Below, one piece after another: positions 1 through 64,000 of a DNA stretch of 64,000 nt; position 1 is the first letter of the stretch, and each line of letters opens with the position of its first letter. The notes under the pieces were generated by a model that made no database searches, was not told the origin of the DNA, and saw only the letters and a program-made list of their open reading frames with translations. The translations under genes and the position numbers were made by a program. This DNA is from Salinispira sp. (lineage in GTDB: Bacteria > Spirochaetota > Spirochaetia > DSM-27196 > Salinispiraceae), in contig CBDDDG010000018.1 of assembly GCA_965226555.1 (NCBI GenBank), positions 42,548-106,547 of the forward strand, read 5' to 3'.

Positions 1-1446
1 CGGAACCTTCTGCGATTGCCCCTTCGATACTTCTAGGAAATAGCCAACAATACCGTTAAATTTAACCCTGAGATTCTGAATACCGCTATTCTCCCCCTCA
101 CTCTTCACATACTCATCAATGAGGTTCTGGCTGTTTTGTACGAGATGGCGCAAATGATCAACATCTGTACAAAAACCCTCATTAATAATGCCGCCTTCAG
201 TAAGTACAATCGGAGGATTATCAGTTACCGCGCGTGAAAGATGTTCGGCAGTATTTCTCAGAACGGGAATATCCTCGGTCGCGAATGTATCGACAAGCTC
301 ATTATTCCCAAGTAATTCATATACGCGCAGATAACCGGAAACAGTTCGCTGTATTGCGACAATGTCCCTGGGATTGGCTTTTTCCATACTGACCCGCATA
401 CACAACCGGGGAAGATCAAGAAGCACGGCGAGTATTTCCCTGCAGCCAGACAGAAGCAATTGATCGTGATAGAAAATGGAAACATGTTTCTGCCGCGTGG
501 TAATTTTCTCTCTGTGAATGAGAGGATAGAGCAGCCATTGCTTGAGCAAACGCTTACCCATTCCGCTCCTGGTCTGATCAATAGCAGCAAAGAGGCTTGC
601 TTCTCTTCCGTCTTCGGCAGGAACATGAAGTATTTCCAGATTTTTCTGACTACTGCTGTCAATGACTAAGTATTCCTGCACTCTGATAACACGCAAAGAG
701 TTAATATGCCGAATTTCTTTGCCGGTATTCATTTCAACATACTCAAGAAGAGGGCCAAGGGAATCCACATAGTGGCTATCCTTATCAAGACCGTAGGCCT
801 TAAGATTTGTGACTTTCATAATTCTGCAAAGGTTTTCCCATGACTTCGAATGTGTATAATTCCAATCGGGAAGGGAATTTACCGTTGTTGAATACTGGCT
901 GAACATCTCCTTGAGAGAAGAAGTAAGAAGGCTTTCCTGAATGAGCACTTCCTTGGGACGATACAGATGAAAATTGCCCTGTAATGATACTTCTTCTCCA
1001 ACACCCAATATAAGTTCTCCCGTGGATACATCGAGAAAAGATATACAGAATGATTCCCTGCCGCCGCGAAACCCGCAGATACTGGCAATGAAGTTATGTT
1101 CGCCTGTGCCGAGATATAATTCATCAATAACAGTTCCCGGAGTGAGAATTTCCACCACGACTCGCTCGGCGATACCCTTTTCGGGCACATACGTTTGTTC
1201 GCAAATAGCAACTTTTTTTCCCGCAGAAAGTAATCGGGGAACATAGGAAAGTACCGCATGGTGCGGAATACCGCACATGGGAATCCCGTGTCTCGCAGTG
1301 AGGGCAATACCGAGAATGGTACTTGCTTCCTTCGCATCAGTTTTGAACATTTCATAGAAATCGCCTAGGCGAAAGAACAGAATTGCATCGCGATTCTGAG
1401 ATTTTAGGCGATCATATTGCTGCATCATTGGAGTTGAAGCGGACAT
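1..1446 (-). CDS. mutS: DNA mismatch repair protein MutS, 5' part (runs off window start)
   Basis: Manual translation from ATG at 1446: MSASTPMMQQYDRLKSQNRDAILFFRLGDFYEMF, the MutS domain I signature. Not in the ORF track because it is open-ended. Confidence 0.95.
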   Translation of the reverse strand, partial: MSASTPMMQQYDRLKSQNRDAILFFRLGDFYEMFKTDAKEASTILGIALTARHGIPMCGIPHHAVLSYVPRLLSAGKKVAICEQTYVPEKGIAERVVVEILTPGTVIDELYLGTGEHNFIASICGFRGGRESFCISFLDVSTGELILGVGEEVSLQGNFHLYRPKEVLIQESLLTSSLKEMFSQYSTTVNSLPDWNYTHSKSWENLCRIMKVTNLKAYGLDKDSHYVDSLGPLLEYVEMNTGKEIRHINSLRVIRVQEYLVIDSSSQKNLEILHVPAEDGREASLFAAIDQTRSGMGKRLLKQWLLYPLIHREKITTRQKHVSIFYHDQLLLSGCREILAVLLDLPRLCMRVSMEKANPRDIVAIQRTVSGYLRVYELLGNNELVDTFATEDIPVLRNTAEHLSRAVTDNPPIVLTEGGIINEGFCTDVDHLRHLVQNSQNLIDEYVKSEGENSGIQNLRVKFNGIVGYFLEVSKGQSQKVP

Positions 1447-1489
1447 GATTTCAACTCATCACGAGAAACTTTTGCATTTTGCAAAACTT

Positions 1490-2008
1490 TCACGATGTTT
1501 CTCGGAGACGATCAAGTACAAGATCAGTAATATCTACTTCCTGACTCCACCAGATGAGTTTTTCATCGTTTGCTGAAATAACAATAGTAAAACCGCTGGA
1601 TTCGGCAACATAACTAATTGCAGCCTGAAGTTGATTGAGAAAGGATTCCGAACTTCTGAAATTATTCTGCCGGACCTGAAGTTGATTCTGTTTGATTCTC
1701 TGAAATTCCTGAATAAACTGAAGCATGGAGAAAATTTCGTTATCGAGACGCAGGGCCTCACTCTGCAGGCCTGCGCTTTCAGCTTCCAGTTTCTGTTGCT
1801 GAAGTTGTCTGAGTTCTGCCACATGCTGATCAAGCTCCCGTTGAATTGATGCTTTGAAATTTTCAAGACTACGCACGGCAGCTGAATCTGAAAAGAATGC
1901 GCTATAGATCGCATTTATATCGACAACACCAACAGTTGTTAATTGTTCGGCTGCAAGAGCAGAACTTATCAATAATAACAGTATTGGGAGTGTGCGTAAT
2001 TTTGACAT
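1490..2008 (-). CDS. skp: OmpH/Skp family periplasmic chaperone
   Basis: Signal peptide, VGVVDINAI start, coiled-coil middle, VDITDLVL end; lies directly downstream of bamA. Confidence 0.85.
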   Translation of the reverse strand: MSKLRTLPILLLLISSALAAEQLTTVGVVDINAIYSAFFSDSAAVRSLENFKASIQRELDQHVAELRQLQQQKLEAESAGLQSEALRLDNEIFSMLQFIQEFQRIKQNQLQVRQNNFRSSESFLNQLQAAISYVAESSGFTIVISANDEKLIWWSQEVDITDLVLDRLRETS

Positions 2009-2059
2009 ATAATCCTCCTGGAAATTTTTGCTACTGAAAATTTTGCTCTGCGAAATTTT

Positions 2060-4696
2060 CTAATATATACTGATTGCGAAAATAAGATCGAGCCCCGCAG
2101 TTTTATCAGGTGAACCTTTGGCTGTATTTCCCTGCTGCCACTCAACCTGATCATTGACAATTTTGAAACGCTTACCAAGATAAATACGAAAGGGAAACTG
2201 CTGAATAGTAAAACGGAATCCCGCGCCAAAACCGAATAGCCAATTATCGGAGCCCGGGGCAAATATTTCCCGATCCTCGGTTATTCTGACCGCTTCGGCA
2301 TACATATCGAACCATAATACCCTTTCAGCCAAAGGCATTCTCAGTTCAACCCAACTGTTAAACAGGGCCTCACCGCCAGTGCGCAGAGGCCACCCTCTGG
2401 CAACATTCATACTATTTGTTGACAGAAATGATCCCGCTGCCTCAAACGGCTGCGAATCCTCATACACAAAGAACTGCTCCAACAGAAATGAGAGGCTTAT
2501 ATTGGCAGCCAGCACCATCCTCCAACTCCATTCGGGGCTGACATCGACATTAAAAAGCGTAAGGTAGCCCTGCAGGGTCGTGTCTGTGCGTATATAATTT
2601 CTCGCCCCCCCGAGGAAACCGCCGACATACCCTATGGACTGTTCGACATAATATCCATTCTGCGGATTAAATATCACATCTCGCCCATCCATGCTTAAAC
2701 GCAGATACAAGCTATTAATCATTCGTAATACACCAAGATTTTCCCTGACACTATATTCAAAGGGGCGATTTTGGTTTTCATCATACTCAACAATGTTAAA
2801 GCCGATTGATAATGTGGAGCTAATTCCAAACCACCCAACTGATGAAGGAATCCGCAGTCCGGTGGAAATGCGCGGGGCAATAGTCCACTGTACGTACTCC
2901 ATCTTATAATCGCTGGCAATGTCGCTGTTGTTTCCGCCCTTAAGCCTGAAAAAATCGTAATCGGTAACAAGGTCATACATTTCAATATCAGTATCAGTCG
3001 GAACACCGGGAACTGGCTCTCCAGCTTCATATTCCTTCCCATCCTTGTAGGTGGTTTTCACACTAAAAACATAGTACCCTTGGAAGGGGTCAGGAACAAT
3101 AACAGGGTCGTCTTTATGAAAAATCGGATGCATGATGTCCTGAAGTTCCTGGGTCTGAACATTACGGCTCAGAGTAATGCCAATTCCTCCCGACCAACGA
3201 TCGCCGAATAGCCACGGATCAAAAAAACTGAATTGAAGGCTTTGTTCATATTGACTGATATTGAGTTCCGCTTCAATTGTCTGCCCATTCCCCAGAAAAT
3301 TGCTGTCTCCCCATCTGACAATTCCTGCTATGGGAATTTCAGCGCTTCCGCCAACAGAGAACCCCAGCCGGAGGTCAGTTGTTTGCCCTTCTTCAAGATT
3401 GATAACAAGATTCATAAGACCCGGCACCGATCCCTGGGGGGTTTCAATGGCAGGCACATCGGCAAAAAATTGTGTGTTATAGAGGTTTGCAATACCTTCC
3501 CGAATTCTGCCCGCTGAAAAGACATCACCTTCTTCAAACTGAAGCTCACGCAGAATGACATCATCCCTTGTTTTGGTATTACCGCGAATAATAATATTTT
3601 CGATGTGCGCCCGCCCGCTTTCTGTTATCTGTACGGTGAAATTAATCTGCTGCTGCGCCTCATCCCGTTCCTCTTCCAGTTGTATCTGGTTGAATATGTA
3701 TCCGCCCTGAAAATAGAGGTCGCTTACCGCTTGAAATCCCTGCTGCAATAGGGAAAAATTGAGAACCCGCCCTTCTTCGAGAAAGAAACGCGAACGCAAT
3801 TCATCATCTGAAAAAATATTGTTGCCCGAAAAATTTATTCCGCCGAAGATCCATGGGATTCCCTCATCAATAAAATAGGTAAGTCTGAGAAATCTTCGTT
3901 CGCTTGTCTGATCTTCTACAAGTTCCTGCGCTATATCAAGAACCTGAGCATCAATATAACCGGATTCTCCATAAAAATTCAGAATTGCCTGACGGTCAAG
4001 TTCAAAATTTGATTCCTGAAAAACACCTGAATCGAAAAGTCCCTGCTGTTTACTTATTATGATCGCTCTGAGCTGATTCTCTGTCGCAAAATTTATGCCG
4101 CTGAAAACAATGCTGCGGATATTGGTCTGAATTCCTTCGGTAATGAAAAATGACAGTACCTGACTATTATCTGTATCCGAATCTTCCAGTTGGAAAGAAA
4201 TTGAAACATCAGGATACCCATTTTCTTTATAGAGGGTAATAAGTGTTTCCTGATCAGCGCGAATTTTTGATTGCACAGGCACATCACCAACCCGCAGCAG
4301 AATTTCATCGAAAAGGGTGCTGCGGCGTAATTGCCGGTTGCCGGAAAATTCAATGGCAGAAATTATCGGACGCTCTTCTACCGTAAATTTCAGTATGAGT
4401 TCATCACGAGCTTCGTTTCCCGGAACTGCCTCAGGAATTATGAGATCAAAGTATTCCAGATTATAGAGACGACGCTGTATCTCATTCAAAAGTTCATCGG
4501 TAAAAATACCGTTAATGAAGGGCTCAACAATGCCCTGCAGATCATTCTCTGAAACATTTGTTAATCCTTCAAATTGAATATCAATAATAGGAATGTTGAA
4601 ATACCAGTCTTCATCTGTCTGGGCATAAAGTCCCATGGAAACTACTAACAGGATAATTATATATACGTGCTTGCTCACTGTGGCCCCTGTAATCAT
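2060..4696 (-). CDS. bamA: Outer membrane protein assembly factor BamA
   Basis: 878 aa; POTRA repeats (IEFSGN, IIIRGNTKTRDDVILREL), beta-barrel C-terminus ending in an aromatic residue. Confidence 0.93.
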   Translation of the reverse strand: MITGATVSKHVYIIILLVVSMGLYAQTDEDWYFNIPIIDIQFEGLTNVSENDLQGIVEPFINGIFTDELLNEIQRRLYNLEYFDLIIPEAVPGNEARDELILKFTVEERPIISAIEFSGNRQLRRSTLFDEILLRVGDVPVQSKIRADQETLITLYKENGYPDVSISFQLEDSDTDNSQVLSFFITEGIQTNIRSIVFSGINFATENQLRAIIISKQQGLFDSGVFQESNFELDRQAILNFYGESGYIDAQVLDIAQELVEDQTSERRFLRLTYFIDEGIPWIFGGINFSGNNIFSDDELRSRFFLEEGRVLNFSLLQQGFQAVSDLYFQGGYIFNQIQLEEERDEAQQQINFTVQITESGRAHIENIIIRGNTKTRDDVILRELQFEEGDVFSAGRIREGIANLYNTQFFADVPAIETPQGSVPGLMNLVINLEEGQTTDLRLGFSVGGSAEIPIAGIVRWGDSNFLGNGQTIEAELNISQYEQSLQFSFFDPWLFGDRWSGGIGITLSRNVQTQELQDIMHPIFHKDDPVIVPDPFQGYYVFSVKTTYKDGKEYEAGEPVPGVPTDTDIEMYDLVTDYDFFRLKGGNNSDIASDYKMEYVQWTIAPRISTGLRIPSSVGWFGISSTLSIGFNIVEYDENQNRPFEYSVRENLGVLRMINSLYLRLSMDGRDVIFNPQNGYYVEQSIGYVGGFLGGARNYIRTDTTLQGYLTLFNVDVSPEWSWRMVLAANISLSFLLEQFFVYEDSQPFEAAGSFLSTNSMNVARGWPLRTGGEALFNSWVELRMPLAERVLWFDMYAEAVRITEDREIFAPGSDNWLFGFGAGFRFTIQQFPFRIYLGKRFKIVNDQVEWQQGNTAKGSPDKTAGLDLIFAISIY

Positions 4697-4735
4697 ATTC
4701 CTGTCAGCATATCACAAAAATAATTTCTTTTTTAT

Positions 4736-7700
4736 CTATTCAAAGAAAAAATCTCGTATAAAGGTAATGCGGTGACCCCTTACCGATAATGTTTCAGGGT
4801 CATCCAGAATTGCCCAGGACCAGTTAAGCGTAAATATCGGAGTTTCAAATTCAAGCCGTATTTCAGGGTATATGGTCAACCCAATTTGATCATCAACAGC
4901 GCGGTCAAAGGTATCGCTTTCTTCAAGTTGGATACTTCCCTCAAAGAAAATGTCATCTCCAAGGTAACGACCGATCCGAAGGGTAGTATTATCAAGATAT
5001 TCACCGAGGGAAACCGGATCGGCAGTGGAAGCTAATGGGTTATCAACTGCGCGCTCAATAATATTCTGTACCAGACCGAAACGTAGAGAAAGTACATCCA
5101 AATTAAGCGTTTGACGCAGTTCATTTTCAAGATCATTCAGTAAGCGAATTTGTCCGAGCAGTTGCGTACCCGATGCCAGAGCACTGCCAAGATCGATAAC
5201 ATTGTCATCTTCCTCATTACCCACTATTTTTCCACCGAGTAAAAAAACGAGATCTTCCTGAGATCGTATGGGATCAGAGCTGAAAATTGGCTGTAATTGA
5301 GAAATGTTGTCATCTTCAATATCCAGATATATGCGGATGGGATCTCCTCCAATGATACTTTTGAATTCCCCATTGATATTAACGAGGGGATCAAATTTCT
5401 TGGTTTCATTCTCATTAAATGAAATATTCCCCTGGCGTATATTGAAATCCTGTTCAAAATAAAATAGTTCTCCGCCGCTGATGGCAACTCCTCCCTTTAA
5501 ATTATACCATCCTTCAATGTTGGAATACGAAAAATTGATGCTCTCACCGCTGACTGCAAAGCTCCTGAAGATAGGCAGATCTCTTGTCGGCCAATAAAAT
5601 TCCACTCCGCGTCCTGTTATTATCTCTAACTGAACCGTAACCGGCACCGGATTATTCTGAGCCTGGGCCTGGGCGGCTGCCTGCCTTCTTCGAGCAATAT
5701 CGCTGATGGTTACGCCAGTAGCATGCGCGACTATGCTCCCTGCCATATCGGCTCCGCCTGTTAAAAAATCAATGTCCAGTTCAAGCATACCGCTTACCCA
5801 TCCGTCTACTGCCACAGAATTAAAATCGTATACGATTGGAACATTGCCTTCTTCAGTGTCTATGGACAGTTTGAGTTCCGACGGAATCCAATGATCAAGG
5901 ACTAACCCGCCCTGTATTACGGCGCGGCCTTCTCCAGCTTCGACAAGAAACGGAGGAAGTTGAATGGACTGTTCTTCGAGAATCATAACGGCAGACGAGG
6001 CCCGCAGCGGCTGGGGAATGAGCGCAAGATTTCCTCTAATGTCTTCAAGAAAAATTGTTCCGTAAAAGTTTGGATCAACAACATTTCCCTGTATCCGCAT
6101 ACTCCCTCCCATGTTCCCGTTCCGCAATGCGATAATATCAAGATCGAGCACGACAGTTTCAGGGGCAATTTTGAGCTGCAACAGAGTTGCGTCAATTATT
6201 CCCTTTTCAAGAAAACCCTCTGCGGTGAAAGTTATCGGGAGGGGGTCGCTGAGTTCCAGCTCAAAGCTTCCATCGGAATACATGACCCCTCTAATATGGT
6301 TGGGGGCATAAGTGGGTCCGCCATTGATAGTGAGGTTATCGTTAAATTCCTGCAGATAAAGCTTCCAGATTTCTGCAGGACTGCCTTCTTCATCGATGAC
6401 AGTGAATGTGACGGAGCCATCGGCTTCATTCCAGTAATCGGAAAGTAAGCGTGGAGGACTGGCGGAAATAGAATTCACAAAACCCGGCAACAGTATGTTT
6501 ATATCCACTTCGTGAGTAAGGCGCTTACTTCCTCCAAGGTCAGTTAAAAAGAGATCTGTTTCTGCGCTCAGGGTATTTTCCGGTAGGTCATAGGCCGCAG
6601 TGATATTCCGCGCCCCCACTGTGCTCAGTTCAAATCTACTGTTCTCAAAATACAGTATTTCATTCTGCAGAAACCCTTCGAGCTCCACATTCAGCGCTTC
6701 ATCCTGCAATCGCACATTAAGGGTTTGGAGATTAAAATTCAGCAGTTCGTCCTCATCGGAGCGGGTATACACAATTTCGGTATTAAGCAGACCGGTAATA
6801 TCTGCTATTCCAAGGCGTCTGGTAGTAAAGTTCTCAATAGTGATCGTAGAGGATACCAGACCCTCCAGCATTGAAAATTCAGCTTGAGCAGCATAGGACT
6901 CCAGATCATTGCGCATTGCCGTTTCCAGCACAACAGCATCTTTCTCTTCATTCATTGAAATAGTACCGCTTCCCGAAAGTAATGAAATCGCATCGTTATA
7001 GGTCACACTGCTTATCTGAATGTCTTCTTCGAGTGATCCTGATATCTTCATAAAGAGCGAACTGTCTCCCGTACTCTCAAGAAATTGTATATTCCCAAAC
7101 GAAAGCCGGGGGATATCAATAACTGATGCGGCAATGTTATTCGTATCAACATTGATGTCACCTGCCCCGGAGAACCATGCCTCCGATCCCAGCGCAGGGA
7201 GGGGGAAATAACCAAGTGAAAAACGGAGTTCTACTATGTTTCCTGCCTGCCGCAATTCCACGTTGCTCTGATAGCTTCCAGCCACAAATATTTCATTACG
7301 ATTCGGAAAAATATAAATTGCAGCCGAATAGGGAAAGGAATTTATCATGCTGTCCAGTTCCAACTGAAAACGTGTGGACTTGCGGAAATCACCGCTTCCC
7401 GAGACCTGAATATCCTGACCGCCGTAGGTAATATCCAGACGCGGCAGTGAGAATATACCATTATCGTATACGGCATTGAGCCGTAACTGAGGAATATCAG
7501 AAGCCGGACTGCGCACCTGAAAATCCTGAACAGTAATTATGGTATCAATTGTATCGTGCAGGACTATCTGCGAACTGACGGCCGCTGTGATACGCGAATG
7601 TGCCATTTCATCGAATAGCCCTAAGGCAGCGCCGTCAGCGACAGAGGCAGCGCCGTCAGCGACAGAGGCAGCGCCGTCAGCAACAGAGGCAGCGCCGTCA

Positions 7701-9436
7701 GCAACAGCAGGTATTATGCTGCCTATTTCTCCTGAAAACAGATCGGCAAGACTCCTTTCCCGCAGCTCCTGTAGTTCCTGAGGCGCCCGAGATTCTGGAG
7801 TGAGAACAGTTAGTATCATATCGCTCACTTCCCCAAGGGGAAGATCATTGAGGTAAAGTTCAATATCAATTTTCTCTGGAACCAGCGGATTTCCAGAAGT
7901 AAGCACCTGAGCGCTTGCCAATATTTCTCCCTCACCGCTTATAAGCCCTCCGCGAATATCAACATCAATACTATCAGGATCAAAGGCGCTGCGTATTTCC
8001 GTTTCACCCAAGGAAATGCCAAGAATTGTACTGTCAAAAAGCCTCATATCTGCGTTTCGATCGTCAATAGCTACGGTAAACTGTGTTTCAAATTTAGGCA
8101 GACCAAGAATACTCTTACTGATAACATTTCCTGAAAAATCGAGCATCCGGCTTTGAACATTGCCGCCGCCCTGAAAATTCAGATTGTCTCCTTCCATACT
8201 GCCGATATGAAATTTCTTTACATCAATAATCTGTTCTGAATAATCAAACTGAATGTGTGTATTGATCCTTGCGCCGATGTCTGAAAGCACTGTTTCTGTT
8301 TTAATATCCATTTCCGAATACAGGGGCTGGAATAAACTATCAAGTTCCAGAATAATATCTGCAGTAACAATGGAATCCAGAACATACTCATATTGCTGAT
8401 ACTCCTCCTCAAGCCGTATCAACTCTGAGGGTTTCCATTCTGATGAAACAAAGGTAATCATAAGCGGACTGGGCGGGCTAAGCGGGCTGTCTTCGGAAAT
8501 ATCCCTGCCGCGTAGGTATCCGGCAGTATCGTATACAAGCTCAGCCGCAAAGAGATCTCTGAAAATTTCCAGAGTGAGCGTATTCTGTTCATGCTGGAGA
8601 TAAAGATCGAATGAATCAATATCAAAAACATTGGAATTGATATCACTGCTGATTACGTGTAATTGTAATACCCCTTCTTCTATAATCTGTGAAATAGTTA
8701 ACACATCGGGAAGGGTCAAACTTCCTTTAATGTTGGTATTACCGCGTAATTCAAACAATCCTGTATCGGAAATTGTTGAAGAAGCAGTAACTGTACTATT
8801 ATTTACAAGATCAAATTCTACATATCGCCCCCGTACCCAAAGCATTCCCCGGGAAATCATACTTTCAACGGAAATATCGTCCGTATATGAACGGAGTTCA
8901 AAATTTTGTATGTGCAGTTCCAGATTATCGGATAAAAATGAGAATATGCCTTCCGAATTGTCTTCACCGGCATCTGTGGTTCCGACTGAAAGATTGGCAT
9001 GAAAAAGATTATCAGAAAATAGCGCTCCGCCCCGAGCTTCGACCAGCCTGGGGGCTTTAAAAATATCGCCGCGAAAAATGTCACCAATGTTATAGTACAG
9101 AATAATACGGTCAAGAATGAGAATTGGTTCACCGGTTTCATTCTCAATTTTCAAATCCCGAATTTCAATGAAATTAAAAATTGATGGATGAATGGATGAA
9201 AATGTAATGGAACCATTCAGATTTTCCTCAAGCGCCTGAAGAATAGTATATTTCAGATTCTGTATGTGCCCACTTAATTGCCGTTGCAGAGGAAAAAAGA
9301 CGAGCAGGGTCAGGGCAATGAAAATTATGATAAAGGTCAGCTGCAATATGGCAATAAAATAAGAAGATTTCACACATAACCTCTGTTTTCCGCAATGTAT
9401 TTGCAATGATCTCGTGGAAAGTTTTGCATTTTGCAA
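4736..9436 (-). CDS. tamB: TamB/DUF490-like translocation-assembly protein (true start probably GTG 9373)
   Basis: About 1550 aa, N-terminal TM helix, beta-rich body, DUF490-like C-terminus (FDPLVNI..SSDP..IGRYL); upstream of bamA as in spirochaetes. Confidence 0.75.
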   Translation of the reverse strand: MQNAKLSTRSLQIHCGKQRLCVKSSYFIAILQLTFIIIFIALTLLVFFPLQRQLSGHIQNLKYTILQALEENLNGSITFSSIHPSIFNFIEIRDLKIENETGEPILILDRIILYYNIGDIFRGDIFKAPRLVEARGGALFSDNLFHANLSVGTTDAGEDNSEGIFSFLSDNLELHIQNFELRSYTDDISVESMISRGMLWVRGRYVEFDLVNNSTVTASSTISDTGLFELRGNTNIKGSLTLPDVLTISQIIEEGVLQLHVISSDINSNVFDIDSFDLYLQHEQNTLTLEIFRDLFAAELVYDTAGYLRGRDISEDSPLSPPSPLMITFVSSEWKPSELIRLEEEYQQYEYVLDSIVTADIILELDSLFQPLYSEMDIKTETVLSDIGARINTHIQFDYSEQIIDVKKFHIGSMEGDNLNFQGGGNVQSRMLDFSGNVISKSILGLPKFETQFTVAIDDRNADMRLFDSTILGISLGETEIRSAFDPDSIDVDIRGGLISGEGEILASAQVLTSGNPLVPEKIDIELYLNDLPLGEVSDMILTVLTPESRAPQELQELRERSLADLFSGEIGSIIPAVADGAASVADGAASVADGAASVADGAALGLFDEMAHSRITAAVSSQIVLHDTIDTIITVQDFQVRSPASDIPQLRLNAVYDNGIFSLPRLDITYGGQDIQVSGSGDFRKSTRFQLELDSMINSFPYSAAIYIFPNRNEIFVAGSYQSNVELRQAGNIVELRFSLGYFPLPALGSEAWFSGAGDINVDTNNIAASVIDIPRLSFGNIQFLESTGDSSLFMKISGSLEEDIQISSVTYNDAISLLSGSGTISMNEEKDAVVLETAMRNDLESYAAQAEFSMLEGLVSSTITIENFTTRRLGIADITGLLNTEIVYTRSDEDELLNFNLQTLNVRLQDEALNVELEGFLQNEILYFENSRFELSTVGARNITAAYDLPENTLSAETDLFLTDLGGSKRLTHEVDINILLPGFVNSISASPPRLLSDYWNEADGSVTFTVIDEEGSPAEIWKLYLQEFNDNLTINGGPTYAPNHIRGVMYSDGSFELELSDPLPITFTAEGFLEKGIIDATLLQLKIAPETVVLDLDIIALRNGNMGGSMRIQGNVVDPNFYGTIFLEDIRGNLALIPQPLRASSAVMILEEQSIQLPPFLVEAGEGRAVIQGGLVLDHWIPSELKLSIDTEEGNVPIVYDFNSVAVDGWVSGMLELDIDFLTGGADMAGSIVAHATGVTISDIARRRQAAAQAQAQNNPVPVTVQLEIITGRGVEFYWPTRDLPIFRSFAVSGESINFSYSNIEGWYNLKGGVAISGGELFYFEQDFNIRQGNISFNENETKKFDPLVNINGEFKSIIGGDPIRIYLDIEDDNISQLQPIFSSDPIRSQEDLVFLLGGKIVGNEEDDNVIDLGSALASGTQLLGQIRLLNDLENELRQTLNLDVLSLRFGLVQNIIERAVDNPLASTADPVSLGEYLDNTTLRIGRYLGDDIFFEGSIQLEESDTFDRAVDDQIGLTIYPEIRLEFETPIFTLNWSWAILDDPETLSVRGHRITFIRDFFFE
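7625..7705. repeat. In-frame 21-bp tandem repeat (about 4 copies, encodes GAASVAD) in tamB
   Basis: Unit ggcagcgccgtcagc(g/a)acaga repeated. Confidence 0.95.
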
Positions 9437-9467
9437 AACTTTCTGATAGAAATAATAAAGGAAATTT

Positions 9468-10142
9468 ATGCATAAAGCAAAAGTTTCCGATGGAAAAGAT
9501 TTTCATATGTTCGCTAACAGTAAAATATTGAAGAATTTTATCATTCTTGAGGGACTCGACGGTTCCGGCACCACAACCCAGCAAACAATACTCAAAAACT
9601 TTCTTCAGGAAAAGGACATCCCTTATCACCTGACATCAGAACCTACAACCTTTAGTATCGGCAGGTTAATTAGAAACATTCTCTCAACACGGGAACATGC
9701 GGAAAAATCAACATTAGCCTATCTTTTCGCGGCAGACCGTAATGAACATCTCCATGCCGGCGGCGGTATGATTGAAATGTGCAATAAAAACCGGCTTGTT
9801 ATATGTGACCGCTACATCTTCTCATCCCTTGCCTATCAGGGCTGCGATCTCGGTATGGAATATGTATGGGAACTCAACAAAAATTTCCCCCTGCCTGAGA
9901 TACTCTTTTATATAGATATTGATCCTCTCCAGGCTGAAAACCGCTATGCTTCACGTTCGGAACTGGAGATATATGAAAAAAAAGAGACTCAGAAAGATGT
10001 TCGGGAAAATTACAATGTTATACTCACCGAGCTGGAAAAAACCCCTGTTCAATTGTACCGCATAGATGCGACACTCTCAATTGAAAAAATTTCCGCGGAA
10101 ATATGGGCAAAGCTTTCAAATCTTCCGATAGTCAAAGGGTGA
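9468..10142 (+). CDS. tmk: Thymidylate kinase (start may be 9507)
   Basis: FIILEGLDGSGTTTQ P-loop, EPT, LFAADR and CDRYIFSSLAYQG motifs. Confidence 0.93.
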   Translation: MHKAKVSDGKDFHMFANSKILKNFIILEGLDGSGTTTQQTILKNFLQEKDIPYHLTSEPTTFSIGRLIRNILSTREHAEKSTLAYLFAADRNEHLHAGGGMIEMCNKNRLVICDRYIFSSLAYQGCDLGMEYVWELNKNFPLPEILFYIDIDPLQAENRYASRSELEIYEKKETQKDVRENYNVILTELEKTPVQLYRIDATLSIEKISAEIWAKLSNLPIVKG

Positions 10143-10759
10143 AGAATACACAGAATTATATACGAATTCCGATAATATTATGTGTGATCCTCTTCCTGAT
10201 CTCTCCCCCTCTCTCCGCCTACCGCCTCATATATCGGGAACAGCTTTATTCGCTGCATCATCGACAACTACACAACTACCCTCTTGATATCGCTGAAAAC
10301 ATACATTGGCTTGAACTGGCGCTTCGCTCCGATTTTGCCAATCCTCTCTATGCCCTCGCCCGTATCGATAACGAGCTTGAATGGGCAAAATATCGGGAAC
10401 TATTCACACTTCATATACACCTTAAGCTGACTGAATTGTATCTTTTATGGGCAGGCAGATATTATAAATTTAATGTATATTTTTATAATTATCCATGGCA
10501 GAAGGAAAACTTAGAGAGCATGGAAACATCTGCATTACTTCTGAACCAGGCCCTGCTCTATTGGAATGAGGCATTGCAATATGCGGAACGGGCTGCTGAA
10601 TATCCATGGATATACATTGAGGAACAACAATTCTGGGAAGATGAATTGTTCCGAATTCAAAACAATGAACTTAATTACAAGGAAATTATTGATAAGCATC
10701 TCGCAGGTCTCTATGAAGCCCGTTCTGCCTTCGAAAATATGGATGAGGGCACCTATTAA
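10103..10759 (+). CDS. Conserved spirochaete-type hypothetical exported protein
   Basis: 218 aa, signal-like hydrophobic segment, helical; lies between tmk and rny. Confidence 0.7.
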   Translation: MGKAFKSSDSQRVKNTQNYIRIPIILCVILFLISPPLSAYRLIYREQLYSLHHRQLHNYPLDIAENIHWLELALRSDFANPLYALARIDNELEWAKYRELFTLHIHLKLTELYLLWAGRYYKFNVYFYNYPWQKENLESMETSALLLNQALLYWNEALQYAERAAEYPWIYIEEQQFWEDELFRIQNNELNYKEIIDKHLAGLYEARSAFENMDEGTY

Positions 10760-10823
10760 ATAGCGCCTGGCTGCAGGGGAAATTGATAGCGAAGCAGGAT
10801 TTCGCAGATTTCTCAGGATTGGC

Positions 10824-10852
10824 TTGACAAAAGATAATGCAGAAACTATAGT
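10824..10852 (+). promoter_or_regulatory. Sigma70 promoter of rny operon
   Basis: TTGACA-17 bp-TATAGT, followed by GGAGGT SD. Confidence 0.75.
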
Positions 10853-10874
10853 AGAAACATATTGGAGGTAAGGT

Positions 10875-12404
10875 ATGGTTACCGTATTAGTTGCCGTCCT
10901 TCCTCTCGCGGGCATGATCATTGGTTGGGGGTTGCGTTGGATCTATGCAAGATTTCAGCTCAATTCTTCTGAACAGAAAAGTGATCGGTTAAAACGTTAT
11001 GCTGCAAAAGATGCTGAAACTCTGAAAAGAGAATTGGTAATAGAAACAAAAGACCAGCTCCTTCGGGAACGTAATCAACAGGAAAAGGAAATACGTGACC
11101 GTCGGCAGGAACTCAGCAAAATTGAGAGAAAATTTCTTCAGAAAGAAGAAAACCTGGAAAAAAAAGCGCTTGAAGTTGATCAGCACATAGCAACCTTTGT
11201 AGATCGTGAGAGGAAACTGGACACACGAGAGTCTGAACTCACCAAACAGGAAGAACATTGGTTCAATGCACTTGAGCGTGTAGCAAGTCTGAACCGTGAC
11301 GAAGCAAAAAAACTCATAATGCAGTCGATTGAGGACAGTACTCGTCATGATGCTCAGGGGTTAATCAATAAAATTGAACAGGAATATCAGCACACTGCCG
11401 AACGCAAGGGCCGTGAAATGCTCATTTCCGTTATACAGCATATAGCAAGTGAGGTAACCGCAGAAGTAACAGTTGCTTCCGTGAATCTGCCGAATGATGA
11501 AATGAAGGGGCGAATTATTGGTCGTGAAGGCCGGAATATACGGGCTCTTGAGACCCTCACTGGTGTCGATGTTATCGTTGATGATACGCCTGAGGCAGTT
11601 GTTATTTCCTGTTTTGATCCGGTGCGCAAGGAAATTGCCCGGAGAAGCCTTGAAAAACTCATAAGTGACGGAAGAATTCATCCGACGCGGATTGAGGAAG
11701 TTGTTCAGAAAGTAACCCATGAAATCAGCCAATACATCTTTGAAGAGGGAGAAAAGGTCCTCTTCGATCTTGGTATCCATCACATGAAACCGGAGGGTAT
11801 ACGGGGCATAGGCCGCTTGGTATTCAGAACAAGCTATGGTCAGAATGTGCTTAATCACAGCAAAGAAGTCGCAATTTTTGCGGGTATGATAGCCGGCGAA
11901 GTCGGAGCCGACCGCGATATTGCCCGAAGAGCGGGACTGCTTCACGATGTTGGGAAGGGCATTGAATCCGATGGCGATACAAACCATGTTGAACTTGGGG
12001 TTGAACTTGCCAAGCGTATTGATGAAGATGAAAAAGTTATTAACGCTATTGCAGCGCATCATGGCGATGTTCCGCACAGTTGTATTGAATCGGTCATTGT
12101 GCAAATTGCAGATGTTCTGAGCGCTTCCAGACCGGGGGCACGCAGGGAAACTCTGGACAACTACATAAAGCGTCTTGAAAATCTTGAAAAAATTGCCGAG
12201 GATTTTGACGGCATCGACAAGGCCTATGCAATTCAGGCTGGCCGTGAACTCCGAATTATGGCTAATCATGAAAAGGTCAGCGATAATGATGCGAGAGAAA
12301 TTGCCCGTGAAGTCGCCAGAAAAATAGAGGCTGAACTCCGATATCCCGGACGTATAAAAGTAACCATGATACGTGAGACCAGGGTTGTCGAATATGCCCG
12401 ATGA
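10875..12404 (+). CDS. rny: Ribonuclease Y
   Basis: N-terminal TM, coiled coil, KH motif MKGRIIGREGRNIR, HD motif LLHDVGK. Confidence 0.97.
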   Translation: MVTVLVAVLPLAGMIIGWGLRWIYARFQLNSSEQKSDRLKRYAAKDAETLKRELVIETKDQLLRERNQQEKEIRDRRQELSKIERKFLQKEENLEKKALEVDQHIATFVDRERKLDTRESELTKQEEHWFNALERVASLNRDEAKKLIMQSIEDSTRHDAQGLINKIEQEYQHTAERKGREMLISVIQHIASEVTAEVTVASVNLPNDEMKGRIIGREGRNIRALETLTGVDVIVDDTPEAVVISCFDPVRKEIARRSLEKLISDGRIHPTRIEEVVQKVTHEISQYIFEEGEKVLFDLGIHHMKPEGIRGIGRLVFRTSYGQNVLNHSKEVAIFAGMIAGEVGADRDIARRAGLLHDVGKGIESDGDTNHVELGVELAKRIDEDEKVINAIAAHHGDVPHSCIESVIVQIADVLSASRPGARRETLDNYIKRLENLEKIAEDFDGIDKAYAIQAGRELRIMANHEKVSDNDAREIAREVARKIEAELRYPGRIKVTMIRETRVVEYAR

Positions 12405-12423
12405 TTCCGATGCATAAACCCTT

Positions 12424-13221
12424 ATGACGCGTACAATTCTGGCTATTGGCGATATTATCGGGCAGCCCGGCGCGCGCGCTCTCTTTGCGCTTCTCGCAGG
12501 TCTGAAAAAACAATATCGGGCCGATATTACAATAGTGAACGGAGAAAATGCCTGTAATGGTTTCGGACTTACCCCCGAACTTGCCGACACAATATTTAAT
12601 TCAGGCGCCGATGTCATAAGCACGGGAAATCATATCTGGGATCAGAAAGAAATTTACCGCTATCTTGATGATCAGCCAAACATACTCAGACCGGCAAATT
12701 ACCCTTCGGGAAATCCCGGTAAGGGAAGTTGTATTGTGAAAGCGGGTGAAATACGATACGCAGTTATAAATCTTCAGGGGCGGGAGCGCATGGCGCACAT
12801 TGACTGCCCCTTCAAAAAAGCGACCGAACTTCTGCGCAAACTCAGTTCCCAGGCAGATGTCTTCATTATCGATTTTCATGCCGATGATGCGCAGGAGAAA
12901 GAGGCTATGGCCTACTACCTCGATGGACAGGCAACCCTCTTTTTCGGTACCCACACCCACATTCAAACAGCCGACCAACGCATCCTCCCCCAAGGCACCG
13001 CCTACATAAGCGATATTGGAGCCTCAGGACCGGAAAATAGTATTATCGGCTTTGACAGTGATATTGGCATACGGCGGAGTATTACCTACCTTCCATTGAA
13101 AAATGAAGTGAGTACCAGTCCAACAGTGATCTGCGGTATTGTTGTTACATTCGATGATGAAAACCCTCTCCAGGCGCAGAGCATCAAAACCATCAGGGTA
13201 CCCATGGATATGATAACGTGA
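12424..13221 (+). CDS. ymdB: YmdB-like metallophosphoesterase
   Basis: GDIIG, NGENA, GNHIWD and GTHTH motifs; directly after rny. Confidence 0.9.
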   Translation: MTRTILAIGDIIGQPGARALFALLAGLKKQYRADITIVNGENACNGFGLTPELADTIFNSGADVISTGNHIWDQKEIYRYLDDQPNILRPANYPSGNPGKGSCIVKAGEIRYAVINLQGRERMAHIDCPFKKATELLRKLSSQADVFIIDFHADDAQEKEAMAYYLDGQATLFFGTHTHIQTADQRILPQGTAYISDIGASGPENSIIGFDSDIGIRRSITYLPLKNEVSTSPTVICGIVVTFDDENPLQAQSIKTIRVPMDMIT

Positions 13222-14039
13222 AAAATCGTTTCCCTGTCGCCGGCAAATCCGTAAAATCCAGAAAATCCGGCGCAGCGGGCACGCGGAGCCTTCTCGAAAT
13301 AGTGAAAAAGCGTTTTCCCATGAGAACGGGCACGGAGCTGTATGCGCACATTCTCTATGGAGATGTTTTCGTTAATGGTCATCGGGAACGTAATCTCTCG
13401 GCTCGAATATCTCCCAATGCCGAAATTACCATAGCGCCGCCCGAAAAAAATTATGTCAGCAGAGGCGGACATAAACTGGCATCGGTTCTCCACAGGGCTG
13501 AGAATGCGGGCTTCTGTTATCGCAACAGGGTTCTTCTCGATGCCGGAGCCTCAAGCGGCGGTTTTACCGATTGCCTTCTGCAGCACGGAGCTCAGACAGT
13601 TCACACTGTTGATGTCGGATATAATCAACTTGATTATCGGCTCCGCTGCGACTCCCGGGTTCAGGTTCATGAGCGATGTAATATAATGTCGATTTCGCGG
13701 GAGGATATGCAGCCCTGTCCTGAATGTGCTGTTGCTGATATCTCATTCCGCACCCTGAGCGGTGTTGTTCCTCATATCCTCACAATTCTCTGCTCGGAAA
13801 ATCCGCTCCTGCTCGCTCTTATAAAGCCTCAATTTGAACTGGAATACAGCGATATACCCGTAGCGGATTTTTCGGGGGTCTTAAGGGATAGCAGTATTAT
13901 CGAAGGGGTTCTTGATGATCTCATAGGCCGACTTACCGAAGAGGGGGTACGGGTGCGCGGAATCTGGCCATCCGGCCTGCGGGGAAAAAAGGGAAACCAG
14001 GAATTTTTTGGTCTCTTCGGCGCGCAGAATACTCAGTGA
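13218..14039 (+). CDS. tlyA: TlyA family rRNA methyltransferase/haemolysin
   Basis: S4-like N-terminus, YVSRGGHKL, DAGASSGGFTD, LIKPQFE, GNQEF. Confidence 0.92.
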   Translation: MKNRFPVAGKSVKSRKSGAAGTRSLLEIVKKRFPMRTGTELYAHILYGDVFVNGHRERNLSARISPNAEITIAPPEKNYVSRGGHKLASVLHRAENAGFCYRNRVLLDAGASSGGFTDCLLQHGAQTVHTVDVGYNQLDYRLRCDSRVQVHERCNIMSISREDMQPCPECAVADISFRTLSGVVPHILTILCSENPLLLALIKPQFELEYSDIPVADFSGVLRDSSIIEGVLDDLIGRLTEEGVRVRGIWPSGLRGKKGNQEFFGLFGAQNTQ

Positions 14040-14107
14040 AATTTTTGCTACTGGAAATTGTGCAAGCACAATTTTCCAATGCAAAATTTTCAGCAGTGAA
14101 ATCTCTA

Positions 14108-14941
14108 TCAGAGATCAGATGGGCGCAGCGGATGTCCGATAAAAAGGCCATCTCCACCGAGGAAGGAAATCAATTCTCCGTCAATAAGAATCTGCACAGC
14201 GCTCACCGAATCGAACTGTGTCGCAGTCGCTATGATCTGCTGAACCTGAAGGCGATATCCCTCAAGCCCGATAGGATTAAAGCTGAATTCCTCACTGAGG
14301 TCGATGTAGGCAATTTCTTCCTGAATCCATACCTTATTAATGTGCGTTTCAGGAGGTATAACATTGCGGTAGTTGCCGTATTCCCTCGGCTCGTTAATAA
14401 GATTTTTCAGAGTTTCGGTAAGCGGACTCGAAATAAAATGTACGCTTCGTTCTACCGCTTCAAGAGAAATTATCCCATTATTGTCCATATGGACAAGATG
14501 AATAAGATAATCTCTTGCTCTGCTTTCGGGACTTTCAGAGATTTCGGACTCTCTCGCAGGCGCTTCATCATTTTTCTCTGCCGCAGATTCTGCCGCTTCT
14601 TCTGTTTCCTCTTTCGGAACTTCTTCGGATTCCCCGGATTCCCCGGAAATTTTCACTTCCTCGGAAATAGGGTTGCCATCTTCTTTCGGAACTTCTTCGG
14701 CAACAATAGGACCTACGGAGTCCGTTTCCAATTCAGGTATGAGCAGAGAATCCTTATCTGTTGATGTTTCATCCGCAACAGGATCAATTCCGATGCGCTG
14801 ATGTATTACCTCAATGAAACCAGTATTCTTCATAACCTGTTCGATATTTCTTCTATTAAAAAGAAAAATAACCAACACAAGCAGAATGGCTGCTATCCAA
14901 AAGAGTATTCCAAGAGATATACTAGATTTTCTTTCATTCAT
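14108..14941 (-). CDS. GerMN domain membrane protein
   Basis: N-terminal TM, acidic linker, AYIDLSEEF..TATQF..VQILIDG GerMN motifs. Confidence 0.85.
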   Translation of the reverse strand: MNERKSSISLGILFWIAAILLVLVIFLFNRRNIEQVMKNTGFIEVIHQRIGIDPVADETSTDKDSLLIPELETDSVGPIVAEEVPKEDGNPISEEVKISGESGESEEVPKEETEEAAESAAEKNDEAPARESEISESPESRARDYLIHLVHMDNNGIISLEAVERSVHFISSPLTETLKNLINEPREYGNYRNVIPPETHINKVWIQEEIAYIDLSEEFSFNPIGLEGYRLQVQQIIATATQFDSVSAVQILIDGELISFLGGDGLFIGHPLRPSDL

Positions 14942-14992
14942 GGATACCTTATCTATCGGTGAAAAGCGATTTTTCTAAAAGGAAATTACACA

Positions 14993-16399
14993 TTGATAGA
15001 CCTACAGCACATTCAATCTGATGAAATAGCAAAACTTGCAATAGTCGGCAGACCCAATGTTGGTAAATCGACACTTTTTAACCGTCTGCTTGGACGAAGA
15101 CGGGCAATAATCGCAGCTACTCCCGGAGTTACCCGCGATCCAATATCGCAAGCGGTAAACATTAATGGGGAACGCTGCATACTCATCGATACCGGCGGTC
15201 TCAGTGAATCGAGGGAATATCTCAATTCCCTCATTGTTGAAAAAAGTTTTTCAATTATCAGGGATGCTGATATTGTTCTGCTCCTGCTTGATATTACCGG
15301 GATCACTCCTGAGGACGAGCAGCTCATTGAGCATCTCCGTCCCTTTTCGGATCATATACTTGTCGCAGTTAACAAGGTCGATAATGAACAGCGTCTGCAC
15401 CTTATGTCGGACTATTATGGACTGGGTTTCTCACAACTTTTTCCAATAAGCGCCGCGCATGGAATTGGATGTGAGGAACTGATCGATGTTCTTGCTGAGC
15501 GCATTCAATCCATCAATAAAACACACAACAAAAAACAGCCGCCCCCTCCCGATCCTTCGTTCGAAGAAGAATGCGCCGACGAAAACAGCGCTGGGCAACA
15601 GGAAATGTCCATTACCATTCTCGGTCAACCAAATACCGGAAAAAGCACCCTTTCAAATTTTCTCAGCAAGGGAGAACACTCCATTGTTACTCCAACAGCA
15701 GGGACAACCCGAGATGTTCTTAAACAACATTGTGTATATAAGGGACATCATTTTTCTCTTCTGGATACAGCAGGAATACGAAGGAAGAATAAAGTTCATG
15801 ATGATCTTGAATATTATTCAGTTAACCGAGCCATTGCGGCAATAGAAGAATCTCAAATTATCTTTTTGATGATTGATGCTGAAAAAAATCTGTCGGACCA
15901 GGATAAGAAAATTGCCTTTCAGGCGGTAAAACACGGGCGGGGGGTTATTATCGTGCTGAATAAATGGGACCTTATCGAGAACCTTCCCAACCGCCTGCAG
16001 GCAGTGTCGGATCGCATTCGTTTCATTTTTCCCATTCTCCATTTTGCCCCCATTCTGCCTCTCTCGGCTAAAACCGGCGAGGGTATGAATCAGCTCATGA
16101 CGACGGCAGACCGCCTGCTGCAGCAACTGCGCTGCCGTGCTGCGACTCCCATTTTGAATAAAAAGCTGAAGGACTGGATGCAGCAGACACCTCCCCCGAG
16201 CAATAAGGGAGTCCGTCCGAAGATCAAATACATTGTTCAGGCAGGTAACCTTCCCATGAAATTCATTCTCTTTGTTAACAGGAAAAAGAATTTCCCCGAC
16301 AGTTATACCGGGTACATAAAAAACTGCATTCGTACAGAATTTACCATTACTGAAATACCCATTCGTATGGAATTGCGTGAATCGGGACGCAGCAGATGA
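14993..16399 (+). CDS. der: Ribosome biogenesis GTPase Der/EngA
   Basis: Two G domains: GRPNVGKS and GQPNTGKS, DTAG, NKxD. Confidence 0.96.
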   Translation: MIDLQHIQSDEIAKLAIVGRPNVGKSTLFNRLLGRRRAIIAATPGVTRDPISQAVNINGERCILIDTGGLSESREYLNSLIVEKSFSIIRDADIVLLLLDITGITPEDEQLIEHLRPFSDHILVAVNKVDNEQRLHLMSDYYGLGFSQLFPISAAHGIGCEELIDVLAERIQSINKTHNKKQPPPPDPSFEEECADENSAGQQEMSITILGQPNTGKSTLSNFLSKGEHSIVTPTAGTTRDVLKQHCVYKGHHFSLLDTAGIRRKNKVHDDLEYYSVNRAIAAIEESQIIFLMIDAEKNLSDQDKKIAFQAVKHGRGVIIVLNKWDLIENLPNRLQAVSDRIRFIFPILHFAPILPLSAKTGEGMNQLMTTADRLLQQLRCRAATPILNKKLKDWMQQTPPPSNKGVRPKIKYIVQAGNLPMKFILFVNRKKNFPDSYTGYIKNCIRTEFTITEIPIRMELRESGRSR

Positions 16400-16423
16400 T
16401 CAGAAATAATTATTCGGTATCTT

Positions 16424-17710
16424 TTGCCGAAAATAATTATAGTCGGCACCGGCAGGGGATGTATGAAAGTACGAATTTTCATAGGTATATTTTTAGTACT
16501 CTCACACATGGTAGTTGCGCTTATTCCAGATAATTCTCAGGCGCGCCGTCAGCTTATTTCCTTGCTGCAGGCGCCGGTATCAGAAATATCTTCAGACAAT
16601 GAACAGATAATCAGCAGTCCGCACCTTGAAAATTCAGTCAGCTTCGAAATTGAGAACCAAAACGGCAAGCTCTATCTGCTTTTTATAAATGAGCGCAATG
16701 GTAAGTATCCAATTGTCGGATCGGGCACTATGATTATTCGCAGAAATCTCGACACTGGCGCCATTGAACAGATAAAGATATATGCGGATGATATTGGCGC
16801 TCTGATCATACGTGTGAGACCATCAGGACGCCGCAGTCTTGTGCAGCTGAGTCTTTTTGATGACATTCTTTACGATAAAATTCCTGTTGAAGCGCGCATA
16901 GAGCAGATCATGACCATGAATGTGTCCGATATTATTGAACGCAGTAATGGACGTATTCCATGGGAACTATTTTTTCCGCCGGATGATCTTTCGGTATATG
17001 GGGGGATCAAAGATATTGTTCGGGAAATGCGGCAGATTATTCCATTCCTTCCCGATACGGAAGACGGAGCCATGGATGCCGCCGGAAATCTTGTTCGTAT
17101 TGAAACTCTGGGAATCCATCGGCTGCCTGGGTTTAACTGTTCGGGCTTTGCAAAATACGTTGCCGATGGAGTGTATTCCCGCTTCGGGAAGGGTTTCATG
17201 GATATAGACAGTCTCAAAATGAAACACCTGAGCTTACGGGGGAACAAAACCTCAGAGGCCTATGAAGATACACGGGATCCGTATTTCGGTCTGGACTGGA
17301 CACGTAACATTGCCGCAGAAATTTTACAAATGCAGACGGGGAGGCATGCGCATCCGGAAGATTCAGACATTCGGCATTCCGATTTTTATCCATACCGGGA
17401 AGACATTGGTTATTCAGTACAGGATCTCATCCAGATTCTGTATCTTGAAAGTATACGCAGACCCGGCATGTTCTATCTGGGAAGTATAAACGGTGAGTTC
17501 GGCGGCAATCCTCAACTCTGGCAGCATTATCATATTGTCGTGCTCTTCCCCTACTTTGACAGCGCGGGAAATTTCCGCATCACGGTTATGGAACGTAATG
17601 TGGAAACATCCATTGCCTCTCTTGAGAAACGCTATCCGCGGCAGTTCATCCATCTTGTCGGCATAGAGCCAGAGGAAAAATTCTCACCTCCCCGGCTTGC
17701 CGGAGAATGA
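16424..17710 (+). CDS. Conserved spirochaete hypothetical exported protein with NlpC/P60-like Cys motif (start likely 16463)
   Basis: GFNCSGFAK and downstream HYH motif; follows der. Confidence 0.65.
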   Translation: MPKIIIVGTGRGCMKVRIFIGIFLVLSHMVVALIPDNSQARRQLISLLQAPVSEISSDNEQIISSPHLENSVSFEIENQNGKLYLLFINERNGKYPIVGSGTMIIRRNLDTGAIEQIKIYADDIGALIIRVRPSGRRSLVQLSLFDDILYDKIPVEARIEQIMTMNVSDIIERSNGRIPWELFFPPDDLSVYGGIKDIVREMRQIIPFLPDTEDGAMDAAGNLVRIETLGIHRLPGFNCSGFAKYVADGVYSRFGKGFMDIDSLKMKHLSLRGNKTSEAYEDTRDPYFGLDWTRNIAAEILQMQTGRHAHPEDSDIRHSDFYPYREDIGYSVQDLIQILYLESIRRPGMFYLGSINGEFGGNPQLWQHYHIVVLFPYFDSAGNFRITVMERNVETSIASLEKRYPRQFIHLVGIEPEEKFSPPRLAGE

Positions 17711-17812
17711 TGTGAACCTTCACCGCATTGTCGGCTTGCCAGCTTGTCGATTGGTTCAGAAACGCCAATTCAGAAACAGGCAGGCACGGGGGCTGGTCGG
17801 CGCGGCGCATAA

Positions 17813-18331
17813 TTATCGCTGTGTGAAAAGTACCAGTATGGTAATCATAACCGGGAATATGAGAGCAAGTAACCAGAATATGTGCCGAATTGATTTCGTT
17901 ATATCTTCCCGCAGTACCTGAATATTTTCCTTTGTTTCTTCCCGCAGTACCTGAATATTTTCCTTTGTTTCTTCCCGCAGCGCCTGAATATCGTGCTTTG
18001 TTTCTTCCCGCAAGGCCTGCATATCGTGTCGCAGTACCTGCGCATCGGTTTGCAGTTTTTCCGTATCTTTTTTTAGGAGCTGAATATCCTGCTTCATATC
18101 TTTTTTTAGGAGCTGAATATCCTGCTTCATATCTTTTTTTAGGAGCTGAATATCGTTTTTTAGGAGCTGAATATCTTGCTTCATATCGTTTTTTAGGAGC
18201 TGAATATCTTGCTTCGTTACGAGTTCGTCGTTTTGCTGCGCAATGACCTTTGCCAGCACATCCGACTGCTGAAGAGAGAAACCATTTTTCTGCAATGTTT
18301 TTGATGCGAGTAGTGTGTCAATCATGGTCAT
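17813..18331 (-). CDS. DUF1640/Bdr-like coiled-coil repeat protein with C-terminal TM (probable leaderless start at 18325)
   Basis: LVTKQDI motif, (KQDIQLLKKDM)n and (REETKENIQVL)n 33-bp repeats, C-terminal hydrophobic helix. Confidence 0.8.
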   Translation of the reverse strand: MTMIDTLLASKTLQKNGFSLQQSDVLAKVIAQQNDELVTKQDIQLLKNDMKQDIQLLKNDIQLLKKDMKQDIQLLKKDMKQDIQLLKKDTEKLQTDAQVLRHDMQALREETKHDIQALREETKENIQVLREETKENIQVLREDITKSIRHIFWLLALIFPVMITILVLFTQR

Positions 18332-18360
18332 AATATACGAAAATTACGGGGCATTGTCAA
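18332..18360 (-). promoter_or_regulatory. Sigma70 promoter of the DUF1640-like gene
   Basis: TTGACA-17 bp-TATATT on the minus strand. Confidence 0.7.
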
Positions 18361-18380
18361 GAGTTTCGGGCATGGGTGGG

Positions 18381-18430
18381 TGGGAAATAAACCTTTGAGC
18401 TGCCCCCGCTTTGACCTATTATGCGTTCAT
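18381..18430 (-). mobile_element. Remnant downstream end of the IS481-like element
   Basis: TGGGAAATAAACCTTTGAGCTGCCCCCGCTTTGACCTATTATGCG matches the IS terminal repeats and the transposase stop context at 50660-50704. Confidence 0.8.
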
Positions 18431-18469
18431 GCTCAGAGCGGGAGATATGTCAATTTACAGAAACGTTCT

Positions 18470-18660
18470 TATATGCTGATTCTGAGTTCATGTATCTTTT
18501 CAGGGGAAAGTTTTATCGCTGCAACCACCTCGGACTCTTTCATTCCAAGCCGGAGCATATTACAAGCTGCTTCCGCAAGTCTTCATCGCCTGTCTTACTG
18601 ACTTTCCGCATAATATAGCACAGGGCTCCCCCTGTCAACACAACCCCGTCTGACCCGACG
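18470..18660 (-). pseudogene. Rpn nuclease fragment
   Basis: 18575-18656 is near-identical (reverse complement) to about 46500-46587 (GSDGVVLTGGALCYIMRKVSKTGDEDLRK), fused to an Rpn-like tail NMLRLGMKESEVVAAIKLS. Confidence 0.7.
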
Positions 18661-18763
18661 GGTTACATATGAATGGTGAATGATAAAATGAGAAAGTTTT
18701 TGAAAAAGTTTCTATTATTTTGGGATATTACTGTTGGACCTGACCCCGGCGCGGGGATCGCTG

Positions 18764-18940
18764 CTACGCTTCACCGTTTTTCTGCAATGTTCGAATTTCA
18801 TCCCCGCTGAGATTGGTGATATCATGAATAATGTCCATCGATATGCCCTTCCTGAGCATTTTGAGTACCTGCTCAAGTCCCTGCTCAAGTCCCTGCTCAA
18901 CACCTGCCCGCCATGGGTCATCTAAAAGATCTACCAACAT
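18764..18940 (-). CDS. Stand-alone Rpn C-terminal (RpnS-like) small protein, 58 aa
   Basis: SD GAGGAGG then MLVDLLDDPWRAGVEQGLEQGLEQVLKMLRKGISMDIIHDITNLSGDEI; paralog of 22264-22467. Confidence 0.75.
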   Translation of the reverse strand: MLVDLLDDPWRAGVEQGLEQGLEQVLKMLRKGISMDIIHDITNLSGDEIRTLQKNGEA

Positions 18941-19656
18941 ACGTTTTACCTCCTCAGGATGTTCCTGCCGGCTGCAGGCCGAGCAACGTCAATTAATGCG
19001 ATCCGTTCCGCAATGCCCGCATTTCCTCATCGCTCAGCCCGGTAATCCTCTGAACAGCCTCTGTCGACAACCCTTCCAAAAACATACTGCGGGCGTTTTT
19101 TCTCCGCTCCTCAATATGCCCCTCCGCGCGACCTGCCTGTAGCCCCTTTTGAAGTCCTTCTTCACGACCTGTCTGCAGTCCTTCCTGTCGACCTGTTTGC
19201 AATCCTTCTTCACGACCTGTTCGCAGTCCTGTCTGCAGTCCTTCCTGCCGACCTGTCTGCAGTCCTTCTTCACGACCTGTTCGCAGTCCTTCCTGTCGTC
19301 CTGTCTGAAGTCCTTCCTGCCGACCCATTTCCGCAATGCGCGCTTTGAATGTTTCCGCATTCATTCTGAACATTTTTGCTACCTCCTTACCTCTCGGTTC
19401 TTTTGTTCTTTCTAATCTGTTCATTAACGTATCTAAATCTATAACAATTCCGAACATCGAATCTACCACGCCGACAAATTCCTCTATCAGCTCCAGCGAT
19501 TCCTCATTCAGCATTTCTGCTATCGCTTTCTCCACCTTCTGAATGTCCCAATCCGTATTCAACAGATTTTTCGAGTACAGATCAAGGTACATAACAGCCG
19601 CAAACATTCTTCCCCGCTGCTGCAACTGCTCCGCAGAATAATCGTTCTCACTAATA

Positions 19657-20996
19657 GAAACCTTTGCACATCATCGGGAATAATGGTATTCTGAGGAAAA
19701 TTCACACAGAGAGCTGGGAATGAGCAATCGGGTTGTATTGCGCGCTGTCCGGCGCTGAAACAGGAGAACGCAATGGGAAATAATTGGAAAGAACATCATG
19801 GATCGCTGATCAATCAGGGTATTCAGGAAAGTAAAGCGCTGAAACGCTTTGATAGCCTGTATGAACTGATCAATTGGAAGGAAATTGGGGAGATGCTCTG
19901 TGCTATCAACAACAAATCGATGGGAGCGAAAGGATATCATCCGGTTATGATGTTCAAAGTGCTGTTGCTGCAATCGTGGCAGAATCTCAGCGATGAAGGC
20001 ATGGAAAATGCTCTTGCCTGCGACTTGGCATACAAGCGTTTTGTGGGGCTCAATGTTCTCGATGATACTCCCGATCATTCCACGATATGGCGGTTTCGGG
20101 AACAACTGACCCGTAAGAATATTCTTAGTGCGCTCTTGGACACGGTGAATGCGCAGTTGGACAAGCAGGATTGTGAAGTGCACCGGGGCGCAGTCAGCAT
20201 AATTGATGCGAGTGTCATACAGGCTTCGCGGCATCGGAAGAAAAAAAATGACGCAGGAGAATCGACACAGGATCCTGAAGCGGCCTACGCGAGTAAGAGG
20301 GGAGGCGATGGAACGGTACGAACAACCTACGGTTTCAAGATACACGTGACGGTAAATGAGAAGGGACGGGCGAAGAAACTGCTGGTGACTGCGGCTAATA
20401 TTCATGACAGCAAACTATTTGGCGAATTGATTATGGGAAATGAGACGGTGGTGTACGCGGATGCCGCGTACCGGAGTAAAGCGATTGCTGCGATGCTTGA
20501 GGAGATGGGCATAGAGAATCAGATACATGAGCGGGCGTATCGGAACACACCGTTAACCGATGAGCAGAAGCAGGCGAATTACGGGCGGTCGCGCGTAAGG
20601 AATACGGTGGAGCGGTTTTTTGGTCTGAGCAAACTCCATTGCGGCGCAAGAAAGGCGCGGTATATGGGAGTTCAGAGGAATCAGAGTCGGTTTATGTGTA
20701 TGGCGATTATGTATAATCTGAAACAGATGATCGGCATGAAACGGCGAATGGGGAACATGGCGCCGGAAAACTCTGCGGTTGCGGCATAACAACAGGATAG
20801 CTGTGCCCTTATGGCGGTACTGCTGCCGGAAATGAGGGAAATACTGAAAAAAGATGAAAAAAAGAACGAATATAGCGCGTATCGCGCCGAAAAAAGATGG
20901 AGGATGCTGAAGAGAATAACGTGAAAAACGATGAATAATTTTTTCTGCGTGGAAAAAAGACTACCGGCAGATATAATGGAGTTATTCAAAAGTTTC
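19657..20996 (+). mobile_element. IS5-family insertion sequence, 1340 bp
   Basis: Ends GAAACCTTTG / CAAAAGTTTC, flanked by TAATA on both sides where the intact paralog has a single TAATA (exact end/TSD split slightly ambiguous). Confidence 0.9.
19773..20789 (+). CDS. IS5-family DDE transposase
   Basis: LSDE..PDHSTIWRFRE (DUF772-like), IIDAS, GFKIH, YADAAY, RNTVERFFG. Confidence 0.93.
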   Translation: MGNNWKEHHGSLINQGIQESKALKRFDSLYELINWKEIGEMLCAINNKSMGAKGYHPVMMFKVLLLQSWQNLSDEGMENALACDLAYKRFVGLNVLDDTPDHSTIWRFREQLTRKNILSALLDTVNAQLDKQDCEVHRGAVSIIDASVIQASRHRKKKNDAGESTQDPEAAYASKRGGDGTVRTTYGFKIHVTVNEKGRAKKLLVTAANIHDSKLFGELIMGNETVVYADAAYRSKAIAAMLEEMGIENQIHERAYRNTPLTDEQKQANYGRSRVRNTVERFFGLSKLHCGARKARYMGVQRNQSRFMCMAIMYNLKQMIGMKRRMGNMAPENSAVAA

Positions 20997-21009
20997 TAAT
21001 AAGATCGTA

Positions 21010-21135
21010 CCGAAAATTTTGCTCCGCAAAATTTTCCAATAAGATTCTCCCATCTATATATTTGATTCTCTCAAGATATAGAAAGTTTTGCTACTGGAAA
21101 TTGTGCTTGCACAATTTTCCAAGGCAAAACTTTGT
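21010..21135. mobile_element. Double-hairpin MITE with nested inner palindrome, TA-flanked
   Basis: Absent from intact paralog; TA on both sides; the same unit recurs at 24683, 24860, 25058 and 40583. Confidence 0.85.
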
Positions 21136-21829
21136 TAGGGAAAGGGAGCAAGATACTGCGGGAATTCCCGCGTGTTCTGCTCTCTGACATTCCCGGGCAC
21201 CTTCCATTTTCTCGTGCCATTATAGAACACAATGGGCAGAAATACCAACTCGCAGTCATCGGGAATTTCGCCAGTGCGGTGAATGTTCCGATAGAGCAGA
21301 TTCGTATACTCCGACATGCGGAGGGGCATGTCTTTGTCCACTCCAGATTGATGCTCAAGGAGCACATAGATAGCAACATCTCCCGTGTGATCCCGACTTC
21401 TGATTTTGCAGACAATGTCGGCCATTCGTGTTTTCGCATGGTCGATAAAAAAGGTACCGTTTTCAATGGTTATATCCTCGATTCGCAATTTTTTCGTCCA
21501 TGCGCCTCCGACAAAGCGTTGCAGAAATTGGAGCATTATTGCGGGTTGGAACAGCAGGGAGCGGTATCCTTGGTCGTAGGGAACGGGGGCGGGTTTTTCT
21601 TTGAAATCGATCATATAATTCCTCCTGAACGAAAGTTTTGCTACTGGAAATTGTGCTTGCACAATTTTCCAATGCAAAAGTTTCTGAACGTTTCTTTCTG
21701 AATAGGGGAGCTCCCATGGCGACATGGTCCCATGGTGAATTCTCCCTTATATATCTATAACGGGTAAAATGTCATTCTTGACTATGTATTTTGAAAGAAT
21801 TTGAAAAAAGTTTTGATACTGAATAGAAC

Positions 21830-22154
21830 TTTCCGCTCGGGATCATCCCTGAAGGGAGCGCTGACAACGAGAGCGCAGTGAAGGTTCTTTTTTCCCGCAA
21901 TGTAGCTGGGATTTTCAATGCGGATTTTGTCCATGTCCAGCTTGGCAAGCGTTGTATCCTCACAGAACAGCCGCAGCAGGTCGGGAATGGGGGCTGGTAT
22001 GCTCTGTGTCGATACGATCCACGCCCCCGGGGAAAATCCTCAGCGCGAGGTTTTTGTTGAAATATGAGTATATGAAGTGCCAGAATATCTGAGCATTCCC
22101 GAAAACATATTTCCAGCTTTTGTCTTGTACCATTCCTATATATTTTCCGCTCAT
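21830..22154 (-). pseudogene. Mosaic Rpn N-terminal fragments
   Basis: MSGKYIGMVQDKSWKYVFG.. fused at ccagcccccattcccgac to a type-B PDLLRLFC..LVVSAP segment. Confidence 0.7.
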
Positions 22155-22263
22155 ACCATATAGACGGGTTACATATGAATGGTGAATATGAGAAAGTTTT
22201 TGAAAAAGTTTCTATTATTTTGAGATATTACTGTTGGACCTGACCCCGGCGCGGGGAGCGCTG

Positions 22264-22467
22264 CTACGCTTCACCGTTTTTCTGAAATGCTCGAATTTCA
22301 TCTCCGCTGAGATTGGTGATATCATGAATAATGTCCATCGATATGCCCTTCCTGAGCATTTTGAGTACCTGCTCACGCTGGAGCTGAGCTTGCCCCTGCT
22401 CAATTCCTTGCTCAAACCTGTGCTCAACACCTGCCCGCCATGGCTTATCTAAAAGATCTACCAACAT
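22264..22467 (-). CDS. Stand-alone RpnS-like small protein, 67 aa
   Basis: Own SD (GAGGAGGT); GxEQG repeats plus MLRKGISMDIIHDITNLS tail. Confidence 0.8.
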   Translation of the reverse strand: MLVDLLDKPWRAGVEHRFEQGIEQGQAQLQREQVLKMLRKGISMDIIHDITNLSGDEIRAFQKNGEA

Positions 22468-22519
22468 ACGTTTTACCTCCTCAGGATGTTCCTGCCGGCT
22501 GCAGGCCGAGCAACGTCAA

Positions 22520-23644
22520 TTAATGCGATCCGTTCCGCAATGCCCGCATTTCCTCATCGCTCAGCCCGGTAATCCTCTGAACAGCCTCTGTCGACAACCC
22601 TTCCAAAAACATACTGCGGGCGTTTTTTCTCCGCTCCTCAATATGCCCCTCCGCGCGACCTGCCTGTAGCCCCTTCTGAAGTCCTTCTTCACGACCTGTT
22701 TGCAATCCTGTCTGAAGTCCTTCCTGCCGACCTGTTTGCAATCCTGTCTGAAGTCCTGTCTGCAGGCCTTCTTCACGACCTGTCTGCAATCCTTCCTGTC
22801 GACCTGTTCGTAGTCCTTCCTGCCGACCCATCTCCGCAATGTGTGCTCTGAATGTTTCCGCATTCATTCTGAACATTTTTGCTACCTCCTTACCTCTCGG
22901 TTCTTTTGTTCTTTCTAATTGTTTCATTAGCGTGTCAAAGTCTATAACAATTCCGAACATCGAATCTACCACGCCGACAAATTCCTCTATCAGCTCCAGC
23001 GATTCCTCATTCAGCATTTCTGCTATCGCTTTCTCCACCTTCTGAATGTCCCAATCCGTATTCAGCAGATTTTTCGAGTACAGATCAAGGTACATAACAG
23101 CCGCAAACATTCTTCCCCGCTGCTGTAGCTGCTCCGCAGAATAATCGTTCTCGCTAATAAGATCATAAGGAAAAGGAGCAAGGTACTGCGGGAATTCCCG
23201 CGTGTTCTGCTTTCTGACATTCCCCGGCACCTTCCATTTTCGCGTACCATTATAGAACACAATGGGCAGAAATACCAATTCGCAGTCATCGGGAATTGCT
23301 CCGGATCGGTGAATGTTCCGGTAGAGCAAATTCGTATACTCCGACATGCGGAGGGGCATGTCTTTGTCCACGCCGGACTGATGCTCAAGGAGCACATAGA
23401 TAGCAACATCTCCCGTGTGATCCCGACTTCTGATTTTGCAGACAATGTCGGCCATCCGTGTTTTCGCATGGTCGATGAAAAAGGTACCGTTTTCAATGGT
23501 TATATCCTCGATTCGCAGTTTTTTCGTCCATGCGCCTCCGACAAAGCGTTGAAGAAATTGGAGCATTATTGCGGGTTGGAACAGCAGGGAGCGGTAGCCT
23601 TGGTCGTAGGGAACGGGTGCGGGTTTTTCTTTGAAATCGATCAT
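22520..23644 (-). CDS. Rpn-family PD-(D/E)XK nuclease type A, intact, 374 aa
   Basis: SD AGGAGG before ATG 23644; YDQGYR, ADIV, LLEHQS, MPLRM, PIVFYNG motifs; GRQEGLQT repeats. Confidence 0.9.
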   Translation of the reverse strand: MIDFKEKPAPVPYDQGYRSLLFQPAIMLQFLQRFVGGAWTKKLRIEDITIENGTFFIDHAKTRMADIVCKIRSRDHTGDVAIYVLLEHQSGVDKDMPLRMSEYTNLLYRNIHRSGAIPDDCELVFLPIVFYNGTRKWKVPGNVRKQNTREFPQYLAPFPYDLISENDYSAEQLQQRGRMFAAVMYLDLYSKNLLNTDWDIQKVEKAIAEMLNEESLELIEEFVGVVDSMFGIVIDFDTLMKQLERTKEPRGKEVAKMFRMNAETFRAHIAEMGRQEGLRTGRQEGLQTGREEGLQTGLQTGLQTGRQEGLQTGLQTGREEGLQKGLQAGRAEGHIEERRKNARSMFLEGLSTEAVQRITGLSDEEMRALRNGSH

Positions 23645-23797
23645 ATAATTCCTCCTGAACGAAACTTTTGCTACTGGAAATTGTGCTTGCACAATTTTCC
23701 AATGCAAAAATTTCTGAATAGGGGAGCTCCCATGGCGACATGGTCCCATGGTGAATTCTCCCTTATATATCTATAACGGGTAAAATGTCATTCTTGA

Positions 23798-24163
23798 CTA
23801 TGTATTTTGAAAGAATTTGAAAAAAGTTTTGATACTGAATAGAACTTTCCGGTCGGGGTCTGACAGGAAGGGGGCGCTGACAACGAGATCGCAGTGAAGG
23901 TTCTTTTTTTCCGCAATGTAGCTGGGGGTTTCAATGCGGATTTTGTCCAGATCCAGCTTGGCAAGAATCGTATCCGTACAGAACAGCCGCAGCAGGTCGG
24001 GAATGGGGGCTGGTATGCTCTGTGTCGATACGATCCACGCTCCCGGGAACAATGCTCCGCGCGAGGTTTTTGTTGAAGTAGGAGTATATGAAGTGCCAGA
24101 ATATCTGAGCATTCCCGAAAACATATTTCCAGCGTGTACCATTCCTATATATTTTCCGCTCAT
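23798..24163 (-). pseudogene. Mosaic Rpn N-terminal fragments (second copy)
   Basis: Paralogous to 21830-22154. Confidence 0.7.
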
Positions 24164-24568
24164 ACTATATAGACGGGTAAAATATGAATGGTGAATGATA
24201 AAATGAGAAAGTTTTTGAAAAAGTTTCTATTATTTTGAGATATTACTGTTGGACCTGACCCCGGCGCGGGGAGCGCTGCTACGCTTCACCGTTTTTCTGA
24301 AATGTTCGAATTTCATCCCCGCTGAGATTGGTGATATCATGAATAATGTCCATCGATATGCCCTTCCTGAGCATTTTGAGTACCTGCTCACGTTGGGTTC
24401 GATCATGTTCACGCTGGAGCTCAGCACGCCCCTGCTCAAGACCCTCAACCCGGCCTTTCAGAATACCTTTCTCCATTCCCTGCTCAAGACCCTCAATTCG
24501 GCCCTTCGCAATGCCTTCCCTTACGAAGGCGTTGGTAATATTATATGTCCGCATACTGTTTTCTCCTA

Positions 24569-24799
24569 CTGAAACTTTTGCATTGGAAAATTGTGCAGAG
24601 CACAATTTCCAGTAGCAAAAGTTTCACATTTGGCAGGCCTCGTTGCGCTTGGCATTCTCTCATTTTGTAGAAAGTTTTGCCACTGAAAAATTGTGCTCTG
24701 CACAATTTTTCAATGAGGATTCTCTCATCTATACTCTTGATTCTCTCACGGTATAGAAAGTTTTGCCTCAGGCAAAACTTTGTTGTGGCAAAACTTTGT
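24569..24799. mobile_element. Compound nested MITE
   Basis: Outer element carries an inner palindrome in one hairpin loop and a full ~100-bp unit (24683-24783) in the other. Confidence 0.8.
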
Positions 24800-24859
24800 C
24801 CAGGGTACAGTTCCCTGTCAATTTTCTCAAACTGCTCATACAGTCCCAAATCTTTTATA

Positions 24860-24959
24860 CCGAAAATTGTGCTCCGCACAATTTTCTAATCTGGATTCTC
24901 TCATCTCTATTCGTGATTCTCTCAAGATATAGAAAGTTTTGCCTGTGGCAAAACTTTGG
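24860..24959. mobile_element. 100-bp double-hairpin MITE, TA-flanked
   Basis: CCGAAAATTGTGCtccGCACAATTTTC..GAAAGTTTTGCctgtgGCAAAACTTTGG; absent from paralog at about 40778. Confidence 0.85.
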
Positions 24960-25057
24960 TATAGCCCAGCACACTTTCTGCCAGATCAGTAAAGTCTTGT
25001 GATGACAGACCGTTCAGGAGCTGCGCAATCTCTTTCAGCCCCTCATCGTTCATTTCA

Positions 25058-25158
25058 CTGAAAATTGTGCTCTGCACAATTTTCAAATGAGGATTCTCTC
25101 ATCTATACTCTTGATTCTCTCACGGTATAGAAAGTTTTTCCTAAAGGAAAAACTTTGT
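25058..25158. mobile_element. 101-bp double-hairpin MITE
   Basis: Same unit; same insertion point as 40583-40683 in the paralog. Confidence 0.85.
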
Positions 25159-25839
25159 TATTATCTCTCATAATATACCACAACGCAGTCGATGTATATC
25201 GTTTTCCATCGAAACGCCATGCCAACTGATCCTTTGTCATTCTCCTCAGATCGCACACAATGTACGACACTCTCGCCCTGACATCCACCGTGCCTTCGGT
25301 AAGGGATTCGGAAGCAGCATTTCCATGTAAACTGTAAAATGTGAGTGGGAGGTTCCATTCATTTTTTCCATGGTAGAACAGAAGTATATAGATAGCATCA
25401 TTTTCATTGTACACATTGCTGTTTCTGAGGGCATATTGGTAGTCATCGATCTGTGTGAGAGCATGTTTATTCAGGTAGCTTTTGTGTTCAATAATAAAAA
25501 GGGCCTTCCGGTCGGGGTCTGACAGGAAGGGGGCACTGACAACGAGATCGCAGAGAAGGTTCTTTTTTCCTGCAATGTAGCTGGGGGTTTCAATGCGGAT
25601 TTTGTCCAGATCCAGCTTGGCAAGCGTCGTATCCGTACAGAACAGCCGCAGCAGGTCGGGAATCATACGGGGGGTTCTGTAGTAGGCAATCTTGAAGGCT
25701 ATGTCGTGGATATGGCCTGTGCTGTGGAATGATTTTTTCATAAATATTCCTCCTACATCTGTGACGGGAGAAAAGTCATTTTTAACTATGTTTTGGGAAA
25801 GAATTTGAAAGAATGTTGTGATTTTTTTCGGGGAGTCGG

Positions 25840-26002
25840 GAATGGGGGCTGGTATGCTCTGTGTCGATACGATCCACGCTCCCGGGAACAATGCTCCGCG
25901 CGAGGTTTTTGTTGAAGTAGGAGTATATGAAGTGCCAGAATATCTGAGCATTCCCGAAAACATATTTCCAGCGTGTACCATTCCTATATATTTTCCGCTC
26001 AT
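25840..26002 (-). pseudogene. Rpn N-terminal fragment (third copy)
   Basis: Essentially identical to 24001-24163; a further copy lies at 39737-39890 on the plus strand. Confidence 0.65.
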
Positions 26003-26280
26003 ACTATATAGACGGGTAAAATATGAATGGTGAATGATAAAATGAGAAATTTTTTCAAAAAGTTTCTATTATTTTGAGATATTGACCCGATCCAGCCGCA
26101 TGGCGAGCAGAAGGCATGGCGAGCCAACGCGGAGCACCGACCAGCCTAGGAGACGCAGCCTCCCCGACCAGCCGTCTTGCTCGAAAAAAGGCAGGCACGG
26201 GGGCTGGTCGGCGCCCCATGCCTGCCTGAGTTGAATTGCAACGTTTCATTAGCCGCTGGGGGCTTCCGCCCTACTGGTTG

Positions 26281-28469
26281 CTATTTGGTGAAAATGTATA
26301 TTTTGCCAGAATCAACGCCAGCCGTATTATCATCAGTCCGCCGCGCGCCGACAATCGCAGTATCTCCATTCAGAGCAACGCTATATCCAAAATTCTCATT
26401 TGCTGGCGCACCATCAGTTTCTAGTTTTTGCCGCTGGGTCCAGCCGTTGCCGCTGACATCCTTGGTGAAAATGTAAGCACTGCCCTGCTCTGTAGTACCA
26501 GTGCTATCCTGAAATGCGCCGACAATCGCAGTATCTCCATCAATGGCAACACTAATTCCAAAATAATCATTTAGTTGTCCGTCAGATGCCGTCAGTTTGA
26601 CTTCATTGCCCCAGCCACTGTCGCCCTTGGTAAAAATGTATGCGGTACCGGAAGCATCGCCTTTATCATCACCATTAGACTCTCCGACAATCACGGTATC
26701 TCCATCAATGGCAACACTAGTTCCAAACAGATCATCTATATCAGTTGGCGTCAGTTTGACTTCATTTCCCCAGCCACTGTCGCCCTTGGTAAAAATGTAT
26801 ACGCCGGAATTGGTGCTCAGTGAACTCCCCGGCGCGCCGATAACCGCGGTAGTTCCATCAATGGCAACACTAGTTCCAAAGAAACTAATTGCAGCTCCAT
26901 CAGATGCCGTTAGGTTGACTCCATCGTCCCAGCCATCGGCACTGCTATCCTTGGTGAAAATGTAAGCGCTGCCATGATCATTATCATCAGTATTAGTATC
27001 ATCAGTATCATCCCAATATGCGCCAACAATCGCAGTATCTCCATCAATGGCAACACTAATTCCAAAATAATCATTTGGTTGTCCGTCAGTTGCCATCAGT
27101 TTTGCCTGCTGGGTCCAGCCGTTGCCAGTGGTATCCTTGGTGAACACATACGCGCTGCCGGAATTCATGCCGTTAGCATTAGTCTCAAAATACGCGCCGA
27201 CAATCGCAGTAGTTCCATCGTCATCCAGATCAACAGTGATTCCAAAATAATCACCTGCAGCCGCGTCACTTGCCTCCAGTTTTGCCTGCTGGGTCCAGCC
27301 GTTGCCAGTGGTATCCTTGGTGAACACATACGCGCTGCCAGCATTACTACTATCCTTATATGCACCGACAATCGCAGTGTCTCCATCTTCATCCAGAGCA
27401 ACAGTGATTCCAAACTGATCACCTGCAGCCGCGTCAGATGCCAAGCGTTCGATTTTGTTCGGAAAAAGAAGTAGTAAAACGGTAGCGCTATTCGACCATG
27501 CGCCATCGCCCACAGCGTTAACGGCGCGTACCTGTACGTGGTAGCTGGCGCCGTTTGTCAGCCCAGTAATGGTGTGGCTTGTGCCGGTGATGCCGGAGCT
27601 CATTTCCGTCCATGAGGTTCCGCCGTCCGCGCTATGGCGAAGGTGGTACCCGGTAATTTCGCTGCCGCCGTCATCGGGCGCTGTCCATGTAGCCGTAAGC
27701 GAAGCGTTCCCCGCTTCGAGAGTGGGAGCAGTTGGCGCGGCAGGAACAGTGGAAGATGCTGTAGGGGTTGCGATGGCAGATTCCGACCATGCGCCGCTTT
27801 CTCCGCTCGCGTTGACCGCGCGTACCTGTACTTCGTAGCTGATACCGTTTGTCAGCCCGCTAATGACGTGGCTTGTGCCGGTAATGCCGGAGGTGGTCTC
27901 CGCCCAGCTCCCCTTGCCGTCTTCCCTGTGGCGCAGGTGGTAGGAGCTAATGGCGCTGCCGCCGGTATCGGTCGGCGCTGTCCATGTTACCGTCAGTCGC
28001 TCATTCCCCGCTTCGAGAGTGGGAGCAGCCGGCGCTGCAGGAAGGGTAGCGAGAGGGGTTGCGGCGGCAGATGGCGACCATGCGCCCTCTCCATTCGCGT
28101 TGACCGCGCGCACTTGCACCTCATAGCCGGTACCGTTTGTTAGTCCGGCAATGGTGGAGCTTGTACCGTCAATGCCCTCGGTAATATCTGTCCAGCTTTC
28201 GCTGCCTTCTTCAGCATGGCGCAGGTGATAGTCGGTTACATTGTGACCGTCAAGCGCATCCCAAGAAACCGCAATTGTTCCGCTTCCCGCCGTTAGTTGC
28301 GGCATGGACATGGCAGGCGGCGCGTTGCCATCTACCGGTACGGGATCAGTACCCGGAACAGGATCTGGCCCCGGACACCCAGCAAGCACGGCAACGAGAA
28401 CCACGCTCATTATAATCAATACAGAGGACGTCCCCCCCATAACTTTCGTAGTGGATTAAAATTAAACAT
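26281..28469 (-). CDS. Surface lipoprotein: 3x fibronectin type III plus FG-GAP repeat propeller; frameshifted at G7 in signal peptide
   Basis: LAGC lipobox, fn3 motifs YEVQVRAVN, repeats FGISVAIDGDTAIVGA; SD-linked ATG 28469 is out of frame by one G. Confidence 0.85.
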
Positions 28470-28659
28470 TATTTTAATACTCCTTTCACTAAAAAATATT
28501 TGTCGGACAATGTCCGCTTATGTTTCATTGCAGATACGCGCTGAAACCTTTTTAAGAATTTATAACATAACATCGGAAATATCAACTATCGGCATGAATT
28601 TTATGGCAATTCCGCCCACTATCGGCGCTCGTAGGCAGCAGTGCCTGCGGGCGATGAAA

Positions 28660-30585
28660 CTAATACCATGATGGTATCAGACTACTTGGCACTCCAGAAT
28701 GTGAAAACATACCGTTTTTGTCTCCGATGTATTTGCCAGCGGCATTGAGCGTCCCGGCAGCAGTCGACCAATGATCCTTCCACTCCTCAAGATCGCGATT
28801 GAATGCGTGTGCCTGAGCGAACATCCCCTGCATATTCGTTACCAAACTGACATTCCAGCTTGAGATATCGCCATTGAATGTGCGTGCATAAAAGAACATC
28901 ATCCCCACACTCGTTACCGAACTGACATTCCAGCTTGAGATATCGCGATTAAATGCGCTTGCCTGATAGAACATCCCCGTCATATCCCTTACCGAGCTGA
29001 CATCCCAGTTTGAAATATCGCCATTGAATAGACTTGTTTGAAGGAACATATAGGACATATTCGTTACCCTGCTTGTATCCCAGCCGGAGATATCGCCAGT
29101 GAATGCGCTTTTGTCTTCGAAAACCTTGTACATATCGGTTATTGCCGTGGTAATAATGTAGTTGAGATTGGCGTTATTGCCCCAGTTGCTTTCTCCCGTA
29201 GTTAGCGCTGTTTCCAGTTCAGTTTTATTTTGAGGACTCACGATAACATAAAAATATTCGGCAAACAGTATGTCTGTGCCTCCAGATTCAGTGCCGTATA
29301 CCAGATATGTTCCGGCCGTTGTACTTGTAGTAACCGTAACCATGCCGGTACCCGAATCAACTGTCGGAACGGTAACCCCTGCGGGCGCAGTTGCAGCGGT
29401 AACCGTAATGACTCCTGATCCACTAACCGCGAGAGTGCCCGGTTCCACCGTGGTCAATGAAACGGTTGGGCTCTCATCGGAAATAATGGCATTAGAGGCA
29501 GCCGAAAGGCTTACCGTCGCTGCCGTACCCTCGGGAGTCTGTGTCGATGAAATTATTACCGGCGTTTCCGTTGCGGATAATGACCATGCGCCATTGCCTA
29601 CCGCGTTAACGGCGCGCACCTGTACGTGGTAGGAGGTACCGTTTGTTAGTCCGGCAATGGTGGAGCTTGTGCCGGTGATGCCGGAGCTCATTTCCGTCCA
29701 TGAGGTTCCGCCGTCCGCGCTATGGCGAAGGTGATACCCGGTAATGGCGCTGCCGCCGTCATCGGGCGCAGTCCATGTAACCCTAAGCGAAGCGTTCCCC
29801 GCTTCGAGAGTGGGAGCAGTCGGCGCGGCAGGAACAGTGGGAGTTGTGGTAGGGATTGCGGTAGGGGTTGCGCTGGCAGATTCCGACCATGCGCCGCTTT
29901 CTCCGCTCGCGTTGACCGCGCGTACCTGTACTTCGTAGCTGCTGCCGTTTGTTAGCCCGCTAATGACGTGGTTTGTGCCGGTAATGCCGGAGGTGATCTC
30001 CGTCCAGCTTCCCTTGCCGTCTTCCCTGTAGCGCAGGTGGTAGGAGCTAATGGCGCTGCCGCCGGTATCGGTCGGCGCTGTCCATGTTACCGTCAGTTGT
30101 TCATTCCCCGCTTCGAGAGTGGGAGCAGCCGGCGCTGCAGGAAGGGTAGCGGCGGCAGATTCCGACCATGCGCCTTCTCCGTTCGCGTTGACCGCGCGCA
30201 CCTGTACTTCGTAGCTGCTACCGCTTGTCAGCCCGGTAATGATGTGGCTTGTACCGTCAATGCCCTCGGTAATTTCCGTCCAGCTTCCGCTGCCTTCTTC
30301 AGCATGGCGCAGGTGATAGTCGGTTACACTGTGACCGTCAAGCGCATCCCACGAAACCGCAATTGTTCCGCTTCCCGCCGTTAGCTGCGGCATGGACATG
30401 GCAGGCGGCGCGCTGCCATCTGCCGGTACGGGATCAGTACCCGGAACAGGATCTGGCCCCGGACACCCAGTAAGCAGCGCGGCACACACCGCGCAGCATA
30501 CGACAAACAGGGAGTACTTCCCTCTTTTTGAGATCGCTGCATGGCAACGGTCTCTTTTTATAGTAAGTGTATTGAAAAGTATCAT
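28660..30585 (-). CDS. Surface lipoprotein: 3x fn3 plus DUF285/BspA-like repeats
   Basis: LTGC lipobox, fn3, repeats FNGDISxWDVSSVTNMxxMF. Confidence 0.88.
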   Translation of the reverse strand: MILFNTLTIKRDRCHAAISKRGKYSLFVVCCAVCAALLTGCPGPDPVPGTDPVPADGSAPPAMSMPQLTAGSGTIAVSWDALDGHSVTDYHLRHAEEGSGSWTEITEGIDGTSHIITGLTSGSSYEVQVRAVNANGEGAWSESAAATLPAAPAAPTLEAGNEQLTVTWTAPTDTGGSAISSYHLRYREDGKGSWTEITSGITGTNHVISGLTNGSSYEVQVRAVNASGESGAWSESASATPTAIPTTTPTVPAAPTAPTLEAGNASLRVTWTAPDDGGSAITGYHLRHSADGGTSWTEMSSGITGTSSTIAGLTNGTSYHVQVRAVNAVGNGAWSLSATETPVIISSTQTPEGTAATVSLSAASNAIISDESPTVSLTTVEPGTLAVSGSGVITVTAATAPAGVTVPTVDSGTGMVTVTTSTTAGTYLVYGTESGGTDILFAEYFYVIVSPQNKTELETALTTGESNWGNNANLNYIITTAITDMYKVFEDKSAFTGDISGWDTSRVTNMSYMFLQTSLFNGDISNWDVSSVRDMTGMFYQASAFNRDISSWNVSSVTSVGMMFFYARTFNGDISSWNVSLVTNMQGMFAQAHAFNRDLEEWKDHWSTAAGTLNAAGKYIGDKNGMFSHSGVPSSLIPSWY

Positions 30586-30742
30586 TTTACTCTCCTAAAA
30601 AAGTTAGTTTTGATACGATGTTTCAGGGAAACATCAATATACATTTCCCACATCATTTTTACTAAATTATACCACAGTTTTGCATTGATCAAGTGTTGCC
30701 TTGGAAAATTGTGCAAGCACAATTTCCAGTAGCAAAGGTTTC

Positions 30743-32608
30743 TTATATAACGTAGTGCCTGTTTTGGGTTTCATGGAGAGCGCGGTACATTCCATCGTGC
30801 TTTATGAGCTCGTTGTGGGTACCGGATTCAACAATTCTGCCCTTATTGAGAACAAGAATACGGTCGGCATCCTGAATGGTTGAAAGGCGATGGGCAATTG
30901 CAATTGATGTTCGCCCTTCGAGAATACGGGTAATAGCGCGCTGGACTTTTTTCTCTGTTTTTGTGTCGATACTTGCTGTTGCCTCATCCATAATGACCAC
31001 CCGCGGGTCCTGAATAAGAAGGCGGGCGAAGGAGAAAAGCTGGAGTTGCCCAACAGAAAAATTAGCAGCGTTCTCGGCTACCATGGTGTCCAGTTCCAGT
31101 GGGAGACTTCTGACAAAGTCACCAATTTCTACTTCATTGAGAATGGCATATATATTTTCATCATCCATTATCTTTCCGAGGAGCAGATTGTCGCGGATTG
31201 TGAGATGAAAGAGTGAGACATCCTGCTGGATAATCTGGATAAAGCTCCGCAGATTCCGAGGCGGAATAGTTGTGATATCAATGCCGTCAATGAAAATACT
31301 GCCTGAGTCCAGTTCCCATAATCGGGTAAGGATGTTCGCTATGGTGCTTTTTCCCGATCCGGTGTGCCCTACCAGAGCGATTTTTTCGCCCGCCCGGCAG
31401 TTCAGGGAAACATTGCGGAGTACCGGTTCTCCGGGAACATAGGAAAAGGTGATATTTCTGATCTCAATGGCGCCGTTGATATCATGCTTCTCTGGAAGTT
31501 CCGCATCGCGATTATCGGAAGGAGCTTCCGGCTCGCGCTCATCAATATCGAGAAGGCTGAATACCCGCTCACTTCCCGTGAGAGCCGATTGAATAAGGGT
31601 GAATTTTTCCGCCATATCCTGTACCGGCGAATAAAAGCGCTGAATGAGGTTGATGAAGGCAATGAGCACACCGAGGCTGATAATATCATTCAGATAGTCG
31701 GATGCTCCGAAGTATATAATAAAAGCGACCGAACAAATGGCCAGCAGGTCAATGAGGGGGCGGAAAACAGTAAATACATACAATTCACCCAAATTTGCCT
31801 TGAAGAGCTTGGTGTTTCGTTCGGAAAATTCCTGAATAACCTTTTTCTCTCTCACAAAGGCCTGAACCACACTAACACCGGCAAAATGTTCGGAAAGGTA
31901 GGCATTTACCGCAGATATCCATTTCCGCACACGGTGGTAGGCTTTCCGGGATAGTTTCTGAAAAATGATCAGGACGGCAGTAACCGGGGGGAGGATAAAG
32001 AGCGACAACAGACCGAGCCGGGGGCTCAGGACAAAAAGGGCGATAAATACCCCGATCATCATAACAACATCGCTGACGATGGCATTCAGAATGTTGGTGA
32101 ACAGTTCATTAATTGTTTCAACATCATTCGAAACACGGGTTACCAGCCTTCCTACCTGCTGATTCTGCAGAAAACTGAGGCGCTGCCTGCTTGTCCGCTT
32201 ATAGAGATCCATTCGTATATCCTTCATGAATCTCTGTCCGGCCATGGACAGGAGATATACCTGCAGGAAGCTGAAAACGAGCACGCATAATAAGAGGGCA
32301 AGATAGAGAATAACCTTATTCTGGACTCCCTTCCAGTCTTGGATACGGAGGGTCTGCTTTTCATCGGAGGAAAGTTCTTGGTAGTTTTCTTCAGAAAGAG
32401 AGCTGTCGGCTGGAACCCAGCCGGGCCTCAGATCATTATCGACTGCCTGCTGTATAAGAATTGGCAGGTATAATTGCGCGCCGGTGCTCAGAACAATGAA
32501 GATAATGCTCAGGAGGATCAGAGGCCAGTGCGGCGCGGCATATCTGAAAATACGCCCGAGAATTCCTGAATTGCCGGATGTGTTTTCTAATTCTTCATGC
32601 TGAATCAT
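30743..32608 (-). CDS. ABC exporter ATPase/permease (MdlB-like half)
   Basis: TM domain, GHTGSGKS, FSVGQ, MDEAT. Confidence 0.92.
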   Translation of the reverse strand: MIQHEELENTSGNSGILGRIFRYAAPHWPLILLSIIFIVLSTGAQLYLPILIQQAVDNDLRPGWVPADSSLSEENYQELSSDEKQTLRIQDWKGVQNKVILYLALLLCVLVFSFLQVYLLSMAGQRFMKDIRMDLYKRTSRQRLSFLQNQQVGRLVTRVSNDVETINELFTNILNAIVSDVVMMIGVFIALFVLSPRLGLLSLFILPPVTAVLIIFQKLSRKAYHRVRKWISAVNAYLSEHFAGVSVVQAFVREKKVIQEFSERNTKLFKANLGELYVFTVFRPLIDLLAICSVAFIIYFGASDYLNDIISLGVLIAFINLIQRFYSPVQDMAEKFTLIQSALTGSERVFSLLDIDEREPEAPSDNRDAELPEKHDINGAIEIRNITFSYVPGEPVLRNVSLNCRAGEKIALVGHTGSGKSTIANILTRLWELDSGSIFIDGIDITTIPPRNLRSFIQIIQQDVSLFHLTIRDNLLLGKIMDDENIYAILNEVEIGDFVRSLPLELDTMVAENAANFSVGQLQLFSFARLLIQDPRVVIMDEATASIDTKTEKKVQRAITRILEGRTSIAIAHRLSTIQDADRILVLNKGRIVESGTHNELIKHDGMYRALHETQNRHYVI

Positions 32609-34382
32609 TGTTCTCTCCCGCGCCTGCCGCTCCCGTTGCGCCTGCCGCTCCCGTTGCGTCTGCCGCGCCCTTCTGAATTTTGAATATCTTATTATAGTAG
32701 CCGTCTGTATCTTTCAGCTCCGCATGACTGCCCTGCTGGGCAACCCTGCCGTTCTCCATAACAATTATGGTATTGCAGTGTTTCAGTGTTGAAATACGGT
32801 GGCTGACAATAATGGAGGTTTTCCCCTCCAGTTGCTTCAGGAGGGCAGTGAGAATTCGTTTTTCAGTGTCGGCATCGACCGCGCTGAGAGGATCATCGAG
32901 AAGAAGTATGGAGGGTTTTTTTGCCAGCGCCCGCGCGAGGCTGCTCCTCTGTTTCTGCCCTCCTGAAATGGTAACACCCTTTTCACCGACTACCGTATCC
33001 CAGCCATGGGGGAAGAGCTTGAAATCCTGACTCAGGCTCGCGGTTCGGATAACGTCATCCAGCTCCGCATCGCTTATCTCCTTAACTCCAAAGGCAATGT
33101 TATCACGCAGACTTGCCGAAAATAAAAAACTCCGCTGCGGCACATATCCGAAAATTTCCCGCAGCCAGTAGAGATTCACCTGCCGAATGTCGTGGCCGTT
33201 CATGGTAATTTTTCCCTCATCCCAATCCACAAGCCGAAGGAGGCAATTGAGCAGGGTACTTTTTCCGCTTCCTACCGGACCGGTAATACCGATGAGAACC
33301 GACTGCGGTATGCAAAGAGACACATTATTGAGAATGTGCTTTCCATGCAGGGAAAGCGAGAGCTTCTCTATGATCATGTCTCCCTCAAGATCGGGTGTAT
33401 TATCGGGAAAGGTATTTGCGATGACGGGGATATATGACAGTATTTTCTGAATTCTTTCAAGACTCACGGCTCCGCGCTGTATGAGATTGACAGTGAAGCC
33501 CGCTCCAATCATGGGCCAGATGAGAAGCTGGAGGTAGCTGAAGGTCGCGACGAGATCCCCGAAACTTATCTGCCCCAGAATGACCTGCCTTCCTCCAACG
33601 AGCAGAAGAATCATGTTGGTAAGCCCCGAGAGGAAAAGAACGGCAGGGAAGAAAAAACCGTTGAGCATTATCAGTTTCATATTCTTGTCTCGGTACTCAT
33701 CGTTGATTGTACTGAAGCGTTTGAGGAAAAAATCTTCCTTTACAAAGGATTTAATGATCCTGATATTTGCGAATGTTTCCTGGCAGTGATCGCTGAGCCG
33801 GGAAAAGCCTTCCTGCACCAATCGTGAAAGAGGACCGACAAATTTGCCGAACAAGAGGATCAGCACTGTCATGAACGGAAGGGGAATGATAATGTACGCG
33901 GCAAGTCCGGGTGTCTGGGTAAACATAATGGCAAGTATGGAAACAGTGAGAAAAATACCGTCAAAGGCTGCGACAAAGGCAATGCCCGCAGACATGCGGA
34001 TGGTCTGCATGTCGTTGGTGGAACGCGCCATGAGATCGCCAATGCTGTTTTTCTGATAAAAATCGGCGTCGAGAGTCATAAGATGCCTGAAAAGATCCCT
34101 CCGTATGCTCCTTTCAATGCGCCGCGCCGGGGTGCCTATGAAGTAGCGCCAGCTCAATCTGCCAATGCCGACACCAAACGATGCGGCGACCATGTACAGA
34201 ACAATGCTAAGAATATCTGAAAGTTCAAAATTTCCGGAACTAATAAGGTCAATGGATTGTTTTATAAACAGGGGAATGAGTAATTGGAAACCGTTTGTTA
34301 TGAATAAACCGAGAAATCCGCCAAGGTACCAGAGGCGGTATGGTTTCATATATCGAAAAAGTGTACGGTATTCTTTAAGCAT
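32595..34382 (-). CDS. ABC exporter ATPase/permease (MdlA-like half)
   Basis: GPVGSGKS, ISGGQKQR, LLDDPLSAVD. Confidence 0.92.
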   Translation of the reverse strand: MLKEYRTLFRYMKPYRLWYLGGFLGLFITNGFQLLIPLFIKQSIDLISSGNFELSDILSIVLYMVAASFGVGIGRLSWRYFIGTPARRIERSIRRDLFRHLMTLDADFYQKNSIGDLMARSTNDMQTIRMSAGIAFVAAFDGIFLTVSILAIMFTQTPGLAAYIIIPLPFMTVLILLFGKFVGPLSRLVQEGFSRLSDHCQETFANIRIIKSFVKEDFFLKRFSTINDEYRDKNMKLIMLNGFFFPAVLFLSGLTNMILLLVGGRQVILGQISFGDLVATFSYLQLLIWPMIGAGFTVNLIQRGAVSLERIQKILSYIPVIANTFPDNTPDLEGDMIIEKLSLSLHGKHILNNVSLCIPQSVLIGITGPVGSGKSTLLNCLLRLVDWDEGKITMNGHDIRQVNLYWLREIFGYVPQRSFLFSASLRDNIAFGVKEISDAELDDVIRTASLSQDFKLFPHGWDTVVGEKGVTISGGQKQRSSLARALAKKPSILLLDDPLSAVDADTEKRILTALLKQLEGKTSIIVSHRISTLKHCNTIIVMENGRVAQQGSHAELKDTDGYYNKIFKIQKGAADATGAAGATGAAGAGENNDSA

Positions 34383-34397
34383 GTGTATGTATTCCTC

Positions 34398-35132
34398 TTA
34401 TTCCTCTTGTTGCCACGCGGTCAGTTGCTCTGCAATGAGTGTACGGGCTCTTTCAAGATCTCCCGAAATCTGCTTTTTGTTTTCAGGAGCGGGAAGAACG
34501 GTGAGAATTTTCACCTTATAGTTTACCGAATTTCTGCGGATAAAGTCGATTATGCGGCTGAATTTCCATCCTCCGTCAACGGCGAGTACAACAGTTGGTA
34601 CCATGAGTATACTCTGAACTATGCGGTATGCGCCAATGTTAAATTTCTGAAGTTCCCTGTTGCGGCTGCGTGTGCCCTCGGGAAAAATATGCGGGTTCAC
34701 ATGATTCAGCGCGCAGAACCGGGTAAAAACTGCGAGAGTATGGTATGTTTTTCGAAAATCCGAATATCGGTTAATAAGGCAATGGCGTCCATAGCGAAGA
34801 ACGGTTGAAAAGGCAGGAACATGGCGGCCGAGTTCTTTCTTTGCCACAAAGCGTATTCGGGGAAAGGATAGTAAAACCATGAAGATATCGATGAAGCTCT
34901 GATGATTCGACAGAACAATAAAATGCTCAGGCAGGGAAATAGTATTGTCTTCATGGATGATATTGATTCGGGAAAAGAGCTTTCCGCAGCGGAAAAAGGC
35001 CCGAGCGGTATCGGCTGCGATTTTTTCCATATACCGCATGCGTTTTTTGCGGGAAAGGAATAGTACGGCGTATGCGCCCCGAATATCTGTGTAGAAATGG
35101 TAAAAAAGTACGAAAGAAATGAATAGTACCAT
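34398..35132 (-). CDS. plsC: 1-acyl-sn-glycerol-3-phosphate acyltransferase
   Basis: NHQSFID and FPEGTRS motifs. Confidence 0.88.
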   Translation of the reverse strand: MVLFISFVLFYHFYTDIRGAYAVLFLSRKKRMRYMEKIAADTARAFFRCGKLFSRINIIHEDNTISLPEHFIVLSNHQSFIDIFMVLLSFPRIRFVAKKELGRHVPAFSTVLRYGRHCLINRYSDFRKTYHTLAVFTRFCALNHVNPHIFPEGTRSRNRELQKFNIGAYRIVQSILMVPTVVLAVDGGWKFSRIIDFIRRNSVNYKVKILTVLPAPENKKQISGDLERARTLIAEQLTAWQQEE

Positions 35133-35157
35133 ATGATCCTTTTTTTGTTATTTCAGA

Positions 35158-35186
35158 TTGACAGACATAAATATCTTTGCTACCGT
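35158..35186 (+). promoter_or_regulatory. Sigma70 promoter of rpsT
   Basis: TTGACA-17 bp-TACCGT with TG extension. Confidence 0.6.
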
Positions 35187-35255
35187 TGTCGTTTGATATC
35201 AAATGTATCAAAAATTAGATGTGTATTGTAACAAAAAATTGAATGGAGGTTAACC

Positions 35256-35528
35256 TTGGCTGTCCTGAAAAGTGCTGAAAAACGACATCGGCAGAGTGTG
35301 AAACGGAGAATGCGTAATCGAATGACAAAAAGTCAGATTCGCAATACCATAAAATTATTTCTTACTACAGTGAGTAATGGTGATAAAGCAGAGGCTGAAA
35401 AGGCCTTCAAAAGCCTTCAAAAGCAACTTGATACTGCTAAAAGGCGGGGGATCATGCATGAAAATACCGTTGCCCGTAAAAAATCCCGCATGGCGAAGCA
35501 GTTGAACGGCATGGCGGTACGTTCTTAA
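35256..35528 (+). CDS. rpsT: 30S ribosomal protein S20
   Basis: KSAEKRHRQS..N..KS..HENTVARKKSR. Confidence 0.95.
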   Translation: MAVLKSAEKRHRQSVKRRMRNRMTKSQIRNTIKLFLTTVSNGDKAEAEKAFKSLQKQLDTAKRRGIMHENTVARKKSRMAKQLNGMAVRS

Positions 35529-35552
35529 TTTTCCAACATTAGGAGTACTGAG

Positions 35553-35852
35553 GTGCCCAAAGAAAAAATGACAAAGGCAGCAATTGTCGATACCATTGCA
35601 GATGAGACCGGACTGACGAGAAGGGATGTTCAAAACATTGTGAATAAGACCCTCGTTCAGCTGAAATCGGCCATTGCTTCAAGTCAGATTGTTGAACTTC
35701 GCGGGTTCGGCACCTTTGAGGTACGTGTGCGGAAGGGCAGAGACAGGGCGCGGAATCCCAAGACCGGGCAAATTGTCGCGGTGGAAGATCATGGCGTTGT
35801 TGTTTTTCGTCCGGGGAAGGAGTTGAAAAACATAGCCTGGCCGCTCTGCTGA
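35553..35852 (+). CDS. HU/IHF family DNA-binding protein
   Basis: VELRGFGTF..ARNPKTG..FRPGKELK; follows rpsT like spirochaete hbb. Confidence 0.93.
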   Translation: MPKEKMTKAAIVDTIADETGLTRRDVQNIVNKTLVQLKSAIASSQIVELRGFGTFEVRVRKGRDRARNPKTGQIVAVEDHGVVVFRPGKELKNIAWPLC

Positions 35853-35902
35853 ATGACCGGCAGCTGCGCTGAATAACTGTCCGCCGTTCTGGAGACCCAT
35901 CA

Positions 35903-37597
35903 ATGTCGAACACGAATCGCTTTCCACATCAAAGCCCCGCCCCTCCAAAAAACACCCCGAAAAAATATGGCGGAACCATTCACGCACTTTTTTCTGAGCT
36001 GGGCGGAATTGCCCTGTCTGTTGTTCTTTTTTACCTTTCCTTTCCGAACAATTTTTCTCACAACGGTTTCGGAGCGCTCGGCTTCGTTGCCCTGTTTCCT
36101 CTTGTGCGCGTTATCAACCGCGCTCCGCTATGGCGCCTTCTCATCTATGCGCCCCTGACCGGATTCACCACCTACGCCCTCTTTAATATATGGCTCATCA
36201 ATTTTCATCCCCTCGCCATTATCGTTGTGCCGGCAATTTATGCCGTGTATTATCTTATTCTCATTCCCCTCATGAAACTGCCGACCTATGCCTTCGGTCG
36301 CCATGCTTGGCTCATACAGGTCATTATCTGGGTGGCATATGAGTATGTCCGAACGCTGGGCTTCCTCGGCTATCCATACGGGATAATCGCATATACCCAG
36401 TATCTGAACATACCGCTGCTCAATTTTGCCTCACTGGGCGGAATAAGCGCCGTCAGCGCTCTTGTTGTTATGCCGCAGTTCTTTCTGGCGCAAATTCTTG
36501 ACGGCAGAAAATCGGGGCTGCGGTTTCGGGAAAAAATCTGCCAATTCAAAGCGGAAATTATCGGCATGGGGGTATTGTGTTCTTTTGCCCTGCTGTATGG
36601 AGTATTCTCTCAGGTCGATTACAGCGATGCTCCGCGGGTAAAAATGACACTGGTACAGCAGAATGTTGATCCATGGATAGGCGGCCTCCGGGCATACAAA
36701 AATTCCATGGATGCCAGCATTCGGCAGACCCGCCGCGCTCTTGAGGAAACTCCCGATACAGAACTCATTGTATGGTCGGAAACAAGCTTCATTCCCGCCA
36801 TAGACTTTCATAGCACATATCGGAATGAGGTCGAGAAATATGAATTGGTCGATGAGCTTCTTGAGTACATCAATTCAACGAATGTACCTGTGTTACTTGG
36901 AAATGGCGATGGACAGCTGGTGATGAATGAAGAAGGAGAGTATGTGCGGGAAGACTATAACGCAGTGTACCTCTATAAGAACCGTAGTGAACGTCAGATA
37001 TACCGCAAACTCCATTTAGTACCCTTCAGCGAATATTTTCCGTATGAAAAACAGATGCCGCGGCTCCATAAGGTTCTTGTGGATAGTAATACCAGTTTCT
37101 GGGAGAAGGGAGATGAGTGGACGGTATTTGAGCTGGAAAATCTGAAGAATGTAGAGAGGCTCCGTTTTTCAACTCCCATTTGTTTTGAAGATTCCTTCGC
37201 CTATTTGAACAGGGGCTTTGTTCAGCGCGGCGCCGATCTTATTATCAATGTAACAAACGATTCATGGTCAAAATCCATACCGGCTGCCGTCCAGCATGCC
37301 GCCATGGCAGTATTCCGCAGTGTTGAGAACCGCAGAACCATGGTGAGGTCGACAAATGGAGGATTAACTGTTGTTATTGATCCCAATGGACGAATTATAC
37401 ACAGAAATGAGCCCTTCACCGAGAGTTTCATAACCGTCGATGTTCCAATATACACACAAAGCACCGGAATCTATACCCGTACCGGAGACATTCCCGCTCA
37501 GATATTTCTGACATTGGCTACTGCGCTGAGTGCGCTGTCCATTGGCATGATCGGCATCGGCAAAGCGAAAGCGAATGTGAAAATTGTTGTTGCATAG
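35903..37597 (+). CDS. lnt: Apolipoprotein N-acyltransferase
   Basis: Multi-TM, VWSE, YRKLHLVPFSEY, ICFE, NVTNDSW. Confidence 0.93.
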   Translation: MSNTNRFPHQSPAPPKNTPKKYGGTIHALFSELGGIALSVVLFYLSFPNNFSHNGFGALGFVALFPLVRVINRAPLWRLLIYAPLTGFTTYALFNIWLINFHPLAIIVVPAIYAVYYLILIPLMKLPTYAFGRHAWLIQVIIWVAYEYVRTLGFLGYPYGIIAYTQYLNIPLLNFASLGGISAVSALVVMPQFFLAQILDGRKSGLRFREKICQFKAEIIGMGVLCSFALLYGVFSQVDYSDAPRVKMTLVQQNVDPWIGGLRAYKNSMDASIRQTRRALEETPDTELIVWSETSFIPAIDFHSTYRNEVEKYELVDELLEYINSTNVPVLLGNGDGQLVMNEEGEYVREDYNAVYLYKNRSERQIYRKLHLVPFSEYFPYEKQMPRLHKVLVDSNTSFWEKGDEWTVFELENLKNVERLRFSTPICFEDSFAYLNRGFVQRGADLIINVTNDSWSKSIPAAVQHAAMAVFRSVENRRTMVRSTNGGLTVVIDPNGRIIHRNEPFTESFITVDVPIYTQSTGIYTRTGDIPAQIFLTLATALSALSIGMIGIGKAKANVKIVVA

Positions 37598-37706
37598 GAT
37601 TTCTAAAACTGATATTATGCCGCAACCGCAAAAATAATGGCGGGAGCCGTAAGAATTTTTCTGAGGCAAAACTTTGTCATAGTACCTTAGAAGGAGGTAA
37701 TATACT

Positions 37707-39448
37707 ATGAAAATTACGACATACAGTTGGGGGGGGTAACCCTTTTTATTCTCTGCTCAATTTTTATTGTACTGATGGCGGGATGTCCAACACCGATTGC
37801 GCCGCCTGCCATGTATGCTCCAACTCTCACAGCGGGGAGCGAACAGCTCACCGCATCGTGGGTTGATCCGACTACATGGAATTGGAGTTTCAACAACGCT
37901 GAGAACGATATTACTGAATATCACCTGCGCTATCGGGAAGTCGGCAGCGAGAGCTGGACGGAGATTACCTCCGGTATTACCGGCACAAGCCACGTCATTA
38001 CCGAGCTGACAAACGGCCTCAGTTATGCCGTGCAGGTGCGCGCCGTCAACGCGCAGGGCACCGGCGGCTGGTCGGCGTCTTCCACGGCAAGCCCTACTGC
38101 AACTCTCACTGTTCCTGATGCGCCGACTGCTCCAGCCCTTGAAGCGGGCACTGGGCAGATCATTGCCACATGGACTGCGCCCGATAACGGCGGCAGCCTC
38201 ATTACCGGGTATGAACTGCGATATCGCACAGATGCGGAGCCATGGACGATCATTAGCTACGGCATTGCCTGCGCACGCAGCGAGGGGCAGACAGAAGTCT
38301 GTCAATTTGCCTTCTCATCGTACTCATCGTACTCTCCTCCTTACACAATTCACAGCATTACGGCAGACGGCGCCAACTATCAACTACAGGTGCGCGCTAT
38401 CAACGCTCAAGGCGCGGGCGAATGGTCTGCATCCGCAATGTTCCCGTTTCCGTTTGCAACGCAGCTTCCAGCGGGGATGGCAGCGGTCGTAATTTTTCCG
38501 GCTGATATTGATAACCCCCTTGCCCCTGAAATTGCCACCGAGCTCAGCGTTTCTTTGACCACGGTGGGAGCAAGCAATATCACGGTCGAGGATGGAGACA
38601 TTACGGCGGTTACCCCCGCAGCTACGCCCAATGGGGTCACCCTACCGACTGTCGATTCGAGCAGCGGATTTATTACGCTTACAGTTGCCGCGGATACAAC
38701 GGCAGGAACATATGTGGTATATGACGATTCGATCGGAGCCGACGGTCGACGGGTTGCCGAGTATTTTTACGTTACCGTGAGTCCTCCTACTAACGCTGAA
38801 CTGAAAACAGCGGTAAATGCGGGAATATCAACCTGGGGCGATACTGCCAACCTCAACTACATTATTACCGCCGCAGTAACGGATATGTCCGATATTTTCA
38901 GTGCTAAGACCACATTTAATGGTGATATCTCACTTTGGGATACTACAGCGGTAACGAATATGTTCCAAATGTTTATTAGCGCAGAGGTATTCAATGGCGA
39001 TATTTCGGATTGGGATGTCAGTTCGGTAACGAATGTAAGCAAGATGTTCTTTTTTGCAACCTCATTCAATGGTGATATCTCGGGCTGGGATGTCAGTTCG
39101 GTAACGAATATGTCCGTAATGTTCTCTTACGCAGGAGCATTCAATATCGATATTTCCGGCTGGAATGTCAGTAAGGTAACGAATATGCAAAGTATGTTCG
39201 ATTCGGCAGACACATTCAATGCCGATATCTCGGATTGGGATGTCAGTTCGGTAACGAATATGATCAGTATGTTCAGGAGTGCAAGCGTATTCAATGTCGA
39301 TCTTGAGGAGTGGAAGGATCATTGGACGCTTAATGCCGCTGACAAATATACCGGAACCACAACAAATATGTTTCAGGGTTCCGGCTTGGATGTGGATACA
39401 GATGATGCGACCCCTGGGAAGCAACCGAATTTTCCGACATGGTATTAG
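37707..39448 (+). CDS. Surface lipoprotein: 2x fn3 plus DUF285 repeats; frameshifted at G8 in signal peptide
   Basis: AAGGAGGT SD, ATG 37707, stop immediately after G8; +1 G joins it to the MAGC lipobox frame. Confidence 0.85.
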
Positions 39449-39999
39449 GAGTTTCATAACTCGCAGCGGCCATTGAAATGTTGCAATTCAACTCAGGCAG
39501 GCGCGGATTTTCCCCGGACGCATGGGCGAGCAGGAGGCGCAAGCCTCCGACCAGCCCCGTACCTGCCTTTTTTTGATTGCTCGCCATGCGTCTGTTGCTG
39601 GGATTGGGAGATGGACAGATGCTTGCGTCCGGCTTGCCATGCGTCCGGACTGATCAAACAGTAATATCCCAAAATAATAAAACTTTTTCAAAAACTTTCT
39701 CATTTTCACCGTTCATATTTTACCCGTCTATATGGTATGAGCAAAAAATATATCGGTATGGTACACGCTGGAAATATGCTTTCGAAAATCCTCAGATATT
39801 CTGGGACTTCATACATTCATATTTCAACAAAGGCCTCGCGGGGAGCATGGAGAGCATCAACACAGAGCATACCAGCCCCCCATTCCCGATCCCTCCCTCC
39901 CGACTCCCCGAAAAAAATTCACAACATTCTTTCAAATTCTCTCAAAAAACACAGTCAAAAATGACAGTTCTCCCGTTATAGATATAGCAGGAGATATTT

Positions 40000-41056
40000 G
40001 TGAAAAAATCATCCCACAGCACAGGCCATATCCACGACATAGCCTTTAAGCTCGCCTACTACAGAACCCCCCGGCTGATTCCCGACCTGCTGCGGCTGTT
40101 CTGTGAGGGTACGACTCTTGCCAAGCTGGACATGGACAAAATCCGCATTGAAACCCCCAGCTACATTGCGGGAAAAAAGAACCTTCACTGCGATCTCGTT
40201 GTCAGCGCCCCCTTCCTGTCAGACCCTGAGCGGAAAGCTCTTTTCATTATTGAGCACAAAAGCTACCAGCACAAACATGCTCTCACACAGATCGATAATT
40301 ATCAGCATGCCCTCAGAAACAGCAATGTGTACAATGAAAATGATGCTATCTATATACTGCTGCTCTACCATGGAAAAAAGGAATGGAACCTCCCACTCAC
40401 ATTTTACAGTTCGCATGGAAATGCTGCTTCCGAATCCATGACTGAAGGCACGGTAGATGTCAAGGTGAAAGTGTCGTACATTGTGCGCGATCTTTGTAGA
40501 ATGAAAAAGGAGCAGTTGGCATGGCGCTTCGATGGAAAACGATATACATCGACTGCGTTGTGGTATATAATGCGAGATAATAACAAAGTTTTTCCTTTAG
40601 GAAAAACTTTCTATACCTTGAGAGAATCAAGAGTATAGATGAGAGAATCCTCATTTGAAAATTGTGCAGAGCACAATTTTCAGTGAGATGGATGCTGAGG
40701 GGCTGAAAGAGATTGCGCAGCTCCTGAACGGTCTGTCATCACAAGACTTTACTGATCTGGCAGAGAGTGTGCTAGGTTATCTAAAAGATCTGGGACTGTA
40801 TGAACAGTTTGAGAAAATTGACAGGGAAGTATATCCTGAAGGAGAAAACAGTATGCGGACATATAACATAACCAACGCCTTCGTGAGGGAAGGCATGGAG
40901 AAAGGCATTCTGAAAGGTCGTGTTGAGGGGCATATTGAGGAGCGGAGAAAAAACGCCCGCAGTATGTTTTCCAAAGGATTTTCAGCCCATGACATTCAGG
41001 ATGTTACCGGGCTGAGCGATGAGGAAATGCGCGCATTGCGGAACGGATCGCATTAA
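40000..41056 (+). pseudogene. Rpn nuclease type B split by MITE 40583-40683; C-terminal 40853-41056 intact with SD
   Basis: HDIAFK/CDLVV/IEHKS; the stop lies inside the MITE. Confidence 0.88.
40583..40683. mobile_element. 101-bp double-hairpin MITE
   Basis: Reverse complement of the unit at 25058-25158. Confidence 0.85.
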
Positions 41057-41207
41057 TTATTGCCGTTCGGCCTGCGCGCATAGCGGATAATATCAACATC
41101 TGGATCAACCTCACATACCAGTTCCTTCAGGAATGCTCGGGGAGGGTCTGTTGATAGACTTTATGCAAAACTTTCTAGTAGAAATAATCCACCACAGAGA
41201 GGAACCT

Positions 41208-42209
41208 ATGAAAATACTTATTACCGGAGGAGCAGGATACATTGGAAGTACCATTGCATCTGCTCTGGAAGACAATGGACATGTTCCGATTATACTGGAC
41301 TCGCTGGTAAAGGGACATGAACGATTCACTCATAACAGGATATTTTTCAAGGGCGATATTTCCGATAAAACTATTCTGGAGAGAATTTTCACTGAGCACC
41401 CGGATATTAATCTCACTATTCACTGCGCAGCGCAGATCGTTGTGCCTGAATCGGTAGAAAATCCATATAAATATTATCATGAAAATATCTACAAGTCGGT
41501 GGAGCTGCTGCATAATCTGGAGCGCTCCAATAAGAAGCGGGTCATATTCAGCTCTTCAGCATCAATGTATAATTTGGAAAATACCTTTATTGCCGAAGAA
41601 GACTCTCCAATTGGCGCAGATTCACCGTATGCCTTTACGAAAATTGTTATTGAACAGGCTCTTGCGGACTTTGTAAGGGCATATAATTTCAGGGTTATCT
41701 CTCTCCGTTATTTTAATCCCATTGGCGCTGACCCGGCTTTCCGCTCAGGTCCCTATGATCCGAATCCTTCCCATCTTCTGGGTGCCCTCGGAGAAACTGC
41801 CTCAGGAAAACGGGAAGTGTTTGAGATAACAGGGGTGGATTGGCCGACACGCGACGGTTCGGCAATACGTGATTATATTCATGTCTGGGATCTTGCGCAG
41901 GCCCATGTGAAGGCAGTGGAAAGATTTGATGAGGTATTAGAACAGGAAGATTCAGGATACTCGGTTATCAACCTCGGCAGCGAAAGAGGTACTACCGTCA
42001 AGGAATTTGTCGGAGCCTTTGAAACCGTTATTGGCAAAAAGCTGAATAAACGGGAATCGGCTCCTCGCCAGGGAGATAAAATCGGCGCGTATGCATGTTC
42101 CGTCAAGGCGCTGGATCTATTGGGCTGGAAATGTGAACTGACAATACCCGATGGTATTCGGCATGCCCTGCAGTGGAATGAGAAACGTCGGGAAGTTCTC
42201 GGGTATTGA
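41208..42209 (+). CDS. galE: UDP-glucose 4-epimerase
   Basis: MKILITGGAGYIGS, FSSSA, YxxxK, LRYFNP, RDYIHVWDLA. Confidence 0.93.
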   Translation: MKILITGGAGYIGSTIASALEDNGHVPIILDSLVKGHERFTHNRIFFKGDISDKTILERIFTEHPDINLTIHCAAQIVVPESVENPYKYYHENIYKSVELLHNLERSNKKRVIFSSSASMYNLENTFIAEEDSPIGADSPYAFTKIVIEQALADFVRAYNFRVISLRYFNPIGADPAFRSGPYDPNPSHLLGALGETASGKREVFEITGVDWPTRDGSAIRDYIHVWDLAQAHVKAVERFDEVLEQEDSGYSVINLGSERGTTVKEFVGAFETVIGKKLNKRESAPRQGDKIGAYACSVKALDLLGWKCELTIPDGIRHALQWNEKRREVLGY

Positions 42210-42297
42210 CAGGCATGACATCCGTATATAGAATGATACAAAGTTTTGTCTGATTTGCAGAGCAAAATTTTCAGTAAGCAATCCCATTGGAGTATTT

Positions 42298-42516
42298 GTG
42301 GCAAAAGAAGAAGCAATTGAAGTTGAAGGAATTGTCAAAGAAGCATTGCCGAACACAATGTTTCGGGTAGAGCTGGATAATGGTCATATTATTCTCACTC
42401 ACCTTTCCGGAAAAATGCGTAAGCACTATATCCGTATTGTTCCGGGCGACAAGGTAAAGGTTGCTCTTTCTCCCTATGATCTGACCCGCGGCAGAATTAT
42501 TTTCAGGGAACGCTAA
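42298..42516 (+). CDS. infA: Translation initiation factor IF-1
   Basis: [30 protein letters not shown]. Confidence 0.98.
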
Positions 42517-42623
42517 CTGCCCATATTTCGCGGCCGCTGAGGAATTGGCGGGTGCCTGCGGCCTGCGGATTGATTTTCTGGTTTTGGGGATTTCGCGGAT
42601 GCTGAGGAATTGGCTGCGAGGGA

Positions 42624-43037
42624 TTATTTAATAACAACCCACAGAGCGCCGCTGCCGCCGTCTTTTTTACGGGCTTTCATTCTCATGCCCGCGTGCGGAT
42701 ATGTGTCGAGGAAGCTATGCACCACCGATCGGAGAACCGGTTCGCCGTTGCTATGTATCCCTCTTCCGTGAATAATAAGCACCTTTCGGTATTCCTTCTT
42801 TTTGGCAGAGCGCATAAATTCCGCTACTGCCTGCTTTGCCTCTGCTGCCGTCAAGCCATGGATATCCAGCGTGTCGTTAATCCGCCACTTTCGGGGATGC
42901 ACCCGATCCCGGCGGGAAATATCTGATTGATGATCATCGATTTTTGGCTCATACCGATATTCTTCAGATGCCCCATCCGCCTTCCGGCTGCCCTTCGCTT
43001 TTTCCCACTTGTCCAGAATAGTGCCGAAATCATTCAT
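42624..43037 (-). CDS. Smr/MutS2 C-terminal domain protein
   Basis: LDIHG, IIHGRG.HS, GGSGA. Confidence 0.9.
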   Translation of the reverse strand: MNDFGTILDKWEKAKGSRKADGASEEYRYEPKIDDHQSDISRRDRVHPRKWRINDTLDIHGLTAAEAKQAVAEFMRSAKKKEYRKVLIIHGRGIHSNGEPVLRSVVHSFLDTYPHAGMRMKARKKDGGSGALWVVIK

Positions 43038-45135
43038 AAAACAACATATCCTCCTGAACCCAGGCAACAATGCCGTAGGCAGTTCGAATTTGAACATAGC
43101 CCGATGAAGACACCCCCAAGGCAACACTCGTGCCCGCTGGAAGAACAATCCACTCGTCAGCGTCCGCATCGGGAATTTTTTTCAATAGTCCCCCATCCTG
43201 CTCAATAACAGCCGGCTGATTGGCAAGCCCCCGAGAGTATGCAACGTACATTCCCACTGCAGAAAAAAGGATAATGATGAACCCTATGCTGATAATCGCA
43301 AATGGGATGTTTAGTCGTGGACTAAAGTTGGCAACAGACAAATATACCGCAGCCGACATCAGTAACATCACAATAATAAGAAATATCCAGTCGCCGCGGA
43401 TGATACGGCTAATGGGATGTTGCTTTCCCAGCTCCATTTCCTCTTCCAAGAGAATGAGCGCCTGCCGGAATTCTTCGTACAAGGGCGCGCGATTGACAAG
43501 CTGCCGCATGGAAAACATTGCCCGGGCAAAATTGCCAGCATAATATTCAAGACGGACGCGTGAAAGCAGAAGATTAACATTGTCCGGATCCTGCGCCAGA
43601 AGTTTTTCAAGCTGCGCGCGCTGTTCAACTGATGCTGTGTCGGCGGCTTCAGCCTGATAAAAGCGATCTGCGTCTTCAGGAGATATCTGCCCAAGCCGTG
43701 TGAGAACAAAGAAACACATAACAAAACTGACAAGGGTGAACACAACAAAGCCTTTTGCATTGTTTTTCGTCCATTTTTTACTGACAGAAAAATATATGAA
43801 GAGATAGAGGGGGATAATGAGCGCCAATAGTACTCCAATTGGTCTGCTTGTAAAATTCATCGATACACTTATGGGTAATTGTATGTTTTCAATGCTCCCG
43901 ATAAACGATGTATCCGCTCGTTCGGCGCCGGGAATTATGGAGATACTCTGCGTTTTTTCCCTCTGTGTCTCAACAATTCCCGATTGGGGGTTCACCCATG
44001 AAAAGGAGGGAACAGTAACAGACATTTCTCCCCCGGAACCAGCCTGAATCCGATAGATAATTGAACGGCTGCCTCTATATCCCTTCTCGCTTGTTTCATA
44101 TTCACTCATTTCCTCAGAACCCTCAATAACGGCATTCTGTACGGAAATTTGAGGCAGCTCAAGAATGCCGAAATTACCTTCTCCGCTTACCGTAAATTCC
44201 AGCATGAGTTGACCATTTTCATTAATACTCTCAGGAAGGGGCTGCAACGATACAGCGAAGGAACCGACAGCATTACCGCTAAAACCTTCCGGTGCTGCGT
44301 GTACGGTAAGTGCTTCAGCCTGCACATTCCGCGAATAATTACCGAACTGCGCGCCGGCATTGGGAACATACACGGTTCCCGTCTGCAGCGGAGTATAGAG
44401 AAAGGTGGCGAGGGGAATGCGGCTGAACGTTCTGCCGTGAAACTCATAGGTATCTAACTCTCCCAAACCTGTTACCTCTTCCAGAATACCCGCGCTGACG
44501 GAACCAAGGTCAAGAAAATCGGGAAAGCGCACTTCAGAGATATGATACATGTCGAGTGAAATGTACATTGTTTGCCCCACATATACTGATTTCTGCCGAA
44601 TGTTCCATTCCAGCTCAGGCGGGGTAAATTCACCATCAATAGTAACGGGGATCAACAGAGAATCGCTGTGAACAATTGTTGCCGGGCGGGCGGATGTCTC
44701 CGGCCACCGGAGAGTAAATGGTTCCATAACCGCGTACCCCGCCTCATCTGCTCTATAGGTATAGCGCCAAGTTGCCCGCTGGGCGTCGGTGTTTTGCAGG
44801 CGGAGCGGCCCCGCCCAGTAACGCAGCCCCTCCTGCGCCGGCGGGAACCCGAAACTGACATCCGCCCCGTATTCTGCGGGCATGTCAATGTATATGAAGA
44901 AGGTCTCCCCCAAACGCACCGGATCATCCTGCGCATATATGCGGATGTCGGAGAGTATCGGCGCTGCCGCAGCCTGCCCGACCGCATCCAGACTCAGGAG
45001 AAAGAATACGAGGGCTACCAGTCTTCGACATATACCGAGCGAGCGCTCACTGCCCGCCATGCGCCAGCGGTGCCAGCGCCGGGCTACCAGTCTTCGACAT
45101 ATATGACACGCGGGATGTAATCCTGCTCCACCCAT
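43030..45135 (-). CDS. BatD/BatE-like protein (Ig-like domains, TPR, SH3-like end); start uncertain
   Basis: VSGEGN, FSWVNP motifs, TMs, C-terminal GIVAWV; bat cluster context. Confidence 0.7.
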   Translation of the reverse strand: MGGAGLHPACHICRRLVARRWHRWRMAGSERSLGICRRLVALVFFLLSLDAVGQAAAAPILSDIRIYAQDDPVRLGETFFIYIDMPAEYGADVSFGFPPAQEGLRYWAGPLRLQNTDAQRATWRYTYRADEAGYAVMEPFTLRWPETSARPATIVHSDSLLIPVTIDGEFTPPELEWNIRQKSVYVGQTMYISLDMYHISEVRFPDFLDLGSVSAGILEEVTGLGELDTYEFHGRTFSRIPLATFLYTPLQTGTVYVPNAGAQFGNYSRNVQAEALTVHAAPEGFSGNAVGSFAVSLQPLPESINENGQLMLEFTVSGEGNFGILELPQISVQNAVIEGSEEMSEYETSEKGYRGSRSIIYRIQAGSGGEMSVTVPSFSWVNPQSGIVETQREKTQSISIIPGAERADTSFIGSIENIQLPISVSMNFTSRPIGVLLALIIPLYLFIYFSVSKKWTKNNAKGFVVFTLVSFVMCFFVLTRLGQISPEDADRFYQAEAADTASVEQRAQLEKLLAQDPDNVNLLLSRVRLEYYAGNFARAMFSMRQLVNRAPLYEEFRQALILLEEEMELGKQHPISRIIRGDWIFLIIVMLLMSAAVYLSVANFSPRLNIPFAIISIGFIIILFSAVGMYVAYSRGLANQPAVIEQDGGLLKKIPDADADEWIVLPAGTSVALGVSSSGYVQIRTAYGIVAWVQEDMLFYE

Positions 45136-45698
45136 GACTGCTCTTCCTTTCTTCTGATATATTCAAAAATTCGTATACTCTCTGTTGAAAGTTCTCTATT
45201 GCTTTCCTGCTGACTGCGCCGATTGCCGATTCTTCCAGACTGAAGCTTTAAAAGGGTAAGTTCCAAATTCAACTTTGCTCCAATGTGGGCAGAGTCGTAG
45301 GTGAGGGCTGCTTTAAAATCTTCAAAGGCATTTTCATATCGGCTCTGTTCATAAAACAAAATACCCCGATTATAATGCGCGGCAAAAAGCAAGTACTCAG
45401 AGTCGGTTTTCAGTACATCTTCCCAAAATTCCAGCGCCGCATCAACCTCTCCCAGAGAATGATACACATTTGCTAAATTATAGTGTATCCACGATTTTGA
45501 TTGCGTATTGTTCAATGCCTTGAGGTACTGGACTGTTGCCTCCTGATAATCGCCGCGCCCGAAGAAGTAATTTCCCAGAAAAACAGTAATATAGGGAGGA
45601 GAAGTACCGCAGGAGGCAAGGGAAAACAGCAGGACTATCAGCAGCAGCATCCTGCTCGCCCATGCGTCCGTCAGGAATGCTTTCTTTGAGCTGAGCAT
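45084..45698 (-). CDS. BatC-like TPR lipoprotein
   Basis: LASC lipobox, TPRs (YNLANVY, YNRG, AKLNLEL), C-terminal EDW. Confidence 0.8.
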   Translation of the reverse strand: MLSSKKAFLTDAWASRMLLLIVLLFSLASCGTSPPYITVFLGNYFFGRGDYQEATVQYLKALNNTQSKSWIHYNLANVYHSLGEVDAALEFWEDVLKTDSEYLLFAAHYNRGILFYEQSRYENAFEDFKAALTYDSAHIGAKLNLELTLLKLQSGRIGNRRSQQESNRELSTESIRIFEYIRRKEEQSWVEQDYIPRVIYVEDW

Positions 45699-45962
45699 TC
45701 TCCTATTTTAATAGAAAATTGTGCGTTAAAAAAGTGTTTTCTGAAGAAAAATTTTGCTCTGATAATAGGGAGATATTGCCTGTGTAAAATAATAGGGCAT
45801 GTTTCGTAAGCGTCAATACACCCTGTAATACAGGGGCCAATTCAACCATACCAGCCCCCATTCCCGACTCCCCGAAAAAAATTCACAAATTTTGCAAAAT
45901 TCTTTCCAAATACATAGTCAAGAATGACTTTTTACCCGTTACAGATATAGCAGGAGGTATGT

Positions 45963-47018
45963 ATGAGTAATGCCGGATACAATATCCATGATATTGCGTT
46001 TAAGAGTATCTATGGCACCCCCGAGGCGGCAGCCGATATTCCACGGATAATTTTTCCAAAGGACATCGTTAACATTATGGATCTAGATGCTATTCGCATT
46101 GAAAACACCATCTACATTGACAAAGGGCGTGAGGTACTCTGCGACCTCATTCTCATTATTCCCCTCAAAGGGGAATTCGACGGTTTACGAATTGTCCTGA
46201 TCATTGAGCACAAAAGCACATTTGATCCAAGGGTCAGAGAACAGTTTGATAAATACCAGAGAGCCCTCATAAACAGCAGGACATTTCAGGCGCAGACCGA
46301 TCTTCTTGTTCTGGTGCTGTGGTACCATGGAGAACCGATATGGGATGGCGATCTCAGTTTCCACAGTTCAGGGGATGTGCATACACACATACCGGAAAAA
46401 TTGTACACAATGATGGAAAAATACCTTGCGAGGCCAAAGGTTCTCAATAGGCCTGTGATGGTCGATGTGAATAGGATGAGCGAGGAGGAGTTTACCCGGG
46501 GGTCAGACGGGGTTGTGTTGACAGGGGGAGCTCTGTGCTATATTATGCGGAAAGTCAGTAAGACAGGCGATGAAGACTTGCGGAAGGTTGCGAAGTATCT
46601 GAAAGAACTTCCCGCAGAGAATTCCCGAGAGATGATCCCGAACCTTCTGCTCTATCTGAAGGCCTTGAAACTGGATACACGCTTTGAAAAAATCAACAGG
46701 GAAATAAATCCCGAAGGAGAAGAAGTTATGATGAAAAAAGTCCAGATGAGCGATTGGTTTGTCAACCAAGGCATGGAGAAAGGCATTCTGAAAGGACGGG
46801 TTGAAGGTCTTGAGCAGGGAATGGAGAAAGGTCTTGCAAAAGGAATGGAGCGAGGAATGGAGAGAGGCAAGGTTGAAGGTCTTGAGCTGGGAATGGCGAG
46901 AGGCATTCGAGAAACTGCCCGCAGTATGTTTTCGGAAGGCTTGTCAACTGAGGCTGTTCAGAGGATTACCGGGCTGAGCGATGAGGAAATGCGGACAGTG
47001 CGGAACGGATCGCATTAA
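45963..47018 (+). CDS. Rpn-family PD-(D/E)XK nuclease type C, intact
   Basis: HDIAFK, CDLI, IIEHKS, LWYHG, GMEKG repeats, ITGLSDEEM tail. Confidence 0.9.
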   Translation: MSNAGYNIHDIAFKSIYGTPEAAADIPRIIFPKDIVNIMDLDAIRIENTIYIDKGREVLCDLILIIPLKGEFDGLRIVLIIEHKSTFDPRVREQFDKYQRALINSRTFQAQTDLLVLVLWYHGEPIWDGDLSFHSSGDVHTHIPEKLYTMMEKYLARPKVLNRPVMVDVNRMSEEEFTRGSDGVVLTGGALCYIMRKVSKTGDEDLRKVAKYLKELPAENSREMIPNLLLYLKALKLDTRFEKINREINPEGEEVMMKKVQMSDWFVNQGMEKGILKGRVEGLEQGMEKGLAKGMERGMERGKVEGLELGMARGIRETARSMFSEGLSTEAVQRITGLSDEEMRTVRNGSH

Positions 47019-47435
47019 TTGGCGCAACTCGGTCTGCGCAGGGCAATGAACCAGAAAAACCTTCTCCCATGGAACATTGCAGCTGAAAACCAACACCCAT
47101 CAGGATTAATTTGACGCTTACCATGTTTCTATCTACAATTGTGGATAAATTCTGTGTTGATGCTCAGCATGCCCCGGAGCAATGCAAAAGTTTCAACTTC
47201 AATTATGGGTCATTGCTCATTTCCAAATTCCTCATCAAGTACCTCGTTAACATAAGCATCCAATAGTTATGGATTCAAATTCGGGCAATAGATTACTCGA
47301 TTCCAAATTTGGTTCCGTATTGATGGAGGATAAAAGACCATTAAGTTGAGCAAAATTCACGATTACAAAAAGTGATGATGGCAGAAAAAGTATTAACAAC
47401 ATAAGAAAGTTTCCATAATGGCAACAAGCTGCCTG

Positions 47436-50240
47436 TTACGGACGCGCCTTCGTCGTCATGTTGTAGGCATAGATTTTATCATCAGAATCATCTGCCACCC
47501 GCATGGTCGTCCCATTCGACCAGATACCATAGGGATTATTGTTCCCCGCAGCAGAAAGGGTCGTAAAGTCCTTTGCACTGTCTCGCTCCTTCGTCGTCAT
47601 GTTGTAGGCATAGATTTCATCATCAGAATCATCTGCCACCCACATGGTCGTCCCATTCGACCAAATACCTGTGGGATTACGGTTCCCCGCGGCAGAAAGA
47701 GTCGTAAAGTCCTTTGCACTGTCTCGCGCTTTCGTCGTCATGTTGTAAGCATAGATTTTATAATCAGAATCATCTGCCACCCACATGGTCGTCCCATCCG
47801 ACCAAATACCTGTGGGAGAAGTGTTCCCCGCAGCAGAAAGGGTCGTAAAGTCCTTTGCACTGTCTCGCGCCTTCGTCGTCATGGTGTAGGCATAGATTTT
47901 ATCAGCATAATAATATGACTTCGCCACCCACATGGTCGTCCCATCCGACCAAATACCTGTGGGATTATAGTTCCCCGCAGCAATGAGGGTCGTAAAGTCC
48001 TTTGCACTGTCTCGCGCCTTTGTCGTCATGTTGTAGGCATAGATTTTATAATCAGAATCATCTGCCACCCACATGGTCGTCCCATTCGACCAAATACCTG
48101 TGGGAGAAGTGTTCCCCGCGGCAGAAAGGGTCGTAAAGTCAAAATCAAAAATCTGTACCGTTTTCGTTAAATTGTTTGCACTGTCGTCTATTGTCAGTGT
48201 TATGCTTTCTTCCGAAAACCCCCCTATGGTTACCACGCCCCCGAACTGAGGAATATTTTTCCTACTGTCTTCTTCGGGAAAGTCAGAATATGCAGTGTAT
48301 TCAATGGTAAATGCGTTAGAAGGCACAACAGTAAACTCAATGTCGGGCTCCTTCGGCTTTTTCCCAAACTCCCCATAGTAAATGTTAAGGGATATTTCTG
48401 AATTCTTATTCGAATTCAGTTCAACATTGTCTGCTAATCCATCTGGAAGAGAATAACTGTCATTAAGACGGATCCCATGTAAAGGTGAACGGAGACCAGA
48501 TACATTGACCTGCTGCGATATTACTCCATCACTGTCAGTGTTCTGATTTCCCTGAATCGAGATGTTCACCTCGGAACTATATGTTCCCGCTCGCGGGGTC
48601 AGATAGCTGAGATTGTAAAAACTGTTGGCATAGCCTTCTATTACGTCTTGAATTGAGCGAAAAGCAGTTGTCAGTTCTTCAAAACTGTCTATGGCATACT
48701 GTCCGGCGTTTCCCAGTGATTTAAGAATACTAATGTGATCATCGCTGGGGCTGACACTTATTGTTATGACTCTCTTGTTTCCTCGCGTATTCAGGGCAGC
48801 ATTCAGTGTTGACGATCCCTTAGTATCTTCTCCATCGGTGAGAATAACAAGCTGCCCCCCCTGCCGAATAGCATTTTGCGAAAAGACGTTTCCCAATTGG
48901 GAAACTCCTGTTGACACCGCCCCATAGAGATCGGTTGATCCAGAACCAAGGGTAATGCTATCAATTGCCGCATGAAGTTCTGAAACAGACGATGAAAAGT
49001 CAATAATCTTGTTCGCGGACGATGCAAATGTCCAGACAGCAAATTCAGCAGTTCCCGTGCTGTCGCTGTTACCCGATACCTCCGATTCGCTAATGAGTAC
49101 CTTTGCCGCTTCTTTAACCGACGGCAAATCAGCGCCAATACTCAAACTGTTATCGAGCATAATTACTGTGCTCAGCTTGTATGGAAGTTCATCGGCTTTT
49201 CGTATGCGTATTGCCGATTCTGTTTCCGATACCGCGCTTCCCGATTCACGGATAATAAAATCAGATTCCTCCAGATCAGTAACCGGAACCCCGTCGACAG
49301 TTTCAACCGACATAAAAATATTGATATACGCAGGGTACAATGTGCTTGTGTTGTAATGATAGAGAATATAACTATCATCAGGCGGCGGCGGCGGCGGCGG
49401 GTTGCTATCATCAGGCGGCGAAACTCCGCCGTTTTCATTAGGATAGGCATAGATTTTTCCGTTATACCCATTTGCCACCCACATTGTCGTCCCATTCGAC
49501 CAGATACCGTGGGGAGAAGTGTTCCCCGCAGCAGAAAGAGTGTTGGTGTTAAAGTCCTTTGAACTGTCTCGCGCTTTCGTCGTCATGTTGTAGGCATAGA
49601 TTTTTCCGTTATACACATCTGCCACCCACATTGTCGTCCCATTCGACCAAATACCTGTGGGAGAAGTATTCCCCGCAGCAGAAAGGGTGTTAAAGTCCTT
49701 TGAACTGTCTCGCGCTTTCGTCGTCATGTTGTAGGCATAGATTTTACGAGTAGAATAATCTACCACCCACATTGTCGTCCCATTCGACCAGATACCTGTG
49801 GGAGAAGTGTTCCCCGCAGCAGAAAGGGTGTTGGTGTTAAAGTCCTTTGAACTGTCTCGCGCTTTCGTCGTCATGTTGTAGGCATAGATTTTACGAGTAG
49901 AATAATCTGCCGCCCACATTGTCGTCTTATTCGACCAGATACCTGTGGGAGAAGTGTTCCCCGCAGCAGAAAGGGTGGTGCTAAAGTCCTTTGAACTGTC
50001 TCGCGCCTTCGTCGTCATGTTGTAGGCATAGATTTTTCCGTTATACCAATCTGCCACCCACATTGTCGTCCCATTCGACCAGATACCGTGGGGAGAAGTG
50101 TTCCCCGCAGCAATAAGAGTATCGAAATCCTTTGTTGGGTCGTATTCAGAAGCCGTGTCCGTGTCCATGTCCATGTCCATCGGACACCCTACTAACATAG
50201 TTATCGCTACAGCAACTAATAATGGCATTAACTTTTTCAT
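47436..50240 (-). CDS. Surface lipoprotein: 5 propeller-type repeats, vWA domain, 5 propeller-type repeats
   Basis: SD AAGGAGGT, MKK..LVGC lipobox, ~47-aa repeat GIWSNGTTMWVAD..KIYAY, MIDAS DNSLS..T..LTDG. Confidence 0.85.
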   Translation of the reverse strand: MKKLMPLLVAVAITMLVGCPMDMDMDTDTASEYDPTKDFDTLIAAGNTSPHGIWSNGTTMWVADWYNGKIYAYNMTTKARDSSKDFSTTLSAAGNTSPTGIWSNKTTMWAADYSTRKIYAYNMTTKARDSSKDFNTNTLSAAGNTSPTGIWSNGTTMWVVDYSTRKIYAYNMTTKARDSSKDFNTLSAAGNTSPTGIWSNGTTMWVADVYNGKIYAYNMTTKARDSSKDFNTNTLSAAGNTSPHGIWSNGTTMWVANGYNGKIYAYPNENGGVSPPDDSNPPPPPPPDDSYILYHYNTSTLYPAYINIFMSVETVDGVPVTDLEESDFIIRESGSAVSETESAIRIRKADELPYKLSTVIMLDNSLSIGADLPSVKEAAKVLISESEVSGNSDSTGTAEFAVWTFASSANKIIDFSSSVSELHAAIDSITLGSGSTDLYGAVSTGVSQLGNVFSQNAIRQGGQLVILTDGEDTKGSSTLNAALNTRGNKRVITISVSPSDDHISILKSLGNAGQYAIDSFEELTTAFRSIQDVIEGYANSFYNLSYLTPRAGTYSSEVNISIQGNQNTDSDGVISQQVNVSGLRSPLHGIRLNDSYSLPDGLADNVELNSNKNSEISLNIYYGEFGKKPKEPDIEFTVVPSNAFTIEYTAYSDFPEEDSRKNIPQFGGVVTIGGFSEESITLTIDDSANNLTKTVQIFDFDFTTLSAAGNTSPTGIWSNGTTMWVADDSDYKIYAYNMTTKARDSAKDFTTLIAAGNYNPTGIWSDGTTMWVAKSYYYADKIYAYTMTTKARDSAKDFTTLSAAGNTSPTGIWSDGTTMWVADDSDYKIYAYNMTTKARDSAKDFTTLSAAGNRNPTGIWSNGTTMWVADDSDDEIYAYNMTTKERDSAKDFTTLSAAGNNNPYGIWSNGTTMRVADDSDDKIYAYNMTTKARP

Positions 50241-50472
50241 AAAGTTAACCTCCTTAATTTTGTATAGAAATTCCCATGGGGAATTTCTGGACATTCACCG
50301 GTGGTGTTAAAGTTTTTCAGTGGATTGGCATGCGAGATAACGGATTGGAGTTTCAGGCGCTGCTCGGGAGTGTTAGGGCAGATCGGTTCATAGAGGGGAG
50401 ATGTTAGAGCTGTTGCGGAGTTTACACCCGGTACGAGGGAAGTGAGCTGGGATAATGTGAGAAAAATATTTT

Positions 50473-50577
50473 TTATTTCAGAAGATTTTCTTGGGGGGGG
50501 GGTAGAATGTTTTCGGGATGTATGTTATACTCAGGATATCGGTTTGGTGCCATTGTAGATATGTGGTATGCAATCAT
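50473..50577 (-). CDS. Putative leader ORF (34 aa) containing a C10 tract
   Basis: SD AAGGGAG, ATG 50577, downstream of the promoter at 50611-50640. Confidence 0.4.
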   Translation of the reverse strand: MIAYHISTMAPNRYPEYNIHPENILPPPQENLLK

Positions 50578-50610
50578 GGTAAACATCTCCCTTTTTTGAA
50601 AGTTTATCTG

Positions 50611-50640
50611 AATATAATATGAGAATATTGACCGTGTCAA
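50611..50640 (-). promoter_or_regulatory. Sigma70 promoter upstream of leader ORF and vWA lipoprotein
   Basis: TTGACA-18 bp-TATATT on the minus strand. Confidence 0.65.
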
Positions 50641-50659
50641 CAAGTTTTTTCAAATTTTT

Positions 50660-51911
50660 TGGGATATTAAGGTTTGAACAGACCCCACTTTGACCTATTA
50701 TGCGATCATTTCTTCCGAGTGCCAAGCCCTCCATCGCTCAAGCGTCGGCCGTGTGAGCCGTTGCTCCATTATGATCGGCTTGAGCCGGAGAATATCACTA
50801 TCCACATTGGTATTCCGTTGCCTCAAAAGATCCAGCGGAGTCCCTTTGCGGTAGGTGTTGAACCGCCGGTAATTGAAATCTATCTGATACTCCTCGGCTT
50901 CCTTAAGAAACTCATTGAGCTTTGGATTCATCACCTGACTGTAGAACTCATCCTCAATGAGCCGGTGCGAGGACTCGACAGAACTGTTCCATGTGCAATG
51001 CCCGGGCGGAATACGCCGATACTCGACACCCGCCTGTATGAGCGCCTGCTCAAACCCCGACGTTCGGGTCTTGCTCAGATGCCGAACGGTGAACTCTGCC
51101 CCGTTATCGGTCTGAACCGTTATGCCGTTGACAAGGTCTCCGCCGCGATTCCGCAGGTGCTCCAGCAGGTACTCGGCGAACAAGGTTGTTACCATACTGC
51201 TCTTCTCATTGGCGAAGGCGTACCACAGAGCCCCTGTCGCCCGATCCCGGGCGGTTATCTGGTACTTCGGAACGTCTAAACACTTCTGAGAAAACCGCAT
51301 AGCGGGAATGTCCGTCAGATACTTGATATCAATCTGAATGCACTCGCCGAACTTCATCCTGTCGGTTACCTCCCGCAAATCTCTCTTGGGCCGCGCCTTC
51401 GGCTTCTTTGTTTTCCGCGCCCCTATCTGCTTTAGCGTCTTGATAATTGTCGGCAGGCTGTACTTCCCGCCAACTTCCGTCTGCAACTGCTTTTGCACCT
51501 GCGTTCCAATGATTTTGTTGTGATTCCGAGCCTTGGTCTGGGCAAGACTCTCGAGATGACACCAGTGCCCGAATTTCATCTTCATCGGATGATTGGTCGT
51601 GCCCCGCTTTTTGTCTTCAAGACCCTCGCCGGATTCAAAGCGCCGAACCCACCTCCGCACCGTGTTGCGCGACACCTCGAACTCCCGAGCAGCCGCCTTG
51701 ATCGAATGCTCTTGGGCATACCGAACCATCCGCAACCGCCACTCATACATCGAAGCCGCCTGATACTTCCGAGACTTGAGATGATACTGAGAATATGTGA
51801 TACTACTGTTCACTGTTTCCCTCCTTTTATGTTTTATACAACCCCCAGTGTGTACGAATAACCTTCGTTTTACACTGGGGAGGAGGGGTCAGCTCAAAGG
51901 TTTATATCCCA
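50660..51911 (-). mobile_element. IS481-like insertion sequence, 1252 bp, 15-bp TSD
   Basis: Imperfect 27-bp IRs TGGGATATTAAGGTTTGAACAGACCCC / TGGGATATAAACCTTTGAGCTGACCCC; TTTTTTCAAATTTTT at 50645-50659 and 51912-51926. Confidence 0.9.
50698..51813 (-). CDS. IS481-like integrase-core (rve) DDE transposase
   Basis: N-terminal HTH, IQIDIKY, VQTDNGAEF, NSSVESSHR..DEFY. Confidence 0.9.
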   Translation of the reverse strand: MNSSITYSQYHLKSRKYQAASMYEWRLRMVRYAQEHSIKAAAREFEVSRNTVRRWVRRFESGEGLEDKKRGTTNHPMKMKFGHWCHLESLAQTKARNHNKIIGTQVQKQLQTEVGGKYSLPTIIKTLKQIGARKTKKPKARPKRDLREVTDRMKFGECIQIDIKYLTDIPAMRFSQKCLDVPKYQITARDRATGALWYAFANEKSSMVTTLFAEYLLEHLRNRGGDLVNGITVQTDNGAEFTVRHLSKTRTSGFEQALIQAGVEYRRIPPGHCTWNSSVESSHRLIEDEFYSQVMNPKLNEFLKEAEEYQIDFNYRRFNTYRKGTPLDLLRQRNTNVDSDILRLKPIIMEQRLTRPTLERWRAWHSEEMIA

Positions 51912-51932
51912 TTTTTTCAAATTTTTCTTGTA

Positions 51933-52910
51933 TCAAAACAGTCCCCGAACCTTAATTGAGTGAACAAGAAGGTGTATAACATAAAATACAAGAGTAAGAA
52001 ACAGAAACAGCCGATAGCGGATCACATTTCCCAGTCTGAAACCGTTACTGTCCCGCTGCTGGATTAAGCCCATAATTTCTTCGTACATTGTATGCGATAC
52101 TACCGGGCTTTCGAGGTATGTCCCATTCGTCAGACGGGCAATGTCCTTCAACACCGTACTGTTGCGTTTTGCAATAACCGTCTTATTGTCTTTTTTCAAA
52201 ACACTGTCTCCCTGGGGAATGGCAGCGCCTTCCTCAGTTCCCAGACCATAGGCAAAAATGGGAATGCCCTTCCGGGCGGCAAGCAGGGCAGCTCTGTCGC
52301 TGTTGCCGCTCAGTGAATCGCCATCTGAAAACAGAATGATAACTCTGTGAGTATTAATGCCCGGAGGAAACGACTCAATTGCCGTTTCCAGAGCCAGCTC
52401 AAGGTTACTGCCGGGTGTTGAAATTACCTCAGTATTTAAAAAGGCAAGAACATTTTCCAGAGCAAAGACGTCCGTTGTCGGGGGCAGAAGCAGGGTGCCA
52501 TCTCCCTTGAAGGCTACCAGACCCATTCGGGAACCAGTATATTTCTCGCTTAGTTCCTGTATGAAATCTCTGGCGCGCCCGAGGCGATTCGGCTGAACAT
52601 CCTCCGCAAGCATACTATATGACACATCTACCACATACATTATATCAATACCAACACGATCTTCCTCAATTGGCTCCTCCCTCCAGCTCAGCCCCGAAAG
52701 GCTCAATACAAAAAATGTATATACAAGGAGCATGCAGAGAGATGAAAGGAGCCACTTAATGAAAAATACTGAGCGCAGACCCTTCTTGTTCCAAATTGTT
52801 CCCAGTTTTTTGAGGTCCCTGCGATTGAGCCGATATTCTCTCAACTGAAACAAAAATAAGACCGGCAGGCCGAGAAACATGAGGAATATCGATAGATCCG
52901 ATAGAATCAT
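51933..52910 (-). CDS. batB: BatB-like vWA protein
   Basis: DVSYSMLAEDVQPNRL, FSDG. Confidence 0.82.
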   Translation of the reverse strand: MILSDLSIFLMFLGLPVLFLFQLREYRLNRRDLKKLGTIWNKKGLRSVFFIKWLLSSLCMLLVYTFFVLSLSGLSWREEPIEEDRVGIDIMYVVDVSYSMLAEDVQPNRLGRARDFIQELSEKYTGSRMGLVAFKGDGTLLLPPTTDVFALENVLAFLNTEVISTPGSNLELALETAIESFPPGINTHRVIILFSDGDSLSGNSDRAALLAARKGIPIFAYGLGTEEGAAIPQGDSVLKKDNKTVIAKRNSTVLKDIARLTNGTYLESPVVSHTMYEEIMGLIQQRDSNGFRLGNVIRYRLFLFLTLVFYVIHLLVHSIKVRGLF

Positions 52911-53926
52911 AATAACTCTCTGAGCAGCATTTTTCTCAGAATGTAGTCCAGAACAATGAGCGCAAAGGCTGCCAATATGATCTGCCGGTGCTGGGGTTCT
53001 TTCACAACATCGACTCGAATTCGTGTTTCAACCCGTTCAAGACTGTCAATGGCTAAAAGAACCTTTTCAAAATTCTGAGGATTTGTTACGGTATAGTACT
53101 CCCCGCCGGACTGGACGGCAATCTGCTGGAGAAGATCTTCATGCTGCCTCCCCCGATATGTTGCCCGATACGGCCTTCCTGTTTCAGGATCAATAAACTC
53201 GATGAAGCCCTCTCCATCGCTTCCAATATCGACAACATAAATACGAATACCCGCCTCCACCGCAAGCGCGGTAGCCGATAAGGGACGGATTTCGCCCGCA
53301 TTGTTTTCCCCATCGGTAAATAAAATGATGAGTTTTTCATCAACAGATGAATCGAGCAAGTGAAGTGATGCCAGCGCTATGCCCATACCGAGGGCAGTTC
53401 CCTCGCCAAGCTCCAGCACCTGCAATTTTCCGACCGCATCTGTCAGGTAGTCGTATTTGAGGGTGGGCGGAACCCGCAATGCCGCTTCAGAACCAAAGGC
53501 AACCAGCCCAATGGAATCGTTATTTCTCCGTTCCACAAAGCGGCGCACTGTTTCCTGCATACTCGTAAGACGGGAGGTTCCGGCAAAATCCTGAACCGCC
53601 ATGGAGGGGGAAACATCGAGCACAAGCATAATGTCAATTCCCTGGGAAATAAATACCCGTTCCTTCATAATTTTCACCGGCCCCGCAAGACCGACAACAA
53701 TAAGCGCCAGTCCTAACAGCGACATGATCTGGGAAACAACATAGACAATGGTAAAACCATTCACAGATGCCGAAAATCCCTTTCCATTCCAGTTGCTGAA
53801 GGCAAAAAGGAAGCGTCCGCCCCGTTTTTTCCATATATACTTAATATATATGAGGGGAATGAAGAAAAATAAGAGGAGAAAGGCGGCAGGATAATCGAAA
53901 ACCCATGTTTCAGGAGTCAAAACCAT
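52907..53926 (-). CDS. batA: BatA-like vWA protein
   Basis: DVSPSM, GTALGMG, FTDGENNAG, IDSLE. Confidence 0.85.
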   Translation of the reverse strand: MVLTPETWVFDYPAAFLLLFFFIPLIYIKYIWKKRGGRFLFAFSNWNGKGFSASVNGFTIVYVVSQIMSLLGLALIVVGLAGPVKIMKERVFISQGIDIMLVLDVSPSMAVQDFAGTSRLTSMQETVRRFVERRNNDSIGLVAFGSEAALRVPPTLKYDYLTDAVGKLQVLELGEGTALGMGIALASLHLLDSSVDEKLIILFTDGENNAGEIRPLSATALAVEAGIRIYVVDIGSDGEGFIEFIDPETGRPYRATYRGRQHEDLLQQIAVQSGGEYYTVTNPQNFEKVLLAIDSLERVETRIRVDVVKEPQHRQIILAAFALIVLDYILRKMLLRELL

Positions 53927-55002
53927 GCCTCCGCCGACTGGAGGCCGCCGGCTTTGCCAGTTTTGCCAGTTTCGCCAGTTTTGCCGGCTTTGCTGGCTTT
54001 GCCAGTTTCGCCGGCTTTGCCGGAAAATTCTTCATCGCTTTCATGTTTCCGGTAATGAATTTCAATGTGATCCAGTACTTCCTGAAGTTGTTCAAGGTGA
54101 TGAATGCGGGATCGCAGGGTCGATGGCTGAGAGGCAAATTTTACCAGATCGCCATGGTGAAAAAGCCTGATAATAAAATCCCGATCCTCGGGGTTTTTCA
54201 GCGCATGTCTGAGATATGTTTCCAATTCTCCGGTTGTCGCAACCTTCACATTTTGCCGCATGCGGCCGCTGAGATATTCACGAACTAAATCAAGAAGCTG
54301 AATATAAAAATTCCTTCCGTCCATAAGGCTTGCCCTGCCGGTAAGTTCCTTCAGATTTTTTTCAAGTATGCGGTAGGGCCGCCGTTTCCGATACAGCGCA
54401 ATCAACTTCTGAACATACCTGCGGCACCATGTGAACATGGGAATTCCGAGAAGCGGCAAGGTAAACATGAGGATGGCTATGAGCATAATAATGATCTGCG
54501 TTCCCGGAAATATCACCTGCCCCTGACCAACAGCCAATTCTGTTCCCTCAAGAAGCGAGGTAACAAAAATGGAGATATCGCCAATAACAATGGCGCCGAG
54601 ATCAATGGGAGGCATGGTTTGTGTGCCCGGGTAAAAACTTGTGAAGCGAATGCGGATATCCTGTTCATCATCGCGGGAAACGACGCGTATATCATGAATG
54701 GCGCCCCACTCCGGCTGCGGTATATTCTGCGGAGCCTGTATTTCCTGCTGGGAAAAATTACTCCGCAGACTCAGGCGCAGCTCCACCATATCGCCCACAT
54801 GATAAATTGCGGGAAGAAAGAGCATGCGGGAAACGGCATATTCTTCTGCCGAAACAGCCGGTGAAACCAGCGCCATAAGCAGCACCATAAGCAGACTCCG
54901 AAAAACACCCCGAAAAACACCCAAAAAAACACACAGAGAAATAAAAAATCTCCCGCTGTTATGAACTTTCATTGCGAAAGTTCCGCTTCCGCAAAAATTC
55001 AT
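53917..55002 (-). CDS. Bat-cluster membrane protein with 9-bp-repeat tail
   Basis: TTGEL and DLVKFA motifs typical of the gene between DUF58 and batA. Confidence 0.7.
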   Translation of the reverse strand: MNFCGSGTFAMKVHNSGRFFISLCVFLGVFRGVFRSLLMVLLMALVSPAVSAEEYAVSRMLFLPAIYHVGDMVELRLSLRSNFSQQEIQAPQNIPQPEWGAIHDIRVVSRDDEQDIRIRFTSFYPGTQTMPPIDLGAIVIGDISIFVTSLLEGTELAVGQGQVIFPGTQIIIMLIAILMFTLPLLGIPMFTWCRRYVQKLIALYRKRRPYRILEKNLKELTGRASLMDGRNFYIQLLDLVREYLSGRMRQNVKVATTGELETYLRHALKNPEDRDFIIRLFHHGDLVKFASQPSTLRSRIHHLEQLQEVLDHIEIHYRKHESDEEFSGKAGETGKASKAGKTGETGKTGKAGGLQSAEAWF

Positions 55003-55868
55003 CTGAATTTTTTCCGTTTTCGAAAGAAACGTATCAGCTTCGGAAGTGGATCTTCATGGGCATGTATTTCAAGAGGGCTTATTCCCCGTTTGAGGCATTC
55101 ACGAAGCCATTGCTTTCGGTGCAATGACCAGTACTCTTGGTAATTTTTTCGGAACTTCCAGTTGGAGCCGCAGCCGAGGAACGATTTTCCACTTTCGGCA
55201 TCTTCAATTTTCATAAGTCCGGTTGCCGGAAAATACATTTCTTCCTGGCTGACAAGTCGAATTGCCAGCACATCATGCCGCTTTGCAAGAATACTCAGAT
55301 GCCGCCAGTATCCATGACTTTTAAAATCGGAAAGAATAATACAAATACCACGCCGCGCCAATGTTTCCCCCGTTGTTTTAATCGCCAGCCCGAGGTCTGA
55401 CCCCCGGCTCTGGGGTTCAAGGCGGAGCATATCATGAATGAGCCTGAGCGCATGCTTCCTCCCCTTAACGGGGCCTACCCATTTCTCAATGCGGTCGCTG
55501 AAGAACACCGCCCCAACCTGATCATTATTGTTAATTGCAGAGAGGGTGAAAATGGTAAAAATAAGGTTCGCATTCTCAGCGAGTTCTTCACTGAAAATTG
55601 ATGAGGTCATGGAGGCTGAAACATCCATAAGAATAAACATCACGATCTCCCGCTCTTCCTTAAATGTTTTTGTGAATGCTGAGTTCATTCGGCTTGTTAC
55701 ATTCCAGTCGATACGGCGGGGATCATCTCCCTCCACATATTCCCGAACTTCGGAAAATTCTATGCCCGGCCCTTTGAAAATTGAATGATAATTTCCACTC
55801 AGAAGGCTTTCGATAAGCTTGGTGGAGATAATTTCTAAGTTTTTGACGCGGGCAATGAGATTGTTCAT
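54999..55868 (-). CDS. DUF58 family protein
   Basis: GIEFSEVREYVEGDDPRRIDWNVT, DVSASM, LSDF. Confidence 0.92.
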   Translation of the reverse strand: MNNLIARVKNLEIISTKLIESLLSGNYHSIFKGPGIEFSEVREYVEGDDPRRIDWNVTSRMNSAFTKTFKEEREIVMFILMDVSASMTSSIFSEELAENANLIFTIFTLSAINNNDQVGAVFFSDRIEKWVGPVKGRKHALRLIHDMLRLEPQSRGSDLGLAIKTTGETLARRGICIILSDFKSHGYWRHLSILAKRHDVLAIRLVSQEEMYFPATGLMKIEDAESGKSFLGCGSNWKFRKNYQEYWSLHRKQWLRECLKRGISPLEIHAHEDPLPKLIRFFRKRKKFR

Positions 55869-56860
55869 GGCACATGAACTTCGGAAAGAAGTTGACGGAT
55901 AATATCGGCGCTTGTCATATCTTCACTCTCGGCTTCATAGCTGAGGTTAATGCGATGCCGCAATACCATGGGCGAAACGTGTTTAACATCTTCCGGAACA
56001 ACAAAGCTTCTCCCCTCAAGGAGCGCCTGTACCTTTGCGCAGCGGTAGAGGTAGATACTGGCCCTCGGAGAAGCTCCAAACTCAATAAACCGGGAAAGCC
56101 CGCCCATGTCCTTCTTCCGGCTTATGGTAACAATGTTGATAATGTATTCTTCAATTCGCTCATCCACGCGTATGTGGGCAGCGGTATTCTTCAGAAAGCG
56201 TATGTCCGATTCCCTAATGAGTTGTTTGAGGTCTCTGGTAAAAGGGTTTCCCATTCTTCGGAGGATTTTCAGCTCCTCTTCGCGGGTCGGATAATCGACG
56301 GTGAGTTTGAGAATGAAACGATCGAGCTGCGCTTCGGGCAGCGGGTAGGTTCCTTCCTGTTCAATGGGGTTCTGGGTAGCAAGCACGAAAAAATGCTCCG
56401 GCAGAGGATAGGTATTGTCGCCTATGGTAACCTGCTTCTCCTCCATGGCCTCAAGCATGGCCGATTGCACCTTGGCAGGAGCGCGATTCACCTCATCGGC
56501 AAGGATGATGTTTGAGAAAAGCGGACCCTTACGCGGAACAAATTCACCGGTCTGCTGCCGATATATCATTGTACCGACTAAATCGGCAGGAAGCAGATCG
56601 GGGGTAAACTGAATGCGTTTATATGTCGCATCAATTACCTCCGATACACTCTTAATGGCAAGGGTTTTGGCAAGCCCGGGAACACCTTCCAAAATAACAT
56701 GACCCCCCGCAAGCATTCCCATGAAAATGCCTTCAATCATCCTCACCTGCCCGACAATTACCTGAGAAATTTCTTCCATGGCAGCGCGGATGAGATCGCG
56801 GGCCTGCATGACTTCCTGATCAAATTCCTTTCGTTCCTGTTCTTTTATACTCATTTTCAA
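55865..56860 (-). CDS. moxR: MoxR family AAA+ ATPase
   Basis: EGVPGLAKT, RIQFTPDLLPAD, DEVNRA, ATQNPIEQEGTYPLPEAQLDRF. Confidence 0.95.
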   Translation of the reverse strand: MKMSIKEQERKEFDQEVMQARDLIRAAMEEISQVIVGQVRMIEGIFMGMLAGGHVILEGVPGLAKTLAIKSVSEVIDATYKRIQFTPDLLPADLVGTMIYRQQTGEFVPRKGPLFSNIILADEVNRAPAKVQSAMLEAMEEKQVTIGDNTYPLPEHFFVLATQNPIEQEGTYPLPEAQLDRFILKLTVDYPTREEELKILRRMGNPFTRDLKQLIRESDIRFLKNTAAHIRVDERIEEYIINIVTISRKKDMGGLSRFIEFGASPRASIYLYRCAKVQALLEGRSFVVPEDVKHVSPMVLRHRINLSYEAESEDMTSADIIRQLLSEVHVP

Positions 56861-58146
56861 CTCCGATAGTCAGCATTTTCGCTGACATATTCATGACCAA
56901 GATCAGAAGCGAATACCTTCTGAAACGGCGCATTTTTATCGTCACCAAGATCAATGACAATGTGAACGAGACAATTGTTCTGCGGGTATCCGCGTATCTG
57001 CGGATCCTGCGACTGCGCTTTCAAATAGGCGGTGAGGTTTTCTTCACGATCCTTCAGCATATCGAAGGATCCCGAGTGAAAAACGGTCTCTTCTCCTATG
57101 CGTATGGAGAGGTTGCGGGTATTCAGGGAATAGCCCTCGGCAGCTGCCTGATCGCCTATTGCGGCAAGAATTCGTCCGACATTCGGATCGTTACCGTATA
57201 TTGCTGTTTTTACCAGCGGACTATTTGCCGCTGCCTTTGCAAGGCTCCGGCAGAGAGCGCCGTTGGGGTTGCCTCCGACCTCAATGCGCATAACATGCGC
57301 TGTTCCTTCTCCGTTGCGGACAATGTCCATACTCACTTCCTCGCAGAGCTCCTGAAGAGCGCGTTTGAATTCCGAGAGTGATGCGCGATGTTTCCGGGAA
57401 CTGAAGGCCAGCGCCATATCGCTGGTACTCTGATCTCCGTCCACCGAAATAGTATTGAAGGTGGTATGGGCAACATCCCTGAGGATGTTCCGGAGCTCCT
57501 CGCGTTCTATATCAATATCTGTCATAATAAACACAAGCATGGTTGCCATATTCGGCTCAATCATACCTGCGCCCTTGGCAACTGCCATAATTTTTCCCTG
57601 CCCGAGCGTTCTTGCGCGAATTTTAGGATATCGGTCGGTGGTCATAATGGCCTCGGCAAAATGAATAACGGTTCTCTGCGTACTTGAAAGAAGATTCGGC
57701 AGAGCGTGAAGCATTTCATTCAGCGGGAGGCGCCAGCCGATAATGCCGGTTGAACTGGGAAAAATGCCCTCGCCGTCAATGCCAAAGAGCTCGCCTGCCC
57801 TCGTGCAGAGTATGCCTGCGGTTTCCATGCCGTCCTTTACCGCAACATTGGATATGCGGTTGTTCACGAGGACGCCCCGCATTGTCTTCCGCTCAAGACG
57901 TTTTCTGCCAATTTTTACCGGCGCGCCGCAGGCCTCGTTACGGGTGAACACCCCCGCGAAAGAAGTACTCGGTTCGTCCAGAAGGAGGGCGGCAATGTTC
58001 ATGCGGCACTCGGTATCCCGCTCCGCCGGAACGAAGGTGAGGGAGGTAACCATGGAATAAAACCCATCCGGAAATCCTCCAAGGGCACTGAGATGTTGGT
58101 AATAGTCTTCTTTTTCTTTACATACTGTCATTACACTCAAACGCAT
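56857..58146 (-). CDS. argJ: Bifunctional ornithine acetyltransferase ArgJ
   Basis: STGIIG, IMTTD, KGAGMIEPNMATML, NADYRS. Confidence 0.95.
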   Translation of the reverse strand: MRLSVMTVCKEKEDYYQHLSALGGFPDGFYSMVTSLTFVPAERDTECRMNIAALLLDEPSTSFAGVFTRNEACGAPVKIGRKRLERKTMRGVLVNNRISNVAVKDGMETAGILCTRAGELFGIDGEGIFPSSTGIIGWRLPLNEMLHALPNLLSSTQRTVIHFAEAIMTTDRYPKIRARTLGQGKIMAVAKGAGMIEPNMATMLVFIMTDIDIEREELRNILRDVAHTTFNTISVDGDQSTSDMALAFSSRKHRASLSEFKRALQELCEEVSMDIVRNGEGTAHVMRIEVGGNPNGALCRSLAKAAANSPLVKTAIYGNDPNVGRILAAIGDQAAAEGYSLNTRNLSIRIGEETVFHSGSFDMLKDREENLTAYLKAQSQDPQIRGYPQNNCLVHIVIDLGDDKNAPFQKVFASDLGHEYVSENADYRS

Positions 58147-58167
58147 AATACATGTGCGGCTGCGCTT

Positions 58168-58371
58168 TTAGGCCTTACCGTTTTCCCTACTATTTTCATG
58201 GCTGTTTTTCTGAAATGCTCGAATGTCATATTCACTGATATCGGTTAACTCATGAATAATATCCATCGACATGCCCTTCCTGAGCATTTTGAATGCAATC
58301 TCACGCTGGTTCTCAGCTTGCCCCTGCTCAACACCTGCCAGAAATGACTTATCGAAAAGGTCTACCAACAT
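58168..58371 (-). CDS. Orphan RpnS-like small protein, 67 aa
   Basis: MLVDLFDK..GVEQGQ..MLRKGMSMDIIHELTDIS; same catcctgaggagg SD context as 22467. Confidence 0.78.
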   Translation of the reverse strand: MLVDLFDKSFLAGVEQGQAENQREIAFKMLRKGMSMDIIHELTDISEYDIRAFQKNSHENSRENGKA

Positions 58372-58656
58372 AGTTTTTGCCTCCTCAGGATGTACCAGCC
58401 GGCTGCATGGCGAGCAGAAGGCGCAAGCCTCCGACCAGCAAATAATTTCTTTGCATCATCTTTCGTTATCGTACCATAAAACCGTATGCTTATCCACTCA
58501 TAGAACAGAACTTTCCCAACAATTTTTTCAGACCATTGCAGGAACTCTCATACACATTCATGATCCGCAATTATCAACACATCACAGAATTCCTGAGTAT
58601 TTTACTCATTGAAACTTTTGCATCCCCAGTAGCAAAAGTTTCAATCTGTGAATGAA

Positions 58657-58696
58657 TATAGGTCAAAATGGGGTCAGATCAAAGGTTTATATCTCA
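58657..58696 (+). mobile_element. Solo downstream end of the IS481-like element
   Basis: Reverse complement TGAGATATAAACCTTTGATCTGACCCCATTTTGACCTAT matches the IS end. Confidence 0.8.
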
Positions 58697-58699
58697 GGG

Positions 58700-58816
58700 A
58701 AAAGAGAAAAATTGCTTGACACAAACGAATTTTTTGATGATACTGGATCACAGTGAAGCTTAAAAAACGCTATTTACGCGATGTAGTGGGAAATACGCGT
58801 GTTTCCAGAGCTTCCC
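58700..58816 (+). promoter_or_regulatory. Promoter plus structured leader, copy 1
   Basis: TTGACA(58716)-17 bp-GATACT; highly similar to inverted copy 63633-63750. Confidence 0.8.
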
Positions 58817-58838
58817 GTATATATGATCCATACCAGAT

Positions 58839-60560
58839 TTGCTGGATATTTCTGAACATGAGGTGGTTATGAAAGATATTAACACATTTTTGAGAGAAGG
58901 GCTTCCATCCATATTTGACAAAATTATGATTGCTCCCGATATTCCAGAAAAGAAGTTAAACAATGCTATTAAGGCATTTGCTTATACAAAGAGCCCCGGT
59001 TATATTGTGGCGCTATTTGATAATACACTCCTTGGAAGCTCAAAAGAAGGATTAATTTTTACCGGAGAACAACTAATATATCGCGCTACATTCTCCGATC
59101 CGGTAACAATTAATTATGCTTCCATTACCGATGTCAAATGCGAAAAAATACTCATTAATAAAGAAAAAAATAAAACAGAAGAAGTTGTGTCTATAAACCA
59201 TGGGGCAGAAAATCCTACTTCAATAAAAAATCTCATCAGCTGCAACAATGAGAAATTTGTTGCTCTTTTGAATTCAATTGTTACAGAATTTGATGACTAT
59301 AATGAAGCCGAGCAACAAGTACCAATTTCGGAGATGAGTGAAGAGTTAAAAATTGCATATCTTCAAATTATTATAAACATGGCCTTTGACAATGATGATA
59401 TTGTTGATGATAAAGAGTTGGCAGAAATACTCTTGTTGACGACTCGATTAAAACTGAATTCAGACACTCGATTTCAATTGCGAACGTACATGACATTACC
59501 AGAGCATTTAAAGCCAACCGAAGAATTGATAGTCCAATTAAATGCGGAAAGCCCTGAAGGACAAAAAACTTCTCTTCATGTCTCTTTGGTAAAAGATCTT
59601 ATAAACCTTTTTATGTCCACGGGCGGGAAATCCATTGATGATTTTGCCTTTTTTCAAAAGAATAAGAATTTATTTGAGGTTTCGGACGAACAATTGGAGT
59701 TGATTTTGGATGCTATTGAAGCAGATCATAAAATGTTGAAAGATGACATTACCGATGACCAACTCAAGAAAACATTGAAAGGTCTGGCCGCGAAGGCGGC
59801 TGCCGTAGGGACTCCTCTGGCTGCTGTATATCTTTCCGGCTCTGTTATTGGCATGTCTGCGGCAGGGTTAAGCTCTGGGTTGGCCGCTTTGGGCATGGGT
59901 GGCGCGTTAGGATTATCAAGCATGGCAACGGGAATTGGCGTTGCTGTTCTTTTGGGCGTAGCTGCTTATAGTGGAATAAAAAAGGTTACGGGAGCCAATG
60001 AGCTAGACCGATTCAAAGTACGGGAATTAATGCTGGATGCGGTAATAAAACAGACCCAGTTAACAATTACTCTTTTAATTGATGACCTTAACTTTATTAC
60101 CCTGAAAATCAACGGCTGCATTAGAAACCAGAATGAGCAAGACGAAAAATTAAAGCAATTTACAACCATATTGAAACAGTTAACCGGGGCTGGAAATGTT
60201 CTGTCAAAAAAAGCAGATTTTGCCCAGCGTGGCATAAACAAGTCAAAATGCGCCCAATATTTGAATATTAAAAAGCTAAAATCCTTAACGCAAGAACCTA
60301 CGAAGGCAGGGCTTTATAAATTTATAGCAGACTGCTATGAGGAGCGTGAATTTACCCTTGAAAAGGATGGAGCCAAAACTAAGATAATTAAACTGGTCCC
60401 CAAAAACGAATTGATGACGGATCAGCTTGAGGCATTGGCTGAAGCTTTTGAGGCTGTCGGATACTTTAGTGCATCAACGGTCGTAAAATCCGCGACTCAA
60501 GATATCTTGAAAAATATTGCTCATGGTGGGGTGAGAAAAATCAAAGAACACCTCTCATGA
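58839..60560 (+). CDS. TerB-like domain protein with glycine-rich TM hairpin (start may be 58869)
   Basis: AYLQIIINMAFDNDDIVDDKE TerB-like motif, GLSSGLAALGMGG hydrophobic stretch, coiled coil; lower GC. Confidence 0.6.
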   Translation: MLDISEHEVVMKDINTFLREGLPSIFDKIMIAPDIPEKKLNNAIKAFAYTKSPGYIVALFDNTLLGSSKEGLIFTGEQLIYRATFSDPVTINYASITDVKCEKILINKEKNKTEEVVSINHGAENPTSIKNLISCNNEKFVALLNSIVTEFDDYNEAEQQVPISEMSEELKIAYLQIIINMAFDNDDIVDDKELAEILLLTTRLKLNSDTRFQLRTYMTLPEHLKPTEELIVQLNAESPEGQKTSLHVSLVKDLINLFMSTGGKSIDDFAFFQKNKNLFEVSDEQLELILDAIEADHKMLKDDITDDQLKKTLKGLAAKAAAVGTPLAAVYLSGSVIGMSAAGLSSGLAALGMGGALGLSSMATGIGVAVLLGVAAYSGIKKVTGANELDRFKVRELMLDAVIKQTQLTITLLIDDLNFITLKINGCIRNQNEQDEKLKQFTTILKQLTGAGNVLSKKADFAQRGINKSKCAQYLNIKKLKSLTQEPTKAGLYKFIADCYEEREFTLEKDGAKTKIIKLVPKNELMTDQLEALAEAFEAVGYFSASTVVKSATQDILKNIAHGGVRKIKEHLS

Positions 60561-62044
60561 ACTATGACGATCTACTTACTGATAAGGCGAAAGCTTTAGC
60601 GGCGCAAAAGCATCAATTAAATTCTGGTCAAAATAAACTGGAAGAAGGCAATCAATGCCTTGACGAGATATCATCGTCTCAGAACGAAAACACCGAAATT
60701 CTGGAAAATATGCTAAAAAAAGTACAAAACGCTCCTTCGGATAACGGTATTGTTTTTGTTACCGAGGATGAAGATGATGAATTTTTAATAGAAGCATCTT
60801 GCTCCGAATCGCTTGATTCACGCGTACCAATGAAGGAGATGAGTCTTATTGAAGGAATTTCGTTTGATCCTTCAATGAATTGGGATGAATACTCCGATCG
60901 TGTTCAAACGTATTTAACGGAAAATAATATTCAACTTGGAATAGATCCATTCAAAAACCTAATGACCACTTCGCAACGCATTGAGTTAGAAAAGCGTATT
61001 AAAAACGACTTTACCTTAAAAAAAGCCCGCTGCGACAAATATGATTACATGATCGCAGGCACATGCGGATTCATCGGAGGGATTGTAGACATTTTCTTTG
61101 TTGGAGCTCCGGGTGAAGGAGATTTGACACATTTTACCGATAAAATGACCGACAAAGCGGTCGAATCGTTCGCATCATTCTGTGGCTGGAATGCCACCAA
61201 AAATAATTCCACACGCAGCGCAATTGGTTCTCTGGAAGGAAAATTTAAAGTAAACTACGATCATCGTCATGGAGGTGATGTTGGGGGCAGGTTCAAAATG
61301 AGCACAAAAAATCACCACATTAAAAATCTGGCACACTCTCCAGATTTAATTGGACTTTTTTTCTCAATTCTTGACCAATTTACCAACTCAGCTCATTTTG
61401 CGGACAAGGGAAAACTTATCTGTATTGACACAGAACATTATGAATTGAAAGGAAGTGGGTTTATTCCACAAATAGTTGCGGGCTTCGTGAATTGGCTGGG
61501 ACATTTATTCTCCGATGTTTCCGGTTCATCGGGATCAGTGAATCGTGGTTCAGGCATTCCAATACCTTTCTACTCTTTGTTGCAGTTCATAAATGTGGGA
61601 GAATTTGGACAGTATAAACAATCCTTCGCTCAAATTGCAGTTCAAGTTTTTGAGAAAGGTTATGATTTTCGGCATGGATTTGCGCTGGCGATTCCAGTTG
61701 TTATAACAGAACTTCTTGCCCGAATCACGTGGAGCCTAAAAAGGCATTATTATGACCGAATAGAATGGAAGAAATGTATTCCCGAGGCCAATAACCCCGA
61801 ACTTCGCAGGGTTCTATTAGTAGCACATGGATCTTTATGTTTGCTAGATGTTACTGACGCGGGATTACGTTCGGGAGGCAACATTATTTCATTTATGTTA
61901 CGGAGCAATATAATTGCATGGGTGAGATTTGGATTACTCGCATTGAAAGAGGTCAAAACTTACTATTTAGAAGACAGTTTAGACCATGAAGAAATCGATA
62001 ATTATTTGGAATCTGAATATCAGCGATTGTTGAACGTATCCTGA
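60557..62044 (+). CDS. Hypothetical membrane-associated protein coupled to the TerB-like gene
   Basis: 495 aa, ATGA overlap, HH...LAH and GHLFSD motifs, hydrophobic helices. Confidence 0.75.
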   Translation: MNYDDLLTDKAKALAAQKHQLNSGQNKLEEGNQCLDEISSSQNENTEILENMLKKVQNAPSDNGIVFVTEDEDDEFLIEASCSESLDSRVPMKEMSLIEGISFDPSMNWDEYSDRVQTYLTENNIQLGIDPFKNLMTTSQRIELEKRIKNDFTLKKARCDKYDYMIAGTCGFIGGIVDIFFVGAPGEGDLTHFTDKMTDKAVESFASFCGWNATKNNSTRSAIGSLEGKFKVNYDHRHGGDVGGRFKMSTKNHHIKNLAHSPDLIGLFFSILDQFTNSAHFADKGKLICIDTEHYELKGSGFIPQIVAGFVNWLGHLFSDVSGSSGSVNRGSGIPIPFYSLLQFINVGEFGQYKQSFAQIAVQVFEKGYDFRHGFALAIPVVITELLARITWSLKRHYYDRIEWKKCIPEANNPELRRVLLVAHGSLCLLDVTDAGLRSGGNIISFMLRSNIIAWVRFGLLALKEVKTYYLEDSLDHEEIDNYLESEYQRLLNVS

Positions 62045-62109
62045 TGTGAAATACGGGTTACAGCAACAAATCCTGCGGCATAGATGATGCAACATGCTGA
62101 TTCGATCGA

Positions 62110-62270
62110 AGGGTTCTTAAGGTTAATGTCCACGCGGTAGTAGGCATCGGGGCTGGGAGAATCAATATCCTCTGCCGTACATTCGGCAACAATTAGATAT
62201 TGGAATTGTCCCAATAAACAAAAACGGATTTTTCGGATTTCGCCGTAGAATCGGCAGTTTCGATTTGCAT
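62110..62270 (-). pseudogene. Frameshifted, truncated NYN-domain-like gene
   Basis: SD AGGAGG, MQIETADSTAKSEKSVFVYWDNSNI then stop; other frame continues IVAECTAE..DAYYRVDINLKN. Confidence 0.55.
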
Positions 62271-62325
62271 GGAACATCCTCCTATGAGAAACTTTTGCAT
62301 TTTGCAAAACATTCTCACAGAATAA

Positions 62326-63600
62326 TTAGGCTTTGAGGGGCTTCAGCTTTTTGAGCAGATTCGTGAGATAAGCGGAAAGCGCTTGTTCATCGGCTTCAAG
62401 GGATTCGCCATTAGGAATCAGTTGTTCAAAAGACCCACATCTATCCCCCCAATCATCACAGTCTTCATAATTGTATTTTTTATTTCGAATTTTTTTAATG
62501 AATAGGTCAAAAATATTTTTATTGACTTGAAAAGCATCTATCCAAACAGAGTATGAGTAATCTTCTCCGATTCCTCCCCATACCCATATATCTACTTTGA
62601 ATACGTTTGCTTTTTCATCTCCCTGATTCATACTCACCCTAAGCCCGGGGAAGTAAGCCCACCAAGCCTTATTAGGTTTTTTCCCTTTGGCCTTTACTTC
62701 AAATTTTGAATCATCCGCAAGCCCAATTTCAGAAAACCGGGGTTTCCATTCCTTAAAAATGCGCTCTGCAAGATATTTGTCAAATTTATTTAACATAGCG
62801 CGCTCATTCGATAACCGTGCTACCGACACCTTCTCTGCCCGTAAACGTTCGTAAAAATCATTCATAGCATCCATGTACATATCCTCCTTGTATCGCAAAT
62901 GCTCTCTATATTGTGTAAGTATTGCTACCACATTCTGGTTGTCGGCATGTGAAAGCTCGTCACCAGAATACAATGCTTCGCAGTCCGCAAGCCACTTTTC
63001 AAGATCGGGACCCTGTTCATCGTAACCCGGGAAAATTCGGAGCTTTGGATTAATGGCCTTTTTGTCTTCGTCTTTCCAACCAGCATAAGTAGGCTTTTTT
63101 TCCTTATTGGGAGGAATGTAGATAATGCCAACAACTTTGTAACCGTCGTCTACTACTGCATCATAATACCGAGGTATTTGGCGGAGCAGATCTTTCGCTC
63201 CCTTCAGCTTATTCTCAATAATAATGGCTTTTCTGCTTTTCCTATTTGCTATGAGCAGATCAATCTTCATATCTCCATTGCTGTCTTCATACTTCTTTTC
63301 TCGTTCAACTCGCGCATCCGTAAAATCAGCTGGACGTAGTTTGAGGCTGTTTCCATTTTTGTTTTTCAATGTGTTTATGTGATCAATGAACTTCGGGAGA
63401 AAATAATTTTTGTTATAGCAAAGCAGTCTATGAATTATGAGCGAATGCCGTGGTTCATTCACATTCCATATCTCAAAAACATTGAATCTCGTATCGCTGG
63501 CCGTAGCTTCAATGGCAGATTTCGCAGCGTCTATTATTGTAATGGCAGCATTAATGTTGCTATCAGATTTTGCCGTAGAATCGGCAGTATTTGTCGGCAT
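62326..63600 (-). CDS. PD-(D/E)XK nuclease (PDDEXK_4-like)
   Basis: FNVF..E..HS, VERE, IDLLI, IIIENK, Q..RY motifs. Confidence 0.82.
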   Translation of the reverse strand: MPTNTADSTAKSDSNINAAITIIDAAKSAIEATASDTRFNVFEIWNVNEPRHSLIIHRLLCYNKNYFLPKFIDHINTLKNKNGNSLKLRPADFTDARVEREKKYEDSNGDMKIDLLIANRKSRKAIIIENKLKGAKDLLRQIPRYYDAVVDDGYKVVGIIYIPPNKEKKPTYAGWKDEDKKAINPKLRIFPGYDEQGPDLEKWLADCEALYSGDELSHADNQNVVAILTQYREHLRYKEDMYMDAMNDFYERLRAEKVSVARLSNERAMLNKFDKYLAERIFKEWKPRFSEIGLADDSKFEVKAKGKKPNKAWWAYFPGLRVSMNQGDEKANVFKVDIWVWGGIGEDYSYSVWIDAFQVNKNIFDLFIKKIRNKKYNYEDCDDWGDRCGSFEQLIPNGESLEADEQALSAYLTNLLKKLKPLKA

Positions 63601-63632
63601 GGAACATTCTCCTGTCGGTTAAATGCACTATA

Positions 63633-63750
63633 GGGAAGCTCTGGAAACACGGGTATTTCCCACTGCATAGCGGAAATAGCGTTTTTTTAAGCCCCACTGT
63701 GATCTAGTATCATCCAAAAATTCGTTTGTGTCAAGCACTTTTTCTCTTTT
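63633..63750 (-). promoter_or_regulatory. Promoter plus structured leader, copy 2 (inverted)
   Basis: TTGACA(63734)-17 bp-GATACT on the minus strand. Confidence 0.8.
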
Positions 63751-63753
63751 GTG

Positions 63754-64000
63754 TGGGATATAAACCTTTGAGCTGACCCCTCCTCCCCAGTGTAAAACGA
63801 AGGTTATTCGTACACACTGGGGGTTGTATAAAACATAAAAGGAGGGAAACAGTGAACAGTAGTATCACATATTCTCAGTATCATCTCAAGTCTCGGAAGT
63901 ATCAGGCGGCTTCGATGTATGAGTGGCGGTTGCGGATGGTTCGGTATGCCCAAGAGCATTCGATCAAGGCGGCTGCTCGGGAGTTCGAGGTGTCGCGCAA
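63754..64000 (+). mobile_element. Second copy of the IS481-like element (partial; transposase starts at GTG 63852)
   Basis: Matches the reverse complement of 51911-51665. Confidence 0.95.

Follow-up and report, generated by a model that had tools for sequence, protein, structure and literature searches.

Promoter-anchored insertion by an IS481-like element of Salinispira sp. and its relatives in distant phyla

Introduction

The bacterial elements TnGBS, ISLre2 and ISKra4 are known to insert upstream of promoters at a constant distance. According to the available portion of PMC3942029, a sigmaA -35 box lies 15-17 bp downstream of these insertions, a fixed-distance habit for which Brochet 2009 is cited there; contact of the transposase with the RNA polymerase initiation complex was proposed, and the analogy with Ty3 was already drawn. 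They are Mutator/IS256-like, generate 8-9-bp duplications and carry a terminal C. The asymmetry of their ends sets the orientation of insertion, and symmetric ends lead to both orientations. The element described here resembles them in its fixed distance upstream of sigma70 -35 boxes, but is IS481/integrase-like, with 15-bp duplications, TG ends and a distance of 19 bp. A preliminary description of its locus knew of no account of the habit for a bacterial IS; these three cases are such accounts.

In the IS481 family, duplications range from 2 to 15 bp, and those of 15 bp are treated as unexplained in the available portion of PMC10045372. The members with 15-bp duplications (ISCbe2, ISMac4, ISA0963-1 and the eukaryotic IS481EU) share a single HTH with a DDE domain, TG..CA ends and the duplication length with our element; promoter targeting by them is unreported in that paper from its introduction to its conclusions. 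The ISTde1 subgroup of IS1202 also has a related DDE fold and 15-17-bp duplications, and ISAba32 and ISAjo2, of its sister subgroup, insert at a fixed distance from XerC sites, for which contact with a host protein was proposed (bioRxiv 10.1101/2022.12.17.520857; PMC10132070). The available portions of these two papers report Xer-site targeting only, and not promoter targeting. In a search of the openly accessible literature, no IS481-like element was described as targeting promoters.

Here we report that promoter-anchored insertion by an IS481-like element is a real and well-supported pattern, convergent with the cases above, and from it we infer a mechanism.

Results

Structure and classification of the element

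The analysed stretch of DNA (the window) comprised 64,000 nt of contig CBDDDG010000018.1 of Salinispira sp. (GCA_965226555.1), positions 42,548-106,547 of the forward strand. Comparison of the genome copies defined a complete element with the following parts.

50660..51911, minus strand: IS481-like insertion sequence, complete, 1,252 bp, ends TGGG..CCCA
51885..51911, minus strand: left terminal inverted repeat, 22/27 identity with the right repeat
50660..50686, plus strand: right terminal inverted repeat, facing the promoter
50645..50659, no strand: 15-bp target-site duplication, promoter-side copy, identical to 51912-51926
51912..51926, no strand: 15-bp target-site duplication, distal copy
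50698..51813, minus strand: transposase, 371 aa, sole ORF of the element, N-terminal HTH and RNase H fold

The genome, whose RpoD matches place the host among the spirochaetes, contained 17 full-length copies with identities of 97-100%. The duplication was 15 bp in ten of them and 16 bp in one, while six had none or a short match.

The transposase matched HTH_28 and rve_3 in Pfam. Residues D162, D236 and E280 were invariant in an alignment with 104 relatives, and a helical insertion followed the first catalytic Asp (D162). The predicted structure (pLDDT 90) resembled IstA, retroviral integrases and TnsB. The best NCBIfam family was NF033577 (IS481) with 112.9 bits, and the transposases of five relatives gave 95-147 bits; as the score lies below the cut-off of 224, the element was filed as IS481-like. 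The duplication of 15-16 bp reaches the upper limit of the IS481 range, 15 bp falling within the 2-15 bp given in the available portion of PMC10045372. ISCbe2, for which the supplement of that paper gives a 15-bp duplication, was the closest catalogued element by eye, sharing the insertion after the first Asp and a motif after the catalytic Glu. The element differs from the 15-bp IS481 members in its score of 113 bits against NF033577 (cut-off 224) and in its TGG rather than TGT ends: the termini are TG..CA with G as the third base, where TGT is typical of the family, and the right end begins with AG in some relatives.

Two other assignments were rejected. Membership in IS1202 was excluded by a score of 20 bits against NF033594 (cut-off 250), by the smaller enzyme (371 aa against 394-507 aa) and by a quick tree of 36 proteins, in which our clade had an SH-aLRT of 99 and the IS1202 elements formed a separate clade, the order of the deep fork being unclear. 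The ISTde1 subgroup also differs in having the -35 at the duplication edge instead of 4 bp away. Membership in p-MULT (ISLre2/TnGBS/ISKra4) was excluded because the element lacks a Mutator-like transposase, a terminal C and an 8-9-bp duplication.

Distance to promoters in the window and genome

Three further ends of the element were located in the window, and each of the four sites faced a promoter.

63754..64000, plus strand: left end of another copy, 247 bp, 100% identical, cut by the contig end
18381..18430, plus strand: decayed solo right end, about 50 bp, older variant of the element
58658..58696, minus strand: decayed solo right end, about 39 bp
50635..50640, minus strand: host -35 TTGACA, 4 bp beyond the duplication, 19 bp from end 50660
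50611..50616, minus strand: host -10 TATATT, spacer 18
18332..18360, minus strand: host promoter TTGACA-17-TATATT (-35 at 18355-60, -10 at 18332-37), -35 20 bp from end 18381
58716..58744, plus strand: host promoter TTGACA-17-GATACT (-35 at 58716-21), 19 bp from end 58696
63706..63734, minus strand: host promoter TTGACA-17-GATACT, paralogous to that at 58716 (-35 at 63729-34), 19 bp from end 63754

Rechecking of the coordinates reproduced the four distances of the preliminary description (20, 19, 19 and 19 bp) and its -10 boxes at spacers of 17-18. The GATACT of the two paralogous promoters (58716 and 63729) is weaker than the TATATT at 18332 and 50611. The distance of 19 bp at 50660 consists of the 15-bp target duplication plus 4 bp. 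The end at 63754, which had been considered a possible remnant, is instead the truncated left end listed above. The four sites were also not the full tally, as degenerate end-like sequences with 5-6 mismatches in 27 occur at 18721, 22221, 24236 and 39671. These belong to an approximately 95-bp repeat with 24 copies genome-wide and one shared A/T-rich flank, and a -35-like hexamer at 18-20 bp was found in only 1/24. The rule itself exceeded chance: a -35-like hexamer 19-20 bp from an end, combined with a -10 at spacer 16-18, was present in 9 of the 11 duplication-flanked copies of the genome, compared with 1.15% of non-coding and 0.84% of genomic positions (30,000 of each). The same promoter test was passed by 3/6 copies without duplication, and 16/37 solo ends had a -35-like hexamer at 18-20 bp. 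Gene sparing, another early claim, also held: only 1/11 reconstructed empty sites lay inside an ORF, compared with 334/400 random sites. The copy at C10:127151 was within an ORF and lacked a promoter.

The next long ORF on the strand of the -35 at 50635-40 encodes a VWA-domain protein (47436-50294), starting 346 bp from this -35. At 18325-18337, an in-frame ATG lies 7 bases past the -10 of the 18355 promoter, which suggests that ORF 17813-18331 may have a leaderless transcript from this promoter. Several repeats were noted in the same region and elsewhere. The repeat copy at 18721 is just downstream of a short Rpn-like gene; Rpn/YhgA-like genes at 18993-19625 and 45963-47018 comprise one full-length and one short C-terminal form, with short motifs repeated. 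An 87-bp segment at 18570-18656 has 12 copies with 93-100% identity and carries a promoter of the TTGACA-17-TATATT type on the minus strand. A REP-/MITE-like palindromic repeat of about 55 bp gave several hundred BLAST matches genome-wide (both strands counted) and often adjoins IS ends; in the window it occurs at 14038-14090, 21081-21134, 21631-21683, 23661-23713, 24572-24625 and 30696-30742.

Ownership of the targeted promoters

The promoter-plus-leader family to which 58716 and 63729 belong has 21 paralogs, of which 17 lack an IS end and four have one at 19 bp. An IS-free paralog on contig C21 has an upstream 15-mer identical to that of the occupied 63754 site, and flanks were unrelated among the insertion loci. 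The targeted promoters belong to the host, as had been supposed at the outset, because the duplication lies between the element and the -35, the flanks are unrelated and IS-free paralogs exist. The opposite possibility, promoters carried as part of the element, was ruled out by this separation of the end from the -35 and by the empty paralogs. The two homologous promoters had also been described as looking independently hit. This is likely rather than proven, as the ends at 58696 and 63754 differ in type, age and flank.

Relatives in other genomes and metagenomes

Relatives were collected at 80 metagenome and 79 genome loci, and 118 of the 159 had usable ends; loci with an end score below 12 or a flank shorter than 60 bp were dropped, and ends were set by copy comparison and a profile. 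Named hosts included Spirochaetia, Treponema (Spirochaetota), Cloacimonadota, Acidobacteriota and Verrucomicrobiota. Among 226 junctions including our own, TTGAC stood 40 times at offset 19, five times at 18 and ten times at 20, with three or fewer at any other offset; related elements are not independent, and such pooled counts, as well as those on orientation, overstate significance. The early claim of a fixed distance upstream of the -35 was thereby borne out by copies, solo ends and relatives. Outside our genome, a -35-like hexamer at 18-20 was present in 70/192 junctions, compared with a mean of 7.8 and a maximum of 16 for other three-offset windows, and 19 of 44 transposase clusters (70% identity) contributed to this signal.

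Of 49 elements flanked by a duplication, 39 had a -35-like hexamer precisely 4 bp past it, some of them at G+C-rich targets of Acidobacteriota and Verrucomicrobiota, and the other ten had none at that position. The 39 cases comprised 32 with 15-bp, three with 14-bp and four with 16-bp duplications; calls permitted one mismatch, and a few of 14 or 16 bp may be off by one. The constancy of this position for all three lengths indicates that the promoter-side edge of the duplication is the fixed one.

In a held-out set of newly searched genomes, TTGAC was found at 18-19 in 11/46 junctions, with two or fewer at any other offset, and a -35-like hexamer in 5/8 duplication-flanked elements; the end-score cut-off was 10 here, and many Cloacimonadota ends fell below it. 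A Cloacimonadota element with six copies (G757) had the motif at only 1/6 loci. One more left-end junction, which has TTGCAA at 19, came from a contig of another sample (run X4). One relative (L021) was flanked by a 29-bp imperfect palindromic duplication containing the -35 at 19 bp.

Relatives were sparsely distributed. A search with a single protein found none in 40 genomes of the same family/order, and an alignment search gave a match in 1/300 other genomes of the phylum of G343 and in 4/400 of our own phylum. The viral contigs searched contained no relative, and the plasmids searched contained only distant IS481 proteins with 25% identity. Contigs of four sequencing runs compared with the locus had no joint across the element, and searching the same number of runs with the right end gained no further junction.

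Sequence features of the targets

The 14 bases of the duplication held almost no sequence information, the -35 columns held most and the -10 columns were weaker; a sequence-specific 15-bp target was ruled out on this basis. TAnnnT at spacer 16-18 was present on 30/49 promoter sides and on 4/49 opposite sides, with a peak at spacer 17 (19 cases). Within the same flanks, TAnnnT followed 36/58 on-target hexamers and 20/200 off-target ones. When sites were oriented by the -10 alone, the better -35 was chosen in 27/30. In addition, at 5/54 loci scanned the targeted -35 was followed at 39-59 bp by the start of a tRNA gene. A -10 at the right spacing and tRNA genes downstream point to whole promoters as the targets, and hence probably to the holoenzyme; judged from these sequences, the co-occurring -10 favours guidance by sigma70 holoenzyme over reading of naked DNA.

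The Cloacimonadota targets differed in this respect. Their junctions displayed a sharp peak of TTGAC at 18-19 (15/53), and TAnnnT was mostly missing, with 0/5 among their held-out duplication-flanked hits. TTGACA-N16-18-TAnnnT occurred 213 times in our own genome against 75 for reversed-pattern controls, and 62/52, 29/26 and 185/196 times (pattern/control) in three Cloacimonadota genomes (G342, G851 and G757); spacers of 22-24 were used as a further control. One of the targets without a -10 precedes a tRNA gene. These counts hint at a non-standard -10 element in the phylum, and since the pattern is not enriched there, the targets may follow the promoter grammar of their own host. The missing enrichment softens the objection that these targets raise to the holoenzyme, without removing it.

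Orientation and stacking

The preliminary description had stated that either end can face the promoter, and among the 11 duplication-flanked copies of our genome the right end did so in six and the left in five. For the 91 elements with both ends, the left end faced the promoter 24:1 when the right end began with AG (one both, 13 none), a ratio inflated by kinship, and 21:15 when it began with TG (three both, 13 none). The choice of the promoter-proximal end likely depends on the symmetry of the ends, and this bias parallels the end-asymmetry rule of TnGBS, ISLre2 and ISKra4 in the available portion of PMC3942029. In G851, head-to-tail copies were found with one duplication between them; as the duplication regenerates the target, repeated hits would stack in this manner.

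Controls and other lineages with long duplications

Other IS481/IS3-like elements of the same phylum had TTGAC at 18-20 in 0/66 junctions; in four of these control groups (G255, G226, G134 and G154) the end calls were uncertain and duplications were not found. Elements with 7-bp duplications were promoter-anchored in 0/6 cases. A 1,036-bp IS481-like lineage (L213, L214 and L246-L252) with a 15-bp duplication and a 303-aa transposase (28% identity over 173 aa) had a -35 and a -10 at 18-19 in 8/9 resolved loci, 12 having been tried in very AT-rich hosts.

Two lineages were anchored at other offsets. IS1202-family elements with 16-17-bp duplications had the -35 at the duplication edge in 5/6, an offset of 0 bp. 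TTGACA directly at this edge was seen at loci L258, L261, L276, L277 and L286, and also at L259, L265 and L275. The G056 element (L222-L228; 1,367 bp, TGT ends, 18-bp duplications) encodes a 406-aa transposase that scores between the IS1202 and IS481 models and below both cut-offs. It had a -35 and a -10 at 39-40 bp from the end in 5/7 copies, an offset of ~21-22 bp or about two helical turns past the duplication.

Discussion

The 15-bp duplication of the IS481-like element ends 4 bp upstream of a host sigma70-type -35. Considering the observed geometry, its conservation across phyla, the host-owned promoters and the co-occurring -10, we regard it as likely, with a probability of about 0.6, that this arises by docking of the transposase complex on promoter-bound holoenzyme, probably near sigma region 4. 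The docking point of the transpososome would be the upstream edge of the -35 box, and the holoenzyme would set the register of insertion. By DDE geometry, the promoter-proximal cut would presumably fall on the template strand at about -40. Its position would be constant and that of the distal cut would vary by one base, giving 14-16-bp duplications. The cut would span about -40 to -54, and at our locus we take the promoter-side duplication (50645..50659) to cover this stretch, the UP-element zone, which is normally used by alpha-CTD and activators. Because the duplication would recreate this stretch, the core promoter would be kept intact together with most of the UP zone, and far-upstream control sites would be displaced. 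Modelling of transposase residues 12-365 in complex with sigma70 region 4 (510-595) gave a score of 0.00, which speaks neither for nor against a contact.

In the preliminary description, insertion was guided either by the -35 hexamer or by promoter-bound polymerase; our data tilt towards the latter (-10 in 30/49 versus 4/49). On direct reading, the transposase itself would recognise a TTGAC-like motif lying 4 bp beyond the target that it cleaves, and promoters would be hit for carrying this motif. The -35 columns indeed far exceed the -10 columns in information, a transposase bound to the target could reach the motif, and Cloacimonadota targets have a -35 without TAnnnT. We nevertheless consider such reading unlikely, as the 20 targets with weaker -35 boxes keep a correctly spaced TAnnnT in 13 cases, where matched hexamers from the AT-rich non-coding DNA of our own genome reach 10-11%. 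Perfect TTGACA is moreover commoner there in coding than in non-coding DNA (1,030 versus 361), yet 10/11 targets were outside ORFs, a disparity that selection explains in part, and the related lineages stay promoter-anchored at offsets of 0 and ~21-22 bp.

Polymerase might also act without being touched, by bending or exposing the DNA upstream of the -35 and blocking that downstream, so that the first accessible, bent 15 bp are captured. This would account for the dependence on the -10 and, with no need for a conserved protein interface, for activity in different phyla, and the duplication falls in the A/T-rich UP region; the single-base precision at +4 in 39/49, G+C-rich targets included, and the lineage-specific offsets within one phylum are more easily understood by a specific contact, making capture of this kind quite improbable in our estimation. 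Least probable by far is random insertion followed by purifying selection that leaves only the copies upstream of promoters. Only surviving insertions are visible and 10/11 were intergenic, but selection cannot yield a one-base peak (TTGAC at 19 in 40/226, three or fewer outside 18-20), and neither the control IS481/IS3-like elements of the same phylum nor those with 7-bp duplications displayed anchoring. Docking on the holoenzyme thus remains our preferred reading.

We tentatively suggest, at somewhat less than even odds, that the long-duplication branches of IS481/IS1202 form a class of sigma70-holoenzyme-tethered transposons, each with its own -35 offset (0, 4 and ~21-22 bp for duplications of 16-17, 15 and 18 bp). 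If this is true, long duplications would reflect a transpososome built on polymerase-bound upstream DNA, and the class would parallel Ty3/TFIIIB tethering with an integrase fold, independently of the Mutator-like cases.

Among the integrase-like IS481 elements, promoter-anchored insertion had an origin of its own, and it works across distant phyla with one 371-aa enzyme and no targeting subunit. For TnGBS, tethering of the transposase to the initiation complex had been proposed; an element this small, with a single gene, makes that proposal testable. In uncultured phyla, such elements also pinpoint host promoters to the base. They would cut far-upstream regulation from many genes with the core promoter kept, and they could serve as gene-sparing insertion tools.
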